64,000 nucleotides of DNA from the NCBI GenBank assembly GCA_963822445.1, contig CAWGHO010000003.1, positions 64,001 to 128,000 on the forward strand, read 5' to 3'. The stretch comes from an uncultured Acidobacteriota bacterium (GTDB lineage: Bacteria; Acidobacteriota; Thermoanaerobaculia; Gp7-AA8). The notes beneath the pieces are model-generated. The model had not been told where the DNA came from. It was given only the letters and a program-made list of their open reading frames with translations, and did no database searches. The translations under genes and the position numbers were made by a program. This document shows positions 1 through 64,000 of this stretch, one piece after another. Numbering within the stretch: position 1 is the first letter of the stretch; every line of letters begins with the position of its first letter.

Positions 1-1363
1 GCACGTACTGGTGATCGGGGCGGTTCTTCCAGAGCAGGCGCTTCCAGATGTCGACCACGCTGGTCGACGCGAGTGAGTTGAGTCCCGAGGCCGTGGCGGA
101 CATGGCCGCGCAGAAGATCGAGGCCATGAGCACGCCGACCAGACCGGTGGGCAGGTTCTCGATGATGAAGGTCAGGAAGACGTAGTCGGTGTCCTTCGCG
201 TCCGCTTTCGGATTGTTCTTGCGGATCAGGTCCGAAGCGGTCTTGCGCGTTTCCGCGTCGCGCTTCTGCAGAGATTGAATCTGCGCCGTGGCACTGGCGA
301 TGGTCGCGTCGTCGTTGGCGTCCATCGCCGCGACGAGCTTTGTCGCGGCCTGCTTCTTCTGCTCGAACGTTTGCTTGTGCGTGTTCTCGAGATTCGCGAA
401 CTCGCCGCTGTACTGGCTCGCCCGAAGACTCTGGGCCTGCACGCGATTGAACGACAGCGGCGGCGCGACGAACTGGTAGAAGACGAACACCATCGCCCCG
501 ACGAAGAGGATGAAGAACTGCATCGGCACTTTGACCATGCCGTTGAACAGCAGCCCGAGGCGGCTCTGGGTGATGGTCTCGCCGGTCAGATAGCGCTGCA
601 CCTGCGATTGGTCGGTGCCGAAGTAGGCCAGGGCGACCATCAATCCGCCGAAAAGGCCCGACCAGAAGTTGTAGGGCGTGGTCAGATCGAACGAGAAGTC
701 GATGACATTGATGCGGCCCATGCGTCCGGCAACGCGCACCGCATCGACGAGACCGACTTCCGCCGGCATCGATTTGATGGCGACGACGAGGGCCACGGCC
801 ATGCCGCCGAGGGAGATCAGGAGCTGATGCATGTGCGTCCAGCTCACTGCCTTCGTGCCGCCGGTGGTGGTGTAGATGATGACCAGCGCGCCGATGGCCG
901 TCGTGGTCAATTGAATGTTCCAGCCGAGGACCAGCGAGACGATCAGCGCCGGCGCGTACAACGTCATGGCCGTGCCGAGGCCGCGCTGGAAGAGGAAGAT
1001 CAGCGTGGTCAGCGTGCGCGTGCCGACGCCGAAGCGCGTTTCCAGATATTCGTAAGCGGTGAAGACTTTGAGGCGGTGGTAGATCGGCACCGCGGTGATG
1101 GAGAGGATGACCATGGCCACGGGCAGGCCAAGGTAGAACTGCACGAAGCGCATGCCGTCGACGTAGGCCTGGCCGGGCGTCGACAGAAAGGTGATCGCGC
1201 TGGCCTGCGTGGCCATGACCGACAGCGCGATCGTGTACCACTGCAGCTGCCGGTCGGCGAGCAGGTATTGCTCGAGCCGCTTCTGTTTTCTCCCCTTCCA
1301 GACGCCGTACGCGACGATCGCCGCGAGCGTGCCGGCCAGGACCAGCCAATCCGCAGTTCTCAT
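1..1363 (-). CDS. Sodium:solute symporter (SSS family), 3' end runs off the window
   Basis: Manual translation from ATG 1363: MRTADWLVLAGTLAAIVAYG...YLLADRQLQWYTIALSVMATQASAITFLSTPGQAY, a typical SSS N-terminus followed by many TM helices. Not in the ORF track because there is no stop in the window. Confidence 0.92.
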   Translation of the reverse strand, partial: MRTADWLVLAGTLAAIVAYGVWKGRKQKRLEQYLLADRQLQWYTIALSVMATQASAITFLSTPGQAYVDGMRFVQFYLGLPVAMVILSITAVPIYHRLKVFTAYEYLETRFGVGTRTLTTLIFLFQRGLGTAMTLYAPALIVSLVLGWNIQLTTTAIGALVIIYTTTGGTKAVSWTHMHQLLISLGGMAVALVVAIKSMPAEVGLVDAVRVAGRMGRINVIDFSFDLTTPYNFWSGLFGGLMVALAYFGTDQSQVQRYLTGETITQSRLGLLFNGMVKVPMQFFILFVGAMVFVFYQFVAPPLSFNRVQAQSLRASQYSGEFANLENTHKQTFEQKKQAATKLVAAMDANDDATIASATAQIQSLQKRDAETRKTASDLIRKNNPKADAKDTDYVFLTFIIENLPTGLVGVLMASIFCAAMSATASGLNSLASTSVVDIWKRLLWKNRPDHQYV

Positions 1364-1476
1364 TGAAAGGCCCTGGTGAACGCGTAGAAGACGATCACCT
1401 GCAACGCGAGGAAGAGGAGGACCGCCGCGTAGAGGCGGGGCCAGGTTTTCGCGATTGGCGGATTGGGCTCGGTCAT
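1360..1476 (-). CDS. Small (38 aa) single-TM protein coupled to the SSS gene
   Basis: MTEPNPPIAKTWPRLYAAVLLFLALQVIVFYAFTRAFQ; its TGA overlaps the symporter ATG (ATGA). Confidence 0.75.
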   Translation of the reverse strand: MTEPNPPIAKTWPRLYAAVLLFLALQVIVFYAFTRAFQ

Positions 1477-1483
1477 GAGAGGC

Positions 1484-1572
1484 GAATGCAGAATGCAGAA
1501 TGCAGAATGCAGAAAAGGTGCGTGGCTAGAGGGATCTCATCTTTCTGCATTCTGCATTCTGCCTTCTGCATT
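1484..1572. repeat. Heptamer tandem repeat (GAATGCA)x4 plus inverted (TTCTGCA)x4, forming a hairpin
   Basis: Seen directly at 1484-1511 and 1543-1570. Confidence 0.95.
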
Positions 1573-1582
1573 TGAGCTCCGC

Positions 1583-4075
1583 TCACTGCGCCGACACCAG
1601 GTTCACGAAGGCCCGAATCGCGCCCGGCACACCCGCCGGCAACTGCCGCCACCACGCGTAGCCGGTGTAGATGAACGCGCCCTTGCCGTGTTTCGCGTAG
1701 AGCTGGCCGCCTGGTTTTTCCGGCTCGCCGGGATCGTTCGTGGACAGCATCGTCGTGTACTTCGCGTCCCACTCGTTCGGGAAGTAGAGGCCGCGCTCCT
1801 GGACCCAGCCTTCGAAGTCCTTCGCGGTGATTTTGTTCGGCGCGGTGAGCAGAGGATGCGTCGCGGTGAGCAGCTTCACCGGCGCTTCCTCGACCGTCAC
1901 GCGATCGCGCGAGATCTTGAACGGGTACGGGCCCGGCGCGGGCACAGCCAGGTCGTCGAGCTGATTGGCGGTGTTGTACTGCACGACCATCGTGCCGCCG
2001 TTCTCCACGTACTGCATCAGCTTCTCGTGCGCGAGCTTCAGGCGGTCGCGCGTGTTGTAGGCGCGGATGCCGGCGATGATCGCGTCGTATTTCGCGAAGT
2101 CGCCGCGATCGAGATCGGCATCGGTCAGCAGCTCGACCTCATAGCCGACCTGCCGGAGGATGTTCGGGACGTCGTCGCCCGATCCCATGATGTAGCCGAC
2201 GCGCTGGCCGGCGCGTTTGATGTCCGCGCGGACGAGTTTCGCCGCGGCGTCGCCGAGGATTCGTTGCGCGGGGATGTGCGCGTAATCGATGTCCACGATC
2301 CCGTGCGTGACCACCGTGTCTTCGCTCACCTGCAACTGGGCCGTGAGGATTGCGGTGTCTTCATTGACAGGCGGCGTTACGTTGAAAGTCGCGCGCTGCT
2401 CGTCGCCTTTGCCGGTGAACTTCACCTCGCGCGACACCGGCTCGACTTGCCATCCGCCGGGGACGTTCAGTCTCGCGATTCCACTCGTCGCTCCGAAGCT
2501 CTTCATCCACATCGTCACCGGCCGCGTCTTCGCCTCGGGGAAGAGGTAAACGTTCGAGCCGAGCTTCACCGTCGCCGGCGGAACCACGTCCACTTCGCGC
2601 ACCTGCTCGCCTTTGACCGGATCGGTCCAGCGGTAAACGAGCGGCATCTGGAAGATCAGCGAGTTCATGGTCGGATCGGCGAGGACGACGTTGATCGGGA
2701 TCTCCGGCCAGTTGTCGGGACGGCCGATGTGCAGCTGGTTCTGGACGTTGTAGAGCCCTTTCGCGGGCGTCCGCTGCAACCAGTACGGCTGGGTGTAATC
2801 GAACTGCGTCGGGACCTTGATCTTGATGTCCGTCTTGACCGGCTTGTTGTTCTCGAGGAGCGTGCCCGGTGCGAGGCTGGGGTTTGCGTGCAGCGAGGCG
2901 ACCATCGACAGGCGGAAGGGATAGTCCGATCGATTGACGACGGTGACGCTGACCGGCAGTTCCGCGCCGGGAGTCGTCGTGGAATCCGCGGCGGAGACGT
3001 CGATGGCGATGCCCGCGCATTCGCGGATCGCTTCGAGCAGCTCGCGTTTTTTCGTATCGAGCCAAGGTAGCGTCTTTGCCGGCCATTCCGCGCTGAGCTG
3101 GCCGTCGAGTAATGCGTACGCCTTAACCAGCAGGGGCACCGAGGCCTGGGGATTGTCCGGATCGAACTTGTCCGCTGCTTCTTTCAAAAGCGCGCCGAGC
3201 TGTTCGCCTTTCGGATAACGGGACCAGCTCGTGTCGATGCCTTCGAAGAGATCTTTTTCCGCGGGGGCGCCCGCTTTCAGATCGAAGTAGTTGAGCAGCG
3301 TGCCGCGGCGCTCGGCCGATCCGAAGCCCTGGCTCTTGTGCTGGCTGCGGCTCTCCGCGGCGATCTCGGTGTACGCGCGGCCGAGCTGGCGGTTGTAGGT
3401 GCCGAGGTCGATGCGGAGGGATTTCGCAAGCGCGGGATCGTTCGGATCGACCGGGCGGCCGAAAGAAAAGCGGTTCCAGAAGATCCGCTTGGCCTGCCAG
3501 GGGGCGACGTACGGAAGTTGCTCCGGAAACTTGCCCGGATCGGCAGCCGCGACGAACGCCTCTTCGGCCAGGATCGAGGACGCCGTGTGATGACCGTGGC
3601 CGCCTTCGCCGGTGGGCGGAAAGCGGGTGATGATCACGTCGGGCTGGAATTTGCGGATGGCCCAGACCACGTCGGCGAGGACTTTCTCGTGGTCCCAGAT
3701 GGCGAGCGTCTCCGCGGGCGTTTTCGAATAGCCGAAGTCGACGGCGCGGGTGAAGAGCTGCTCGGCGCGATCGATCTTGCGGGCCTGCAGGAGCTCGTGC
3801 GTGCGAATCACGCCGAGGAGCGGGCCGGTTTCCTGGCCGATGAGATTCTGGCCGCCGTCGCCGCGCGTGACCGACAGATACGCGGTGCGATAGAGCCGCT
3901 CGTTCGCGAGCCAGGAGAGCAACGCCGTGTTCTCGTCATCGGGATGCGCGGCCACGTACAACGCGCTGCCGGTGACGCCGAGTTTTCGGAGAGCGATCTG
4001 CAACTCCGCCGCGGTGCGGGCGGGGAGGGGGAGGGCAATCGCGATCGTGAGAAGGAGGAGCAGGGCTCGACGCAT
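1583..4075 (-). CDS. Secreted PIG-L/LmbE-family deacetylase with C-terminal Ig-like and GATase-like regions
   Basis: Signal peptide; AHPDDE, TRGDGGQN and HGHH motifs; 830 aa. Confidence 0.9.
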   Translation of the reverse strand: MRRALLLLLTIAIALPLPARTAAELQIALRKLGVTGSALYVAAHPDDENTALLSWLANERLYRTAYLSVTRGDGGQNLIGQETGPLLGVIRTHELLQARKIDRAEQLFTRAVDFGYSKTPAETLAIWDHEKVLADVVWAIRKFQPDVIITRFPPTGEGGHGHHTASSILAEEAFVAAADPGKFPEQLPYVAPWQAKRIFWNRFSFGRPVDPNDPALAKSLRIDLGTYNRQLGRAYTEIAAESRSQHKSQGFGSAERRGTLLNYFDLKAGAPAEKDLFEGIDTSWSRYPKGEQLGALLKEAADKFDPDNPQASVPLLVKAYALLDGQLSAEWPAKTLPWLDTKKRELLEAIRECAGIAIDVSAADSTTTPGAELPVSVTVVNRSDYPFRLSMVASLHANPSLAPGTLLENNKPVKTDIKIKVPTQFDYTQPYWLQRTPAKGLYNVQNQLHIGRPDNWPEIPINVVLADPTMNSLIFQMPLVYRWTDPVKGEQVREVDVVPPATVKLGSNVYLFPEAKTRPVTMWMKSFGATSGIARLNVPGGWQVEPVSREVKFTGKGDEQRATFNVTPPVNEDTAILTAQLQVSEDTVVTHGIVDIDYAHIPAQRILGDAAAKLVRADIKRAGQRVGYIMGSGDDVPNILRQVGYEVELLTDADLDRGDFAKYDAIIAGIRAYNTRDRLKLAHEKLMQYVENGGTMVVQYNTANQLDDLAVPAPGPYPFKISRDRVTVEEAPVKLLTATHPLLTAPNKITAKDFEGWVQERGLYFPNEWDAKYTTMLSTNDPGEPEKPGGQLYAKHGKGAFIYTGYAWWRQLPAGVPGAIRAFVNLVSAQ

Positions 4076-4095
4076 GGAGGCGGAGGATAGTGGGG

Positions 4096-4158
4096 AAGTC
4101 GCAAAGTCTCAAAGTCGCAAAGCCTCAAAGTGTGATAGCCGTGTTACTTCTTTGAGAC
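4096..4158. repeat. Octamer tandem repeat (AAAGTCGC/AAAGTCTC)x4 with one inverted copy
   Basis: aagtcgc aaagtctc aaagtcgc aaagcctc aaag at 4096-4130; ctttgagac at 4150-4158. Confidence 0.8.
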
Positions 4159-5408
4159 AGCCATACGACATAGCCGTAGTTGGCGCCGGGGCGGCGGGTT
4201 TGACCGCGGCGATCTTCGCGAGGCGCGCGGCGCCGGACGCGCGGATCGTAGCGCTCGATGGCGCGCCGAAGATCGGGGCGAAGATTCTCATTTCAGGCGG
4301 CGGGCGCTGCAACGTCACGCATTACGCCGTCGATGCGCGCGATTTCAACGGGAATCGCAACGCCATCGGCAAGGTGCTGCGGACGTTCGACGTCGACGAG
4401 ACGGTGGCCTGGTTCGAAGAGATGGGCGTGATGCTGAAGCGCGAGGAAACGGGGAAGCTGTTTCCTGTCACCGACAAGGCCCGCACGGTCGTCGATGCGC
4501 TGTTGCGCGCGGCGGATGGCGTGGAGATCCGCACGGGCTATCGCGTTGAATCGATCGAGGCCGGCTTTCTCATCAACGGGGAGCTCGAGGCGAAGCGGGT
4601 GATTCTCGCGGCCGGCGGACGGAGCGTTCCCAAGACCGGCAGCGACGGAACCGGCTACCGCCTCGCAAAATCCCTCGGCCACACCGTGACCGATGTCTTT
4701 CCCGCGCTCGTGCCATTGATTCTCGAGGATGGGCACTGGCTGACCTCTCTGAGCGGCACGAGCACCGAAGCGGAGCTGTCCGTGCGCAGCGGTACGGGGC
4801 GTGTACTCGAGCGCGTCCGCGGATCGCTGCTGTTCACGCATTTCGGATTGAGCGGACCGGCGGCGCTGGATGTGTCGCGGCACTGGATCGCGGCGAAGCG
4901 GGAGGATGGGAGGGCGAGCCTCACTGCGAGCTTTCTGCCGGACGAGACGTTCGAGTCGCTCGACCGGTTGTTGCAAGCCGGGACCGTACGGGGACGGATT
5001 CCGGCGAGACTGCTGGAGGAACTCTTCGTACGGCGGGCGTCCCGCCCGCCTCTGCCGGGCATCCTGCCCGGCAGTCTCCCGCCGGGCGACACGCCCGGCG
5101 GATCGCGGGCGGGACGCCCGCCGTACGAGGCAATGACCAAAGACGCGCGCCGCACCCTCGTCCGCAACCTCCTCGAGCTCCCCCTCCCCGTCAAAGCCGA
5201 TCGCGGGTTCGATTACGCCGAGGTCACGGCGGGCGGCGTTCCGCTGAGCGAGATCGATCTCGCCACTATGGCCTCGCGCCGTTGCGACAACCTCTTCCTC
5301 TGCGGGGAGATCCTCGACGTCGACGGGCGGATCGGCGGGTTCAACTTTCAGTGGGCGTGGGCCAGCGGCAGGCTGGCCGGGATGAGCGCTGGCAGATTGC
5401 TTGACTAG
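4152..5408 (+). CDS. HI0933/BaiN-family NAD(P)/FAD-dependent oxidoreductase
   Basis: GAGAAG, KILISGGGRCNVT, GSDGTG, LFTHFGLSGP, VTAGGV, GGFNFQWAW. Start estimated at TTG 4152. Confidence 0.93.
   Translation: MRQPYDIAVVGAGAAGLTAAIFARRAAPDARIVALDGAPKIGAKILISGGGRCNVTHYAVDARDFNGNRNAIGKVLRTFDVDETVAWFEEMGVMLKREETGKLFPVTDKARTVVDALLRAADGVEIRTGYRVESIEAGFLINGELEAKRVILAAGGRSVPKTGSDGTGYRLAKSLGHTVTDVFPALVPLILEDGHWLTSLSGTSTEAELSVRSGTGRVLERVRGSLLFTHFGLSGPAALDVSRHWIAAKREDGRASLTASFLPDETFESLDRLLQAGTVRGRIPARLLEELFVRRASRPPLPGILPGSLPPGDTPGGSRAGRPPYEAMTKDARRTLVRNLLELPLPVKADRGFDYAEVTAGGVPLSEIDLATMASRRCDNLFLCGEILDVDGRIGGFNFQWAWASGRLAGMSAGRLLD
5026..5128. repeat. REP-doublet-like palindromic element inside the HI0933 CDS
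   Basis: Perfect 24-bp inverted repeat (5026-5049 / 5105-5128) enclosing two smaller hairpins. Confidence 0.9.
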
Positions 5409-5440
5409 TCAATCATTCACGCGTAGTGTGTCCGCTCTTC

Positions 5441-5950
5441 ATGGGCCTTCAGCGCGAGATCAAGCAGACCAAGCCCTTCGCCAACCCGGCGTCGGAAGCC
5501 ACGGTCTCGCTCCTCCTCACTGCCGATCTCGTCCGTCGCGCGGTCACGGCCATCGTCGAGCCGGCCGGCATCACCCTGCAGCAGTACAACGTCCTGCGCA
5601 TCCTGCGCGGCGCCGGAAAACAGGGCCTGCCGACCCTCGACATCGCCGAGCGGATGGTCGAGCAGACGCCGGGCATCACCCGCCTCATCGACCGGCTGGA
5701 ATCGAAGAAGTTGGTGATTCGCGAGCGGTGCAAAACCGACCGGCGCCAGGTCTTCTGCCGGATCACGCCATCGGGCCTGTCGCTGCTGGCGCGCCTCGAT
5801 CAACCCCTGCGCGACGCGGAGGAAACGGCACTGGCCGCGCTCACGTCGAAGCAACTGAAGCAGCTCATGAGTCTTTTGGATCTCGCAAGAAACGGCTTGC
5901 ACGCGGCGATCCGCTCGTCGCGCGCGGAACTCAAACTGGAGGCATCTTGA
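5441..5950 (+). CDS. MarR-family transcriptional regulator
   Basis: GITLQQYNVLRIL...PGITRLIDRLE...DRR...ITPSG winged-helix pattern. Confidence 0.93.
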   Translation: MGLQREIKQTKPFANPASEATVSLLLTADLVRRAVTAIVEPAGITLQQYNVLRILRGAGKQGLPTLDIAERMVEQTPGITRLIDRLESKKLVIRERCKTDRRQVFCRITPSGLSLLARLDQPLRDAEETALAALTSKQLKQLMSLLDLARNGLHAAIRSSRAELKLEAS

Positions 5951-6561
5951 AATCAATCGTTCGCAGTCTTCTCGTCGTAACTCTCGCAGCACTTCCGCTT
6001 CTCGCCCAGGAAGCCCAGACCACGGCGCCCGTCACGGAGTCGTGGACCATCGACAAGTCCCACTCGGCGGCGGAGTTCAAGGTCCGCCACCTCATGGCCA
6101 ACGTCGGCGGCCGCTTCAACGACTTCGACGCCGTCATCCACCTCGACCGCACCAAGGCTTCGAACTCGTCGGTCGAGTTCACCATTCAGGCGACGAGCAT
6201 CGACACGGGCAACAAGAACCGCGACGAGCATCTCCGCAGCCCTGACTTTTTCGACGTCGCCAAGTTCCCGACCATCACCTTCAAGAGCACGTCGATCAAA
6301 GAGCGCTCGAAGGATCTGTATGACGTGACCGGCGATCTGACCATGCACGGCGTGACCAAGCGAGTCACCCTGCCCGTGCAGTTCCTCGGCTTCGGCCGCG
6401 GACCCGGCGGCAGCGAGAAGGCCGGCTTCGAGATCAACGCCACGATCAACCGCAAGGATTACGGCGTGGTCTGGAACCGCAACCTCGACGAAGGCGGCGT
6501 CCTCCTCGGCGACGACGTCAAAGTCACGATCAATCTCGAGTTGAACAAGAAGAAGGTGTAA
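5947..6561 (+). CDS. YceI-family periplasmic lipid/polyisoprenoid-binding protein
   Basis: Signal peptide; WTIDKSHS, SIDTGNKNRDEHLRSPDFFD, GDLTMHGVTK. TTG start overlaps the MarR stop. Confidence 0.93.
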   Translation: MKSIVRSLLVVTLAALPLLAQEAQTTAPVTESWTIDKSHSAAEFKVRHLMANVGGRFNDFDAVIHLDRTKASNSSVEFTIQATSIDTGNKNRDEHLRSPDFFDVAKFPTITFKSTSIKERSKDLYDVTGDLTMHGVTKRVTLPVQFLGFGRGPGGSEKAGFEINATINRKDYGVVWNRNLDEGGVLLGDDVKVTINLELNKKKV

Positions 6562-6569
6562 GCGCGCCG

Positions 6570-6637
6570 GTGTGGTGCGGGCCTCTGGCCTGCCTTTGGT
6601 CCCCCGCCCCAGGGCAGGCCAGAGGCCCGCACCACAC
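6570..6637. repeat. REP-doublet-like inverted repeat between convergent genes
   Basis: 25-bp perfect IR gtgtggtgcgggcctctggcctgcc / ggcaggccagaggcccgcaccacac. Confidence 0.9.
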
Positions 6638-6639
6638 GG

Positions 6640-7023
6640 CTACTGCACCGAAAACGCGGGGCTCTTCTCCAGACACTCCAGCACAGCGCGCAGGATCTCC
6701 TGCGCGTTGATCGGCTTCGGCACGACGTCGCAGACATCGAGCTCGGAGAGGTCCGCGGCCAGGGCATCCGCATCGTCGGCGGAGATCACCACGACCCGCC
6801 CGACGAGCTCCGAGTGAACCTGGTGCAGCCACTGGACGAAGATCAGCCCTTCGCGCTCGGTGCGTTGGAGGTCGACGATCAGCACGGCGTAGCGTGTGAA
6901 GTCGCATTCGCGAGCCTCGGCGGTCGTCGTCAGTACGTCGACGGCAAAGTTGTTTTGCTCGAGAAACGCTTTGATGGGTGCAGATGTGCTCGCCGAGGGC
7001 TCTATCAGTAAAAGACGGTGCAT
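6640..7023 (-). CDS. Single-domain response regulator (receiver)
   Basis: RLLLIE...VLIVDL...VVVISA...KP receiver fold motifs. Confidence 0.8.
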   Translation of the reverse strand: MHRLLLIEPSASTSAPIKAFLEQNNFAVDVLTTTAEARECDFTRYAVLIVDLQRTEREGLIFVQWLHQVHSELVGRVVVISADDADALAADLSELDVCDVVPKPINAQEILRAVLECLEKSPAFSVQ

Positions 7024-7072
7024 GAACTTACGCTGTCCACAACACGTGCCCGGCGGCTATAGTGAGCCGTCA

Positions 7073-7468
7073 ATGCACGCGAAACGAGTGCTTCTCGCCC
7101 ACGGCGACTCGGTCGTCCAGCAGCTGGCCACGCGCGCGCTTTCGAGCCTCGGCGTCGCCGTCGATATCGCCACGGATCCCGCGGATGCCGTGCTGCACAT
7201 CGTCCGCGAGCCGTACACGGTGATTGCCGCGGAGCCCGACGAGGCCGTGCTGGCCGCGATCGCCGCGACCTACGTCGATCGCCGGCCGGTAGTCATCGTC
7301 ACGGCGCCCGATCCGGCGAACGCCGCGCTCGACGCCGACGTCGTCAGCATGGTCGTGCCCGAGCCGTACGATGCGCGAATGCTCGTCGGCGTGATCCTCG
7401 CCTGCGTCACGCCGATCCCGCCGAGCGATTTCTCTCTCCTCGCCGAAACGAGAAGAGAGATCGAGTAG
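7073..7468 (+). CDS. Degenerate receiver-like protein (no obvious phospho-Asp or KP)
   Basis: KRVLLAHGD...VVIVTA...EPYD pattern; TATAGT lies 9 nt upstream of the ATG. Confidence 0.6.
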   Translation: MHAKRVLLAHGDSVVQQLATRALSSLGVAVDIATDPADAVLHIVREPYTVIAAEPDEAVLAAIAATYVDRRPVVIVTAPDPANAALDADVVSMVVPEPYDARMLVGVILACVTPIPPSDFSLLAETRREIE

Positions 7469-7535
7469 CGCGCTACGACATCATCGTCGTACACTGACTG
7501 CCTTCCCTGACAAAACGAAGACGGTCGGAGGGCGA

Positions 7536-8654
7536 ATGGCAATCCTGCTGGCTCCCGATGTAGACGGCGCGTCCGCAGTCATGGCGCAGAACTTCGGCGT
7601 TTGCACCGCGCTCACGGCCTGGTCGAACGCGCTTCTCAACACCACTCTCTACCCCCTCGATCCGAAGCCGACGTGGTACGACGGGCTGCAAACGCAGTTG
7701 CAGTCGTGCAACGCCGCGGCGCGGACGTGGGTCGAAACGAGCGGTCCCTCCGTCGTAGCCGGAGCTCCGCAGTCATTCATCGACTTCGGGAATCTCTTCA
7801 ACGCCGCCGCGCCCGACGTGGAATCGACGATGACCGCCATCACCGCGAGCAACGGCACCGCCACCGCCGACCAGATGTCGCTGCTGACGCAGACGATCTC
7901 GACGCTGCTCGCGCAGGCTCAAAGCGCGCAGACGGCGGCAGGGACGTTCCAGTCCACCGTGAAGACGTTCGCCGACACGATCCGCATGCAGCACGACGCG
8001 CTGGCCACGACCATCTCCAACGCCGAGGCCACTCTGACGGCGGACGAGAAGCAGATCGCCAAGCTGCAGCGCACGATCGCGTCGCTGCAGAACACTCTCG
8101 GCATCGATTCGACCAGCGCGGCCAATACGGCCATGAGCGCGAACATGTCCGGCCTGACCCTCTTCGGCACGCTGCTGGTGTTCTCGCTCTTCACCATTGG
8201 CTCGGGAGGAGCGGCCTCGCCCTTGATCGCCATCGCCACGGCGGCGGTGACGGTGTCGGTGAACGGCGCCAGGAACGCCAGCCAGAGCCGGTCCGTTCAA
8301 GCCGATCTGGAGGCGCTCGGCGAGGATCAGCAAATGCTCGACGCGGATCATGCCCAGACGGCTGGACTGCGGGCGATTCTGAACATGCTCGACAAGCTCC
8401 TCGAATGCAACACCGCCGTCGCGTACGCGGCCGACATCATCGTTCCGATCTGGGACGACGTCGTGGCGCGTCTCGAGTACACCTCGGAGGTTCTGACCCA
8501 GCCGACGCTCGACCTAACGAAGGTCAGCGCGCTGACGATGTTCAGCGAAGCGGCAACGAAGTGGACGTCGATCGTCACCGCCGCCACGAACGTGCAGGCC
8601 TCGTCAATGTCGATGACCGGCAACATCACCCTCAGTGCGCAGGCCAGCGCATGA
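7536..8654 (+). CDS. Putative alpha-pore-forming toxin component 1 (Hbl/Nhe/ClyA-like)
   Basis: Helical; AARTWVETSGPSVVAGAPQSFIDFGNLF; coiled coil; hydrophobic hairpin GLTLFGTLLVFSLFTIGSGGAASPLIAIA; GGAGG RBS. Confidence 0.75.
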   Translation: MAILLAPDVDGASAVMAQNFGVCTALTAWSNALLNTTLYPLDPKPTWYDGLQTQLQSCNAAARTWVETSGPSVVAGAPQSFIDFGNLFNAAAPDVESTMTAITASNGTATADQMSLLTQTISTLLAQAQSAQTAAGTFQSTVKTFADTIRMQHDALATTISNAEATLTADEKQIAKLQRTIASLQNTLGIDSTSAANTAMSANMSGLTLFGTLLVFSLFTIGSGGAASPLIAIATAAVTVSVNGARNASQSRSVQADLEALGEDQQMLDADHAQTAGLRAILNMLDKLLECNTAVAYAADIIVPIWDDVVARLEYTSEVLTQPTLDLTKVSALTMFSEAATKWTSIVTAATNVQASSMSMTGNITLSAQASA

Positions 8655-9544
8655 GCGACGACACCAGTCTGGCGCCCGACGCCGACGCGACGTCGAGCCG
8701 GATGCGCGGTCTCGCCGAGAGCGTCTACGCGCTGTCGAGCTACGCCAGCGCGGTCAATCAGATCGATACCGATCCGATGTCCTTCAACACCGGCGGCATC
8801 ACCGGCACCGTCGATCCCTTTTCCACGCTTCCCGACTTCAAAGCCGCGGTGGTGGCGGCGCAGTCGCACGTGCAGGGATGGGCGCCCCTTTTCGTGGGCG
8901 TCATTCAGTGGATCCAGTCCGTGCAGGCGTTCGCGCCGCGGTTTTCGTCGGACGCGGAATCGATTCTGAGCACCATCACGGCGATCGGCACGCAGACGCC
9001 GTCGTCAGCCCAGCGGCAGACGATCCAAACAGCGTTCGCGGACATCAGCAGCGGCGTGGACGGACTGCACGACGGCATCACCAGTCTTCAGACGATGCTC
9101 GCCCAGTTCACCGACTTCATTCCCGGCGATCACGCCGCGCTCACCGCCGGCCCGGCCGACGTGATGACGGCCATCGGCAACGTGCAGGCCTGGTTCAGCG
9201 ATCACATCCCGGACTACACGGCGGGCTTGGGTGGACTGGACATCGAGGTGATCGCGGAGCTGAACGGATTCGAATCGCAGATCGTCACGGCCATGCAGAC
9301 CGCGCAGACGCAACTGCAGTCCGCCGTCACCATCTCGAACGATGCCGTTTCGTCGGCGTCGACGTTGCTCGACGCGACCGCCGATCTCTCCGTCAAGGCA
9401 AAGTCGGTCGTGACCTTCGTGACCGCGGCCTCCGACGCGGACCTCGCCTCGGCCGTCCAACGCATCGAGCTTCGGGCGGCGGAGGCTTCGTGGACTCAAC
9501 TCGGCCAGTACATCAACACCATCATCACCAACCTTCAACCGTAG
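8651..9544 (+). CDS. Putative alpha-pore-forming toxin component 2 (short, 297 aa)
   Basis: ATG 8651 overlaps the previous TGA. LSSYASAV, AQSHVQGW and AEASWTQL motifs are paralogous to its neighbours. Confidence 0.65.
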   Translation: MSDDTSLAPDADATSSRMRGLAESVYALSSYASAVNQIDTDPMSFNTGGITGTVDPFSTLPDFKAAVVAAQSHVQGWAPLFVGVIQWIQSVQAFAPRFSSDAESILSTITAIGTQTPSSAQRQTIQTAFADISSGVDGLHDGITSLQTMLAQFTDFIPGDHAALTAGPADVMTAIGNVQAWFSDHIPDYTAGLGGLDIEVIAELNGFESQIVTAMQTAQTQLQSAVTISNDAVSSASTLLDATADLSVKAKSVVTFVTAASDADLASAVQRIELRAAEASWTQLGQYINTIITNLQP

Positions 9545-9552
9545 GAGGACAC

Positions 9553-19205: not shown

Positions 19206-19209
19206 GTTT

Positions 19210-19296
19210 CGGGGTTACGGGGTTACGGGGTTACGGGGTTACGAGGTGGAGTTGCGAGGTTCTCAGACCTCGTAACCCCGCAACCCCGTAACACCT
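19210..19296. repeat. Octamer tandem repeat (CGGGGTTA)x4 plus inverted copies
   Basis: Seen directly at 19210-19241 and 19267-19296, between convergent stops. Confidence 0.95.
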
Positions 19297-20035
19297 ACCC
19301 AATCGAATCCAGAATCTCCCCAAGCTCCGCACGCCGGCACGTAAACATCGGCGTATCCCGCACGGTGAACTTCGAGGACTCGGTCTCGCGCAGCTCCTGC
19401 ACGAGATCGAGGAATTCGTCGGCGGTGTCGGACTCGAAAGCGACCACGAAATCCTGATCGTCGAGGCCGAACGAGTACGTGGTGTTGATCTTCACCCGCG
19501 GGTATTTGTGGCCGATGGCGATGTGCTCGTTCATGATCCGCTGGCGCTCGGCCTGCGGCAGCAGGTACCAGTCGCGCGTTTTCACGAACGGGTAGACGAA
19601 CAGGTACGGCTTCTTCCCCGGAACGATCCGCAAACGGCGGCCTTCCTGGCCGTCGTGCACGTGCTCCTCGACGTACTGCGAGTGCTTGGTCATGGCCAGG
19701 AAGGACTGGGGGACCTCGAGGTAGCGGCCGAGGATCGATTTGTTGATGTCGGCGGCCATGCGCTGGAAGGGCTCGATGTCGAAGCCGATGCGCCAGAGCA
19801 TGAAGTCCACGCCTGCTTTCAGTCCGACAGTCGAATAGGGCAGGACGATCATCGGGCTCGTGTAGCGGCCGATGATCTCCACGAGCTCCCGTTTCGCATC
19901 CTTCTTCACATCGTCGGCGAGCGAGCGGAACGCGCGGTCGACGCGGAAGAACATGAAGTTGACGAACTGGCGCTGCAGCGGCGGTTGCGCTTCGCGCGCG
20001 GGTCGTGATTCGGGAGCGGTAGTTGTTGTGGTCAT
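19295..20035 (-). CDS. Chlorite dismutase-like / coproheme decarboxylase (HemQ/ChdC) family protein
   Basis: YPFVKTRDWYLLP...ERQRIMNEH...YSFGLDDQDFVVAFE. Confidence 0.88.
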   Translation of the reverse strand: MTTTTTAPESRPAREAQPPLQRQFVNFMFFRVDRAFRSLADDVKKDAKRELVEIIGRYTSPMIVLPYSTVGLKAGVDFMLWRIGFDIEPFQRMAADINKSILGRYLEVPQSFLAMTKHSQYVEEHVHDGQEGRRLRIVPGKKPYLFVYPFVKTRDWYLLPQAERQRIMNEHIAIGHKYPRVKINTTYSFGLDDQDFVVAFESDTADEFLDLVQELRETESSKFTVRDTPMFTCRRAELGEILDSIG

Positions 20036-20065
20036 GGTCCGGCGATTTTATTACGATGCCTGACC

Positions 20066-21448
20066 TTGGCCCCGCGCGCTCCTGCACCGCACTCCGCGCC
20101 TCCCACCGCACGGAACTACCAGCAGCTTCTGACGAAGCTCCTGCGGCATGGGGCGTATCCGCAGCTTCGCAAGATCATCGAGAAAACCCTGCCGGCGGAC
20201 ATTTCTCCGGTCCTGCCGCTGCTGCTCGAAGAAGACCTGCGGCGCATCCTCTCGCTGCTGATCGAATCGGGCAAAGCCGCGCGGGCGCTGCTCGATCTCG
20301 ATGAAGCCGACCTCAAGGCGATCCTGGAATCGCTCGACGATTCGACGCTGGCCGCGGTCTGCAGCTCATCCGCGCCCGACGATGCCGCCGACCTGCTCGA
20401 CTTCCTCCACGACGATCGCCGCGCCCGCGTCCTCGAGCTCCTCGGCGCAACGCAGGGCGCGAAGCTCGAATCGCTGCTCGAAGGAGAGGAGGAGACCGCC
20501 GGCTCGCTGATGAACACGGAGTTCCTCGCGCTCAGCGAGGACATGACAGTCGGCCAGGCCATCGAAGCCATTCGCCAGTACCCGCGCAAAGAATCGTTCT
20601 TCTACGTCTACTGCGTCGACGGCGATCAGCATCTGGTCGGCGTCCTCTCGCTGCGCAGCCTCATCCTCGCCAACGCGGCCGGGGAGCTGAAGGACATCAT
20701 GGTCCAGAGCGTCGTGCGCACGCAGATCGACTCCAGTCCGGAAGAAGTCGCGCAGCTCGTCTCGAAGTACGACCTCCTGTCGATTCCCGTCGTCGATCTG
20801 CAGAACCGGCTCGTCGGTGTGGTCACGGTCGACGACGTCCTCGACGTGATTCAGGAGCAGGCCGAGGAAGATCTGTTGCACCTTGCGGGCGTCGATGCGA
20901 GCGAGCGCGTCACGACGCGCGCGCGCGACGCGTGGCGGACGAGATTTCCGTGGCTCGCGGTGAACCTGGTGACGGCGTTCATCGCCTCATCGGTCGTTCG
21001 CTACTTCGAGCCAACCATTCAGAAGTGGACCGCGCTGGCCGCGTTCATGCCGATCGTCGCCGGGATGGGTGGAAACGCCGGCACGCAGACGCTGACGGTC
21101 TTCGTCCGTGCGCTCGCGCTCGGCGAGATCGACTGGAAAACGGGACTGCGCCCGATCTGGAAAGAGACGCTGGTCGGTCTCGGGAACGGCGCGGCCATCG
21201 GCGCGATCACCGGAACGATCGTCGGATTCTGGACCGGTCAGTGGGTGCTCGCGGGCATTCTCTTCCTGGCGATGTGCCTCAATCTGATCATCGCCGGCGT
21301 GGCCGGCGGGATCGTGCCGCTGCTGCTCGAGCGGCTGGGATTCGATCCCGCGGTCTCGTCGTCGATCTTCGTGACGACCTTTACCGACAGCGGAGGATTC
21401 TTCCTCTTCCTCGGCCTGGCGACGCTGGCGATGCGTTACGTGCTCTGA
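20066..21448 (+). CDS. mgtE: Magnesium transporter MgtE
   Basis: MgtE-N, CBS pair, RFPWL, GMGGNAGTQ, DPAVSS..FVTTFTD. Confidence 0.96.
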   Translation: MAPRAPAPHSAPPTARNYQQLLTKLLRHGAYPQLRKIIEKTLPADISPVLPLLLEEDLRRILSLLIESGKAARALLDLDEADLKAILESLDDSTLAAVCSSSAPDDAADLLDFLHDDRRARVLELLGATQGAKLESLLEGEEETAGSLMNTEFLALSEDMTVGQAIEAIRQYPRKESFFYVYCVDGDQHLVGVLSLRSLILANAAGELKDIMVQSVVRTQIDSSPEEVAQLVSKYDLLSIPVVDLQNRLVGVVTVDDVLDVIQEQAEEDLLHLAGVDASERVTTRARDAWRTRFPWLAVNLVTAFIASSVVRYFEPTIQKWTALAAFMPIVAGMGGNAGTQTLTVFVRALALGEIDWKTGLRPIWKETLVGLGNGAAIGAITGTIVGFWTGQWVLAGILFLAMCLNLIIAGVAGGIVPLLLERLGFDPAVSSSIFVTTFTDSGGFFLFLGLATLAMRYVL

Positions 21449-21455
21449 CGTGCGT

Positions 21456-23711
21456 TCAGCGCGTCGCGCGCCTTCTCAGCGCGAACGTCTTCATGAACAC
21501 CCGATCCACGCCGCCGAACTGGGGCTCCCACGAGGGGCGGCTGTAGGCGATCGCGATGCCTGCCGGCGCGCGGGACAGCGCCACGCGCTCCTCGTAGATC
21601 GCGTAACCGTGGCCGGGGGCGGCGACGAGCGTCGTCGCGACATGGAGAGACGGCGAGATGTAGGCGACGTGCACGGGAAGGGTCCATGCCGGATAGTCGC
21701 CCGCGCGCCAGGCCACCGCGTACCGTGCGCCATCCCAGATGACGGCGGGGATGGCGGCCGCCGCCAGTCCGACCACGACCCCGCCAACGGGGCCCTGAGG
21801 CATCCCATCCGCGGTGATGCGGCGCGCGCGCAGGTTGAAAAGGTCGGTCCACAGCAGCAGCCAGTCCGTTCCATCGGAGGCAAGCGAGCAGTACAGGCTG
21901 CGGTCCGCCGACTGGGCGAGGATTCGCGGTGTCGCATCGACGACGCCCAGGGACTCAGTCAGGCGCAGGCCTACGATGCGTGGCGTCGCGCGCGGGTCGG
22001 GGTGAAACGGCGGCAGCTCGTCGAACCTGGTCTCCGCCCAGGCAACGAGGAAATGGGTCCCGTTCCACGCCGCGGTCAGATCGAGCGCGTAGCTGGGATT
22101 GCTCGGGACCCTGATCGGCGCCGACGCGGTCCTTGTCGCGCGGTCGAGTCGTACCGCCTGAATCGTCATGTCGCCCCAGAGCATCAACGTCGCTGGCCCG
22201 CTCGTCGCCAGCGTCAGGTTTGCGTACGACGATTCGAAGCGCAGCGGATCGTCGATCTCGCCGGCGGGACTGATGAAGCGGGCGTAGACCGCGACTCGGT
22301 TCGCGGCGTACTGCCACCAGGCCACGATGTAGCTCTCGCCATCAAACACGACGCTGGCCGGGCCGGTCGGCCCCTCGGCGAGCTGCATCCCGCGTCCATC
22401 GAGCGAGACACCATTCTCGACGCGAGTCGCCCACAGGCCATCGCGCTCCGACCAGACCACGAGGTGTTGATTCGGTCCGTGGGCGATGGCGGGGTGCTGC
22501 TGCTCGTTCGCGCTCTTGGTGAGAAGGACCGCGTCGCTCTTCGGCGCGAACGAAGCCGCATCGAAGACCTGGGCCTCGACCGCGTAATCGGACGGATGCC
22601 ATTGCCCCGGCGGTGGTTTGACGCGGATCCAGGCCACGAGCATTTCCGAGCCGTTCGAGGACGCGACCGGATAGTCGGTGAGGAACCCCGCAGGGCTTCT
22701 CACGATCGTGCGTGCGTTGGAGAGAGAGCCATTCGCCGCCACTTCGCGCACTTCGATGCCGGAGCTGTCCAGGGAGTACGTAAAGAAGAGGAAGCGTTCC
22801 GGGAAGCCGATCAGCGAGGCGAAGGAAAGCTGCATGCCCTCCGGAATCACCTGCGCGGCGCCGATGGAGAGATCGGTGGCGAGCGCGCGGGTGGTGCGGA
22901 CCTCGGTTTTTCTCCGGTCCGGCTCGCGCGCCAGAAACACGTAGCCGCTCGCGTTTCCGGCAATGCGGATGTCAGAGGCGGTCGCGATCGTGCTCTTTGC
23001 CGGATCGACAGGGGTGCCGTTCGCGTCGAGCCGCATTGCCTCGAGACTCGAATCCAACCACGTCTTCGGCGGCGTGAGCGAGCCCCACAGCACGACATAG
23101 TCGTCGCCATTCGAGGCGATGGTGCCTCCGGAGAGGAGCGGTGGACCGCCGGGAGCCGTTCCGGGTGCGAGCGAATGAACGGTGATGAGGTTCATCTCGA
23201 GGTCGAGCACGGTCGCGCTCATCTCGTACGGTGAGACAGCCGATTTATGCACGAGGACGATGGTCTTGCCGTTCGTCGCGGCGTATTGCGAAGAGGTGAT
23301 CAACCCGCGGGCGACGACGCGCGGCGGAGTGACGATCGTGCCGTCGGACGCGATCCGTGCGGCGTGGAAAGCGTTGTCTCGAGCCCATACGACGACGTAG
23401 GCGCCGCCGGCGAAGAAGGCATGCGGCAAAGTGCCGGGTTCCGCGTTGATGATGATCCCGAACGGATCGAGAACCTTTCCCTCGCGCGTCACTCGCGACG
23501 CGAGCAGGCGCGAATTGCGGGACTCGCCCATGGTCCGGGTGTCGTTCCACACCACGAGAAAGTCGCGGCCGTCGCTGGCCGTGGCAACGGAGGTGCGAGT
23601 GCCCGGCGCGGAAACGACGGCCGGCGTGCCGACGGCGATCTCGGTTGCGGCGATCAGAGTTGCGGCGCAGAGACTGGCGAGGATCAGGGTAACGCCGCGG
23701 AGGAAGCGCAT
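21456..23711 (-). CDS. Secreted beta-repeat hypothetical protein ending in RRRATR
   Basis: Signal peptide; repeated A-S-(D/N)-G-x-x-(F/Y/W)-L-V-V-W blades; basic C-terminal tail. Confidence 0.8.
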   Translation of the reverse strand: MRFLRGVTLILASLCAATLIAATEIAVGTPAVVSAPGTRTSVATASDGRDFLVVWNDTRTMGESRNSRLLASRVTREGKVLDPFGIIINAEPGTLPHAFFAGGAYVVVWARDNAFHAARIASDGTIVTPPRVVARGLITSSQYAATNGKTIVLVHKSAVSPYEMSATVLDLEMNLITVHSLAPGTAPGGPPLLSGGTIASNGDDYVVLWGSLTPPKTWLDSSLEAMRLDANGTPVDPAKSTIATASDIRIAGNASGYVFLAREPDRRKTEVRTTRALATDLSIGAAQVIPEGMQLSFASLIGFPERFLFFTYSLDSSGIEVREVAANGSLSNARTIVRSPAGFLTDYPVASSNGSEMLVAWIRVKPPPGQWHPSDYAVEAQVFDAASFAPKSDAVLLTKSANEQQHPAIAHGPNQHLVVWSERDGLWATRVENGVSLDGRGMQLAEGPTGPASVVFDGESYIVAWWQYAANRVAVYARFISPAGEIDDPLRFESSYANLTLATSGPATLMLWGDMTIQAVRLDRATRTASAPIRVPSNPSYALDLTAAWNGTHFLVAWAETRFDELPPFHPDPRATPRIVGLRLTESLGVVDATPRILAQSADRSLYCSLASDGTDWLLLWTDLFNLRARRITADGMPQGPVGGVVVGLAAAAIPAVIWDGARYAVAWRAGDYPAWTLPVHVAYISPSLHVATTLVAAPGHGYAIYEERVALSRAPAGIAIAYSRPSWEPQFGGVDRVFMKTFALRRRATR

Positions 23712-23990
23712 ATGGTGTTACAGCATAACCGCAGTTCACTTCTTTACGGCAACGTTCCTCTGAAATAACGCCGGAATTTGGCGTCTAGACCCCGGAAACA
23801 GGCCATTTTTCGGCCATTCAGCGGGAAGGGTGTGAGGAACGGCCGCACGTCTCGATGTCAAGCCTTGGAAAACGGGTGATATGGCTGAGCCCAAAATGGG
23901 GTCAAGTCTCATGGCGACAGCGGGTTAGGTCAGTTCGCCCAAACGTGTGTGCAAAGAGCTGAAAGCCGCTATTTTTTGCGGGTTCCCGCG

Positions 23991-24048
23991 TTTTTCACAA
24001 CGATTTCCGCAGCGTTTTCCACACATTCTGTGTAAAGGATTTTTCACC
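23991..24048. promoter_or_regulatory. Cluster of DnaA-box-like 9-mers
   Basis: TTTTTCACA at 23991 and TTTTCCACA at 24015 fit TTWTNCACA; degenerate copies at 24003, 24029 (reverse) and 24040. Confidence 0.4.
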
Positions 24049-24621
24049 CTCCCGAATGAATCGCGGCTCAGCACCGGTAAGGTCCAGAATCGCTGATGGT
24101 TCGCCCGTTCTCGGGCCTCCGTCGATCACCGCATCGAGAGCTTCGTGCAGGTCGGAAGGGAGCATCAAAGGTGTCTGAACGGGCGGCTCTCCGCTGCGAT
24201 TCGCGCTCGTGGAAACGAGCGGACCGGTGCGTGTGATGAGCTCGCGAAGCCAGTCGAGCGCGGGGATGCGGACGGCCAGTGACGATGCGCCGCGGCTGGC
24301 CGGGATGGGCTGGCGAAGCGGAAGGATGGCCGTGAGGGGGGCGGGCCAGATGGTATTCAGTCCACGCAGCAGATCGACATCTGCCTCGATCCCGATCTCC
24401 GTCAACTGATCGATCGACGCGGCCAGGACGATGAAGGGCTTGGCGTCGTCGCGGCCCTTGAGCTCGGCGATGCGCGCGACGGCGGCCGCGTCCGTGGCGA
24501 CGGCGTGCAGCCCGTAGATGGTGTCGGTCGGAAGAAGAACGATCTTGCCGTCGCGAAACAACTCGGCGATTTCGTTGATCTGGAGAGCGCTCGGCGCTTC
24601 TTTGATGTACCAGCGTCTCAT
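23995..24621 (-). CDS. tsaC: L-threonylcarbamoyladenylate synthase (TsaC/Sua5/YrdC)
   Basis: PTDTIYGL, KGR..KP, WPAPLT, AVRIP, STSANRSG. Confidence 0.93.
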   Translation of the reverse strand: MRRWYIKEAPSALQINEIAELFRDGKIVLLPTDTIYGLHAVATDAAAVARIAELKGRDDAKPFIVLAASIDQLTEIGIEADVDLLRGLNTIWPAPLTAILPLRQPIPASRGASSLAVRIPALDWLRELITRTGPLVSTSANRSGEPPVQTPLMLPSDLHEALDAVIDGGPRTGEPSAILDLTGAEPRFIREGEKSFTQNVWKTLRKSL

Positions 24622-26309
24622 TTGGAGTGCGCCGCACTCCGCAGCTCGCGCGCATGAGCCCGGGCTGATTCGGTGATCTTCTCGCCTCCCAGCATTCTGG
24701 CGATCTCGTTCACCCGGTCATCCTGATCGTCGAGCCGCCGGATTCGCGCGCGCGTGTGGCCGTCCGCGTCTTCTTTCCAGACGTAAAAGTGCGTCGTCCC
24801 GAAGCTGGCGATCTGCGGCAGATGGGTGACGCAGATGACCTGGTTCTTCGCGGAGAGCTCCTGCAGCTTGCGGCCGACGACTTCCGCCACCCGTCCGCCG
24901 ATGCCGGCGTCGATCTCGTCGAACACGAGCGTGGCCGCGGCCGCGCTCGACGAGGCTTTGAACAACGCCGCGGCGATCGCGAGCTGAATGCGCGACAGCT
25001 CGCCGCCCGACGCAATGCGCTGCATCGCCTTCGGCTCTTCCCCACGATTGGGCGCGATGAGAATGTCCACGCGATCGATGCCGTCCGCCGACGGCGCGCC
25101 ATCGCGCGCGTCGACGGTCACCTTCACCGTCGTCCGCTCCATGGCCAGGTCGTTGAGCTCTTTCTGGATGGCCTGCTCGAACGAGCGCGCCGCTTTTTTC
25201 CGCGCCGCGGAGAGTTTCTCCGCCGCTTTCCGATACGCGGAAAGCCGCGCCGACTCGGCGACCTGCAGTTTCTCCACGCTCGACTCGTAATCCTCGAGGC
25301 GGTCGTACTCGTCCTGAATCCGGCTGAGATGCTCGAGCGCCGCCTCGATGGAACCGCCGTACTTTTTCTTCATCCGCTCGATGGTCACCAGGCGGTCCTC
25401 GATCTGTTCGAGGCGCGCCGGATCGTGGCGAACGGATTCGCTGAGGCTGCCGAGGGTGCGGGCCAGGTCCTGGAGGCGGTACATGGCTTCCTGGAGGTCT
25501 TTGGAGATCGTCTCCAGCTCGTTGATGTGGCGGGTCAGCGGCTGGAGGAGGTGAATCGCGCGGCCGAGCTGCGCGATCGCCGACAGCTCGTCTTCGTCGA
25601 TGAGCTGAAACGCGCCGGACGTCGCCTCGATCATCTCGCGGGCGTGGCTGAGGATCGCCTTTTCGCTCCGTGCGTTCTCTTCTTCCGCCGGATCGAGCCG
25701 GGCCGCGGAAAGCTCGTCGACCTGGTACTTGAGAAGATCCAGACGAAGGGTGCGATCGCGCTGAGCTTCGGTGATCTCGCGAAGCTGATCGGCAGCCACT
25801 TTCCACTCGGCGTAGAGCGCGCGAGTCGAATCGAGCAACGCCGCGTGGTTGCCGTATTCGTCGACCAGCTCGCGGTAAGACTGTCCGGCCACGCGGTGGT
25901 GCGATTCGTTCTGACCATGGATCTCGAGGACTGCGTCCATGGCGGAACCGAGATCGCGGACAGACAGGGGAGAACCATTGATGAGGACGCGCGCGCGTCC
26001 ACCCGCGGCAATCTCCCGGCGAACGATCAGCTCGATGACGCCGCCCTGAACCTTGACGTCGACGCCGAGCTCATCCAGTTGGAAACGCACACTCTTCGGC
26101 AGATGAAACACCGCCTCGGCAGTCATCTTGTCGCTGCCGCTGCGGATCATTTCAGTCGATCCCCGAGCCCCGCGCAGGAACTCCAGCGAGTCGATCAGCA
26201 GCGATTTGCCCGCACCGGTCTCGCCGGTGAGGACGTTCAGGCCCGGGCCTGGCTCGATGGCGAGCTCTTCGACGATGGCGAGGTTCCGGACCTTGAGATA
26301 GGTGATCAC
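24618..26309 (-). CDS. recN: DNA repair protein RecN
   Basis: GTG start; LTGETGAGKS, ASGGELSR, FDEIDAGIGG, QVICVTHLPQIA, EIARMLGG. Confidence 0.96.
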   Translation of the reverse strand: MITYLKVRNLAIVEELAIEPGPGLNVLTGETGAGKSLLIDSLEFLRGARGSTEMIRSGSDKMTAEAVFHLPKSVRFQLDELGVDVKVQGGVIELIVRREIAAGGRARVLINGSPLSVRDLGSAMDAVLEIHGQNESHHRVAGQSYRELVDEYGNHAALLDSTRALYAEWKVAADQLREITEAQRDRTLRLDLLKYQVDELSAARLDPAEEENARSEKAILSHAREMIEATSGAFQLIDEDELSAIAQLGRAIHLLQPLTRHINELETISKDLQEAMYRLQDLARTLGSLSESVRHDPARLEQIEDRLVTIERMKKKYGGSIEAALEHLSRIQDEYDRLEDYESSVEKLQVAESARLSAYRKAAEKLSAARKKAARSFEQAIQKELNDLAMERTTVKVTVDARDGAPSADGIDRVDILIAPNRGEEPKAMQRIASGGELSRIQLAIAAALFKASSSAAAATLVFDEIDAGIGGRVAEVVGRKLQELSAKNQVICVTHLPQIASFGTTHFYVWKEDADGHTRARIRRLDDQDDRVNEIARMLGGEKITESARAHARELRSAAHSK

Positions 26310-26329
26310 GACCGGCGAAAAGTTTACCT

Positions 26330-26345
26330 CGGCAACGTCTTTGCT
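26330..26345 (+). promoter_or_regulatory. Possible sigma54 -24/-12 promoter
   Basis: cGGCAACGTCTTTGCt (GG-N10-GC) just upstream of the L,D-transpeptidase. Confidence 0.4.
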
Positions 26346-26357
26346 CTTGTCAGGCTC

Positions 26358-27623
26358 ATGAACATGCGGAAATTCATCGTGGCGGCCCTGCTCATCGGAT
26401 CCGTGGCTTGTAGTAAAGAGGAAGCGAAAGACGCAAAAGACGCCGTCACCGAAAAGGCGACCGAGGTCGCCGCGAAGGTGGACGACGCGATCGACATCGC
26501 CGTCCCGCTCGGCAAGGACGACCCGGCCGCGCGCGAAAAAGAGCGCTTCGACGAAGGCTGGCGCGGCCTCAGCGGCTTCAGCGAAGTGAAAGCGGGTCCG
26601 CCCCAGGGTCCGGCCGCGCCCGAAGTGAAAGTCACCTTTGCCCCGAACGGCAAGGAGAGCGGCTTCAAGAACGTGAAGCCGGAGATGATCCAGGACGCGC
26701 CGGTGGTCGTTCCGATCAAGGGCGACATGGCCGGGCCGTCTGTGCTGAAGACGCAGGTCTATCTCGACCGCCTGCATTTCTCGGTCGGTGCGCTCGACGG
26801 ACGCTGGGGAAGGAACTCGGCGATCGCGCTCTGGTGGTATCAGCGCTCGCGCGGGATCAACGCGACGGAGCCGGGCGCACTCGATGAAGCGACGTTCCGC
26901 TCACTCGCCGGAGCGGCCGGCGGTGAGGCCGCGGTCACGCAGCACACGGTGACCGAGGAGGATGTGAAGGGACCGTTCGTGAGCGTGCCGGAAGAGATGT
27001 ACGACAAGGCCAAGCTCGATTGTCTTTGCTACGAATCGAAGAAAGAGAAGCTGGCGGAGATCTTCCACACCACGACTGACTTCCTCGACGTGCTGAATCC
27101 CGACGCCGACTTCTCCAACATCAAGGCCGGCGATCGCATCTGGGTTCCGAACGTCCGCGAGACGCCGATGCAGGCGCAGCCCGACATCGCGCGCGTGGTC
27201 GTTTCGATCAAGGGCAACTCCTTCAACGCCTTCGATGCGCAGGGCAACCTGATCTTCCATGCGCCGACGACGCTGGGCAACAAGTACGACCCGTCCCCGC
27301 GCGAGACCGTGCAGGTGAAGAAGATCGTGCACGACCCGCACTTCCACTATCAGCCGAAGCTCTTCGCCGAAGTACCGGATGACGAGCCGGAAGCGAACCT
27401 GAACCCGGGCCCGAACTCGCCTGTCGGCGTGGTCTGGATCGCGCTGACCAAACCGCATTTCGGCGTGCACGGAACGTCTGATCCCGACTCGATCGGCTAC
27501 GCCTCCTCACACGGGTGCGTGCGCCTGACGAACTGGGACGCGAAGGAAGTGGCGAACCGGATCTCGGAGGGTGTGTCGGTCGAGTTCCTGGATACGAGGA
27601 CTACACAGACGGCGTCGAGGTGA
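26358..27623 (+). CDS. L,D-transpeptidase lipoprotein (PG-binding + YkuD)
   Basis: Lipobox SVAC; PGPNSPVG...FGVHGT...SHGCVRL. Confidence 0.92.
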   Translation: MNMRKFIVAALLIGSVACSKEEAKDAKDAVTEKATEVAAKVDDAIDIAVPLGKDDPAAREKERFDEGWRGLSGFSEVKAGPPQGPAAPEVKVTFAPNGKESGFKNVKPEMIQDAPVVVPIKGDMAGPSVLKTQVYLDRLHFSVGALDGRWGRNSAIALWWYQRSRGINATEPGALDEATFRSLAGAAGGEAAVTQHTVTEEDVKGPFVSVPEEMYDKAKLDCLCYESKKEKLAEIFHTTTDFLDVLNPDADFSNIKAGDRIWVPNVRETPMQAQPDIARVVVSIKGNSFNAFDAQGNLIFHAPTTLGNKYDPSPRETVQVKKIVHDPHFHYQPKLFAEVPDDEPEANLNPGPNSPVGVVWIALTKPHFGVHGTSDPDSIGYASSHGCVRLTNWDAKEVANRISEGVSVEFLDTRTTQTASR

Positions 27624-27624
27624 G

Positions 27625-27681
27625 TGGAGTGCGGCGGCTCTGCCGCCGCTTTCAAAGCGGCAGCAGAGCTGCCGCACTCCA
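27625..27681. repeat. REP doublet (GGAG-type) between convergent genes
   Basis: tggagtgcggcggctctgccgccgcttt-c-aaagcggcagcagagctgccgcactcca. Confidence 0.9.
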
Positions 27682-27684
27682 ACG

Positions 27685-28972
27685 CTAAGCCACCGCCTGC
27701 CGCAACTCCTCGGTCGTGATGCCCGGCGATTTCAGGTTGCCGATGAGCGTCAGCGAAAGCGAGTCCGCATCGACGATCGTCGAGGCGACGCTCTGGATGT
27801 CCTCCAGCGTGACCGCGTCGATGTGCTCGATGATCTCGTCGGCGGAGTACTGACGGCCAAAGTAATACTCCTGGCGGGCGATGCCGGACATGCGGCTGAT
27901 CGTCGATTCGAGCGACAGCAGGATCGAGCCCTTGAGGTGCAGCTTCGACGCGGCCAGTTCTTCCGCCGTCACGCCGGCACCCTTGATCTGGCGCATCTCC
28001 GCGAGCGTCAGATCGAGCACGCGCCGCAGGTTCTTCGGCGCGCAGGCGGCGTACACGGCCTCGTATCCGCCGTGCAGGTAGCCGTTGTGATACGAGGCCA
28101 CGCTGTAAACCAGGCCTTCCTGTTCGCGGATCTCTGAAAGAGCCGCGAGGACATGCTGCCGCCGAGCGATGGCGTTGAACAGCGCCGCCGCGTAGCGCTC
28201 GTGCGCCCTGCTGCGGAAAGCCGCGCGAGCCGAGACAGAGGTGAACCTGTTCGAGCTCGCGCTTCTCGCGGAGGATCACGTGCTGCGCCGGCGTCGGCGC
28301 CGACCACTCACGGCGGAACGGCGGCTGTGAGGCTTTCGGGAAGTGCTTTTCCAGAAACGGTAGGACATCCTCGGGCTTCACGTTGCCGGAGGCCGCGAAG
28401 ATCACGTTCGAGGGCTGGAAGGTCTCGCGGTAATGCTCGACGATCTTGTCGCGCTCGAGCCGGGCAATGGTCTCCTCGGTGCCGAGGATCGGCCGTCCCA
28501 GCGGATGATCGGGCCAGAACGAGGTCACGAAAATCTCGTGCACCAGATCGTCCGGCGTGTCCTCGACCATCTTGATCTCTTCGAGGATGACGCCGCGCTC
28601 CATCTCCACGTCCTCGTGCGTGAACCGCGGTGAGGTGACGATGTCGGTCAGCAATTCCAGCGCGGTCGGCACCTGTTCGTCGAGCACGTGCGCGTAAAAC
28701 GACGTGTACTCCTTGCCGGTGAAGGCGTCGACGTCGCCGCCGAGGATGTCGATGACCTGGGCGATCTCGGCGGTGTTGCGTTTCTCGGTTCCCTTGAAGA
28801 CCAGATGTTCGAGGAAGTGCGACGCGCCGCCATGCTCCTCCGACTCGACCGCCGATCCGCTGCGCAGGTAGTACCCGAGCGCAACCGAGCGGACGTAGGG
28901 AAGGGTCTCGACGAGGACCGTAATCCCTGAGTCGAGTGTGGTTTTGAAGACCGTCGTTTTCTGGCGGGGCAT
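27685..28972 (-). CDS. M16 (pitrilysin) family zinc peptidase, frameshifts at ~28135-28210
   Basis: HFLEHLVFKGT, MERGVILEEI; LGGSMSSRLFQ and the C-terminal LSLESTISRM lie in other frames. Confidence 0.9.
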
Positions 28973-29016
28973 GCGGCCGAGATTGTAGCCCTGAGCGAGC
29001 GCAGCGAGTCGAAGGG

Positions 29017-29679
29017 CTACTTCAGGTTGATGGCCGCGAGCCGTCCCTGGACCTCGGTCTGGAGGTCGCGGGTGGTGTAAACCCACTGCGAGTAGTCCTC
29101 GGCACCGTTGAGGGCGATGAAGGACTTGCCGCTCTTGTTCGGCCGGACGCCGATGAACGGGCCCTCGTATTCCGCGGGCGAAGCGCCTTCGCGCAACTTC
29201 GAGGGAGGCATGGCCGGCGGCGTATTCGGTGGCGCATTCGGCTGCACGATCGGTTGCGCGGGCTCGAGCGCGGACTCGGGCACGAGGATCCAGTCCTCTT
29301 CCTTCCCCGTCAGCGGCATCGGGAACGAGTCACCGCTGAAGCGCAGCACGCGAGGCTGCTTCGCTTCCTTCAGCTGATCGAGAGTGGTCGGAAAGCCCTG
29401 GTGTTTGGCCTGCCAGATCGAGATCGCGCGGGCGGCCTGCTTCATCTGGAAGATGGTCTGCTTGTCGCGCTCGCGATGCATGAGCATCGACCACTGGGGC
29501 GGCACGGTGAAGGCCACGATGATGCTGATGATCGTCATGATGACGATCAGCGCGGCGAGGGTGAACCCCTCTTGATGGGTAGGCAGTAGGCGGTAGGCGG
29601 TAGGCGGTGGCTGGTTCTCCCGCCTACCGCCTACCGTCGACCGCCTACTGCTTCTAGAGCTCCGCGTAGGCGATCCCAT
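29017..29679 (-). CDS. T2SS pseudopilin-like protein
   Basis: EGFTLAALIVIM prepilin-like motif (no E5); the 5' part overlaps a heptamer repeat, so the start is uncertain. Confidence 0.8.
   Translation of the reverse strand: MGSPTRSSRSSRRSTVGGRRENQPPPTAYRLLPTHQEGFTLAALIVIMTIISIIVAFTVPPQWSMLMHRERDKQTIFQMKQAARAISIWQAKHQGFPTTLDQLKEAKQPRVLRFSGDSFPMPLTGKEEDWILVPESALEPAQPIVQPNAPPNTPPAMPPSKLREGASPAEYEGPFIGVRPNKSGKSFIALNGAEDYSQWVYTTRDLQTEVQGRLAAINLK
29578..29651. repeat. Heptamer tandem repeat (GGTAGGC)x4 plus inverted copies
   Basis: ggtaggc agtaggc ggtaggc ggtaggc ... cgcctac cgcctac cgtcgac cgcctactgc. Confidence 0.93.
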
Positions 29680-30095
29680 CGAGCGTCGTTCCTTCGGCCT
29701 TGCTCTTCACGTCGATCACGCCCGGCTGGGCCATCGCTTCCGGGTCGGGATCGGTCGTTTCCTTCGTTCGTGGGATCGTCCATGATCACGTTCCAGTCGG
29801 CCGACTTGGTGACCGGGTCCGCGGGGATGTTGCGGACGTAGTTGGGGACGAGCTCGTTCAGGTCGTTCGGGTAGCGCTGCTTGTCGGCGTAGAAGTTGTC
29901 GATGGCCTTCCGCAGCTGGAAGAGGTTGTCCTTGAGGGCCGCTTCCTGCGCTTTCCGCGTGGCATGACGCACGTTGATGATGGCCACGCCGGCCAGGATG
30001 CCGATGATCGTGACCACAACGATGAGCTCGATGAGGGAAAAGCCGGCCTGGGAGCGGCGTGCGCGGCCTTTGCCGGCCGTGAGTTCGTGAGTCAT
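29654..30095 (-). CDS. gspG: GspG-like pseudopilin (frameshift at ~29760)
   Basis: AGFSLIELIVVVTIIGIL...LRKAIDNFYADKQRYP...IPADPVT; the shifted frame ends VIDVKS...LDGIAYAEL*. Confidence 0.85.
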
Positions 30096-30103
30096 CGCGT
30101 CAG

Positions 30104-30619
30104 TCACCATTCGTTGTAATGCGTCTTGCCGTCGAGAGCCAGCGCTGTGGAAGTTGAGTGGATCTCGAAGACGTGGTCGGCACTGCAGGAGTCGCCGACC
30201 GTGCACGTGTTCGAGAAAGTCGATTCCGGATCGTCTGTCGTGGACAGGACGATCCATTCCGCGCGGCCGGTCATGGGATCGATGAGATCGCGCTCGCGAA
30301 TCAGCTTGACGATCTTGCCGTCGGTCATCTCGATGCCTTTGAGCAGCTCGTCGAGCGATTTCGGATAGCCCTCCGACTTGAGGGCCTGCATCTCCGCCGG
30401 ACGCACGGGCATGGCCGGGTTCATGGTCATCAGCTCGCGGTACCGGTCGACGGCCTCGGTGATCTTGCGCAGGCGATCGCGCAACTCGATTTCCTTCTGA
30501 CGCCGGAGGCTGACGCGAGCGACCGGCAGGGCCACCGCGGCGAGGATGCCGATGATGGCCACGACGGTGATCAACTCGGCGATCGTGAAGCCGCGGTTCT
30601 TCGAGGTCCGGGTGAACAT
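30104..30619 (-). CDS. GspG-like pseudopilin
   Basis: RGFTIAELI...YPKSLDEL...DPMTG...ALDGKTHYNEW. Confidence 0.88.
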   Translation of the reverse strand: MFTRTSKNRGFTIAELITVVAIIGILAAVALPVARVSLRRQKEIELRDRLRKITEAVDRYRELMTMNPAMPVRPAEMQALKSEGYPKSLDELLKGIEMTDGKIVKLIRERDLIDPMTGRAEWIVLSTTDDPESTFSNTCTVGDSCSADHVFEIHSTSTALALDGKTHYNEW

Positions 30620-30622
30620 GAC

Positions 30623-33154
30623 TTACTGGACGCGCGCGCGGCCTCCGGCCACGGCCGCCATGACGGCCTGACCTTCACCGTTGCGGAAATCGGGGTTGTC
30701 CATGACCAGGAAGGTCTCGCCGGTCAGTCCACCATGGACGCGAACGGCCAGAACCTGGCCGCCGCCGGCGAACGTCAGCGGCTTGCCGTTGCTGTTCTTG
30801 ACGCGGATCGTGCCGTTCGTCGCGTCGACGGTGACGACCGGCGGCGCGGCGGGATCGATCGCGAGAGCATTGCCCAACACGACCTCGGTCGCGGTCATCG
30901 CCCGCGGATCGAAACGGAACAACAGCTCCGACGCGACGAGACCTTCGAGGTCCATCCCGATGACGTTCCAGACCTTGCTCTCGCCGGGGCCGAGGCTCAG
31001 CGACGACGGCTGCGGGCCGATGCGCGGCGCGAGGCGAAGCGCGCCGGTGTCGGGTTCTGCATCGACCGAGGCCGCGGCCACCTTCAGCGTGGGAGATTCT
31101 TTTTCGAGCGACGCCTGAGGCTCGGGATTCGGATTCTGGTTCTCATTCTGGTTCTGATTCACGGGCGGGCGGCGGAACGGATCCGCCGGTCCCGTTCCAG
31201 CGGGCGGCTGCGGCGGGACAGGCGCCGGCGTCGCGGACTCGGGCTGGATGTAGTTGCCAGGCTCGCCATCCGGGGAAGGCTGCAGTCCGCGCGGATTCGG
31301 ATTGGCCTGCTGCACCGCGAACGGATCGCCGTTGGTGTTCTGGGACTCGATGCGCGGCGACACGCCACGGAAGGTGAGGTTGTTGCCCGTGCCGACCCAC
31401 ATCGGAGCCATGTCTTCCTCGGTGATGTCCGGGATGCGGATGATGTGCGGGGTCATGGTCAGCACGAGATCGGTGCGGCGGTCGTCGTGGCTGGTCTTGG
31501 TGAATGCGCGTCCGATGAAGGGGAGGTCGCCGAGGAAGGGGGTCTTCGTGCTGGAGCTGGACTTGTTCTGCTGAATGAGCCCGGCCAGGAAGTTCGTCTC
31601 GCCGTCCATCAGGCGGATCGTCGACTCGATGGTGCGCGTGCCGAACGTCGGCTGGTCCTGATTGGGGCCGACGCGCTCGCCGACGTTGGAGACTTCGACG
31701 GTGAGCTTGAGCGTGACCTCGCGGTTGTGGTGCACGCGCGGCTCCATGGCCACCTTGATGCCGACGTCCTGGTACTGATACGAGGTGTAAGGCGTGGCCA
31801 GGTTGTTCTGCCCCGGCTGGGTGCCGGTGACGCCCGGGTTGTAGCCGGCGATGGTGGTGACCGGAACGGGGATGCGCTGGCCGATGTGCAGCGTGGCCTT
31901 TTCACCCTCGGAGATGCGCAGCTCGGGATTCGCGAGCAGCTCGCTGTCGCCGAGAGTCTTGAGCAGGGAATAGGTCGCCGCGGGAATGGTGACGCTCATG
32001 TTGTTGCGGATGCTGTCGAGCGTCCCGGCGATGTTGGCGATGTCCGACAGCGAGCCGCCGGTGAACGGCGAGATGACTTTTTTGCCGGCGCTGTCGGTGG
32101 TCTCGTGGAGGAGGCCGATGCCGCCCGCGCCGCCGCTGACCGGAGTCACGGCGAAGCCGATGTCGCGAATCTTGGTGAGGTTCAGCTCGATCAGCTCCAC
32201 CTGCACGACCACTTCGGCTTTGGCCTTGTCGTTCGCTTCGATGATCTTCTCGGCGATGCGGACCTTGTCGGCGGTGTCGCGGATGGTGATGGCGTTGAGC
32301 GCCTTCAGAGGGAAGACGTTGCGCGCCTCGATCATCGTCCGGACGACGTTGGTGACCTGCTCGGCGTCGCCGTTCGACAGGTAGAACGTGCGGATGACCA
32401 GGTCCTCGTAATCGCGGCGGGCCTGGGGGTTGTCCGGGACGATGATGATGGTCTTCTCGTCGAGGACTTTGTAGAAGTGATTGGCGGCCTGCATCACGCG
32501 CTCGAGGGCCTGCTGCGCGGTGACGTCGCGCAGGTCGATGGTGATGCGATCGTCCTTGACGGCCTGATCGAACAGGATGTTGATGCCGAAGGCGTTGCCG
32601 AGAGCTTTGTAGATTTCCTTGACGTTCGTGTCGCGCGAGAACGAGAGCGTGATCGGCTCGGTCGACGCGGGATTGAGCTGCGGCGGCTGGGCCTTGCTCA
32701 TGTTCGCGGCGGAGCGTTTCTTCACGTCATCTACGGAGACGCGCTCGTTCGCCGCGCGCTGGATGTCGTTCGCGAGCTGCACGGCCTTGGAGAGCTCGAC
32801 GGCCGCCCACTGGTTGGTCGGATCGAGCTTGACCGTGAGCTGAAGCTCGGTGATGGCCATCTGCACGAGACGGAACTGGTCGGCGCCGCGCGACGCGACG
32901 GCCGAGGCATGCAGGCTCTTCCCCTTGCTGAAGTGAGCGCGGGACGCTTCGCGGCGGGCGCGGTCGAGCGAGATCTTGTACTTCCGGTTCCCCGGGTCGA
33001 CTTCCAGCGCCTTCTCGTACTCCACGACCGCGACGTCCCAGTTCCCGTCGCGCTCCGCGGTTTGTGCGTTCTTGTACGCGTTGTAGCTCGCGCACGAGAT
33101 CGTGAGCGTTGAGATCAACAGCAGCGCCGCTACATTGGTCAATCGTCGATTCAT
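30623..33154 (-). CDS. gspD: Secretin (GspD-type lipoprotein with TPR N-terminus and cohesin-like C-terminus)
   Basis: Lipobox ISC; TPR; LLANPELR...YQDVGIK...KTPFLGDLPFIGRAF...MTPHII. Confidence 0.92.
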   Translation of the reverse strand: MNRRLTNVAALLLISTLTISCASYNAYKNAQTAERDGNWDVAVVEYEKALEVDPGNRKYKISLDRARREASRAHFSKGKSLHASAVASRGADQFRLVQMAITELQLTVKLDPTNQWAAVELSKAVQLANDIQRAANERVSVDDVKKRSAANMSKAQPPQLNPASTEPITLSFSRDTNVKEIYKALGNAFGINILFDQAVKDDRITIDLRDVTAQQALERVMQAANHFYKVLDEKTIIIVPDNPQARRDYEDLVIRTFYLSNGDAEQVTNVVRTMIEARNVFPLKALNAITIRDTADKVRIAEKIIEANDKAKAEVVVQVELIELNLTKIRDIGFAVTPVSGGAGGIGLLHETTDSAGKKVISPFTGGSLSDIANIAGTLDSIRNNMSVTIPAATYSLLKTLGDSELLANPELRISEGEKATLHIGQRIPVPVTTIAGYNPGVTGTQPGQNNLATPYTSYQYQDVGIKVAMEPRVHHNREVTLKLTVEVSNVGERVGPNQDQPTFGTRTIESTIRLMDGETNFLAGLIQQNKSSSSTKTPFLGDLPFIGRAFTKTSHDDRRTDLVLTMTPHIIRIPDITEEDMAPMWVGTGNNLTFRGVSPRIESQNTNGDPFAVQQANPNPRGLQPSPDGEPGNYIQPESATPAPVPPQPPAGTGPADPFRRPPVNQNQNENQNPNPEPQASLEKESPTLKVAAASVDAEPDTGALRLAPRIGPQPSSLSLGPGESKVWNVIGMDLEGLVASELLFRFDPRAMTATEVVLGNALAIDPAAPPVVTVDATNGTIRVKNSNGKPLTFAGGGQVLAVRVHGGLTGETFLVMDNPDFRNGEGQAVMAAVAGGRARVQ

Positions 33155-33206
33155 TTCGTTTTGTCCTGACTTGTGCTGCTCTTCTGACGCCCTTCGGGCC
33201 CAAACG

Positions 33207-33897
33207 TCACTGCTGCTGACCCAGCGGAATGCGCTGGCGCTGATCGGGCGGGAAACCGACGAAACCGATTTCCGCCGACTCGATGCCGATGTGACGCAGG
33301 ATGAATTTGCCTTCGATGATGTCGCCGACGCGGGCGTTGACGATCTCGCCGTCCCGCGCGAACGTCGCGATCGGGGCTCCGGGCCGGGCCGAACACGCCG
33401 ATGAACTTGTACGTGAACGCCGGCGGCGGAGGCGGAGGAGGAATCGGCGCGACTTCGCCGTCGTCATCGCACGCGGTGCCCTTGCTGTCGCCGTCGACGT
33501 CGCGCTGATCGGGGTTGGCCACGGCGACGCAGTTGTCGCGGAAATCAGGCACGCCGTCCTTGTCCCCGTCGGGCGGTGGCGGTGGAGGAGGTTCCGGTTT
33601 CGGCGGCGGAGGAGGAGGCGGCTCGACGTACGCGAAGATGTTGCGATCGCTCCTGTAGCTGCCGCTCTCCGCTTCGAGAAGATCGATGCGGATCGGGGTT
33701 ACGCCGGGAGTGCGCGAAGCCGCGGTTCTCCGCGCACGAGTGCTGTCGCCAGGCACGCTGGTGTCCTCGGGATCGGTCGTCGTCGCGGGCGTCTCCGCCG
33801 GCGCGTTGTCGGGCGACGCGAAGGTGTAAATGGCGAAGAGGACGATGAGAACCATCGCCACGGCGGACAGCGTCTTCCAGTTCATCCAGTTCATCAC
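33207..33897 (-). CDS. T2SS-associated bitopic protein with poly-Pro and a thrombospondin type-3 repeat (frameshift at ~33380)
   Basis: N-terminal TM; RNIF; DGDKDGVPDFRDNCVAVANPDQRDVDGD..GTACD; C-terminal YKFIG..GDIIEGKFIL..IGIES. Confidence 0.8.
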
Positions 33898-34517
33898 AGA
33901 CGGGTATTCGGACCGCTGCTCGCAGTGCGGGCATCGTCCTCGCGGAAAAGCGTCTTCACGAGAAGGCTGAGGTCGAGATTCTGGCCCTCGCGGGCGGCGA
34001 GGCTGATCTGACTGATGATCACGAACTGATGGGACAGCTCGAGGAGGTTGATCAGCCGGCGGACCTGTTCATACGTCCCCTGGACGCCGAAGGTGATGCC
34101 CACCTCGGTCGCGCCGATGGAGGCGCGCTTCACGCGGCGCTGCGGATCCACCGCCGCTTTCTTCACCAGGACGTCGCTCTGGTTGAAGGTGATCGTCGTG
34201 GGAATGAGGCTGCTGGCGACGGTGAGCCGCTTCACTTCCGCGATCATCGCCGTCAGCCGCTCGGACTGCGTGGCCCAGTGCTGGTTGTAGATGCGATCGA
34301 CGTCGGTCTCGATCTGTTTGTAGCCGCGATAGGTCTGCTCCGCGCGAATCCGCGCGGTCCGGGCCTGTTCCAACTGCCCCTCGGCCTGCGCGAGGCGGTC
34401 ATCGAGCGCCTGCAGACGGCTCTGGTACTGCACGCGATAGGTGAAGAAGAAGGCGAGGTTGGCAAAGAGCAGGACGCCGAGGACGATCAGGAGGACCCGT
34501 TTTTCGCGCCAGATCAT
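33894..34517 (-). CDS. PilO/GspM-like protein
   Basis: TM + coiled coil + GTYEQVRRLINLLE; operon position. Confidence 0.8.
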   Translation of the reverse strand: MIWREKRVLLIVLGVLLFANLAFFFTYRVQYQSRLQALDDRLAQAEGQLEQARTARIRAEQTYRGYKQIETDVDRIYNQHWATQSERLTAMIAEVKRLTVASSLIPTTITFNQSDVLVKKAAVDPQRRVKRASIGATEVGITFGVQGTYEQVRRLINLLELSHQFVIISQISLAAREGQNLDLSLLVKTLFREDDARTASSGPNTRL

Positions 34518-35116
34518 CGCTTCACCCCGGCGCTGGTCAGAACGTGCGACGCCGGTACTGCCGGCCGGTAGCCGACGTTCAGATTGAACGAGTAGATCCC
34601 TTCGGGCGAAACGGACTCGTTGGTCGGAAACGGGTTATGAAACTGCGTGTCGGCGTGCATCCGGTTGATCGTGTTGATCATGCCGTTGCCCGACTTCGAC
34701 TGGAAAGCCAGAGTCAGATGGATGGTGTTGTCGTCGCCGAACGCCGGTGCCACCGTCAGCAGGCGCACATCCCTGTCGAGCACCGATTCCAGCTCATCGA
34801 GGAGGGCGCTCCAGGAAAACGCGCGCTCGATCAGCTTTGCGTTCACGAACTTCGTCTGTTCGTCGAGGAACGCCAGATCGACGCTGGCAAGACGCGTCTG
34901 CGCGGACTTTTCGAGCTCCTTCTCGCGGCTGTACTGCGCCTCGAGCTCGGCGATCTTCGTGCGAGTGTTCTTCGTCTCGACGTTGTAGCGGAGCCAGGTG
35001 TCGAAGTTGAACCAGGCCAGCACGAGCATCAGCACGAACATCGATGCGGCCACGATCGTGACGGGCGTGTAGTCGCGATAGGGACGCGACGCGAGGTTGA
35101 GATGGATCGGCTTCAC
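34514..35116 (-). CDS. PilN-like protein
   Basis: IHLNLASRPY, TM, coiled coil, SWSALLDELE. Confidence 0.82.
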   Translation of the reverse strand: MKPIHLNLASRPYRDYTPVTIVAASMFVLMLVLAWFNFDTWLRYNVETKNTRTKIAELEAQYSREKELEKSAQTRLASVDLAFLDEQTKFVNAKLIERAFSWSALLDELESVLDRDVRLLTVAPAFGDDNTIHLTLAFQSKSGNGMINTINRMHADTQFHNPFPTNESVSPEGIYSFNLNVGYRPAVPASHVLTSAGVKR

Positions 35117-36006
35117 CCGGTGAAAACTCCTGTGCAGGCGGTGAGCTCCGCGTCGAGACCGGACAGGTCGGCGGGCACGTCGTCGACGTAATCGCGAACC
35201 GCGACGCGCCGGACCTGGGTATTGAATTCCTCGGCCAGCACGGCGTGAACGTCATCGCCGCGGCGCCCGGCCACGTAGCAGTTGGTGAAGGTCGCCGCGG
35301 CGAGCGCGTCGCGGAGATAGCTCGCCGAAAGGCGGATCTCCTGCTCCAGGGTTCTGTCTCTGCTCAGATTGCGCGAGCGGATGAAGACCGGATTCGCTCC
35401 ACGGAAAACAGCGGTGGTGAAGTCCTCGTCGCGAACGTAGACGAAGAGGCGATCGTCATTGGTGTCGGCCTCGTGAACCACGATGGCATTCCAGATGTTG
35501 AGACCGACCGGCTCGATCAGGATCACGTCGAGGCCTGCCGCGGCGAAGACGCGCTCGATCGCACTGAGCGTCGCTTCCAGCGCGCTGATGACCAGCACCT
35601 TCGCGCCCTGACCGGAGCGGGAGAGGACCGTGTAGGCAACGCGAAGCTGCTCCGGCGGAATCGGAAGCGTGCGCTTGAGGCTCCAGCGGACCACGTCCAT
35701 CGCATCCGCGGGACGGTCCGGGAGGGAGGGCAGCTCGACGATGTTGATGCGGAACCAGGAGTCGGGAAGCAGGAGCGACACGCGGTCCCACTTGCCGGTC
35801 TCCATCTTCATGCGCCGCAGCGCTTCGACCAGCGAAGCCTCGTTGGTCAGCTGCGGCGTGACCATGCCGGCGGTGAAAGTGTCCGCGGCGAGACGATACG
35901 TCTTCGCGTTGACGACTTTCGGATTCTTCACGCCGCGGCCGAAGCGTGCATGCACGAGACCGTCGGAATCGAGGACGAGGACGTCCGGAGGAAAAGAGCG
36001 GGCCAT
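35113..36006 (-). CDS. PilM/GspL-like actin-fold protein
   Basis: VSLLLPD..VRWSLKRTLP..IERVFAAAGL; located between the ATPase and pilN. Confidence 0.8.
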   Translation of the reverse strand: MARSFPPDVLVLDSDGLVHARFGRGVKNPKVVNAKTYRLAADTFTAGMVTPQLTNEASLVEALRRMKMETGKWDRVSLLLPDSWFRINIVELPSLPDRPADAMDVVRWSLKRTLPIPPEQLRVAYTVLSRSGQGAKVLVISALEATLSAIERVFAAAGLDVILIEPVGLNIWNAIVVHEADTNDDRLFVYVRDEDFTTAVFRGANPVFIRSRNLSRDRTLEQEIRLSASYLRDALAAATFTNCYVAGRRGDDVHAVLAEEFNTQVRRVAVRDYVDDVPADLSGLDAELTACTGVFTG

Positions 36007-36007
36007 A

Positions 36008-37633
36008 TCAGTCGACGAACGTCACCTTGTTGATCTCTCTCAGCGTGGTCTTGCCCTGGGCGACTTTCAGGAGGGCCGACTCGCGAAGGAAGGTCATGCC
36101 TTCCTCTTTCGCGGCCTTCTTGATCTCTGATGCGGGACGCCGGTCGAGAATCATTCCTCGAATACGATCGGAGAGGTCGAGAAGTTCCGAAATTGCCGAG
36201 CGGCCGTGGAAACCGGTGCCGTTGCATTCGAGACAGCCGGCGCCCTCGTAAAACGTCTTGTTGCGATACTCGGCCGGGTCGAGACCCGACTCGACGAGGA
36301 ACGAGTCCTGGTACTTCGTCTCGCGCTTGCAGTGATCGCAGATCCGGCGCACGAGACGCTGGGCGAGCACGCAGTTCAGCGCGGACACGAAGTTGTAGAG
36401 GTCGACCTTCATGTTCAGGAAGCGGCCCAGAACGTCGACGACGTTGTTCGCGTGAACGGTGGTGAAGACGAGGTGGCCGGTCAGCGCCGACTGCACGGCG
36501 ATCTGCGCGGTCTCTTCGTCGCGGATCTCACCGACCATGATCTTGTCGGGGTCGTGGCGGAGGATCGAGCGCAGGCCGCGGGCGAAGGTGAGGCCCTTCT
36601 TCTCGTTGACCGGAATCTGGGTGATGCCGCGCAGCTGGTATTCGACCGGGTCCTCGATCGTGACGATCTTGTCTTCCGACGACTGGATCTCGGAGAGCGC
36701 GGCGTAAAGCGTGGTGGTCTTGCCCGAGCCGGTGGGACCGGTGACGAGCACCATGCCGTACGGCTCTTTGATGAACTTGCGGAAGCGGACCAGCATCCCC
36801 TCGTCGAAGCCGAGGATGTCCAGGCGGAGGTTCTTGAACTCCTTGGACATCGACTCCTTGTCGAGAATACGGATGACGCAGTCCTCGCCGTGGGCGGTGG
36901 GAATGATCGAGACGCGGAAGTCGATGGTGCGGCCGGTGATGCGCAGCTTGAAGCGGCCGTCCTGGGGGACGCGCTTTTCGGCGATGTCCAGCTCCGACAT
37001 GATCTTGATACGGCTGATGATCGTGGCGTGATGGCGCTTGTCGATCGGCTCGAGGGCTTCGTAGAGCACGCCGTCGATGCGGTACTTGATGACCACCTCG
37101 TTGTCGCGGGTCTCGATGTGAATGTCCGAGGCCCGGCGCTGGATGGCGTTGAAGACGATGGAGTCGACGAGCTTGATGATCGGCGACGTTTCCTGCTGCG
37201 TGATCGAGTCGATCGTGACCGTCTCTTCGCCGTCCTCGTCTTCGGCGACGAGCTGCATGCGGAAGCCTTCCGTGGCTTCGTCGAGAACGCGCTGGGTCGA
37301 CTCGGAGCGCTGCAATTTGTCTCGAATCGCCGCCGGTGAGGCGACCTTGACGATCAGCGGCGCGCCGAGGAGGAGCTCCAGCTCGTCGAGCTTGAGGACG
37401 TCCGTCGGGTCGCCGACGACCACGGAGATGCGATCGTCTTCGCGATGCTCCGGCAGGAACTGATAGCGGATCATCAGGTCGAGCGGGATGTCGCGGAAGA
37501 GCTGGTGATCGCCCTGGAAGTGCTCCAGGTCGACGTACGGGAAGCCGTATTGCTCCGCCAGGCGGCGCGCGCGGGCGGCCTCTCCGGTCGGATCGGCGTT
37601 CTTGTAGAGAGTGCGGTTCGGGTCAGCGACCAT
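36008..37633 (-). CDS. gspE: GspE/PilB assembly ATPase
   Basis: ASDIHIE, GPTGSGKTTTLY, TIEDPVE, LRHDPDKIMVGEIRD, tetracysteine motif. Confidence 0.96.
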   Translation of the reverse strand: MVADPNRTLYKNADPTGEAARARRLAEQYGFPYVDLEHFQGDHQLFRDIPLDLMIRYQFLPEHREDDRISVVVGDPTDVLKLDELELLLGAPLIVKVASPAAIRDKLQRSESTQRVLDEATEGFRMQLVAEDEDGEETVTIDSITQQETSPIIKLVDSIVFNAIQRRASDIHIETRDNEVVIKYRIDGVLYEALEPIDKRHHATIISRIKIMSELDIAEKRVPQDGRFKLRITGRTIDFRVSIIPTAHGEDCVIRILDKESMSKEFKNLRLDILGFDEGMLVRFRKFIKEPYGMVLVTGPTGSGKTTTLYAALSEIQSSEDKIVTIEDPVEYQLRGITQIPVNEKKGLTFARGLRSILRHDPDKIMVGEIRDEETAQIAVQSALTGHLVFTTVHANNVVDVLGRFLNMKVDLYNFVSALNCVLAQRLVRRICDHCKRETKYQDSFLVESGLDPAEYRNKTFYEGAGCLECNGTGFHGRSAISELLDLSDRIRGMILDRRPASEIKKAAKEEGMTFLRESALLKVAQGKTTLREINKVTFVD

Positions 37634-37651
37634 GGTTGTCCAAAAGAAGAA

Positions 37652-38863
37652 TCACCCGGCCTCGCCGACCGAGGAGAGTCGGAAGAGCGGGAGGTAAAAC
37701 GCGTAGAGAAGAAGGGCGATGACGCCGCCCATGATCACCAGGATGATCGGCTCGAGCGCCGCCACCATACGGGAGAGTCTGGCTTCGATTTCCTCGTCGT
37801 AGAACTCGCTTACATTGGCGAGCATTTCCGTGAGGGCACCCGTCGATTCACCGACTTTCATCATCTCGATGGCCAGGTCGCTGATGACGCCCGTGTTGTC
37901 CAGCGAGCGCCACAGTGGCTCGCCTTCGCGGACGTTCTGCACGATCCCCTGAATCTTCGTGGCCACGAGCTGATTGCTGATCGACTGCGAGGCGATCTCG
38001 ATCGCGGGAACCATCGGTGTGCCGCCCGCAAGTAGCGTTCCCAGCGATTGGGTGAACTGCATGATCGCGAAACGGTGCAGCACGCCACCGGCGAACGGGA
38101 TCTTGAGCTTGATGCGGTCCCAGAGCAGGCGGCCGGAGGTCTTGACCCAGTAATTGACGAGGATGAACGCGAGAATCGTCCCGCCGACGACCAGGAGGAT
38201 GTTGTCCCGCAAGGTCGTGGCGATGGTGATCATCACCCGCGTGAACCAGGGCAGCTCGGCGCCGAACCCTTCGAAGAACGTGGCGAACTTCGGGATGACG
38301 AAAGTGATCATCACGAAGATCATGGCCGCCGACAGAAGGATGAGGATGGCCGGGTAGACCATCGCCCCGATCACCCGTTTGCGCAGGTTGACCAGCAGCT
38401 TCTGATAGCGGAGGAAGCGCTTGAGCACGCCTTCCAGGTCGCCGGAGCGCTCACCGGCGCGCAGGGACGTGGCGTAAATCGGCGGAAAGAGGTTGCCGTA
38501 CGAGGCGAACGCGTCGGAAAGGGCGATGCCCGAGGTGATCTTCTCGCGGATGTCGTTGAGGATGTCCCGGAAGCGCTTGTCCTTCTGCCGCTCGAGCATG
38601 ATGTCGAAGGACTGGACGATGGGCAGGCCGGCCCGGACCAGCGCCAGCAGCTCCTGATTGAAGAGAAGGAAGCGCTCGATGGAGATCGCTTTGCCGAAGC
38701 GGGGGAGGTAGTCGCCGAAGGCAAACGCGCCGCGGCGGGCTTCGAAGACGTGCAGACCCTGCCGCTGCATCTCCTCCTGGGCTGCACGGATGGACTCCGC
38801 GCGCACCTGCCGCTCGACGACTTCTCCGTCGGCGGTGCCGACTCTCACGATGAATTCAGGCAT
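37652..38863 (-). CDS. gspF: GspF/PilC inner-membrane platform protein
   Basis: AGERSGDL, YPAIL, VGESTGAL, LEP motifs. Confidence 0.95.
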   Translation of the reverse strand: MPEFIVRVGTADGEVVERQVRAESIRAAQEEMQRQGLHVFEARRGAFAFGDYLPRFGKAISIERFLLFNQELLALVRAGLPIVQSFDIMLERQKDKRFRDILNDIREKITSGIALSDAFASYGNLFPPIYATSLRAGERSGDLEGVLKRFLRYQKLLVNLRKRVIGAMVYPAILILLSAAMIFVMITFVIPKFATFFEGFGAELPWFTRVMITIATTLRDNILLVVGGTILAFILVNYWVKTSGRLLWDRIKLKIPFAGGVLHRFAIMQFTQSLGTLLAGGTPMVPAIEIASQSISNQLVATKIQGIVQNVREGEPLWRSLDNTGVISDLAIEMMKVGESTGALTEMLANVSEFYDEEIEARLSRMVAALEPIILVIMGGVIALLLYAFYLPLFRLSSVGEAG

Positions 38864-38944
38864 CTAAGGCTTTCGGTTACCTCGACTTGGACGCGCGAAC
38901 GGGGGAAACGTTCCGGCGAGGCGTGTGCGTAGAACCAAAGAGGT

Positions 38945-39907
38945 TTACCAGTACTTCCACTCCGGAACGACGTGCTTTTCGAAGGAGAAGGGTGCGGCCG
39001 CGCCCGGTTGGACGGTTACCCGCACCCAGCCGACGTCCGGCGACCCCGGAACTTCCATGCGGGTCAGGTTGGGCGCCTTCGGGACGGGGTGGTCCACCTT
39101 GTACTCGTGCTCGTCACCGTGGACCACCAGGACGGGCTTCCCGAAGCGCGCGCTTTCCTCGGCGAGCGTGTCGAGGAACGGCTGGTAGGCCTTGAAGTAC
39201 TCGAGGTTGATGGGCAGGAAGGGGGGACGCGCGTGAAAGGCGATGACCACCGCCGATGCGTTTCCCGCATTGGCGAACGTCTCCCGGATCCACGCCGCGG
39301 CCGCCGCCGTTCGTTCCGTGGCCGCGAGGTCATCCTTGGCGGTGCGGCCGGGGAAGGGCTCGCGCGCGTTCCTGCTGCCGGGGACGTGCACTGTGGCGAA
39401 GATGACTCCCTGCTCCGACCAGCGGACGTTCTCGACATAGCCTGGCTGCCGGGTGAGTGCGATCCGCTTGACGGGATGCTGATAGAGGATCTGCCGCAGC
39501 TTCTCCAGACGTTCCAGAGGCACATACGCACCGACTTGTGGCTCCCAGCAATCGGTCCACTCGTTGTCGCCGGGCGTGTAGATGACCGGATGCCGCAGCG
39601 AGTCGAAGGAATCGCGGCTCTTGACGTACATCGCGTCGCTGCACGGCTTCCAGAAGATGTCGCCGACATGAATGACGGCGCTGAGATCGTGCGCGTCGAT
39701 GTGCCTGAGCAGCAGGCGATATTGCATCTCCTCGTGCCTGTAATAGGGCGCGTCGCCGAGGACGGCGAAGGAGAAGCTTCCCTCCGCTGTGGGCGTGGGT
39801 GCGCTCAGTCCATTGGCGCGGATCACCATAAAAAGAACGACGGCGGCGAGAAGGCCCGCCGCCGTCAGAAGTACTGTCCGCCTGCGCTTGGCGTCAGTCG
39901 ACATCAT
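38945..39907 (-). CDS. Calcineurin-like metallophosphoesterase, exported
   Basis: GDAPY, HVGD, PGDNEWTDC, VHGDEH. Confidence 0.88.
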   Translation of the reverse strand: MMSTDAKRRRTVLLTAAGLLAAVVLFMVIRANGLSAPTPTAEGSFSFAVLGDAPYYRHEEMQYRLLLRHIDAHDLSAVIHVGDIFWKPCSDAMYVKSRDSFDSLRHPVIYTPGDNEWTDCWEPQVGAYVPLERLEKLRQILYQHPVKRIALTRQPGYVENVRWSEQGVIFATVHVPGSRNAREPFPGRTAKDDLAATERTAAAAAWIRETFANAGNASAVVIAFHARPPFLPINLEYFKAYQPFLDTLAEESARFGKPVLVVHGDEHEYKVDHPVPKAPNLTRMEVPGSPDVGWVRVTVQPGAAAPFSFEKHVVPEWKYW

Positions 39908-42158
39908 CCGTCTGCATTGAATAGATGATCACGCGGGGCGCTCCCGGGGGGAGATAGTCGCCGCGTTTGAGCTCTTCCTTGAACCAGAAATCGAGGTTGC
40001 CCGTGCCGGTGATGAGGCCGCCGGCCAGCAGTGCACCATAGACGTCCATGTTGCCCTGGGTGTCGTAAGAGCCTTCGTTGTAAACGAGGCCGTCGATGGA
40101 GGCGGGAATGGTCACGGCCGCGCCGTATTCGTCGTGCGCGTTCGACGTGCACTGGTCGGGGATCTGGGTCTCATTCACGACACCCACGCCGGGGCAGGTG
40201 ATGCTTCCGGCCTTGTGGATCTGGGTCTGGGCATTGCCTGCCTGCCAGCCGACGAGGACGGAGCCCGTGCGGACGGTCGGATAGACCATGTTGAAGTACG
40301 GCTCGTGGGGCTCGGAACAATAGTTCGTGGCCGAGGGAGTGCCGTCATAGTCCGTCGGCGGTACGACGCAGTCGGCGGTGGCGACGGCGCCCAGATCGGG
40401 CTCGGCGTCGGCATGCCAGACCTTCGGAACGTATTGTGACGCGCGCGTCTGGTCTGCGCCCCCGTCGTTGTACGTGACGTTGATCGGGCCGCGAACGACG
40501 ACGTCGAAACGCCGGTTGCCGTTCAGGTCCTGGTAGCTGAACTTGTTGTCCGAAGCCCCCTCGTGGATCATCGCCCCGGTGGTGGCATCGACAGCCCAGT
40601 TGCCGTCGGCATCGACCCGTCTGTACCCGATGTCCCGGAACGGCTCGCCGGGCATCTTGTATTTGGCATTCGGCGCCGAGGTGCCCAGACCGGTGTGACG
40701 GAAATCGCCCGCATTGAGATAAACGAAGCCGCGCATCAGGAACGGATTGGCGACGTCACCGGAGCTCCACGCTATGTTCGGAGTCAGCGCCGGGCTGGGA
40801 TCGCCTTGAGGATTCGAACCGTCGCGCGTATCGAAGAAATAGAAGCCGCCGCCCAGGGCGGCACCGGCCACGGCATTTGACCAATAGCCGACCGTTCGGG
40901 CGGTGCCGACGCCATTGCGCTGGAAGGTGCCGTCGTTCGCCGCGGCGTACTTGAAGTAGTAAATCCCCTTCGTGCCCCGCCCCTGGATGGCGACCTTCTT
41001 CCAGAACGTGTAGTCGATCTTGGGGAAGACGATCTTTTTCTTGGTGGGATAGACGCTGGCGTCCTGGTCCTCGAAGTTGGCGTAGCGTGGATCTCCGATG
41101 TCTTCCTGATCGGTGCGGTCATAGGTCTCGACGGTATTCCCGACGTCATCGGCCGCGCGGAGACCGAACCAGGGATCCACATAGGTGCGTCCGATCACTT
41201 CACTGAGAAAGTTGAAGCCGTCGTAGTCGCTTCCGACCTGAATGGGCCAGACGTTGTCGTCATATCCGCGCTCGATGTGAACCATTTCGTACGGATTGGC
41301 CCAGGGGAGCGTGGACACGGTCTTCGTGTCGACGAGGTCATCTTCGGACTGCTCGACACCCCAGTGAATGTTCGACGATCCGCCGTAGTCGATGCTGCCT
41401 GTCGCGCTCTGCAGCGGTCCGCCGGGGACGGGGACTGGGAACTCGCCGACGATGATGCGCACGATTTTCGAGGTGGTGGCAACCCCGCCCACGAAACGCG
41501 AAGCGGTTGCAGCGATCGTGGCCACGCCAAAACGCGTTCCACCCCTCCAGAACTGGTTGCCCGTGCCGGGATCGGTGTACAGCGAGCCGCCGGAGATCGG
41601 CGGCGCATAAACGCGGATCGAGGTGATCCGCGGACTGGCCGTTGCGCTGTTGAACAGGAAAATGTTGATGTTGTCGATGATCGTCGATGCCGTCGTGGTG
41701 TCGACGATGACGTCGGCATTTCCTTCGACGCCATAGAAGCGGTCGTCGAACTGAGGCTTGTAGGGCTTGTCGAAGAGAACCGTTCCCGCCACCGACTTGT
41801 AGCGGCCGGAATAGTCGCCGGTGGTGGCGCCGAGCGTTCTCAATGTCTTCACCGCGTTGGTATTCTCGGGCATGATCGGCGCGCCATTACGCGTCCGCGT
41901 AGCCGATGGAACGACGTTGCCCCGCGACCAGGTCGGATCCTGAAACCATTCCATGGCCAGCTTCGCCCCCGCCTCGGCCGCGGCCTGCGACTGAATGCCG
42001 TAGGTCTCGTTGACGGCGATCGCGCTTTCAGTCTCGGAGATGGCGACGAATCCCAGGCCGAGCATCGACAGCCCGACCATGATCATCAGGCTCACCAGAA
42101 GGGCCGATCCCTCCTGCGGTTTCCTGTTTGCGCGTGAGCGTCTCATTGAGCGTTTCAT
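39894..42158 (-). CDS. Large PilX-like minor pilin
   Basis: EGSALLVSLMIMVGLSMLG...AAAEAG (PilX N-terminus without E5); ~754 aa. Confidence 0.8.
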   Translation of the reverse strand: MKRSMRRSRANRKPQEGSALLVSLMIMVGLSMLGLGFVAISETESAIAVNETYGIQSQAAAEAGAKLAMEWFQDPTWSRGNVVPSATRTRNGAPIMPENTNAVKTLRTLGATTGDYSGRYKSVAGTVLFDKPYKPQFDDRFYGVEGNADVIVDTTTASTIIDNINIFLFNSATASPRITSIRVYAPPISGGSLYTDPGTGNQFWRGGTRFGVATIAATASRFVGGVATTSKIVRIIVGEFPVPVPGGPLQSATGSIDYGGSSNIHWGVEQSEDDLVDTKTVSTLPWANPYEMVHIERGYDDNVWPIQVGSDYDGFNFLSEVIGRTYVDPWFGLRAADDVGNTVETYDRTDQEDIGDPRYANFEDQDASVYPTKKKIVFPKIDYTFWKKVAIQGRGTKGIYYFKYAAANDGTFQRNGVGTARTVGYWSNAVAGAALGGGFYFFDTRDGSNPQGDPSPALTPNIAWSSGDVANPFLMRGFVYLNAGDFRHTGLGTSAPNAKYKMPGEPFRDIGYRRVDADGNWAVDATTGAMIHEGASDNKFSYQDLNGNRRFDVVVRGPINVTYNDGGADQTRASQYVPKVWHADAEPDLGAVATADCVVPPTDYDGTPSATNYCSEPHEPYFNMVYPTVRTGSVLVGWQAGNAQTQIHKAGSITCPGVGVVNETQIPDQCTSNAHDEYGAAVTIPASIDGLVYNEGSYDTQGNMDVYGALLAGGLITGTGNLDFWFKEELKRGDYLPPGAPRVIIYSMQTDDVD

Positions 42159-42172
42159 GTTTTTCCTCACCA

Positions 42173-45100
42173 CTAATTGCACGAGACGGGATTGTTGGTT
42201 TCAGTGCCGATGATGTTGCAGATCTTGACCACGCCGGGCTCGCTGGCCAGCGTGTACTTCAGACACATCGAGGTGATGGGATTGTCCGTCGACACGACGC
42301 CGCAGCGGTCGCCGCGCCATTGGAACGTGATGGCGATCGGGTAAGCGGCATTGGTTCCGGAATTCAGCGCGAGAGTCTGCGCCGGGGAACTGGGCAGATC
42401 GATCGTGTGCGTCGTGCCGGCCAGACGAGTCGTAGTGTCTGCAATGGTTCCGCCGAATCTCACGGAGGTGACCTGGAAGCCATGGGCCGGACTGCCGGTC
42501 GAACAGGTGCTGGAGTTCTCGAACTGGAAGATCAGTCCGGTCAGGGTCATGTCCTCGAGACTCGACAGGTTCTTGATGTTCAGCGTGACCGTCTGGGTGA
42601 CGTCCTGCGGAGCCGGTGGCGTCTCGGCGCCCCAGGTCTCTGTCTCGATGGTCGGGTAGCAATCTGCCGGCGTCTGGTCCTTGACGTATTTCGTAATGGT
42701 CGGTGACTGGATGCAGCCCTGATCGTCCTTGACCGTCACTGCAACCGTGTAAACCGCGGTCGGGTCGTCGGTCTGATCGATCCAGGCGATCCGCCACGGC
42801 GCGGCGGTGAGGGTCGGGGACATGGCGGTGATGACTGCTCCGGCCGGGTCGGTCACCGTGAACTTGACCTCTCTGATCACTCGCGTGGCGTGGGACACCG
42901 TGATCAGGTCGCCGCCGGCGAGGACCCACTCGTTTCCGGGGTCACCGCTGCCGGTCAGCGCTCCCGTTGCCAGTACCTGCGTGTTGTCGAAGTAGCAGGT
43001 CGGGTACTGCACCTCGTCGGAGGCCTCGCCGGGTTGCGTGCAGTTCATGGCCTCGACGGTGTAGTAATAGAGGTAGTCGACGCCCGAGCTGTTCGACTTC
43101 ACCGGCGGCTGAGGAGTGGTCGCCGGGAGTCCTTCCGCGTCCGTGAACGTCTCGCCGTTGGTGAGTGCGCCGCTCATCAGATAGCCATCGGGCTGCGCGG
43201 CGTCGATCGGCCACGCTTCGCGGGTGCCGGTTACGCCGGCCTTCCGCCAGCGTTTGATGCGGTACTTGTCGACGGCAATCAGGCTCGTGTCCAGCGCGGC
43301 GGTCACCGCGGTCCAGTCCAGGTTGATCGAACATTTCCCGTTGCCGGGATTACACGAGCTGTTGGCCATGTCCACCGATAGTCCCGTGACCTTGTTCGGA
43401 ACTGCCGGCGCAGAGGGGCTGATCATGTACGGTCCGAAAGCGGCGGTGCCGACCGGCTGGACATAGCCGGGGTTCGTGGCGATGGCGATGTTGTTGCCTT
43501 CGTTCCACGTCGCGTTGGCGACGCAGGCGTCGCTGGTCTGGATTCTGTAGTAATAGTTGACACAGGCCGCAGGACCTTTCGTTCCGACGGGCTTGTTGGC
43601 GGCGTTGTCGATGATGGTGACCATCGCGCCCTGGTTACTCAGACCATCGACCACTTTTTCACCACTGGTCGCCGGATTGAAGTTCGGATCGGTGCTGCGC
43701 CAGACCGTGTAGAGAATCCGCTCGCCGGCCGGAATGGCCGTTCCATTCGTCGAGCCCGCACCCGTGCAGAGCAGATCGTCGAATGCGGTGGTGTTCGCAG
43801 TGGGACGCGGGAAGGAGAGCTGAATGCCCGTCTCTCCCGAAGCTCCAGTGACCCGAGCTGCTTCAGGCAGTCCCGGCTGGGTATTGTTGCGAACGGTCCT
43901 GGAAACGGGCGTGGACCATGACTGGCCTTCGGTGTTGAGCGCCTTCACTTTGAAGAAGTAGGTCTGTCCCGAAACGAGCCCGCCGCTGACGTCGACCTCG
44001 AGGTTGAGTGACGCGTCGACGCAACCGGAGTAAGTGCCGGTGAGATTCGTGTCGTAGCAGATCGAATACTTGTCGACGGCCCCGCCTGTGGTGGGAGCGG
44101 ACCAGGTAACGTGCGCCATGCCGCAATGACCGGTGCATACCGAGGTAATGGCGGCTGAGCCGGGAGGGCCGAGGTGAGGATCGGCGGATCCGGCATGGCC
44201 GAAGTTGCGGGGGACGACGAGCGTCTGCAGCGTGTACGTCCGGTTTCGGGTGCCTGCCTTGGTGCCCTCGTAGTATTTGTTCTGGGTCGTGCCGGTCAGT
44301 TCCACGAGGATCGAGCGGATGTCGCTGCGCATGCCCCGATCGACGAAATTGTCGGTCGTGCCGATATTGTCCGGATCGTATTGGCCGAGGCCGCCTACGG
44401 CACCGCGGCTCGTGCGCGTCGCCGTGACGCCGGTTTCAGTCACCGTGGCGAGGGTGGTCTGATTGGCGGTCGTGTAATACGTGAAGTACAGCGAATGAAT
44501 GTTGTCCGCGATTGGAACCGGCGTGCCGGGCGTGCCGTCGCGCTGGAGTGCGATGCGATAAAGAGTGTAGGGGGGATCGGAGCAGCCGTTCAGATCGTCG
44601 CAGAGGTCATAACCGGTGCCGGCGGCCGTGCCGCCGATGGTGACCAGACTCTCTTCCGTACCACCCGGATACGCGGCGCGAGGCCTGGCGACGTCGGCGT
44701 AGAACTTGATCTGTTGCACGTTGACGGCGTTGTTCGCCGACTTGAGCGCAAACGTCACGATCTCTTCATTGGCGGTGGTGACAGTGTCGAACTTGTTGGC
44801 AACCGTGGGGACGTAATCAGGCTCCAGTCCGTGGCTGTTGGCCACGTCGGTGAAATAATCGAGGTTGCCGCGAATGGTGATCGCGGACACGCCGGCGAAT
44901 TCGATCTGTTCGTCGGGCTGCTGTTCGCCGTCGGACGGCGAGCCGTCGCGGTCATAATCGAACCCGGCCATGCGCACTTCGCTGAGCAGCTTCTCGAAGG
45001 CAACGCGCGTGGACTGCTGCAGGTCGGAACTTGCAACGCCCTGGGTGAACATGCGGTTGCTGCGGTCGTACGCGACCAGCGCAGCGATCAGGATGATTGC

Positions 45101-45208
45101 GAAAATCGCCGACGCGAACAAAACCTCGGCGAGGCTCATGCCGGCCTGACGCCGGATCGCGGCGGCATTACGCGGTTGAAAATCGATGCGCATGGTCGTG
45201 GTCTCCAT
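42173..45208 (-). CDS. Giant PilW-like minor pilin with fibronectin type III domains
   Basis: AGMSLAEV...DLQQSTRVAFEKLLSEVRMAGF; FN3 motifs VTWSAP...LVSGQTYFFKVKALN; 1011 aa, Cys-rich. Confidence 0.82.
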   Translation of the reverse strand: METTTMRIDFQPRNAAAIRRQAGMSLAEVLFASAIFAIILIAALVAYDRSNRMFTQGVASSDLQQSTRVAFEKLLSEVRMAGFDYDRDGSPSDGEQQPDEQIEFAGVSAITIRGNLDYFTDVANSHGLEPDYVPTVANKFDTVTTANEEIVTFALKSANNAVNVQQIKFYADVARPRAAYPGGTEESLVTIGGTAAGTGYDLCDDLNGCSDPPYTLYRIALQRDGTPGTPVPIADNIHSLYFTYYTTANQTTLATVTETGVTATRTSRGAVGGLGQYDPDNIGTTDNFVDRGMRSDIRSILVELTGTTQNKYYEGTKAGTRNRTYTLQTLVVPRNFGHAGSADPHLGPPGSAAITSVCTGHCGMAHVTWSAPTTGGAVDKYSICYDTNLTGTYSGCVDASLNLEVDVSGGLVSGQTYFFKVKALNTEGQSWSTPVSRTVRNNTQPGLPEAARVTGASGETGIQLSFPRPTANTTAFDDLLCTGAGSTNGTAIPAGERILYTVWRSTDPNFNPATSGEKVVDGLSNQGAMVTIIDNAANKPVGTKGPAACVNYYYRIQTSDACVANATWNEGNNIAIATNPGYVQPVGTAAFGPYMISPSAPAVPNKVTGLSVDMANSSCNPGNGKCSINLDWTAVTAALDTSLIAVDKYRIKRWRKAGVTGTREAWPIDAAQPDGYLMSGALTNGETFTDAEGLPATTPQPPVKSNSSGVDYLYYYTVEAMNCTQPGEASDEVQYPTCYFDNTQVLATGALTGSGDPGNEWVLAGGDLITVSHATRVIREVKFTVTDPAGAVITAMSPTLTAAPWRIAWIDQTDDPTAVYTVAVTVKDDQGCIQSPTITKYVKDQTPADCYPTIETETWGAETPPAPQDVTQTVTLNIKNLSSLEDMTLTGLIFQFENSSTCSTGSPAHGFQVTSVRFGGTIADTTTRLAGTTHTIDLPSSPAQTLALNSGTNAAYPIAITFQWRGDRCGVVSTDNPITSMCLKYTLASEPGVVKICNIIGTETNNPVSCN

Positions 45209-45228
45209 TTGAAAACATCAGCGCCGCA

Positions 45229-45726
45229 TCAGCGGCGGGGCTTGGCGACGGTCAGGCTCACATTGCGCGCGCGGAGCTCTTCGCTCCAGCGGACGGTCAC
45301 CGTGAGCCGCAGGAAATTGGCGGTCGTGAATTCGCTGTTGGCCGTGAGATTGCCGACAGGCACCACGCGTAGAGTGACGCTTCCCTTGGACATCTGGCTC
45401 GTGGCAACGTACGAATCCCAGTTGTTGGCTACGGCGGGGGCGCCGGCATCGGTGTTCTTGATGTCGATGCAGCCACAGGCGTCGACGAAATCAGCGTCGA
45501 CGATCTCGAAATTTTCGAGCAGCTCGTCGCCGGTCATGTAAGAGAGATCTTCCAGGACGCGGACCGCCACGGCATTGGCGCGCGACATCTGCTGGCCGCT
45601 GTAGATGTTCCGCCGGCCCATGAAAAAGAGGGTCATGATCGCCAGCATGACCAGGCCCAGCATGGCCGTGGCGATGATGACCTCGATGAGGCTGTAGCCC
45701 CGTTCGTGCTTCGGTTGACGTGCCAT
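45229..45726 (-). CDS. PilV-like minor pilin
   Basis: RGYSLIEVIIA...LTVTVRW. Confidence 0.82.
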   Translation of the reverse strand: MARQPKHERGYSLIEVIIATAMLGLVMLAIMTLFFMGRRNIYSGQQMSRANAVAVRVLEDLSYMTGDELLENFEIVDADFVDACGCIDIKNTDAGAPAVANNWDSYVATSQMSKGSVTLRVVPVGNLTANSEFTTANFLRLTVTVRWSEELRARNVSLTVAKPRR

Positions 45727-45749
45727 TGTGATGTCGCTCAATTGCAGCC

Positions 45750-46304
45750 TCAGTAAGTCGACGTTTTGAAGTTTCCGGCGGGCCGGACCTCGATCTTGAA
45801 ACGAGGTTTCGGCATCGTGTGACGCGTTTTGAGGATGATGTTCTCTTCCGCGTCGGTGAGTGAGTACGCACTGCCGTCGGGCATGTACACGAGGTCGGGG
45901 AGTGCGTCAGCGTCGTCGGGAACCCGCGTGCTGACAGGCATCGCCGCGATGTCGACGAACGTGTGCGATTCGAACGTGATCCCGTCGGGTAGCTGCGTCA
46001 GGCGGTGCGTCTGGCCCCTCTCCCGGGAGTTCACCCAGACGTTGGCGGCAGTCAGCTCCGCCATGCTGTAGTTCCTCGAGCCGGCGCTGAAGCTGATCTT
46101 GGTGGGCCGTTGATTCTTGATGGCCTGCATCCGGATCCAGCGCGCGTCCGACGCGAACGTCCGCGCACCCGTGCGCAACTCGTTCGACCGGTACATCTGG
46201 AGGAAGTTCGGAATGGCCGCCAGCGTGAAGAGGCCGACGATGGCCACGACCACGATCATTTCGGCGGCCGTGTAGCCGAGCTGAGACTTTCCGCGGTGTT
46301 TCAT
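45750..46304 (-). CDS. FimT/FimU/GspH-like minor pilin
   Basis: LGYTAAEMIVVVAIVG...IPNF...DARWIRMQAIK...YMPDG. Confidence 0.85.
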   Translation of the reverse strand: MKHRGKSQLGYTAAEMIVVVAIVGLFTLAAIPNFLQMYRSNELRTGARTFASDARWIRMQAIKNQRPTKISFSAGSRNYSMAELTAANVWVNSRERGQTHRLTQLPDGITFESHTFVDIAAMPVSTRVPDDADALPDLVYMPDGSAYSLTDAEENIILKTRHTMPKPRFKIEVRPAGNFKTSTY

Positions 46305-46319
46305 TGGACGGCCCCTTTC

Positions 46320-46335
46320 TGCAGTCGAGGTGCCA
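46320..46335 (-). promoter_or_regulatory. Putative sigma54 promoter of the minor-pilin operon
   Basis: TGGCACCTCGACTGCA (GG-N10-GC) on the minus strand. Confidence 0.55.
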
Positions 46336-46435
46336 TGACTCTGGAATGTCGAGAAACGTCGATTGCGCAGCAGGTTAGCGCGATTCTGAGCCGGATCCAA
46401 ACAGCGACGCCTTCGTCGAAGTGATACAAAAAGTA

Positions 46436-48112
46436 TCAGTCGGTGTTCGGCGGCAGCTCGATCGTGACGGCCGCTCCCTCGCCCTGGCGTCCTCGCAAAG
46501 CGATCGAGCCGCCGTGGACGAGCACGATCTTGCGGGCGATGGCCAGCCCCAGGCCCATCCCCGATGGCTTGTCGGATTGAAAGGGAAGGAGCAGACGCGG
46601 GGCATCGCTCTCGTCGAGACCGATGCCGTTGTCTTCGACGGTCAGCGACGGATTCGGCTGATCGACCGACCGGATGGTGATCGAGCCCGCGTCCCCTTTC
46701 GCGCGGACCGCGTCGACGGCGTTGCGGATGATGTTCTCGACGACGCGCGTCAGCAGGACGGCGTCGCCGTTCACGAGCGCCGGACCACCTTCGAAACGGA
46801 ACTCGATCCCGGATTGGCCGTCATCGAGTCTGCGCACTACGTCGCGCGCCACGTCGGCCAGATCGAGGGGCTGCAGGGCGAGCTTGATCGGTCGCGCAAA
46901 GGCCAGCAACGCGTCCACGGCCTGCGACAGCACGCTCGCTTCCTCTTCCGCGCGGCGGATGCGCTCTTCGGCCTCACCGGTGCTGCCCCGCCGGATCAAC
47001 GCGAGGTAGCCGCGGATGGTCGAGAGGGAATTGCGGAACTCGTGTGCGATTCCCGCGGACATCTCGCCGATGTCGGCCAGTGTCTGGAGCTCACGCAGCC
47101 GCGATTCGAGGCGGCGCACGTCGGTGAGATCGGCGAAGAGCCCGAGCATGCCCAGATACTCATCGGCCTCGCCGAACAGATGCACCGTGGTCAGCCCGAC
47201 GACGCGTCGCGACCCGTCGAGCATTACCTCTTCACGAGCGCGAGACCCGCGAGTCTCGAAATCCCGCGACACCGCCTCGGCAAACGCGCCGGGGCCGAAG
47301 ACGTCGCGGACGCGCATGCCGGCCACGCGCTTGTCGCCGATCTCGAGGATGTCCCGTCCCGCGCTGTTCACCTCGACGACGTCGCCGTTGCGGTCGAGCA
47401 CGAGCAGCCCCGAGCTGAGGCTGCGGGTGAGCGTTCCCGTCACGACTTCCAGTTCGTCCGCGCGGCGCTTCTGGGCGTCGTGCAGGACGCGCAACTGTTC
47501 TTCCTGCTCGCGGAGACGGGCAATCGAAGAGCGGAAGGTCTCCACGACGAACTGGCTCTCTTCCAGCTGCCCGCGATCGCCTAGTGCGCGCGCGTCGTCG
47601 AGCATCTGCTCGATGGGCCTGGTGATGCGGGGGAGATACAGCAGCAGCAGCAGCACGCCGGCCAGCGCCGCGATCGAGCTCAGGGCCGCCGTCCACATGA
47701 AGCGCCGCTGCATGGCTGCGATCGGAGTCGAATCGAACCGGAAGTGCAGAGTGCCGCCGGGAACGACCCGGCGCAGCTCGTCGAGACCGGGACCGTCCGG
47801 GCCAGAGGTGACGGAGTCGCGGCCGCTCCGGAACTCGATGACGTCGATGCGGTACTTCACCCGCAGCGCGCCGAAGAGGGCGGACATGGCTTCGCGCGGC
47901 GGCGCTTCCCGCACGAAGGATTCCGTCGCCGCGGCCGTGGCGGCCATGCGCGCGTCCCAGATCGTCTGGATGGAATCGTCGACCGTCCGCTTGAGCAGCA
48001 GGATCAGCGCGAAGATCAGCGCGACGAGAAAACCGACCAGCAGGGCGAGAAACAGCCGCACGTCGCGGCGGAACCCGACCTTCGTCAGCCCAGAAGAAGC
48101 GCCAGATACCAT
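46436..48112 (-). CDS. Membrane sensor histidine kinase with PAS domain (PilS/NtrB-like)
   Basis: 2 TM, HAMP-like, PAS, AHEFRN, NIIRNA, DNGIG, GMGLGL. Confidence 0.92.
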   Translation of the reverse strand: MVSGASSGLTKVGFRRDVRLFLALLVGFLVALIFALILLLKRTVDDSIQTIWDARMAATAAATESFVREAPPREAMSALFGALRVKYRIDVIEFRSGRDSVTSGPDGPGLDELRRVVPGGTLHFRFDSTPIAAMQRRFMWTAALSSIAALAGVLLLLLYLPRITRPIEQMLDDARALGDRGQLEESQFVVETFRSSIARLREQEEQLRVLHDAQKRRADELEVVTGTLTRSLSSGLLVLDRNGDVVEVNSAGRDILEIGDKRVAGMRVRDVFGPGAFAEAVSRDFETRGSRAREEVMLDGSRRVVGLTTVHLFGEADEYLGMLGLFADLTDVRRLESRLRELQTLADIGEMSAGIAHEFRNSLSTIRGYLALIRRGSTGEAEERIRRAEEEASVLSQAVDALLAFARPIKLALQPLDLADVARDVVRRLDDGQSGIEFRFEGGPALVNGDAVLLTRVVENIIRNAVDAVRAKGDAGSITIRSVDQPNPSLTVEDNGIGLDESDAPRLLLPFQSDKPSGMGLGLAIARKIVLVHGGSIALRGRQGEGAAVTIELPPNTD

Positions 48113-48886
48113 CGCCAGAGTGTAGGTCCGAAGAAGAGAACGATCAGAAATGCGAGCCCGAGGAAGACGCCGAAGGGAACGGCGACTTTCATCCCCTGAT
48201 CGCTCCTGAGCGCCAGCACGAGGCCGGTGATGGCACCCGTCACCGACGCGATGACCAGAAGCGGAAAGAGCGGCTCCCATCCCACCACCGCGCCGAGCAT
48301 GGCCATCATCTTCACGTCGCCGAGGCCCATGCCTTCGATCTTGCGCACGAGCTTGTAGCTGAGGCCGATGGCGAGGAGAACGCCGGCGCCGATGACCGCT
48401 CCGATGACGGAATCGAGGAGCGTCGCGGAGAGGAGCAGCTCCGGATAGAGCGCGCCGAGGTTCAACCAGCCGACGAGAAGGCCGATGGCGATGCCGGGGA
48501 TGTCGATGACGTCGGGGAGGATCTGGATCTCGAGGTCGATGTAGATCAGCACGATGGCCATCGACACGAGGGCCGCGACGGCGAGGAATCCGGCGCTGAG
48601 GCCCGTGCGCTGGATAAACCGCGAGCCAGAACAGCGCGTTCGCCAGCTCGACCAGCGGATAGCGCGGGCTGATGGGGACGCGGCAGGCCCGGCAGCGGCC
48701 GAGGAGCCATAGATAAGAGAGGATGGGGACGTTGTCGTACGGCTTGATCTGCGTGCGGCAGTTCGGGCAACTGCTCGGCGGAAAGACGATCGATTCCTCG
48801 CGCGGATAGCGATGGATGACGACGTTGAGAAAACTGCCGACGATCCCGCCGAACCCGAATGCCGCCAGCGGCAGGACCCACGTCAT
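48085..48886 (-). CDS. pilD: Prepilin peptidase (A24), frameshift at ~48615
   Basis: GSFLNVVIHR..SSCPNC..DNVPILSY..GRCRAC; second frame YID...GMGLGDVKM...VPFGVFL. Confidence 0.93.
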
Positions 48887-48947
48887 CGCCGGGATTGTAA
48901 GTTCAACGCCCGCGGTTATGCTGCGGCGCTCCTGCTCACGCGAACGG

Positions 48948-49045
48948 GGAGGCGAATGGGGTCTGGTGGCTCCCGCGGTCTTCAAAACCGTTGTTTCGGC
49001 GCGGAAGCGTCGAAAGGTTGGTTCGATTCCGACACGCCTCCGCCA
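48948..49045 (+). tRNA. selC: tRNA-Sec (anticodon UCA)
   Basis: GGAGGCG/CGCCTCC acceptor, 6-bp D stem with 4-nt loop, loop CTTCAAA, 9-bp variable arm, GTTGG-TTCGATT-CCGAC, G discriminator, encoded CCA. Confidence 0.95.
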
Positions 49046-49097
49046 TCCGACGGGCTTCGCCCGCGGGTGGCGGATGGGATGCCGTGGGCTCTGTTTG

Positions 49098-49508
49098 TTA
49101 CGCGCTCGGTCGATGAAGTTTGATCGGCAGGACCCGCGCAAAATGTTCGAAGTCGCCGTCGGTCGTGAAGATGGGGAAGTCCAGGCGTGCGGCGATCGCG
49201 CAGATCAGGAAGTCGGTGTTCGAGCCTTGGATTCCGTTCGCACGGCACTCGTTGAAAAACGACGCGGCTTCCTCGTAATCCGGCCGGGTGATCTCCGTGT
49301 CGGGAAATGCATGGAGATGGTCACGGAGACGATCGAACTGCACGCGTTCCCTGACACCTGATAGCAGTTCCTGACGAATCGAGCCAATCAGAGCAACGCG
49401 GCTGTCCGCGACGAGCGAGGCGAGCTCGCCCACGATGCGCGACCCTGCCGACCCTGCCTTCCGGCGCAACGCCAGAGACCAGATCGATGTGTCGACCAGA
49501 ACCTTCAC
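49098..49508 (-). CDS. vapC: VapC PIN-domain toxin
   Basis: VLVDTSIW, QELLSG, DFLICA, TTDGDF. Confidence 0.92.
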   Translation of the reverse strand: MKVLVDTSIWSLALRRKAGSAGSRIVGELASLVADSRVALIGSIRQELLSGVRERVQFDRLRDHLHAFPDTEITRPDYEEAASFFNECRANGIQGSNTDFLICAIAARLDFPIFTTDGDFEHFARVLPIKLHRPSA

Positions 49509-49705
49509 GATCTGCGGCGCTGCTTCTTGTAATCGTATTTCGGGTCGAATTCGACCGTTCCGAACAGTTCCATGATCCGGGCCTGTTTACGGCGCTGGAT
49601 GTACTCCTCGAGAGCGTCGGTAACAGCCGCTTTCTTCGTCCGCTGGCCGCCGACCCGGCGCGCTTCTTCGATTAATTCGTCGTCTATCGCGAGATTTGTC
49701 GGCAT
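49505..49705 (-). CDS. vapB: VapB antitoxin
   Basis: MPTNLAIDDELIEEA...TKKAAVTDALEEYI; overlaps the vapC start. Confidence 0.9.
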   Translation of the reverse strand: MPTNLAIDDELIEEARRVGGQRTKKAAVTDALEEYIQRRKQARIMELFGTVEFDPKYDYKKQRRRS

Positions 49706-49870
49706 GTGCAACCTCCACACAGTGTCGTGTGTAGGTGAAAGTGTAGCATGGGGAGTGGCGCCCCTCGCTGGAGCTGCCGACCTCACGGTCGCAGCTCAGC
49801 GGCGACGCCCGGCGTCGCCCGCTGCCGCGGCGACAGACGCCGCGGCGCCGTGAGGCGTCCGCGCGCGTCC

Positions 49871-50290
<420 letters not shown>

Positions 50291-50292
50291 TG

Positions 50293-50739
50293 CTACATCC
50301 TCCCCTGAGCCATCTCGGCACCGGCCTGCTTCGTCTCGGTGAGGATGGCCACGCGGGTGAACTCGGCGTCGTTCGCGGCCTTCATGACCATGCGGATCTT
50401 GCCGAAGTTGATGCGCTTGTCGGCCTTCAGCATCACCGCGCGCGACGGATCCTTCTGATACTCAGCCTGCAGGTAGGTGGGCAGGTTCTTGTCCGGAATC
50501 CACTTGTCCGCCACGAACACCGAACCGTCCTGCTTCACGGAGATGATCAGGTCCCCTTCCTTGCCCGGACGCTTCTCAGCGTGCGGGCCGGTCGGGAGCA
50601 GCACGTCGACGCCCTGCTGGAGCATCGGCGTCACGACCATGAAGATGATGAGCAGCACAAGGCAGACGTCGACGAGGGGGGTGACGTTGATGTCGCCCTT
50701 GACTTCGTCGGGACTGCCGCCGCCGGCACCGAATGCCAT
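50293..50739 (-). CDS. exbD: Biopolymer transporter ExbD/TolR
   Basis: DINVTPLVDVCLVLLIIFMV. Confidence 0.93.
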   Translation of the reverse strand: MAFGAGGGSPDEVKGDINVTPLVDVCLVLLIIFMVVTPMLQQGVDVLLPTGPHAEKRPGKEGDLIISVKQDGSVFVADKWIPDKNLPTYLQAEYQKDPSRAVMLKADKRINFGKIRMVMKAANDAEFTRVAILTETKQAGAEMAQGRM

Positions 50740-50748
50740 CTGTCTCTC

Positions 50749-51459
50749 CTACGACACGCGCGACTTCGCGCGCGCCTCGTTCTTGATGAAGTAGTCGATG
50801 AGCTGCGACGACGAGTTCGACATCTCCACCTGGAACCGTTCGATCTTGTTGAGGAAGTAGTTGTACATCCACACCGCGGGGACGGCCACGAACAGGCCGA
50901 ATGCCGTCGTTGCCAGCGCTTCGGCGATACCGGCCGAGACCGCGCCGAGGCCGCCCGAGCCGGAGATGGCCATGCCACGGAAGGCGTTGATGATGCCGAT
51001 GACCGTGCCGAACAGGCCGACGAAAGGCGCGGTGGTGGAGATTGTGGCCAGATTGCCGAGGCCTTTCTTCATCTCCGCGGTGGTCATCAGCGTCTCGCGC
51101 TCGATGGCCCGGCGGCCCGATTCGACGATGTCGAAGTCTTCGGGCAGCTCCTGCGACGATTCGTAGTGGAACTCGGTCAGTCCCGCGGTGAGCACGCGCG
51201 CGAGATGACTGTGCCTGAACTTCTTGTCCTTCGCGAAGTTGATGGCCTGCTCGAGCTTGTGATCGCGCAGGAGAGGCGTCACTCCCTTGGCCACCGCGAG
51301 CGATTCCTTCTTGGCCTTCTGGAACCGCCAAATGCGCTCGAATGCGATGGTCAGCGACCAGATCGACATCAGCGCCAGGATGATGACCACGGTCTTACCG
51401 ATCCAGGTCATCGCCTCCCACATGCCCATGAGACTGAAACTGGCTTCCATGCCTTCCAT
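50749..51459 (-). CDS. exbB: MotA/TolQ/ExbB proton channel
   Basis: TAPFVGLFGTVIGI...GIAEALATTAFGL. Confidence 0.93.
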   Translation of the reverse strand: MEGMEASFSLMGMWEAMTWIGKTVVIILALMSIWSLTIAFERIWRFQKAKKESLAVAKGVTPLLRDHKLEQAINFAKDKKFRHSHLARVLTAGLTEFHYESSQELPEDFDIVESGRRAIERETLMTTAEMKKGLGNLATISTTAPFVGLFGTVIGIINAFRGMAISGSGGLGAVSAGIAEALATTAFGLFVAVPAVWMYNYFLNKIERFQVEMSNSSSQLIDYFIKNEARAKSRVS

Positions 51460-51479
51460 GAATTACTTCTCCTCTCGCG

Positions 51480-52262
51480 CTAGCTTTCCAGGCGGAAATT
51501 GATGGTCAGGTTGTAGTACACCGGCACGGGATTGCCGTTCATCGTGCCCGGTTTGAATTTCCAGCGTTTGATCGCCGAAAGCGCCTCGGCTTCGAGGCCC
51601 ATCGGCAGCCCCTTCAGGATTCGCGCCTCGGTCACATTGCCCTGGCGGTCGATGACCGCTTCGACGATGACGATGCCCTGGATGCGGGCCTTGCGCGCGA
51701 TCTCGGTGTAGCGGGGATCGATGCGCTCGATGATCACCGGCGGTTTCACGTTCCCGCCCACGCGCACCGGCGAGTCACCGGTTCCGCCGATCTGGCCGCC
51801 GAGCTGTCCGCCCAGCGTACCGCCGAGCGTTCCACCGACGACGCCGCCCACGACGCCGCCGACCACGCCGCCTTTGACACCGCCGACCACACCGCCCTCG
51901 ACACCGGCGCCTTCATCCTCGGACGAGACCTCGGCGACCTCGGGCAGGTTCTTCGGCACTTCGCTCGGTTGCCGGAACTCGGGCTGCTTGACCTGCTCGA
52001 CCGGCGTCTGCACCTGTTTGGGACGCGTCGCGCCGGAACTGGATGCGGGCGGTGGCGGAGGAGGCGGCGGTGGCGGAGCCGAGGTCACGATGAAAGCGCT
52101 GATCGGCTTTTCGATGATCTCGGGGTTCTCTTTGACGTAGATCCCCGCCGCGATGATCGCGCCGACCACGCCAACGTGTAAGACCAGCGAGATCAGTGCT
52201 GTGATCCAGCCGCCTTTTTGTTTGTCTTTTCCAGCGGACTCGATGAGTACGTCATCGAACAT
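51480..52262 (-). CDS. tonB: Energy transducer TonB
   Basis: N-terminal TM with S-x3-H, poly-Pro, GGVV repeats, TonB_C domain. Confidence 0.92.
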   Translation of the reverse strand: MFDDVLIESAGKDKQKGGWITALISLVLHVGVVGAIIAAGIYVKENPEIIEKPISAFIVTSAPPPPPPPPPPASSSGATRPKQVQTPVEQVKQPEFRQPSEVPKNLPEVAEVSSEDEGAGVEGGVVGGVKGGVVGGVVGGVVGGTLGGTLGGQLGGQIGGTGDSPVRVGGNVKPPVIIERIDPRYTEIARKARIQGIVIVEAVIDRQGNVTEARILKGLPMGLEAEALSAIKRWKFKPGTMNGNPVPVYYNLTINFRLES

Positions 52263-52294
52263 CGTCGTCCCCCTGCGGAGCGTTCAACGGACTC

Positions 52295-52311
52295 TGCTGA
52301 TGTAGTGCCAA
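52295..52311 (-). promoter_or_regulatory. Possible sigma54 promoter of the tonB operon
   Basis: TTGGCACTACATCAGCA (GG-N10-GC). Confidence 0.4.
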
Positions 52312-52411
52312 GGTGGTCATGGATCGTTGGAACCGGGGTGGGAAGCACGGGAAACCGCGTTTGCACGAACGTCACCGAGGCGCGCGATACGATGCTTTCA
52401 CGGAGGAGCCG

Positions 52412-53392
52412 ATGCAACAACGCGCGCTTGGAACGGCAGGGTTACGCGTCTCGGCGATGGGCCTCGGATGCATGGGCATGTCCGAGTTCTACGGCACATC
52501 CAGCGAGTCCGAGGGCATCGACACGATCCGCCGCGCGCTCGATCTCGGGGTCACGTTCCTCGACACCGCCGACATGTACGGACCCTTCACGAACGAGAAG
52601 CTCGTCGGCAGGGCGATCCGCGATCGCCGCGATGAAGTCGTGGTGGCGACGAAGTTCGGGAACATGCGCGGCGAAGACGGCGCGTTCCTCGGCGTCAACG
52701 GCAGTCCTGACTACGTTGGCAAGGCCTGCGACGCATCGCTGCAGCGTCTCGGCATCGACGTCATCGATCTCTATTACCAGCATCGCGTCGATACGAAGAC
52801 TCCTATCGAAGAGACGGTCGGTGCGATGTCCGAGCTCGTGCGCGCGGGCAAGGTGCGTTACCTCGGATTGTCCGAGGCGGCGCCGGCGACGATCAGGCGT
52901 GCGCAGAAAGTTCATCCCATCAGCGCGCTGCAGACCGAGTACTCGCTCTGGAGTCGCGATCCGGAAGACGAGATCCTGTCGACGGTTCGCGAGCTCGGCA
53001 TCGGATTCGTCGCCTACAGCCCGCTCGGCCGCGGGTTTCTCACCGGCCGATTCAAGTCGCCGGACGATCTCGATCCCGCTGATTACCGCCGCCGCTCGCC
53101 GCGCTTTCAGGGCGAGAACTTCGCGAAGAACCTCGACCTCGTGGAGAAGATCGAAGAGATTGCGCGCGAGAAAGGCGTCACTGCATCGCAGCTCGCACTG
53201 GCCTGGGTGCTGCGGCGGGGCGACGACATCGTTCCGATTCCGGGAACGCGACACGTGAAGTATCTGGAGGAAAACCTGCGCGCTCTGGACATCGAGTTGA
53301 CCGCGGATGACCTGCGCCGCATCGACGAGGTCGCGCCGAAAGGCGTCGCCGCGGGGGATCGCTATCCGGACATGAGCACGGTCAACCGCTGA
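52412..53392 (+). CDS. Aldo/keto reductase
   Basis: [32 protein letters not shown]; GGAGG RBS. Confidence 0.96.
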
Positions 53393-54625
53393 TCAGCCGC
53401 CGCAGGCCCGCGCGCGGATCTCGGCATCGATCCGGTGCCGCCCCTCGGTCCAGGTCTTGAGGAACGCCCGCCACATCGCTCGCGTGTTCGTGACGATGGC
53501 CAGCTCGAAATCGGCGGCCTCCTGCCGACAGCGGCGCGCCGCGTCGTGACGCATCGAGAGCGGATGATCGGCGAGGTACTGATCCCAGGCCGCCGTCGTG
53601 CCCATTTCCCAGGCGCGCTCGAAATCGGCCGGCTCGTCTTCGTTGCGATCGCGGATCGTCGAGTCGAGATCGAGCGCCGTCGTTTCCGGCATCTCCGTGG
53701 CCACGGTCTTTTCCGGTCCGCGGCGCATCCGCGAGACGTCGTTGCGAGTGAGCGTTCCCGGCGATGCAGTCAGGAAGTTGCGCAGCGTCGCCGCGAACTC
53801 ACTCGCATCGCTGAAACGGCGGCGGCGATCCTTCTCCAGTGCGCGGAAGATCACTGTCTCGATTTCCGGCGCGGCCACGCCCGGCTTCGCGTCGATGAAC
53901 GGCGGCGGCGGCTCGGTGAGGTGTTTCATGATGTAGCCCTGCGGCGTTTCGCTGACGAACGGCGGCACGCCGAGGAGCATCTCGTAGAGGACGACGCCGA
54001 GGCAGTACAGGTCGGCGCGGCCATCGAGGGCTTCCCCTTCGCCGAGCAATCCGAATTGCTCGGGGGACATGTACTTCGGATTGCCCATCAGCGCGCCGGC
54101 CTGGGTCATCCCTTCCGACGCGGTGTCCTTGGCGATGCCGAGGTCGATGATCTTGGCGATGAGGCGATCGTCGGCGTCATACGAAAGCATCACGTTGTCC
54201 GGGGATACGTCGCGATGCAACAGACCGCGGCGATGGATGTGCTCGAGACCGGCGAGGACCTGCGAAGCGATGTCCGCGGCGACGGGCAGGGGACAGGGGC
54301 CGTTGTTCGTGCACCACTGCCTGATCGTTTTGCCGTCGATGAACTCCGAGACCATGTAGCTGCCGCCGTCGCCGACGAAGAAGTCATGCACGACGGCGAT
54401 GTTCGGATGATGGATCTGGGTGGCGAGGCGCGCCTCCCGGAGGAAGCGCGCCTTGAAGCTGTCGTCGGCCATCAGGGTCTGGCGCATGACCTTGATGCAG
54501 CGCGGCACGTCGAGATGGAGGTGGCGGGCCTTGAAGACCTCGCCCATGCCGCCGCCGCCGAGGCGGCTGATGATCTCGTACTTGCCGTCGAGAATCGTAC
54601 CGGGGCGCACGCTGTCACTGGCCAT
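53393..54625 (-). CDS. Hanks-type Ser/Thr protein kinase
   Basis: LGGGGMGEV, HRDVSPDN, DLGIAK, YMSPEQ. Confidence 0.95.
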   Translation of the reverse strand: MASDSVRPGTILDGKYEIISRLGGGGMGEVFKARHLHLDVPRCIKVMRQTLMADDSFKARFLREARLATQIHHPNIAVVHDFFVGDGGSYMVSEFIDGKTIRQWCTNNGPCPLPVAADIASQVLAGLEHIHRRGLLHRDVSPDNVMLSYDADDRLIAKIIDLGIAKDTASEGMTQAGALMGNPKYMSPEQFGLLGEGEALDGRADLYCLGVVLYEMLLGVPPFVSETPQGYIMKHLTEPPPPFIDAKPGVAAPEIETVIFRALEKDRRRRFSDASEFAATLRNFLTASPGTLTRNDVSRMRRGPEKTVATEMPETTALDLDSTIRDRNEDEPADFERAWEMGTTAAWDQYLADHPLSMRHDAARRCRQEAADFELAIVTNTRAMWRAFLKTWTEGRHRIDAEIRARACGG

Positions 54626-54667
54626 GGGTTGGAAGCGAACAGCATACGCCCCGGCGGCGCGCGACGA

Positions 54668-55093
54668 TTACGCCTTGGCTTCGATCTCTTTGCGCAAGCG
54701 CTCTTCCTGCGCGCGCGCTTCGGGCGTGAATTCCTCGCCAAAATCCTCGGCCTCGAAGATCGGGCGCAACTCGACCTCGCTGTCGCCGCCGTCCGTATTC
54801 GGGATGCGCTTCGCCCACTCGATCGCCTCATCCATCGACTTCACCTTCCACAGCCAGAAGCCGGCGATGAGCTCGTTCGTGGCGGAGAACGGGCCGGGGA
54901 CCACTTGCGGCGCGCCGCTGCCGAAGCGGACGCGGTAGCCCTTCGAGCTCGGATGCAGCCCCTCGCCGGCGGTCATGATTCCGGCTTTCACCAGCTCTTC
55001 GTTGTAGTTGCCCATCTCCGTCAGGAGCTTCTCGCTGGGCATGACACCATTCTCGGAATCCTTGTTCGCTTTCACGATCACCATCACTCGCAT
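54668..55093 (-). CDS. YciI/DGPF-family protein
   Basis: GEGLHPSS...GPF..TNELIAGFW...EVELRP. Confidence 0.9.
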   Translation of the reverse strand: MRVMVIVKANKDSENGVMPSEKLLTEMGNYNEELVKAGIMTAGEGLHPSSKGYRVRFGSGAPQVVPGPFSATNELIAGFWLWKVKSMDEAIEWAKRIPNTDGGDSEVELRPIFEAEDFGEEFTPEARAQEERLRKEIEAKA

Positions 55094-55120
55094 GTGCGTT
55101 TCTCCTTCTATTGATTGATG

Positions 55121-55543
55121 TCAGCCCATGAAGGGAATGCGGCCGCCGTTGACGATCCAGTTCGTGCCGTAACGGTCGACGACCATGCCGAATCCCTCCG
55201 CCCAGAACGCTTTTTCGAAGGGCATGGTCACCTTCCCGCCTTCGCTGAGCGCGTCGAATACTCGGCGTCCGTCCTCGACCTTTTCGTAAGTGAGCGCGAG
55301 ACTGACGCCCTCCATCGGCTTGTACGTTCCGACGAGCGCGTCGCCGGCCATCAGCTCCGTGCCGCCGAAGGTGAGGTAGGCGTGCATGATCCGATCCTCG
55401 TTGCCCGGGGGACAGTGTTCGGCGACGGGAGTCTGGGCGTTGGTGAGCAGGGCCTCGAGCTTGCCGTCCAGGACCCGTTCGTAAAACCGCATGGCCTCGG
55501 CACAGTTGCCGTCGAATGAGAGGTAAGGGGTGAGTTGCGTCAT
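55121..55543 (-). CDS. VOC-family (PhnB-like) protein
   Basis: PYLSFDGNCAEAMRFY...IMHA...FWAEGFGMVVDRYG. Confidence 0.92.
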   Translation of the reverse strand: MTQLTPYLSFDGNCAEAMRFYERVLDGKLEALLTNAQTPVAEHCPPGNEDRIMHAYLTFGGTELMAGDALVGTYKPMEGVSLALTYEKVEDGRRVFDALSEGGKVTMPFEKAFWAEGFGMVVDRYGTNWIVNGGRIPFMG

Positions 55544-55591
55544 GTCATTTCCTTTCGTTTCAATGTGACGATCCCAATTTAGTATCAATTA

Positions 55592-55627
55592 GTCCTAAAA
55601 AGCAACTACTAAGTTTGACTCTAGGAC
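55592..55627. promoter_or_regulatory. AT-rich imperfect inverted repeat, candidate operator of the divergent HxlR regulator
   Basis: gtccta-aaaagcaact...agtttgactc-taggac between the divergent genes. Confidence 0.4.
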
Positions 55628-55649
55628 GAGACCGGCCTAAACTTCATTC

Positions 55650-56309
55650 ATGGCAACGAAGCGGACCTACGAAGATGGATGCGCGACGGCCCACGCCCTC
55701 GACCTCATCGGCGAGCGCTGGGCCCTGCTGATCGTTCGCGAGCTGATCCTCGGTCCGAAGCGGTTCACCGATCTGCGAACCGGCCTGCCGAGCATCAGTC
55801 CGAACGTCCTCACCCAGCGGCTGGAAGACCTCGAACAGTCGGGCATCCTCCGCCGCCGCAAGCTCGCCCCGCCCGCCGCGGCCTGGGTTTACGAGCTGAC
55901 CGAGTGGGGCCTGGAACTGGAGAAGGTGATCATGGCCATCGGCCGCTGGGGCGCGCGCTCACCTCAATTGATGCAGGGTCATCCTTTGAGTATCGATGCG
56001 CTGGTGCTGTCGTTCCGGACGATGTTCGATTCCCAGACCGCCGCCGATTTCAACGCGCGCCTCGAGCTGCGCATCGGCGAGGATCGCTTCCACGCCGAGA
56101 TCGCGAACGGCGAGATGCAACTGAATCGCGGCCCGGCCGACCGCCCCGACGCGATCGTCGAGGCGTCACCCGAAGCGCTCATCGCGGTCGCTTATGGCGG
56201 AAAGAAACTCGCCGAAGCCGTGCGGGAGGGGGAGATGAAAGTCGAGGGCGACAAGGCCGTCGCGAAGCGGTTTTTCGGGCTGTTCCCGTTGCCGGCTCCG
56301 GCTGGCTAA
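55650..56309 (+). CDS. HxlR-family winged-helix regulator with C-terminal SCP2-like domain
   Basis: ALDLIGERWALLIVREL..GPKRF...YELTEWG. Confidence 0.92.
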   Translation: MATKRTYEDGCATAHALDLIGERWALLIVRELILGPKRFTDLRTGLPSISPNVLTQRLEDLEQSGILRRRKLAPPAAAWVYELTEWGLELEKVIMAIGRWGARSPQLMQGHPLSIDALVLSFRTMFDSQTAADFNARLELRIGEDRFHAEIANGEMQLNRGPADRPDAIVEASPEALIAVAYGGKKLAEAVREGEMKVEGDKAVAKRFFGLFPLPAPAG

Positions 56310-56355
56310 AGGGAACGACGAGAGCGCCTCCGGACATCTGAGCCTTCCTGTCAAG

Positions 56356-57600
56356 TCAGGCGGCAGCGTTGGCGAGGGTTGAGCCTCGCATAGCGAGCTG
56401 CTGCAGATAGCGAGCTTCGTCGTAAGCGGTGCGGCTGGTCCAGCAGGCGTAAAGTATGCGGATCCAACGGTAAGCGAGTGTGCGGATGGCCTGGTGGTGG
56501 CTATGTCCACGCGCACCCTGCTGTTTGTAGAGCGCTCGAGCCCAGACCGAGTAGCCGATCGAGACTCGTGCGTACTCGTGGAAGGTCTGACGCAGGAACT
56601 TCGGACAGGCCCAGCGCATGTGCACGACCGCCGTTTTGCCGCTCCGGCGGAGAACCGGGGCGATGCCGCTTCGGGTGGCGACGTTGACGGCGCTGCCGAA
56701 GCGCTTGCGATCGGTCCCGAAGGCGGCGGCGAGCCGCGGCGCGAGCTGTTGGCCGGCGCCAGGGAAGCTCGCGAAGATCGACGCGTCCTGGTGGGCGGCG
56801 AACGCCGCCGAGATCTTCTGGTCGTACGTGGCGATGCTCGCGTTGAGGGCCCGGATCTGCGCAACCTCGCTTCCGATCAGCAGCACGGCAGCGTCAGTGG
56901 TGACCTGATCGTCGTGGAACGCGACCTCTGAACGGATCTCGGCGAGCTTCTGGTCGATCCACGCGGCCGCGTGATGATGACCCGCATAGAACCTCCGTAT
57001 CGCGGACGGCCGAGCCCTTTGGATGGCCTCGAGCGTCGGCCAGCGTTCGAGGAAGTCACAGGCCTGCGCCGTAATCAACGCGCCGGCCCACCGGAGCGCC
57101 TGCGGGTAGTACGTCTTGAGCCGATCGGTCATGCGTTGGACGTGTTGCGTCCTCTGATCGACGAGCTCCCGCCGATCCTCGGTCAGAAGCCGCAGCAGAC
57201 GCGTAGAAGCGTCGTCGGCGATGAACGGGCGCAGCTCGTTGCGGTGCTTACGGAGCAGGTCGAGCAAGGACGCCGCGTCGGTCGGATCGTCTTTCGATAG
57301 GCTCGGATGAAACGCCTCACGATACCGGGCTGCACTGCGTGGGTTGATCGGATACAACGTGACGAACGGATAGCCGCTGAGCGCGTCGAAGACCGCGCCG
57401 CGGGACTGCTCGATGGCCACGGCGATCGGTGCCCCGCCGAAGCGCGCCTGCAGCGCTTCGATCCATGCGCGCAGAGCCGCAGGCGTGTGCTCGATGCGCT
57501 CGTTCGTGCACGTCTGCTGCTGCTCGTCCCAAAGAGCCACTTCGTGCGATGTGTCACCCCAATCCAGCCCCACAAACGCCCCAAACTCGAACTCGCTCAT
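56356..57600 (-). CDS. IS110-family DEDD recombinase
   Basis: VGLDWG, AIEQ, KDDPTDA (RuvC-like DEDD); SFPGAG, G.AP..RRSGK catalytic Ser region; GGAGG RBS before ATG 57600. Confidence 0.96.
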   Translation of the reverse strand: MSEFEFGAFVGLDWGDTSHEVALWDEQQQTCTNERIEHTPAALRAWIEALQARFGGAPIAVAIEQSRGAVFDALSGYPFVTLYPINPRSAARYREAFHPSLSKDDPTDAASLLDLLRKHRNELRPFIADDASTRLLRLLTEDRRELVDQRTQHVQRMTDRLKTYYPQALRWAGALITAQACDFLERWPTLEAIQRARPSAIRRFYAGHHHAAAWIDQKLAEIRSEVAFHDDQVTTDAAVLLIGSEVAQIRALNASIATYDQKISAAFAAHQDASIFASFPGAGQQLAPRLAAAFGTDRKRFGSAVNVATRSGIAPVLRRSGKTAVVHMRWACPKFLRQTFHEYARVSIGYSVWARALYKQQGARGHSHHQAIRTLAYRWIRILYACWTSRTAYDEARYLQQLAMRGSTLANAAA

Positions 57601-57860
57601 CACACCCTCCCTTCGGGTTGGCTTTGGCCGTGCGCAAGGCCTATAGTCGAGTCGTGCTCCGACAGCATCTGAGAATGCGTTTCGGGCCAAAGCACTTCGT
57701 CCCGCTCGAAAGTCCGGAGGGATTCGTCGATCCGAACACGGGCGGAATTCGTAGCGGGACGAACCCTTCTTCTTAGTATCGCGCCGTCTGAACTCGGTTC
57801 TCCTGATCGCCACGCAACGGGTACTTCTCTGAGGGCTGAGGGAGAAGCGGAGAGACGGCC
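57601..57860 (-). ncRNA. Predicted IS110 bridge RNA (ends approximate)
   Basis: Two similarly built internal loops whose guides match the target (CCUCCGG, CCGCCCG) and the donor junction (CUCAGAUG, CUAUAGG); 11-bp closing stem 57696-57706 / 57753-57763. Confidence 0.8.
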
Positions 57861-58007
57861 GGACAAGCTATAGGCGGGCCGGCACGGCCGGCAGCGCTGG
57901 TGTTCGCGTGAACGCAATCCGCGCTAGCTACCGCGAGTTCCGCAGAAGGCACAACCAGCGCCTGCCGGCCCGTGGCCGGCCCGCCGGAGGCGCTCTCGTC
58001 GTTCCCT

Positions 58008-64000: not shown

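Follow-up and report, generated by a model that had tools for sequence, protein, structure and literature searches.

An insertion sequence of the IS110 family occupies positions 56332-57874 on the minus strand of the window, by which we mean the whole 64,000-nt stretch of DNA that was analysed, and it very probably moves by bridge-RNA-guided recombination in the manner of the IS110 group. From its sequence and from comparison with other copies it appears to be an intact and probably active copy of a very divergent orthologue, and it accounts for a 1.5-kb sequence that recurs in this Thermoanaerobaculia-like genome and is strictly tied to a palindromic host repeat. Its one real departure from the published systems covered here is the C at the second position of the core, which reads CC; beyond the CC core, the element is an expected member of a large and already described family. 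A first-pass annotation of this DNA had proposed that the bridge-RNA logic of IS621 operates here in a divergent ortholog with a core different from the CT of IS621. Both parts of the proposal hold: the protein family, the two-loop RNA, the covariation of the guides and the duplication of CC are all consistent with the IS621 logic, and CC was found at both ends of 9/9 copies and once in empty sites. The novelty which that annotation implied was nevertheless set too high, since bridge RNAs have been predicted for 85.7% of the IS110-group elements of ISfinder (section 12 of Durrant 2024, PMC11208160, a study which drew on a large orthologue database) and the NCBIfam family NF033542 is itself named 'RNA-guided transposase'.

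Read on the minus strand, the element consists of a CC, a 272-nt left end, the gene, a 22-nt right end and a second CC, and it is placed in the host repeat as follows.

56332-57874, minus strand: whole IS110-family insertion sequence, 1,543 bp with a CC at each end, defined by the shared ends of nine copies
57873-57874, minus strand: CC core, left copy, from the junction comparison of the copies and the single CC in empty sites
57601-57872, minus strand: left end, 272 nt, encoding the bridge RNA
57867-57872, minus strand: TATAGC, the right donor word and putative -10 box of a circle-junction promoter, read from the sequence
56356-57600, minus strand: recombinase gene, 414 amino acids plus stop (codons 57600-56359), from Pfam and NCBIfam matches
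56334-56355, minus strand: right end, 22 nt, with a -35-like TTGACA (56354-56349) and the left donor word CTCAGATGT (56342-56334)
56332-56333, minus strand: CC core, right copy, from the junction comparison of the copies
57875-57882, minus strand: left target CCGGCCCG in the host repeat, matching the guide at 6/7 positions here and at 7/7 in 3/9 copies
56327-56331, minus strand: right target GGAGG; core plus GGAGG and the right target guide are exact reverse complements
57984-58012, strand not assigned: other arm of the palindromic host repeat, with an inverted, unoccupied copy of the target inside
56305-56333, strand not assigned: arm of the palindromic host repeat to the right of the insertion

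The boundaries were read from nine full-length copies in the genome, which end at identical bases in all nine cases and share the junctions ..G(C/G)CCCG-CC-TATAG ... CAGATGT-CC-GGAGGC (hyphens set off the core). In the window the left flank reads ...CCGGCCCG-CC-TATAG... (57882-57868) and the right flank ...CTCAGATGT-CC-GGAGG... (56342-56327); the two junctions have different bases next to CC, which limits the shared core to exactly these two nucleotides. Terminal inverted repeats are absent, and a repeat search found no inverted repeat joining the ends of the element. The long left end of 272 nt, the short right end of 22 nt and the position of the RNA upstream of the gene correspond to the layout of the IS110 group and not to that of the IS1111 group. 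No other full copy diverges as far as that in the window, which has 55-63 differences from the rest. Three copies show no difference among themselves and two others none between them; these lie at different loci, and such identical copies at separate loci apparently reflect recent activity. The 414-aa frame is complete in 8/9 copies, the eight in which it was measured. Besides these there are a tenth copy, with an inversion inside it, and two partial copies placed head to head.

All nine full copies occupy the same position in the palindromic host repeat, whose arms at 56305-56333 and 57984-58012 are 29 nt each and 97% complementary. When the empty site is reconstituted as GCCCGCCGGAGG, 41 occurrences of it are counted in the genome, where composition would predict about 8; these empty sites carry CC once, whereas occupied sites carry it at both ends of the element. 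Unoccupied host repeats with two inverted copies of the target, 106-117 bp apart, number 14. Two natural forms of the left target exist: ..CGGCCCG-CC at 6/9 occupied sites, that of the window included, and at 32 empty sites, and ..CCGCCCG-CC at 3/9 occupied and 8 empty sites. The guide CCGCCCG is identical across the nine copies and matches the latter form at 7/7 positions and the former at 6/7, with the mismatch at position 2 of 7. Both sets of identical copies, the triplet as well as the pair, span the two variants, and since identical copies are thus found in both target forms, the mismatch at position 2 is tolerated. The suspicion that the one-G difference at 57739-57745 might be a homopolymer or polishing error was accordingly rejected, the guide being constant in nine copies and one of two natural target variants matching it in full.

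The protein belongs to the family on several grounds. Pfam PF01548 (DEDD_Tnp_IS110) matched it at E = 1.1e-28 over profile positions 1-155 of 155, which covers the N-terminal DEDD RuvC-like domain, PF02371 (Transposase_20) matched the C-terminal Tnp domain at E = 6.1e-11, and NCBIfam NF033542, 'IS110 family RNA-guided transposase', scored 143.2 bits, a narrow pass over the equivalog cut-off of 140. In an alignment of 37 distinct homologues, D13, E64, D104, D105, D108 and S320 were each kept in at least 36, and D13, E64, D104/D105, D108 and S320 are therein the candidate catalytic residues; S320 aligns with the serine of the ESG motif of ISCro4, and the serine S241 of IS621 is described as catalytic in the IS621 paper. 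A search of PDB sequences found only ISCro4 (9t56), at E = 3.2e-4 and over the Tnp domain alone, and IS621 was absent from the matches at E <= 0.001. With ISCro4 as the sole structural match, at that level and over that one domain, we place the recombinase as a distant member of the family.

The bridge RNA is encoded in the left end, and its parts are as follows.

57612-57768, minus strand: bridge RNA core, matched by covariance model R1 with 154 bits
57769-57866, minus strand: variable 5' part of the left end, with a long predicted hairpin, from the minimum free energy fold and comparison of copies and relatives
57753-57763, minus strand: closing stem of the target-binding loop, 5' arm TTCGTCCCGCT, from fold and covariation
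57737-57745, minus strand: left target guide CCGCCCG (57745-57739) followed by the core positions UG (57738-57737)
57723-57736, minus strand: inner stem-loop of the target-binding loop, UUCG/CGAA, from covariation
57712-57720, minus strand: right target guide CCUCC (57720-57716), core complement GG (57715-57714) and handshake AC (57713-57712)
57696-57706, minus strand: closing stem of the target-binding loop, 3' arm AGCGGGACGAA, from fold and covariation
57685-57693, minus strand: closing stem of the donor-binding loop, 5' arm GCUUUGGCC, from fold and covariation
57664-57673, minus strand: left donor guide CUCAGAUG (57673-57666), then CU (57665-57664)
57651-57663, minus strand: inner stem-loop of the donor-binding loop, GUCG/CGAC, from fold and covariation
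57638-57646, minus strand: right donor guide CUAUA (57646-57642), core complement GG (57641-57640) and handshake CC (57639-57638)
57621-57629, minus strand: closing stem of the donor-binding loop, 3' arm GGCCAAAGC, from fold and covariation

Several of these parts had been pointed out in the first-pass annotation and were recovered where it had placed them. The four guide words lie on the minus strand as CCGCCCG at 57745-57739, CCTCCGG at 57720-57714, CTCAGATG at 57673-57666 and CTATAGG at 57646-57640; loop 1 is indeed closed by an 11-bp stem, in which TTCGTCCCGCT (57763-57753) pairs with AGCGGGACGAA (57706-57696); and the 414-aa recombinase (57600-56359) and the 272-nt left end are both of the size that had been given. 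The predicted fold of the RNA from 57775 to 57615 (-62.8 kcal/mol) has two internal loops, both closed by a stem and both with a hairpin inside. This 161-nt core is more stable than its shuffles (z = -3.54; 0/200 shuffles as stable), and the whole 272-nt left end is not more stable than expected from shuffles (z = -1.07). A permissive scan of 56000-58300 against Rfam 15 gave no match in the left end and two sub-threshold chance matches elsewhere. When the window copy was compared with the majority of the other eight copies, 54 differences were counted in total, of which 1 fell in 150 positions of the bridge-RNA core, 7 in 106 positions of the 5' part of the left end and 46 in the 1,245 positions of the gene, 30 of them at codon position 3. 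This distribution points to purifying selection on the RNA as well as on the protein, which differs from that of the copy C1_997700 by 16 amino-acid changes.

Scanning one genome per species, we found 72 loci encoding relatives of the recombinase. The closest are in Thermoanaerobaculia metagenome-assembled genomes (82-89% identity), followed by Vicinamibacterales (about 52%), and further relatives at 35-54% occur in Acidobacteriota, Planctomycetota, Gemmatimonadota, Gammaproteobacteria and others. The covariance model R1, built from eight left ends, matched just upstream of recombinase homologues and on the strand of the gene in 31/32 sources (E <= 1e-4). Standard pairs fill 94.0% of 915 alignment cells, against 73.4% with shuffled columns and 29-42% with the pairing partners slid, in an alignment (A3) which was fitted to the structure of the model and so favours that structure; double-sided changes were seen in 24/30 base pairs, and the inner stem of the target loop covaries as UUCG/CGAA, UCCG/CGGA and ACCG/CGGU. 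RNAalifold, applied independently of the model to a MAFFT alignment of the eight seeds, returned the identical two domains. The comparative analysis identifies in the left end a two-loop RNA whose predicted helices covary across relatives. The 5' part of the left end varies in length and evolves fast: from the start of the element to the start of the RNA model there are 106 nt in the clade of the window, 49-57 nt in the Vicinamibacterales loci L024, L025, L030 and L031, 186-201 nt in L034 and L036, and 59 nt in the gammaproteobacterial clade. The 'extra 5' sequence' noted earlier is therefore real when set against those four Vicinamibacterales loci.

The guide words themselves correspond to the DNA on either side of the junctions. 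Loop 1 holds one word identical to the left target in the sense of the top strand and one complementary to the core and right target, CCUCCGG being, as had been claimed, the exact reverse complement of CCggagg. Loop 2 is built likewise, with a sense word for the right end of the element itself and an antisense word for its left end: of the 9 bases that precede the right core, the first 8 are those of CUCAGAUG, and CUAUAGG, read in reverse complement, gives exactly CC plus TATAG, so that the loop 2 words too had been read correctly. In 100,000 dinucleotide-preserving shuffles of 57775-57615, at least two of the four words appeared in 143, against the four observed.

We then have the covariation of guides with their targets across homologous left ends, which had been proposed as a check and which was found for the left and the right target guide alike. 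The left boundary of each locus was set from its right donor guide, by taking CUAUA with the two bases that follow and looking for their reverse complement; this 7-mer was exact at the left boundary, within 330 nt upstream of the start of the RNA model, in 31/43 loci, and 6 further loci of the 43 examined had a candidate with one mismatch. No left-junction candidate was found at L023 (where the contig starts inside the left end), L029 (with a one-base insertion in TATAG), L053, L068, L070 and L092, which are left out of the test, and the removal of 5 exact duplicates of guide and flank reduced the 37 loci with a left junction to 32. The seven bases before the core were compared with the left guide, a register of 0-2 bases being allowed. 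The left target guide matched its own flank at a mean of 5.34/7 positions in these 32 non-redundant loci, and non-cognate combinations (984 pairs) at 2.86; scores of at least 6 were reached by 18/32 cognate and 2.8% of non-cognate pairs, and scores of at least 5 by 26/32 cognate pairs. Examples are the guides ACCUCGC of L030, ACCUCCC of L025 and CUGCCCC of L043, whose own left flanks read ACCTCGC, ACCTCCC and CTGCCCC, and the guide UGGCCCG of L022, with the flank CGGCCCG.

For the right target guide, the boundary was set by a fixed rule, four bases after a conserved CTCAG, in 31 loci, of which 26 were non-redundant. The mean match to the own flank was 3.73/5, against 1.86 for non-cognate pairs, and the guide was perfect in 12/26 cognate and 3.0% of non-cognate pairs. 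The rule fails in seven rows of gammaproteobacterial type, which have the right end CTCAGGGCG and another geometry, and in the pseudogene loci L066 and L090; these nine non-redundant rows, with scores of 1-3 of 5, were retained in the counts as misses. The contrast between clades is plain, CCUCC-GG serving CC-GGAGG in the clade of the window and GGCAU-GG serving CC-ATGCC in Vicinamibacterales. The permutation p was <= 1e-4 for either guide, with 0/10,000 permutations reaching the observed mean in the case of the left one, and these covariation p-values, like those given below, overstate the independence of the loci, since related sequences share guides and targets by descent; the tested loci include many distinct combinations of guide and target. 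The donor words are conserved, and little covariation is available in loop 2.

The CC core is reflected in the RNA, as both right guides hold GG where CT-core relatives hold AG. In L043, an example with a CT core, the right end reads ..CTCAGACAT-CT-GCCAG, the right target guide CUGGC-AG-AU and the right donor guide CUAUA-AG. The CC core is common to the Thermoanaerobaculia and Vicinamibacterales loci and is seen in the relatives L021-L036. As the two groups are nearest to one another among the relatives, a single origin of CC is probable. Other relatives, read by eye and partly resolved, appear to use CT, AT, TT/AT, GT or AA, and the 'cores' at the two ends of some distant relatives do not agree.

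The left guides are less strict at the core. Between the left target guide and the inner stem, the alignment of eight sequences has two bases, which are UG in the window, CA in L021 and L025, and CC in L022, L024, L030, L034 and L036; in the model alignment they are UG in L023 as well. Only C and U occur as the first of these bases, and both can pair or wobble with bottom-strand G, whereas the second is free; in the window, UG against the core CC gives a U.G wobble followed by a G.G clash. In the left donor guide, CUCAGAUG-CU faces the donor CTCAGATG-T-CC, with a C opposite the T that adjoins the core, and the register may be either a C.A mismatch followed by a U.G wobble or a one-base bulge in the DNA with CU against CC. 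In Vicinamibacterales the left donor guide, CUCAGAUG-UC, follows the donor without a break up to and including the first core base, as in IS621, whose 8-nt guide is described as covering the first core base only. Of the statement that both left guides have U at the first core position, the part on the target guide (..GCCCG-UG) stands, and the part on the donor guide depends on the register chosen.

The literature calls T 'almost invariant' at the second core position of IS621 and related orthologues and describes a contact between it and the main chain of G63, and the engineered cores in section 10 of Durrant 2024 (PMC11208160) are AT, GT and TT, all with T in second place. The methods of the same study state that one analysis selected only 'CT core guides', which implies that other cores exist in that dataset. 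Across the portions of the IS110 and bridge-RNA literature that were covered, the phrase 'CC core' has 0 occurrences and CT is the only natural core mentioned; supplementary tables may list CC cores or a clade that has them.

The two bases that follow each right guide are described for IS621 as pairing with positions 6-7 of the other substrate once the top strands have been exchanged. Here the loop 1 handshake AC pairs at 2/2 positions with GT, positions 6-7 of the donor and the last two left-donor bases, and so the 9-mer CCUCCGGAC exactly complements the right junction GTCCGGAGG. The loop 2 handshake CC pairs at 1/2 positions, its first base with the G at target position 7 and its second base with none. 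Across loci, the first base of the loop 2 handshake was paired with left-target position 7 in 17/28 non-redundant loci (p <= 1e-4), pairing with target position 6 was seen in 13/28 (p = 0.036), and position 7 was paired with the loop 1 handshake in 13/16 loci of standard geometry (p = 0.003).

When the right end, core and left end are read by eye as one sequence, they give TTGACA, 17 nt and TATAGC, a putative circle-junction promoter proposed by analogy with those described for IS621 and ISPpu10. TATAG[T/C] is kept at the left boundary of relatives, and TTGAC[A/G]-17-TATAGT is likewise readable by eye in L030, L038, L043 and L059; the donor words may be conserved because such a promoter would span them. 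The -10 of the window, TATAGC, is without the final T which the promoter scanner requires, and a scan of the integrated locus gave no site on the minus strand and one on the plus strand, at 57618-57647. By analogy with IS621, the element would excise as a circle, in which the right end, CC and left end would be joined and the promoter so formed would drive the RNA. A tetramer of the recombinase would bind this RNA, whose loop 2 would pair with the circle junction and whose loop 1 would pair with the host repeat, strand exchange would take place at the CC core, and the bases after the right guides (AC in loop 1, CC in loop 2) would stabilise the exchanged top strands as a handshake.

Three other explanations of these observations were weighed. 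The structure in the left end is followed directly by the ribosome-binding site and the gene, a position that would suit a mere 5' untranslated regulator of the transposase gene, acting on translation or stability, with the matches to the flanks due to chance or to subterminal repeats. We find this barely credible, as the loop words track host flanks, which lie outside the element, across lineages with unrelated targets, at least two of the four words turned up in just 143 of 100,000 shuffles, and the paired helices covary and the loop words change along with the targets. It is also highly unlikely, though somewhat less so, that CC is a 2-bp microhomology or duplication and that the true crossover lies one or two bases away. 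The unclean pairing of the left guides with CC (UG) and the differing left and right 'cores' of some distant relatives could be taken as signs of such a shift; against it, exactly CC is common to both junctions in 9/9 copies and present once in empty sites, the right guides have GG where those of CT-core relatives have AG, and the same CC is found at Thermoanaerobaculia and Vicinamibacterales loci.

The strongest of the three, and still an improbable one, is that the element is of the same type but a decaying relic, its RNA no longer guiding efficient recombination and its copies being old. The left-guide core positions UG against CC, the C.A mismatch of the donor guide and the weak -10 would fit with decay, as would the divergence of the window copy from the other eight (55-63 differences), the internal inversion of the tenth copy and the head-to-head arrangement of the two partial ones. 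An old set of copies is hard to reconcile with three that have 0 differences and two others that have 0, all at different loci, with a 414-aa frame that is full in 8/9 copies, and with a bridge RNA that is nearly invariant while its surroundings diverge. The relaxed pairing also loses weight as a sign of decay, since relatives show equally relaxed left-guide core positions (CA, CC, UG) and active elements are described with natural guide mismatches, such as a G.G in ISPpu10. Combined together, these results favour an element that moves by bridge-RNA-guided recombination.

A further proposal, to which we give about even chances, is that this element belongs, along with its Vicinamibacterales relatives, to a natural lineage of bridge recombinases which exchange strands at a CC core and whose left guides need not pair with the core. 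If this is so, the lineage could lead to recombinases for targets out of reach of the CT-restricted systems, and would demonstrate that the protein's preference for a core can evolve. Bridge recombinases are under development for programmable insertion, inversion and excision of DNA, and the core dinucleotide is named in a review among the constraints on their targets; a natural CC core could thus widen the range of targetable sites, and the element, being compact, multi-copy, apparently active in recent times and readable in its guide code, seems a reasonable candidate. The way in which the protein recognises its core might be learned from it as well. Its recombinase is only marginally similar to those with solved structures.

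Among the known systems, IS621 of E. coli (PMC11208160, PMC11208158) offers the fullest comparison. The two have in common a recombinase with DEDD RuvC-like and Tnp domains and a left-end RNA upstream of the gene; by the published description that RNA likewise has two stem-closed loops, each with a sense left guide and a complementary right guide which includes the core. They also share two-base handshake guides after the right guides, a 2-bp core, the lack of terminal inverted repeats and insertion into palindromic repeats; the promoter which IS621 rebuilds across the circle junction may have a counterpart in the putative one read here. They differ in the core (CT in IS621, CC here), in the recombinase, which has 414 aa here, in the left end, given as 191 nt for IS621 against 272 nt here, and in the left-guide core positions, which are non-complementary in this element. 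ISCro4, or IS622, of Citrobacter rodentium (PDB 9t56; Perry 2025 preprint) has the same architecture as IS621, and is described with a CT core and 341 residues; its similarity to our recombinase is marginal and confined to the Tnp domain. The IS1111-group elements with a seekRNA (Siddiquee 2024, PMC11187229) share the transposase superfamily and the choice of target by RNA, but are described with the RNA downstream of the gene and with subterminal inverted repeats, whereas here the RNA is upstream, the right end has 22 nt and the repeat search found no such repeats. ISPpu10 of Pseudomonas putida (10.64898/2026.03.19.712850) differs in having a CT core in place of CC and, by its description, inserts like our element into repeated extragenic palindromes; it is also reported to tolerate distal mismatches of the left guide and to have natural guide mismatches. 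Its target palindromes often form convergent pairs less than 200 bp apart, and these resemble the 14 host repeats described here, in which the inverted targets stand 106-117 bp apart.

The element, an IS110-family insertion sequence, lies within a host repeat which is palindromic and REP- or MITE-like, is located between convergent genes and has its two arms at 56305-56333 and 57984-58012 of the window. We observed that each arm carries the IS target, the two being in opposite orientations, both in the window and genome-wide in the source genome, G000. The same genome contains 14 unoccupied repeats with both arms, at a spacing of 106-117 nt, and in eight of the nine insertions the second arm is found 30-119 nt upstream of the left end of the element. 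In the window the neighboring genes are as follows.

58008-59855, minus strand: ABC-transporter ATPase/permease gene, with the element directly downstream and co-oriented
55650-56309, plus strand: HxlR-like regulator gene, converging on the element from the opposite side

Insertion of the element has split the palindrome between these two genes, which may serve as the terminator of both; therefore, we speculate that read-through from the ABC-transporter gene could result in transcription of the integrated element.

Copies of the element with actual or apparent rearrangements were also noticed in the source genome.

G000:C3:469299-470841 (loci L010, L012, and L014): tenth element copy, in a target of the same kind as those of the other copies
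G000:C1:940357-941431 (loci L011 and L013): pair of partial copies, one covering element positions 849-1543 and the other 1163-1543

The tenth copy carries an inverted segment, approximately element positions 414-581, within the recombinase gene, and the inversion junctions coincide with an inverted repeat of short length (GGATCGAA / TTCGAT). The inversion may be genuine, or else it is an artefact of the assembly. The two partial copies meet head to head at 941051, the outward end of each being a right end followed by CC and GGAGGCC, and this pair is a rearranged remnant.

Furthermore, we noticed a promoter-like site running antisense to the bridge RNA's donor-binding loop.

57618-57647, plus strand: promoter-like site, TTGGCT, 18 nt, TATAGT (9/12)

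At its -10 the site is complementary to the right donor guide, and it could be a chance occurrence, with 0.2 such sites expected in the region.

Among the Vicinamibacterales relatives, L034 and L036 have about 130-150 additional bases between the element start (..ACCTCGC|CC|TATAG) and the start of the match to R1, the covariance model of the bridge RNA. These bases include a hairpin-like repeat upstream of the bridge RNA, and the left end of both copies therefore contains an insertion. Both loci, along with L024, L025, and L029-L031, also gave weak minus-strand matches to R1 (E 3e-4 to 3.5e-3) across the first domain, the target-binding loop, likely because the closing stem reads similarly on either strand, and these matches were left out of the R1 counts.

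It may be noted that, as read by eye, relatives with the same RNA family (L037, L040-L042, L044, L055, L056, and L067; L045-L062) appear to have cores other than CC (AT, TT/AT, GT, and AA). Similarly read, the gammaproteobacterial loci have CT at the left junction but ..GCGTG|TT.. at the right end, suggesting that in these loci the left and right cores, or the geometry, may differ.
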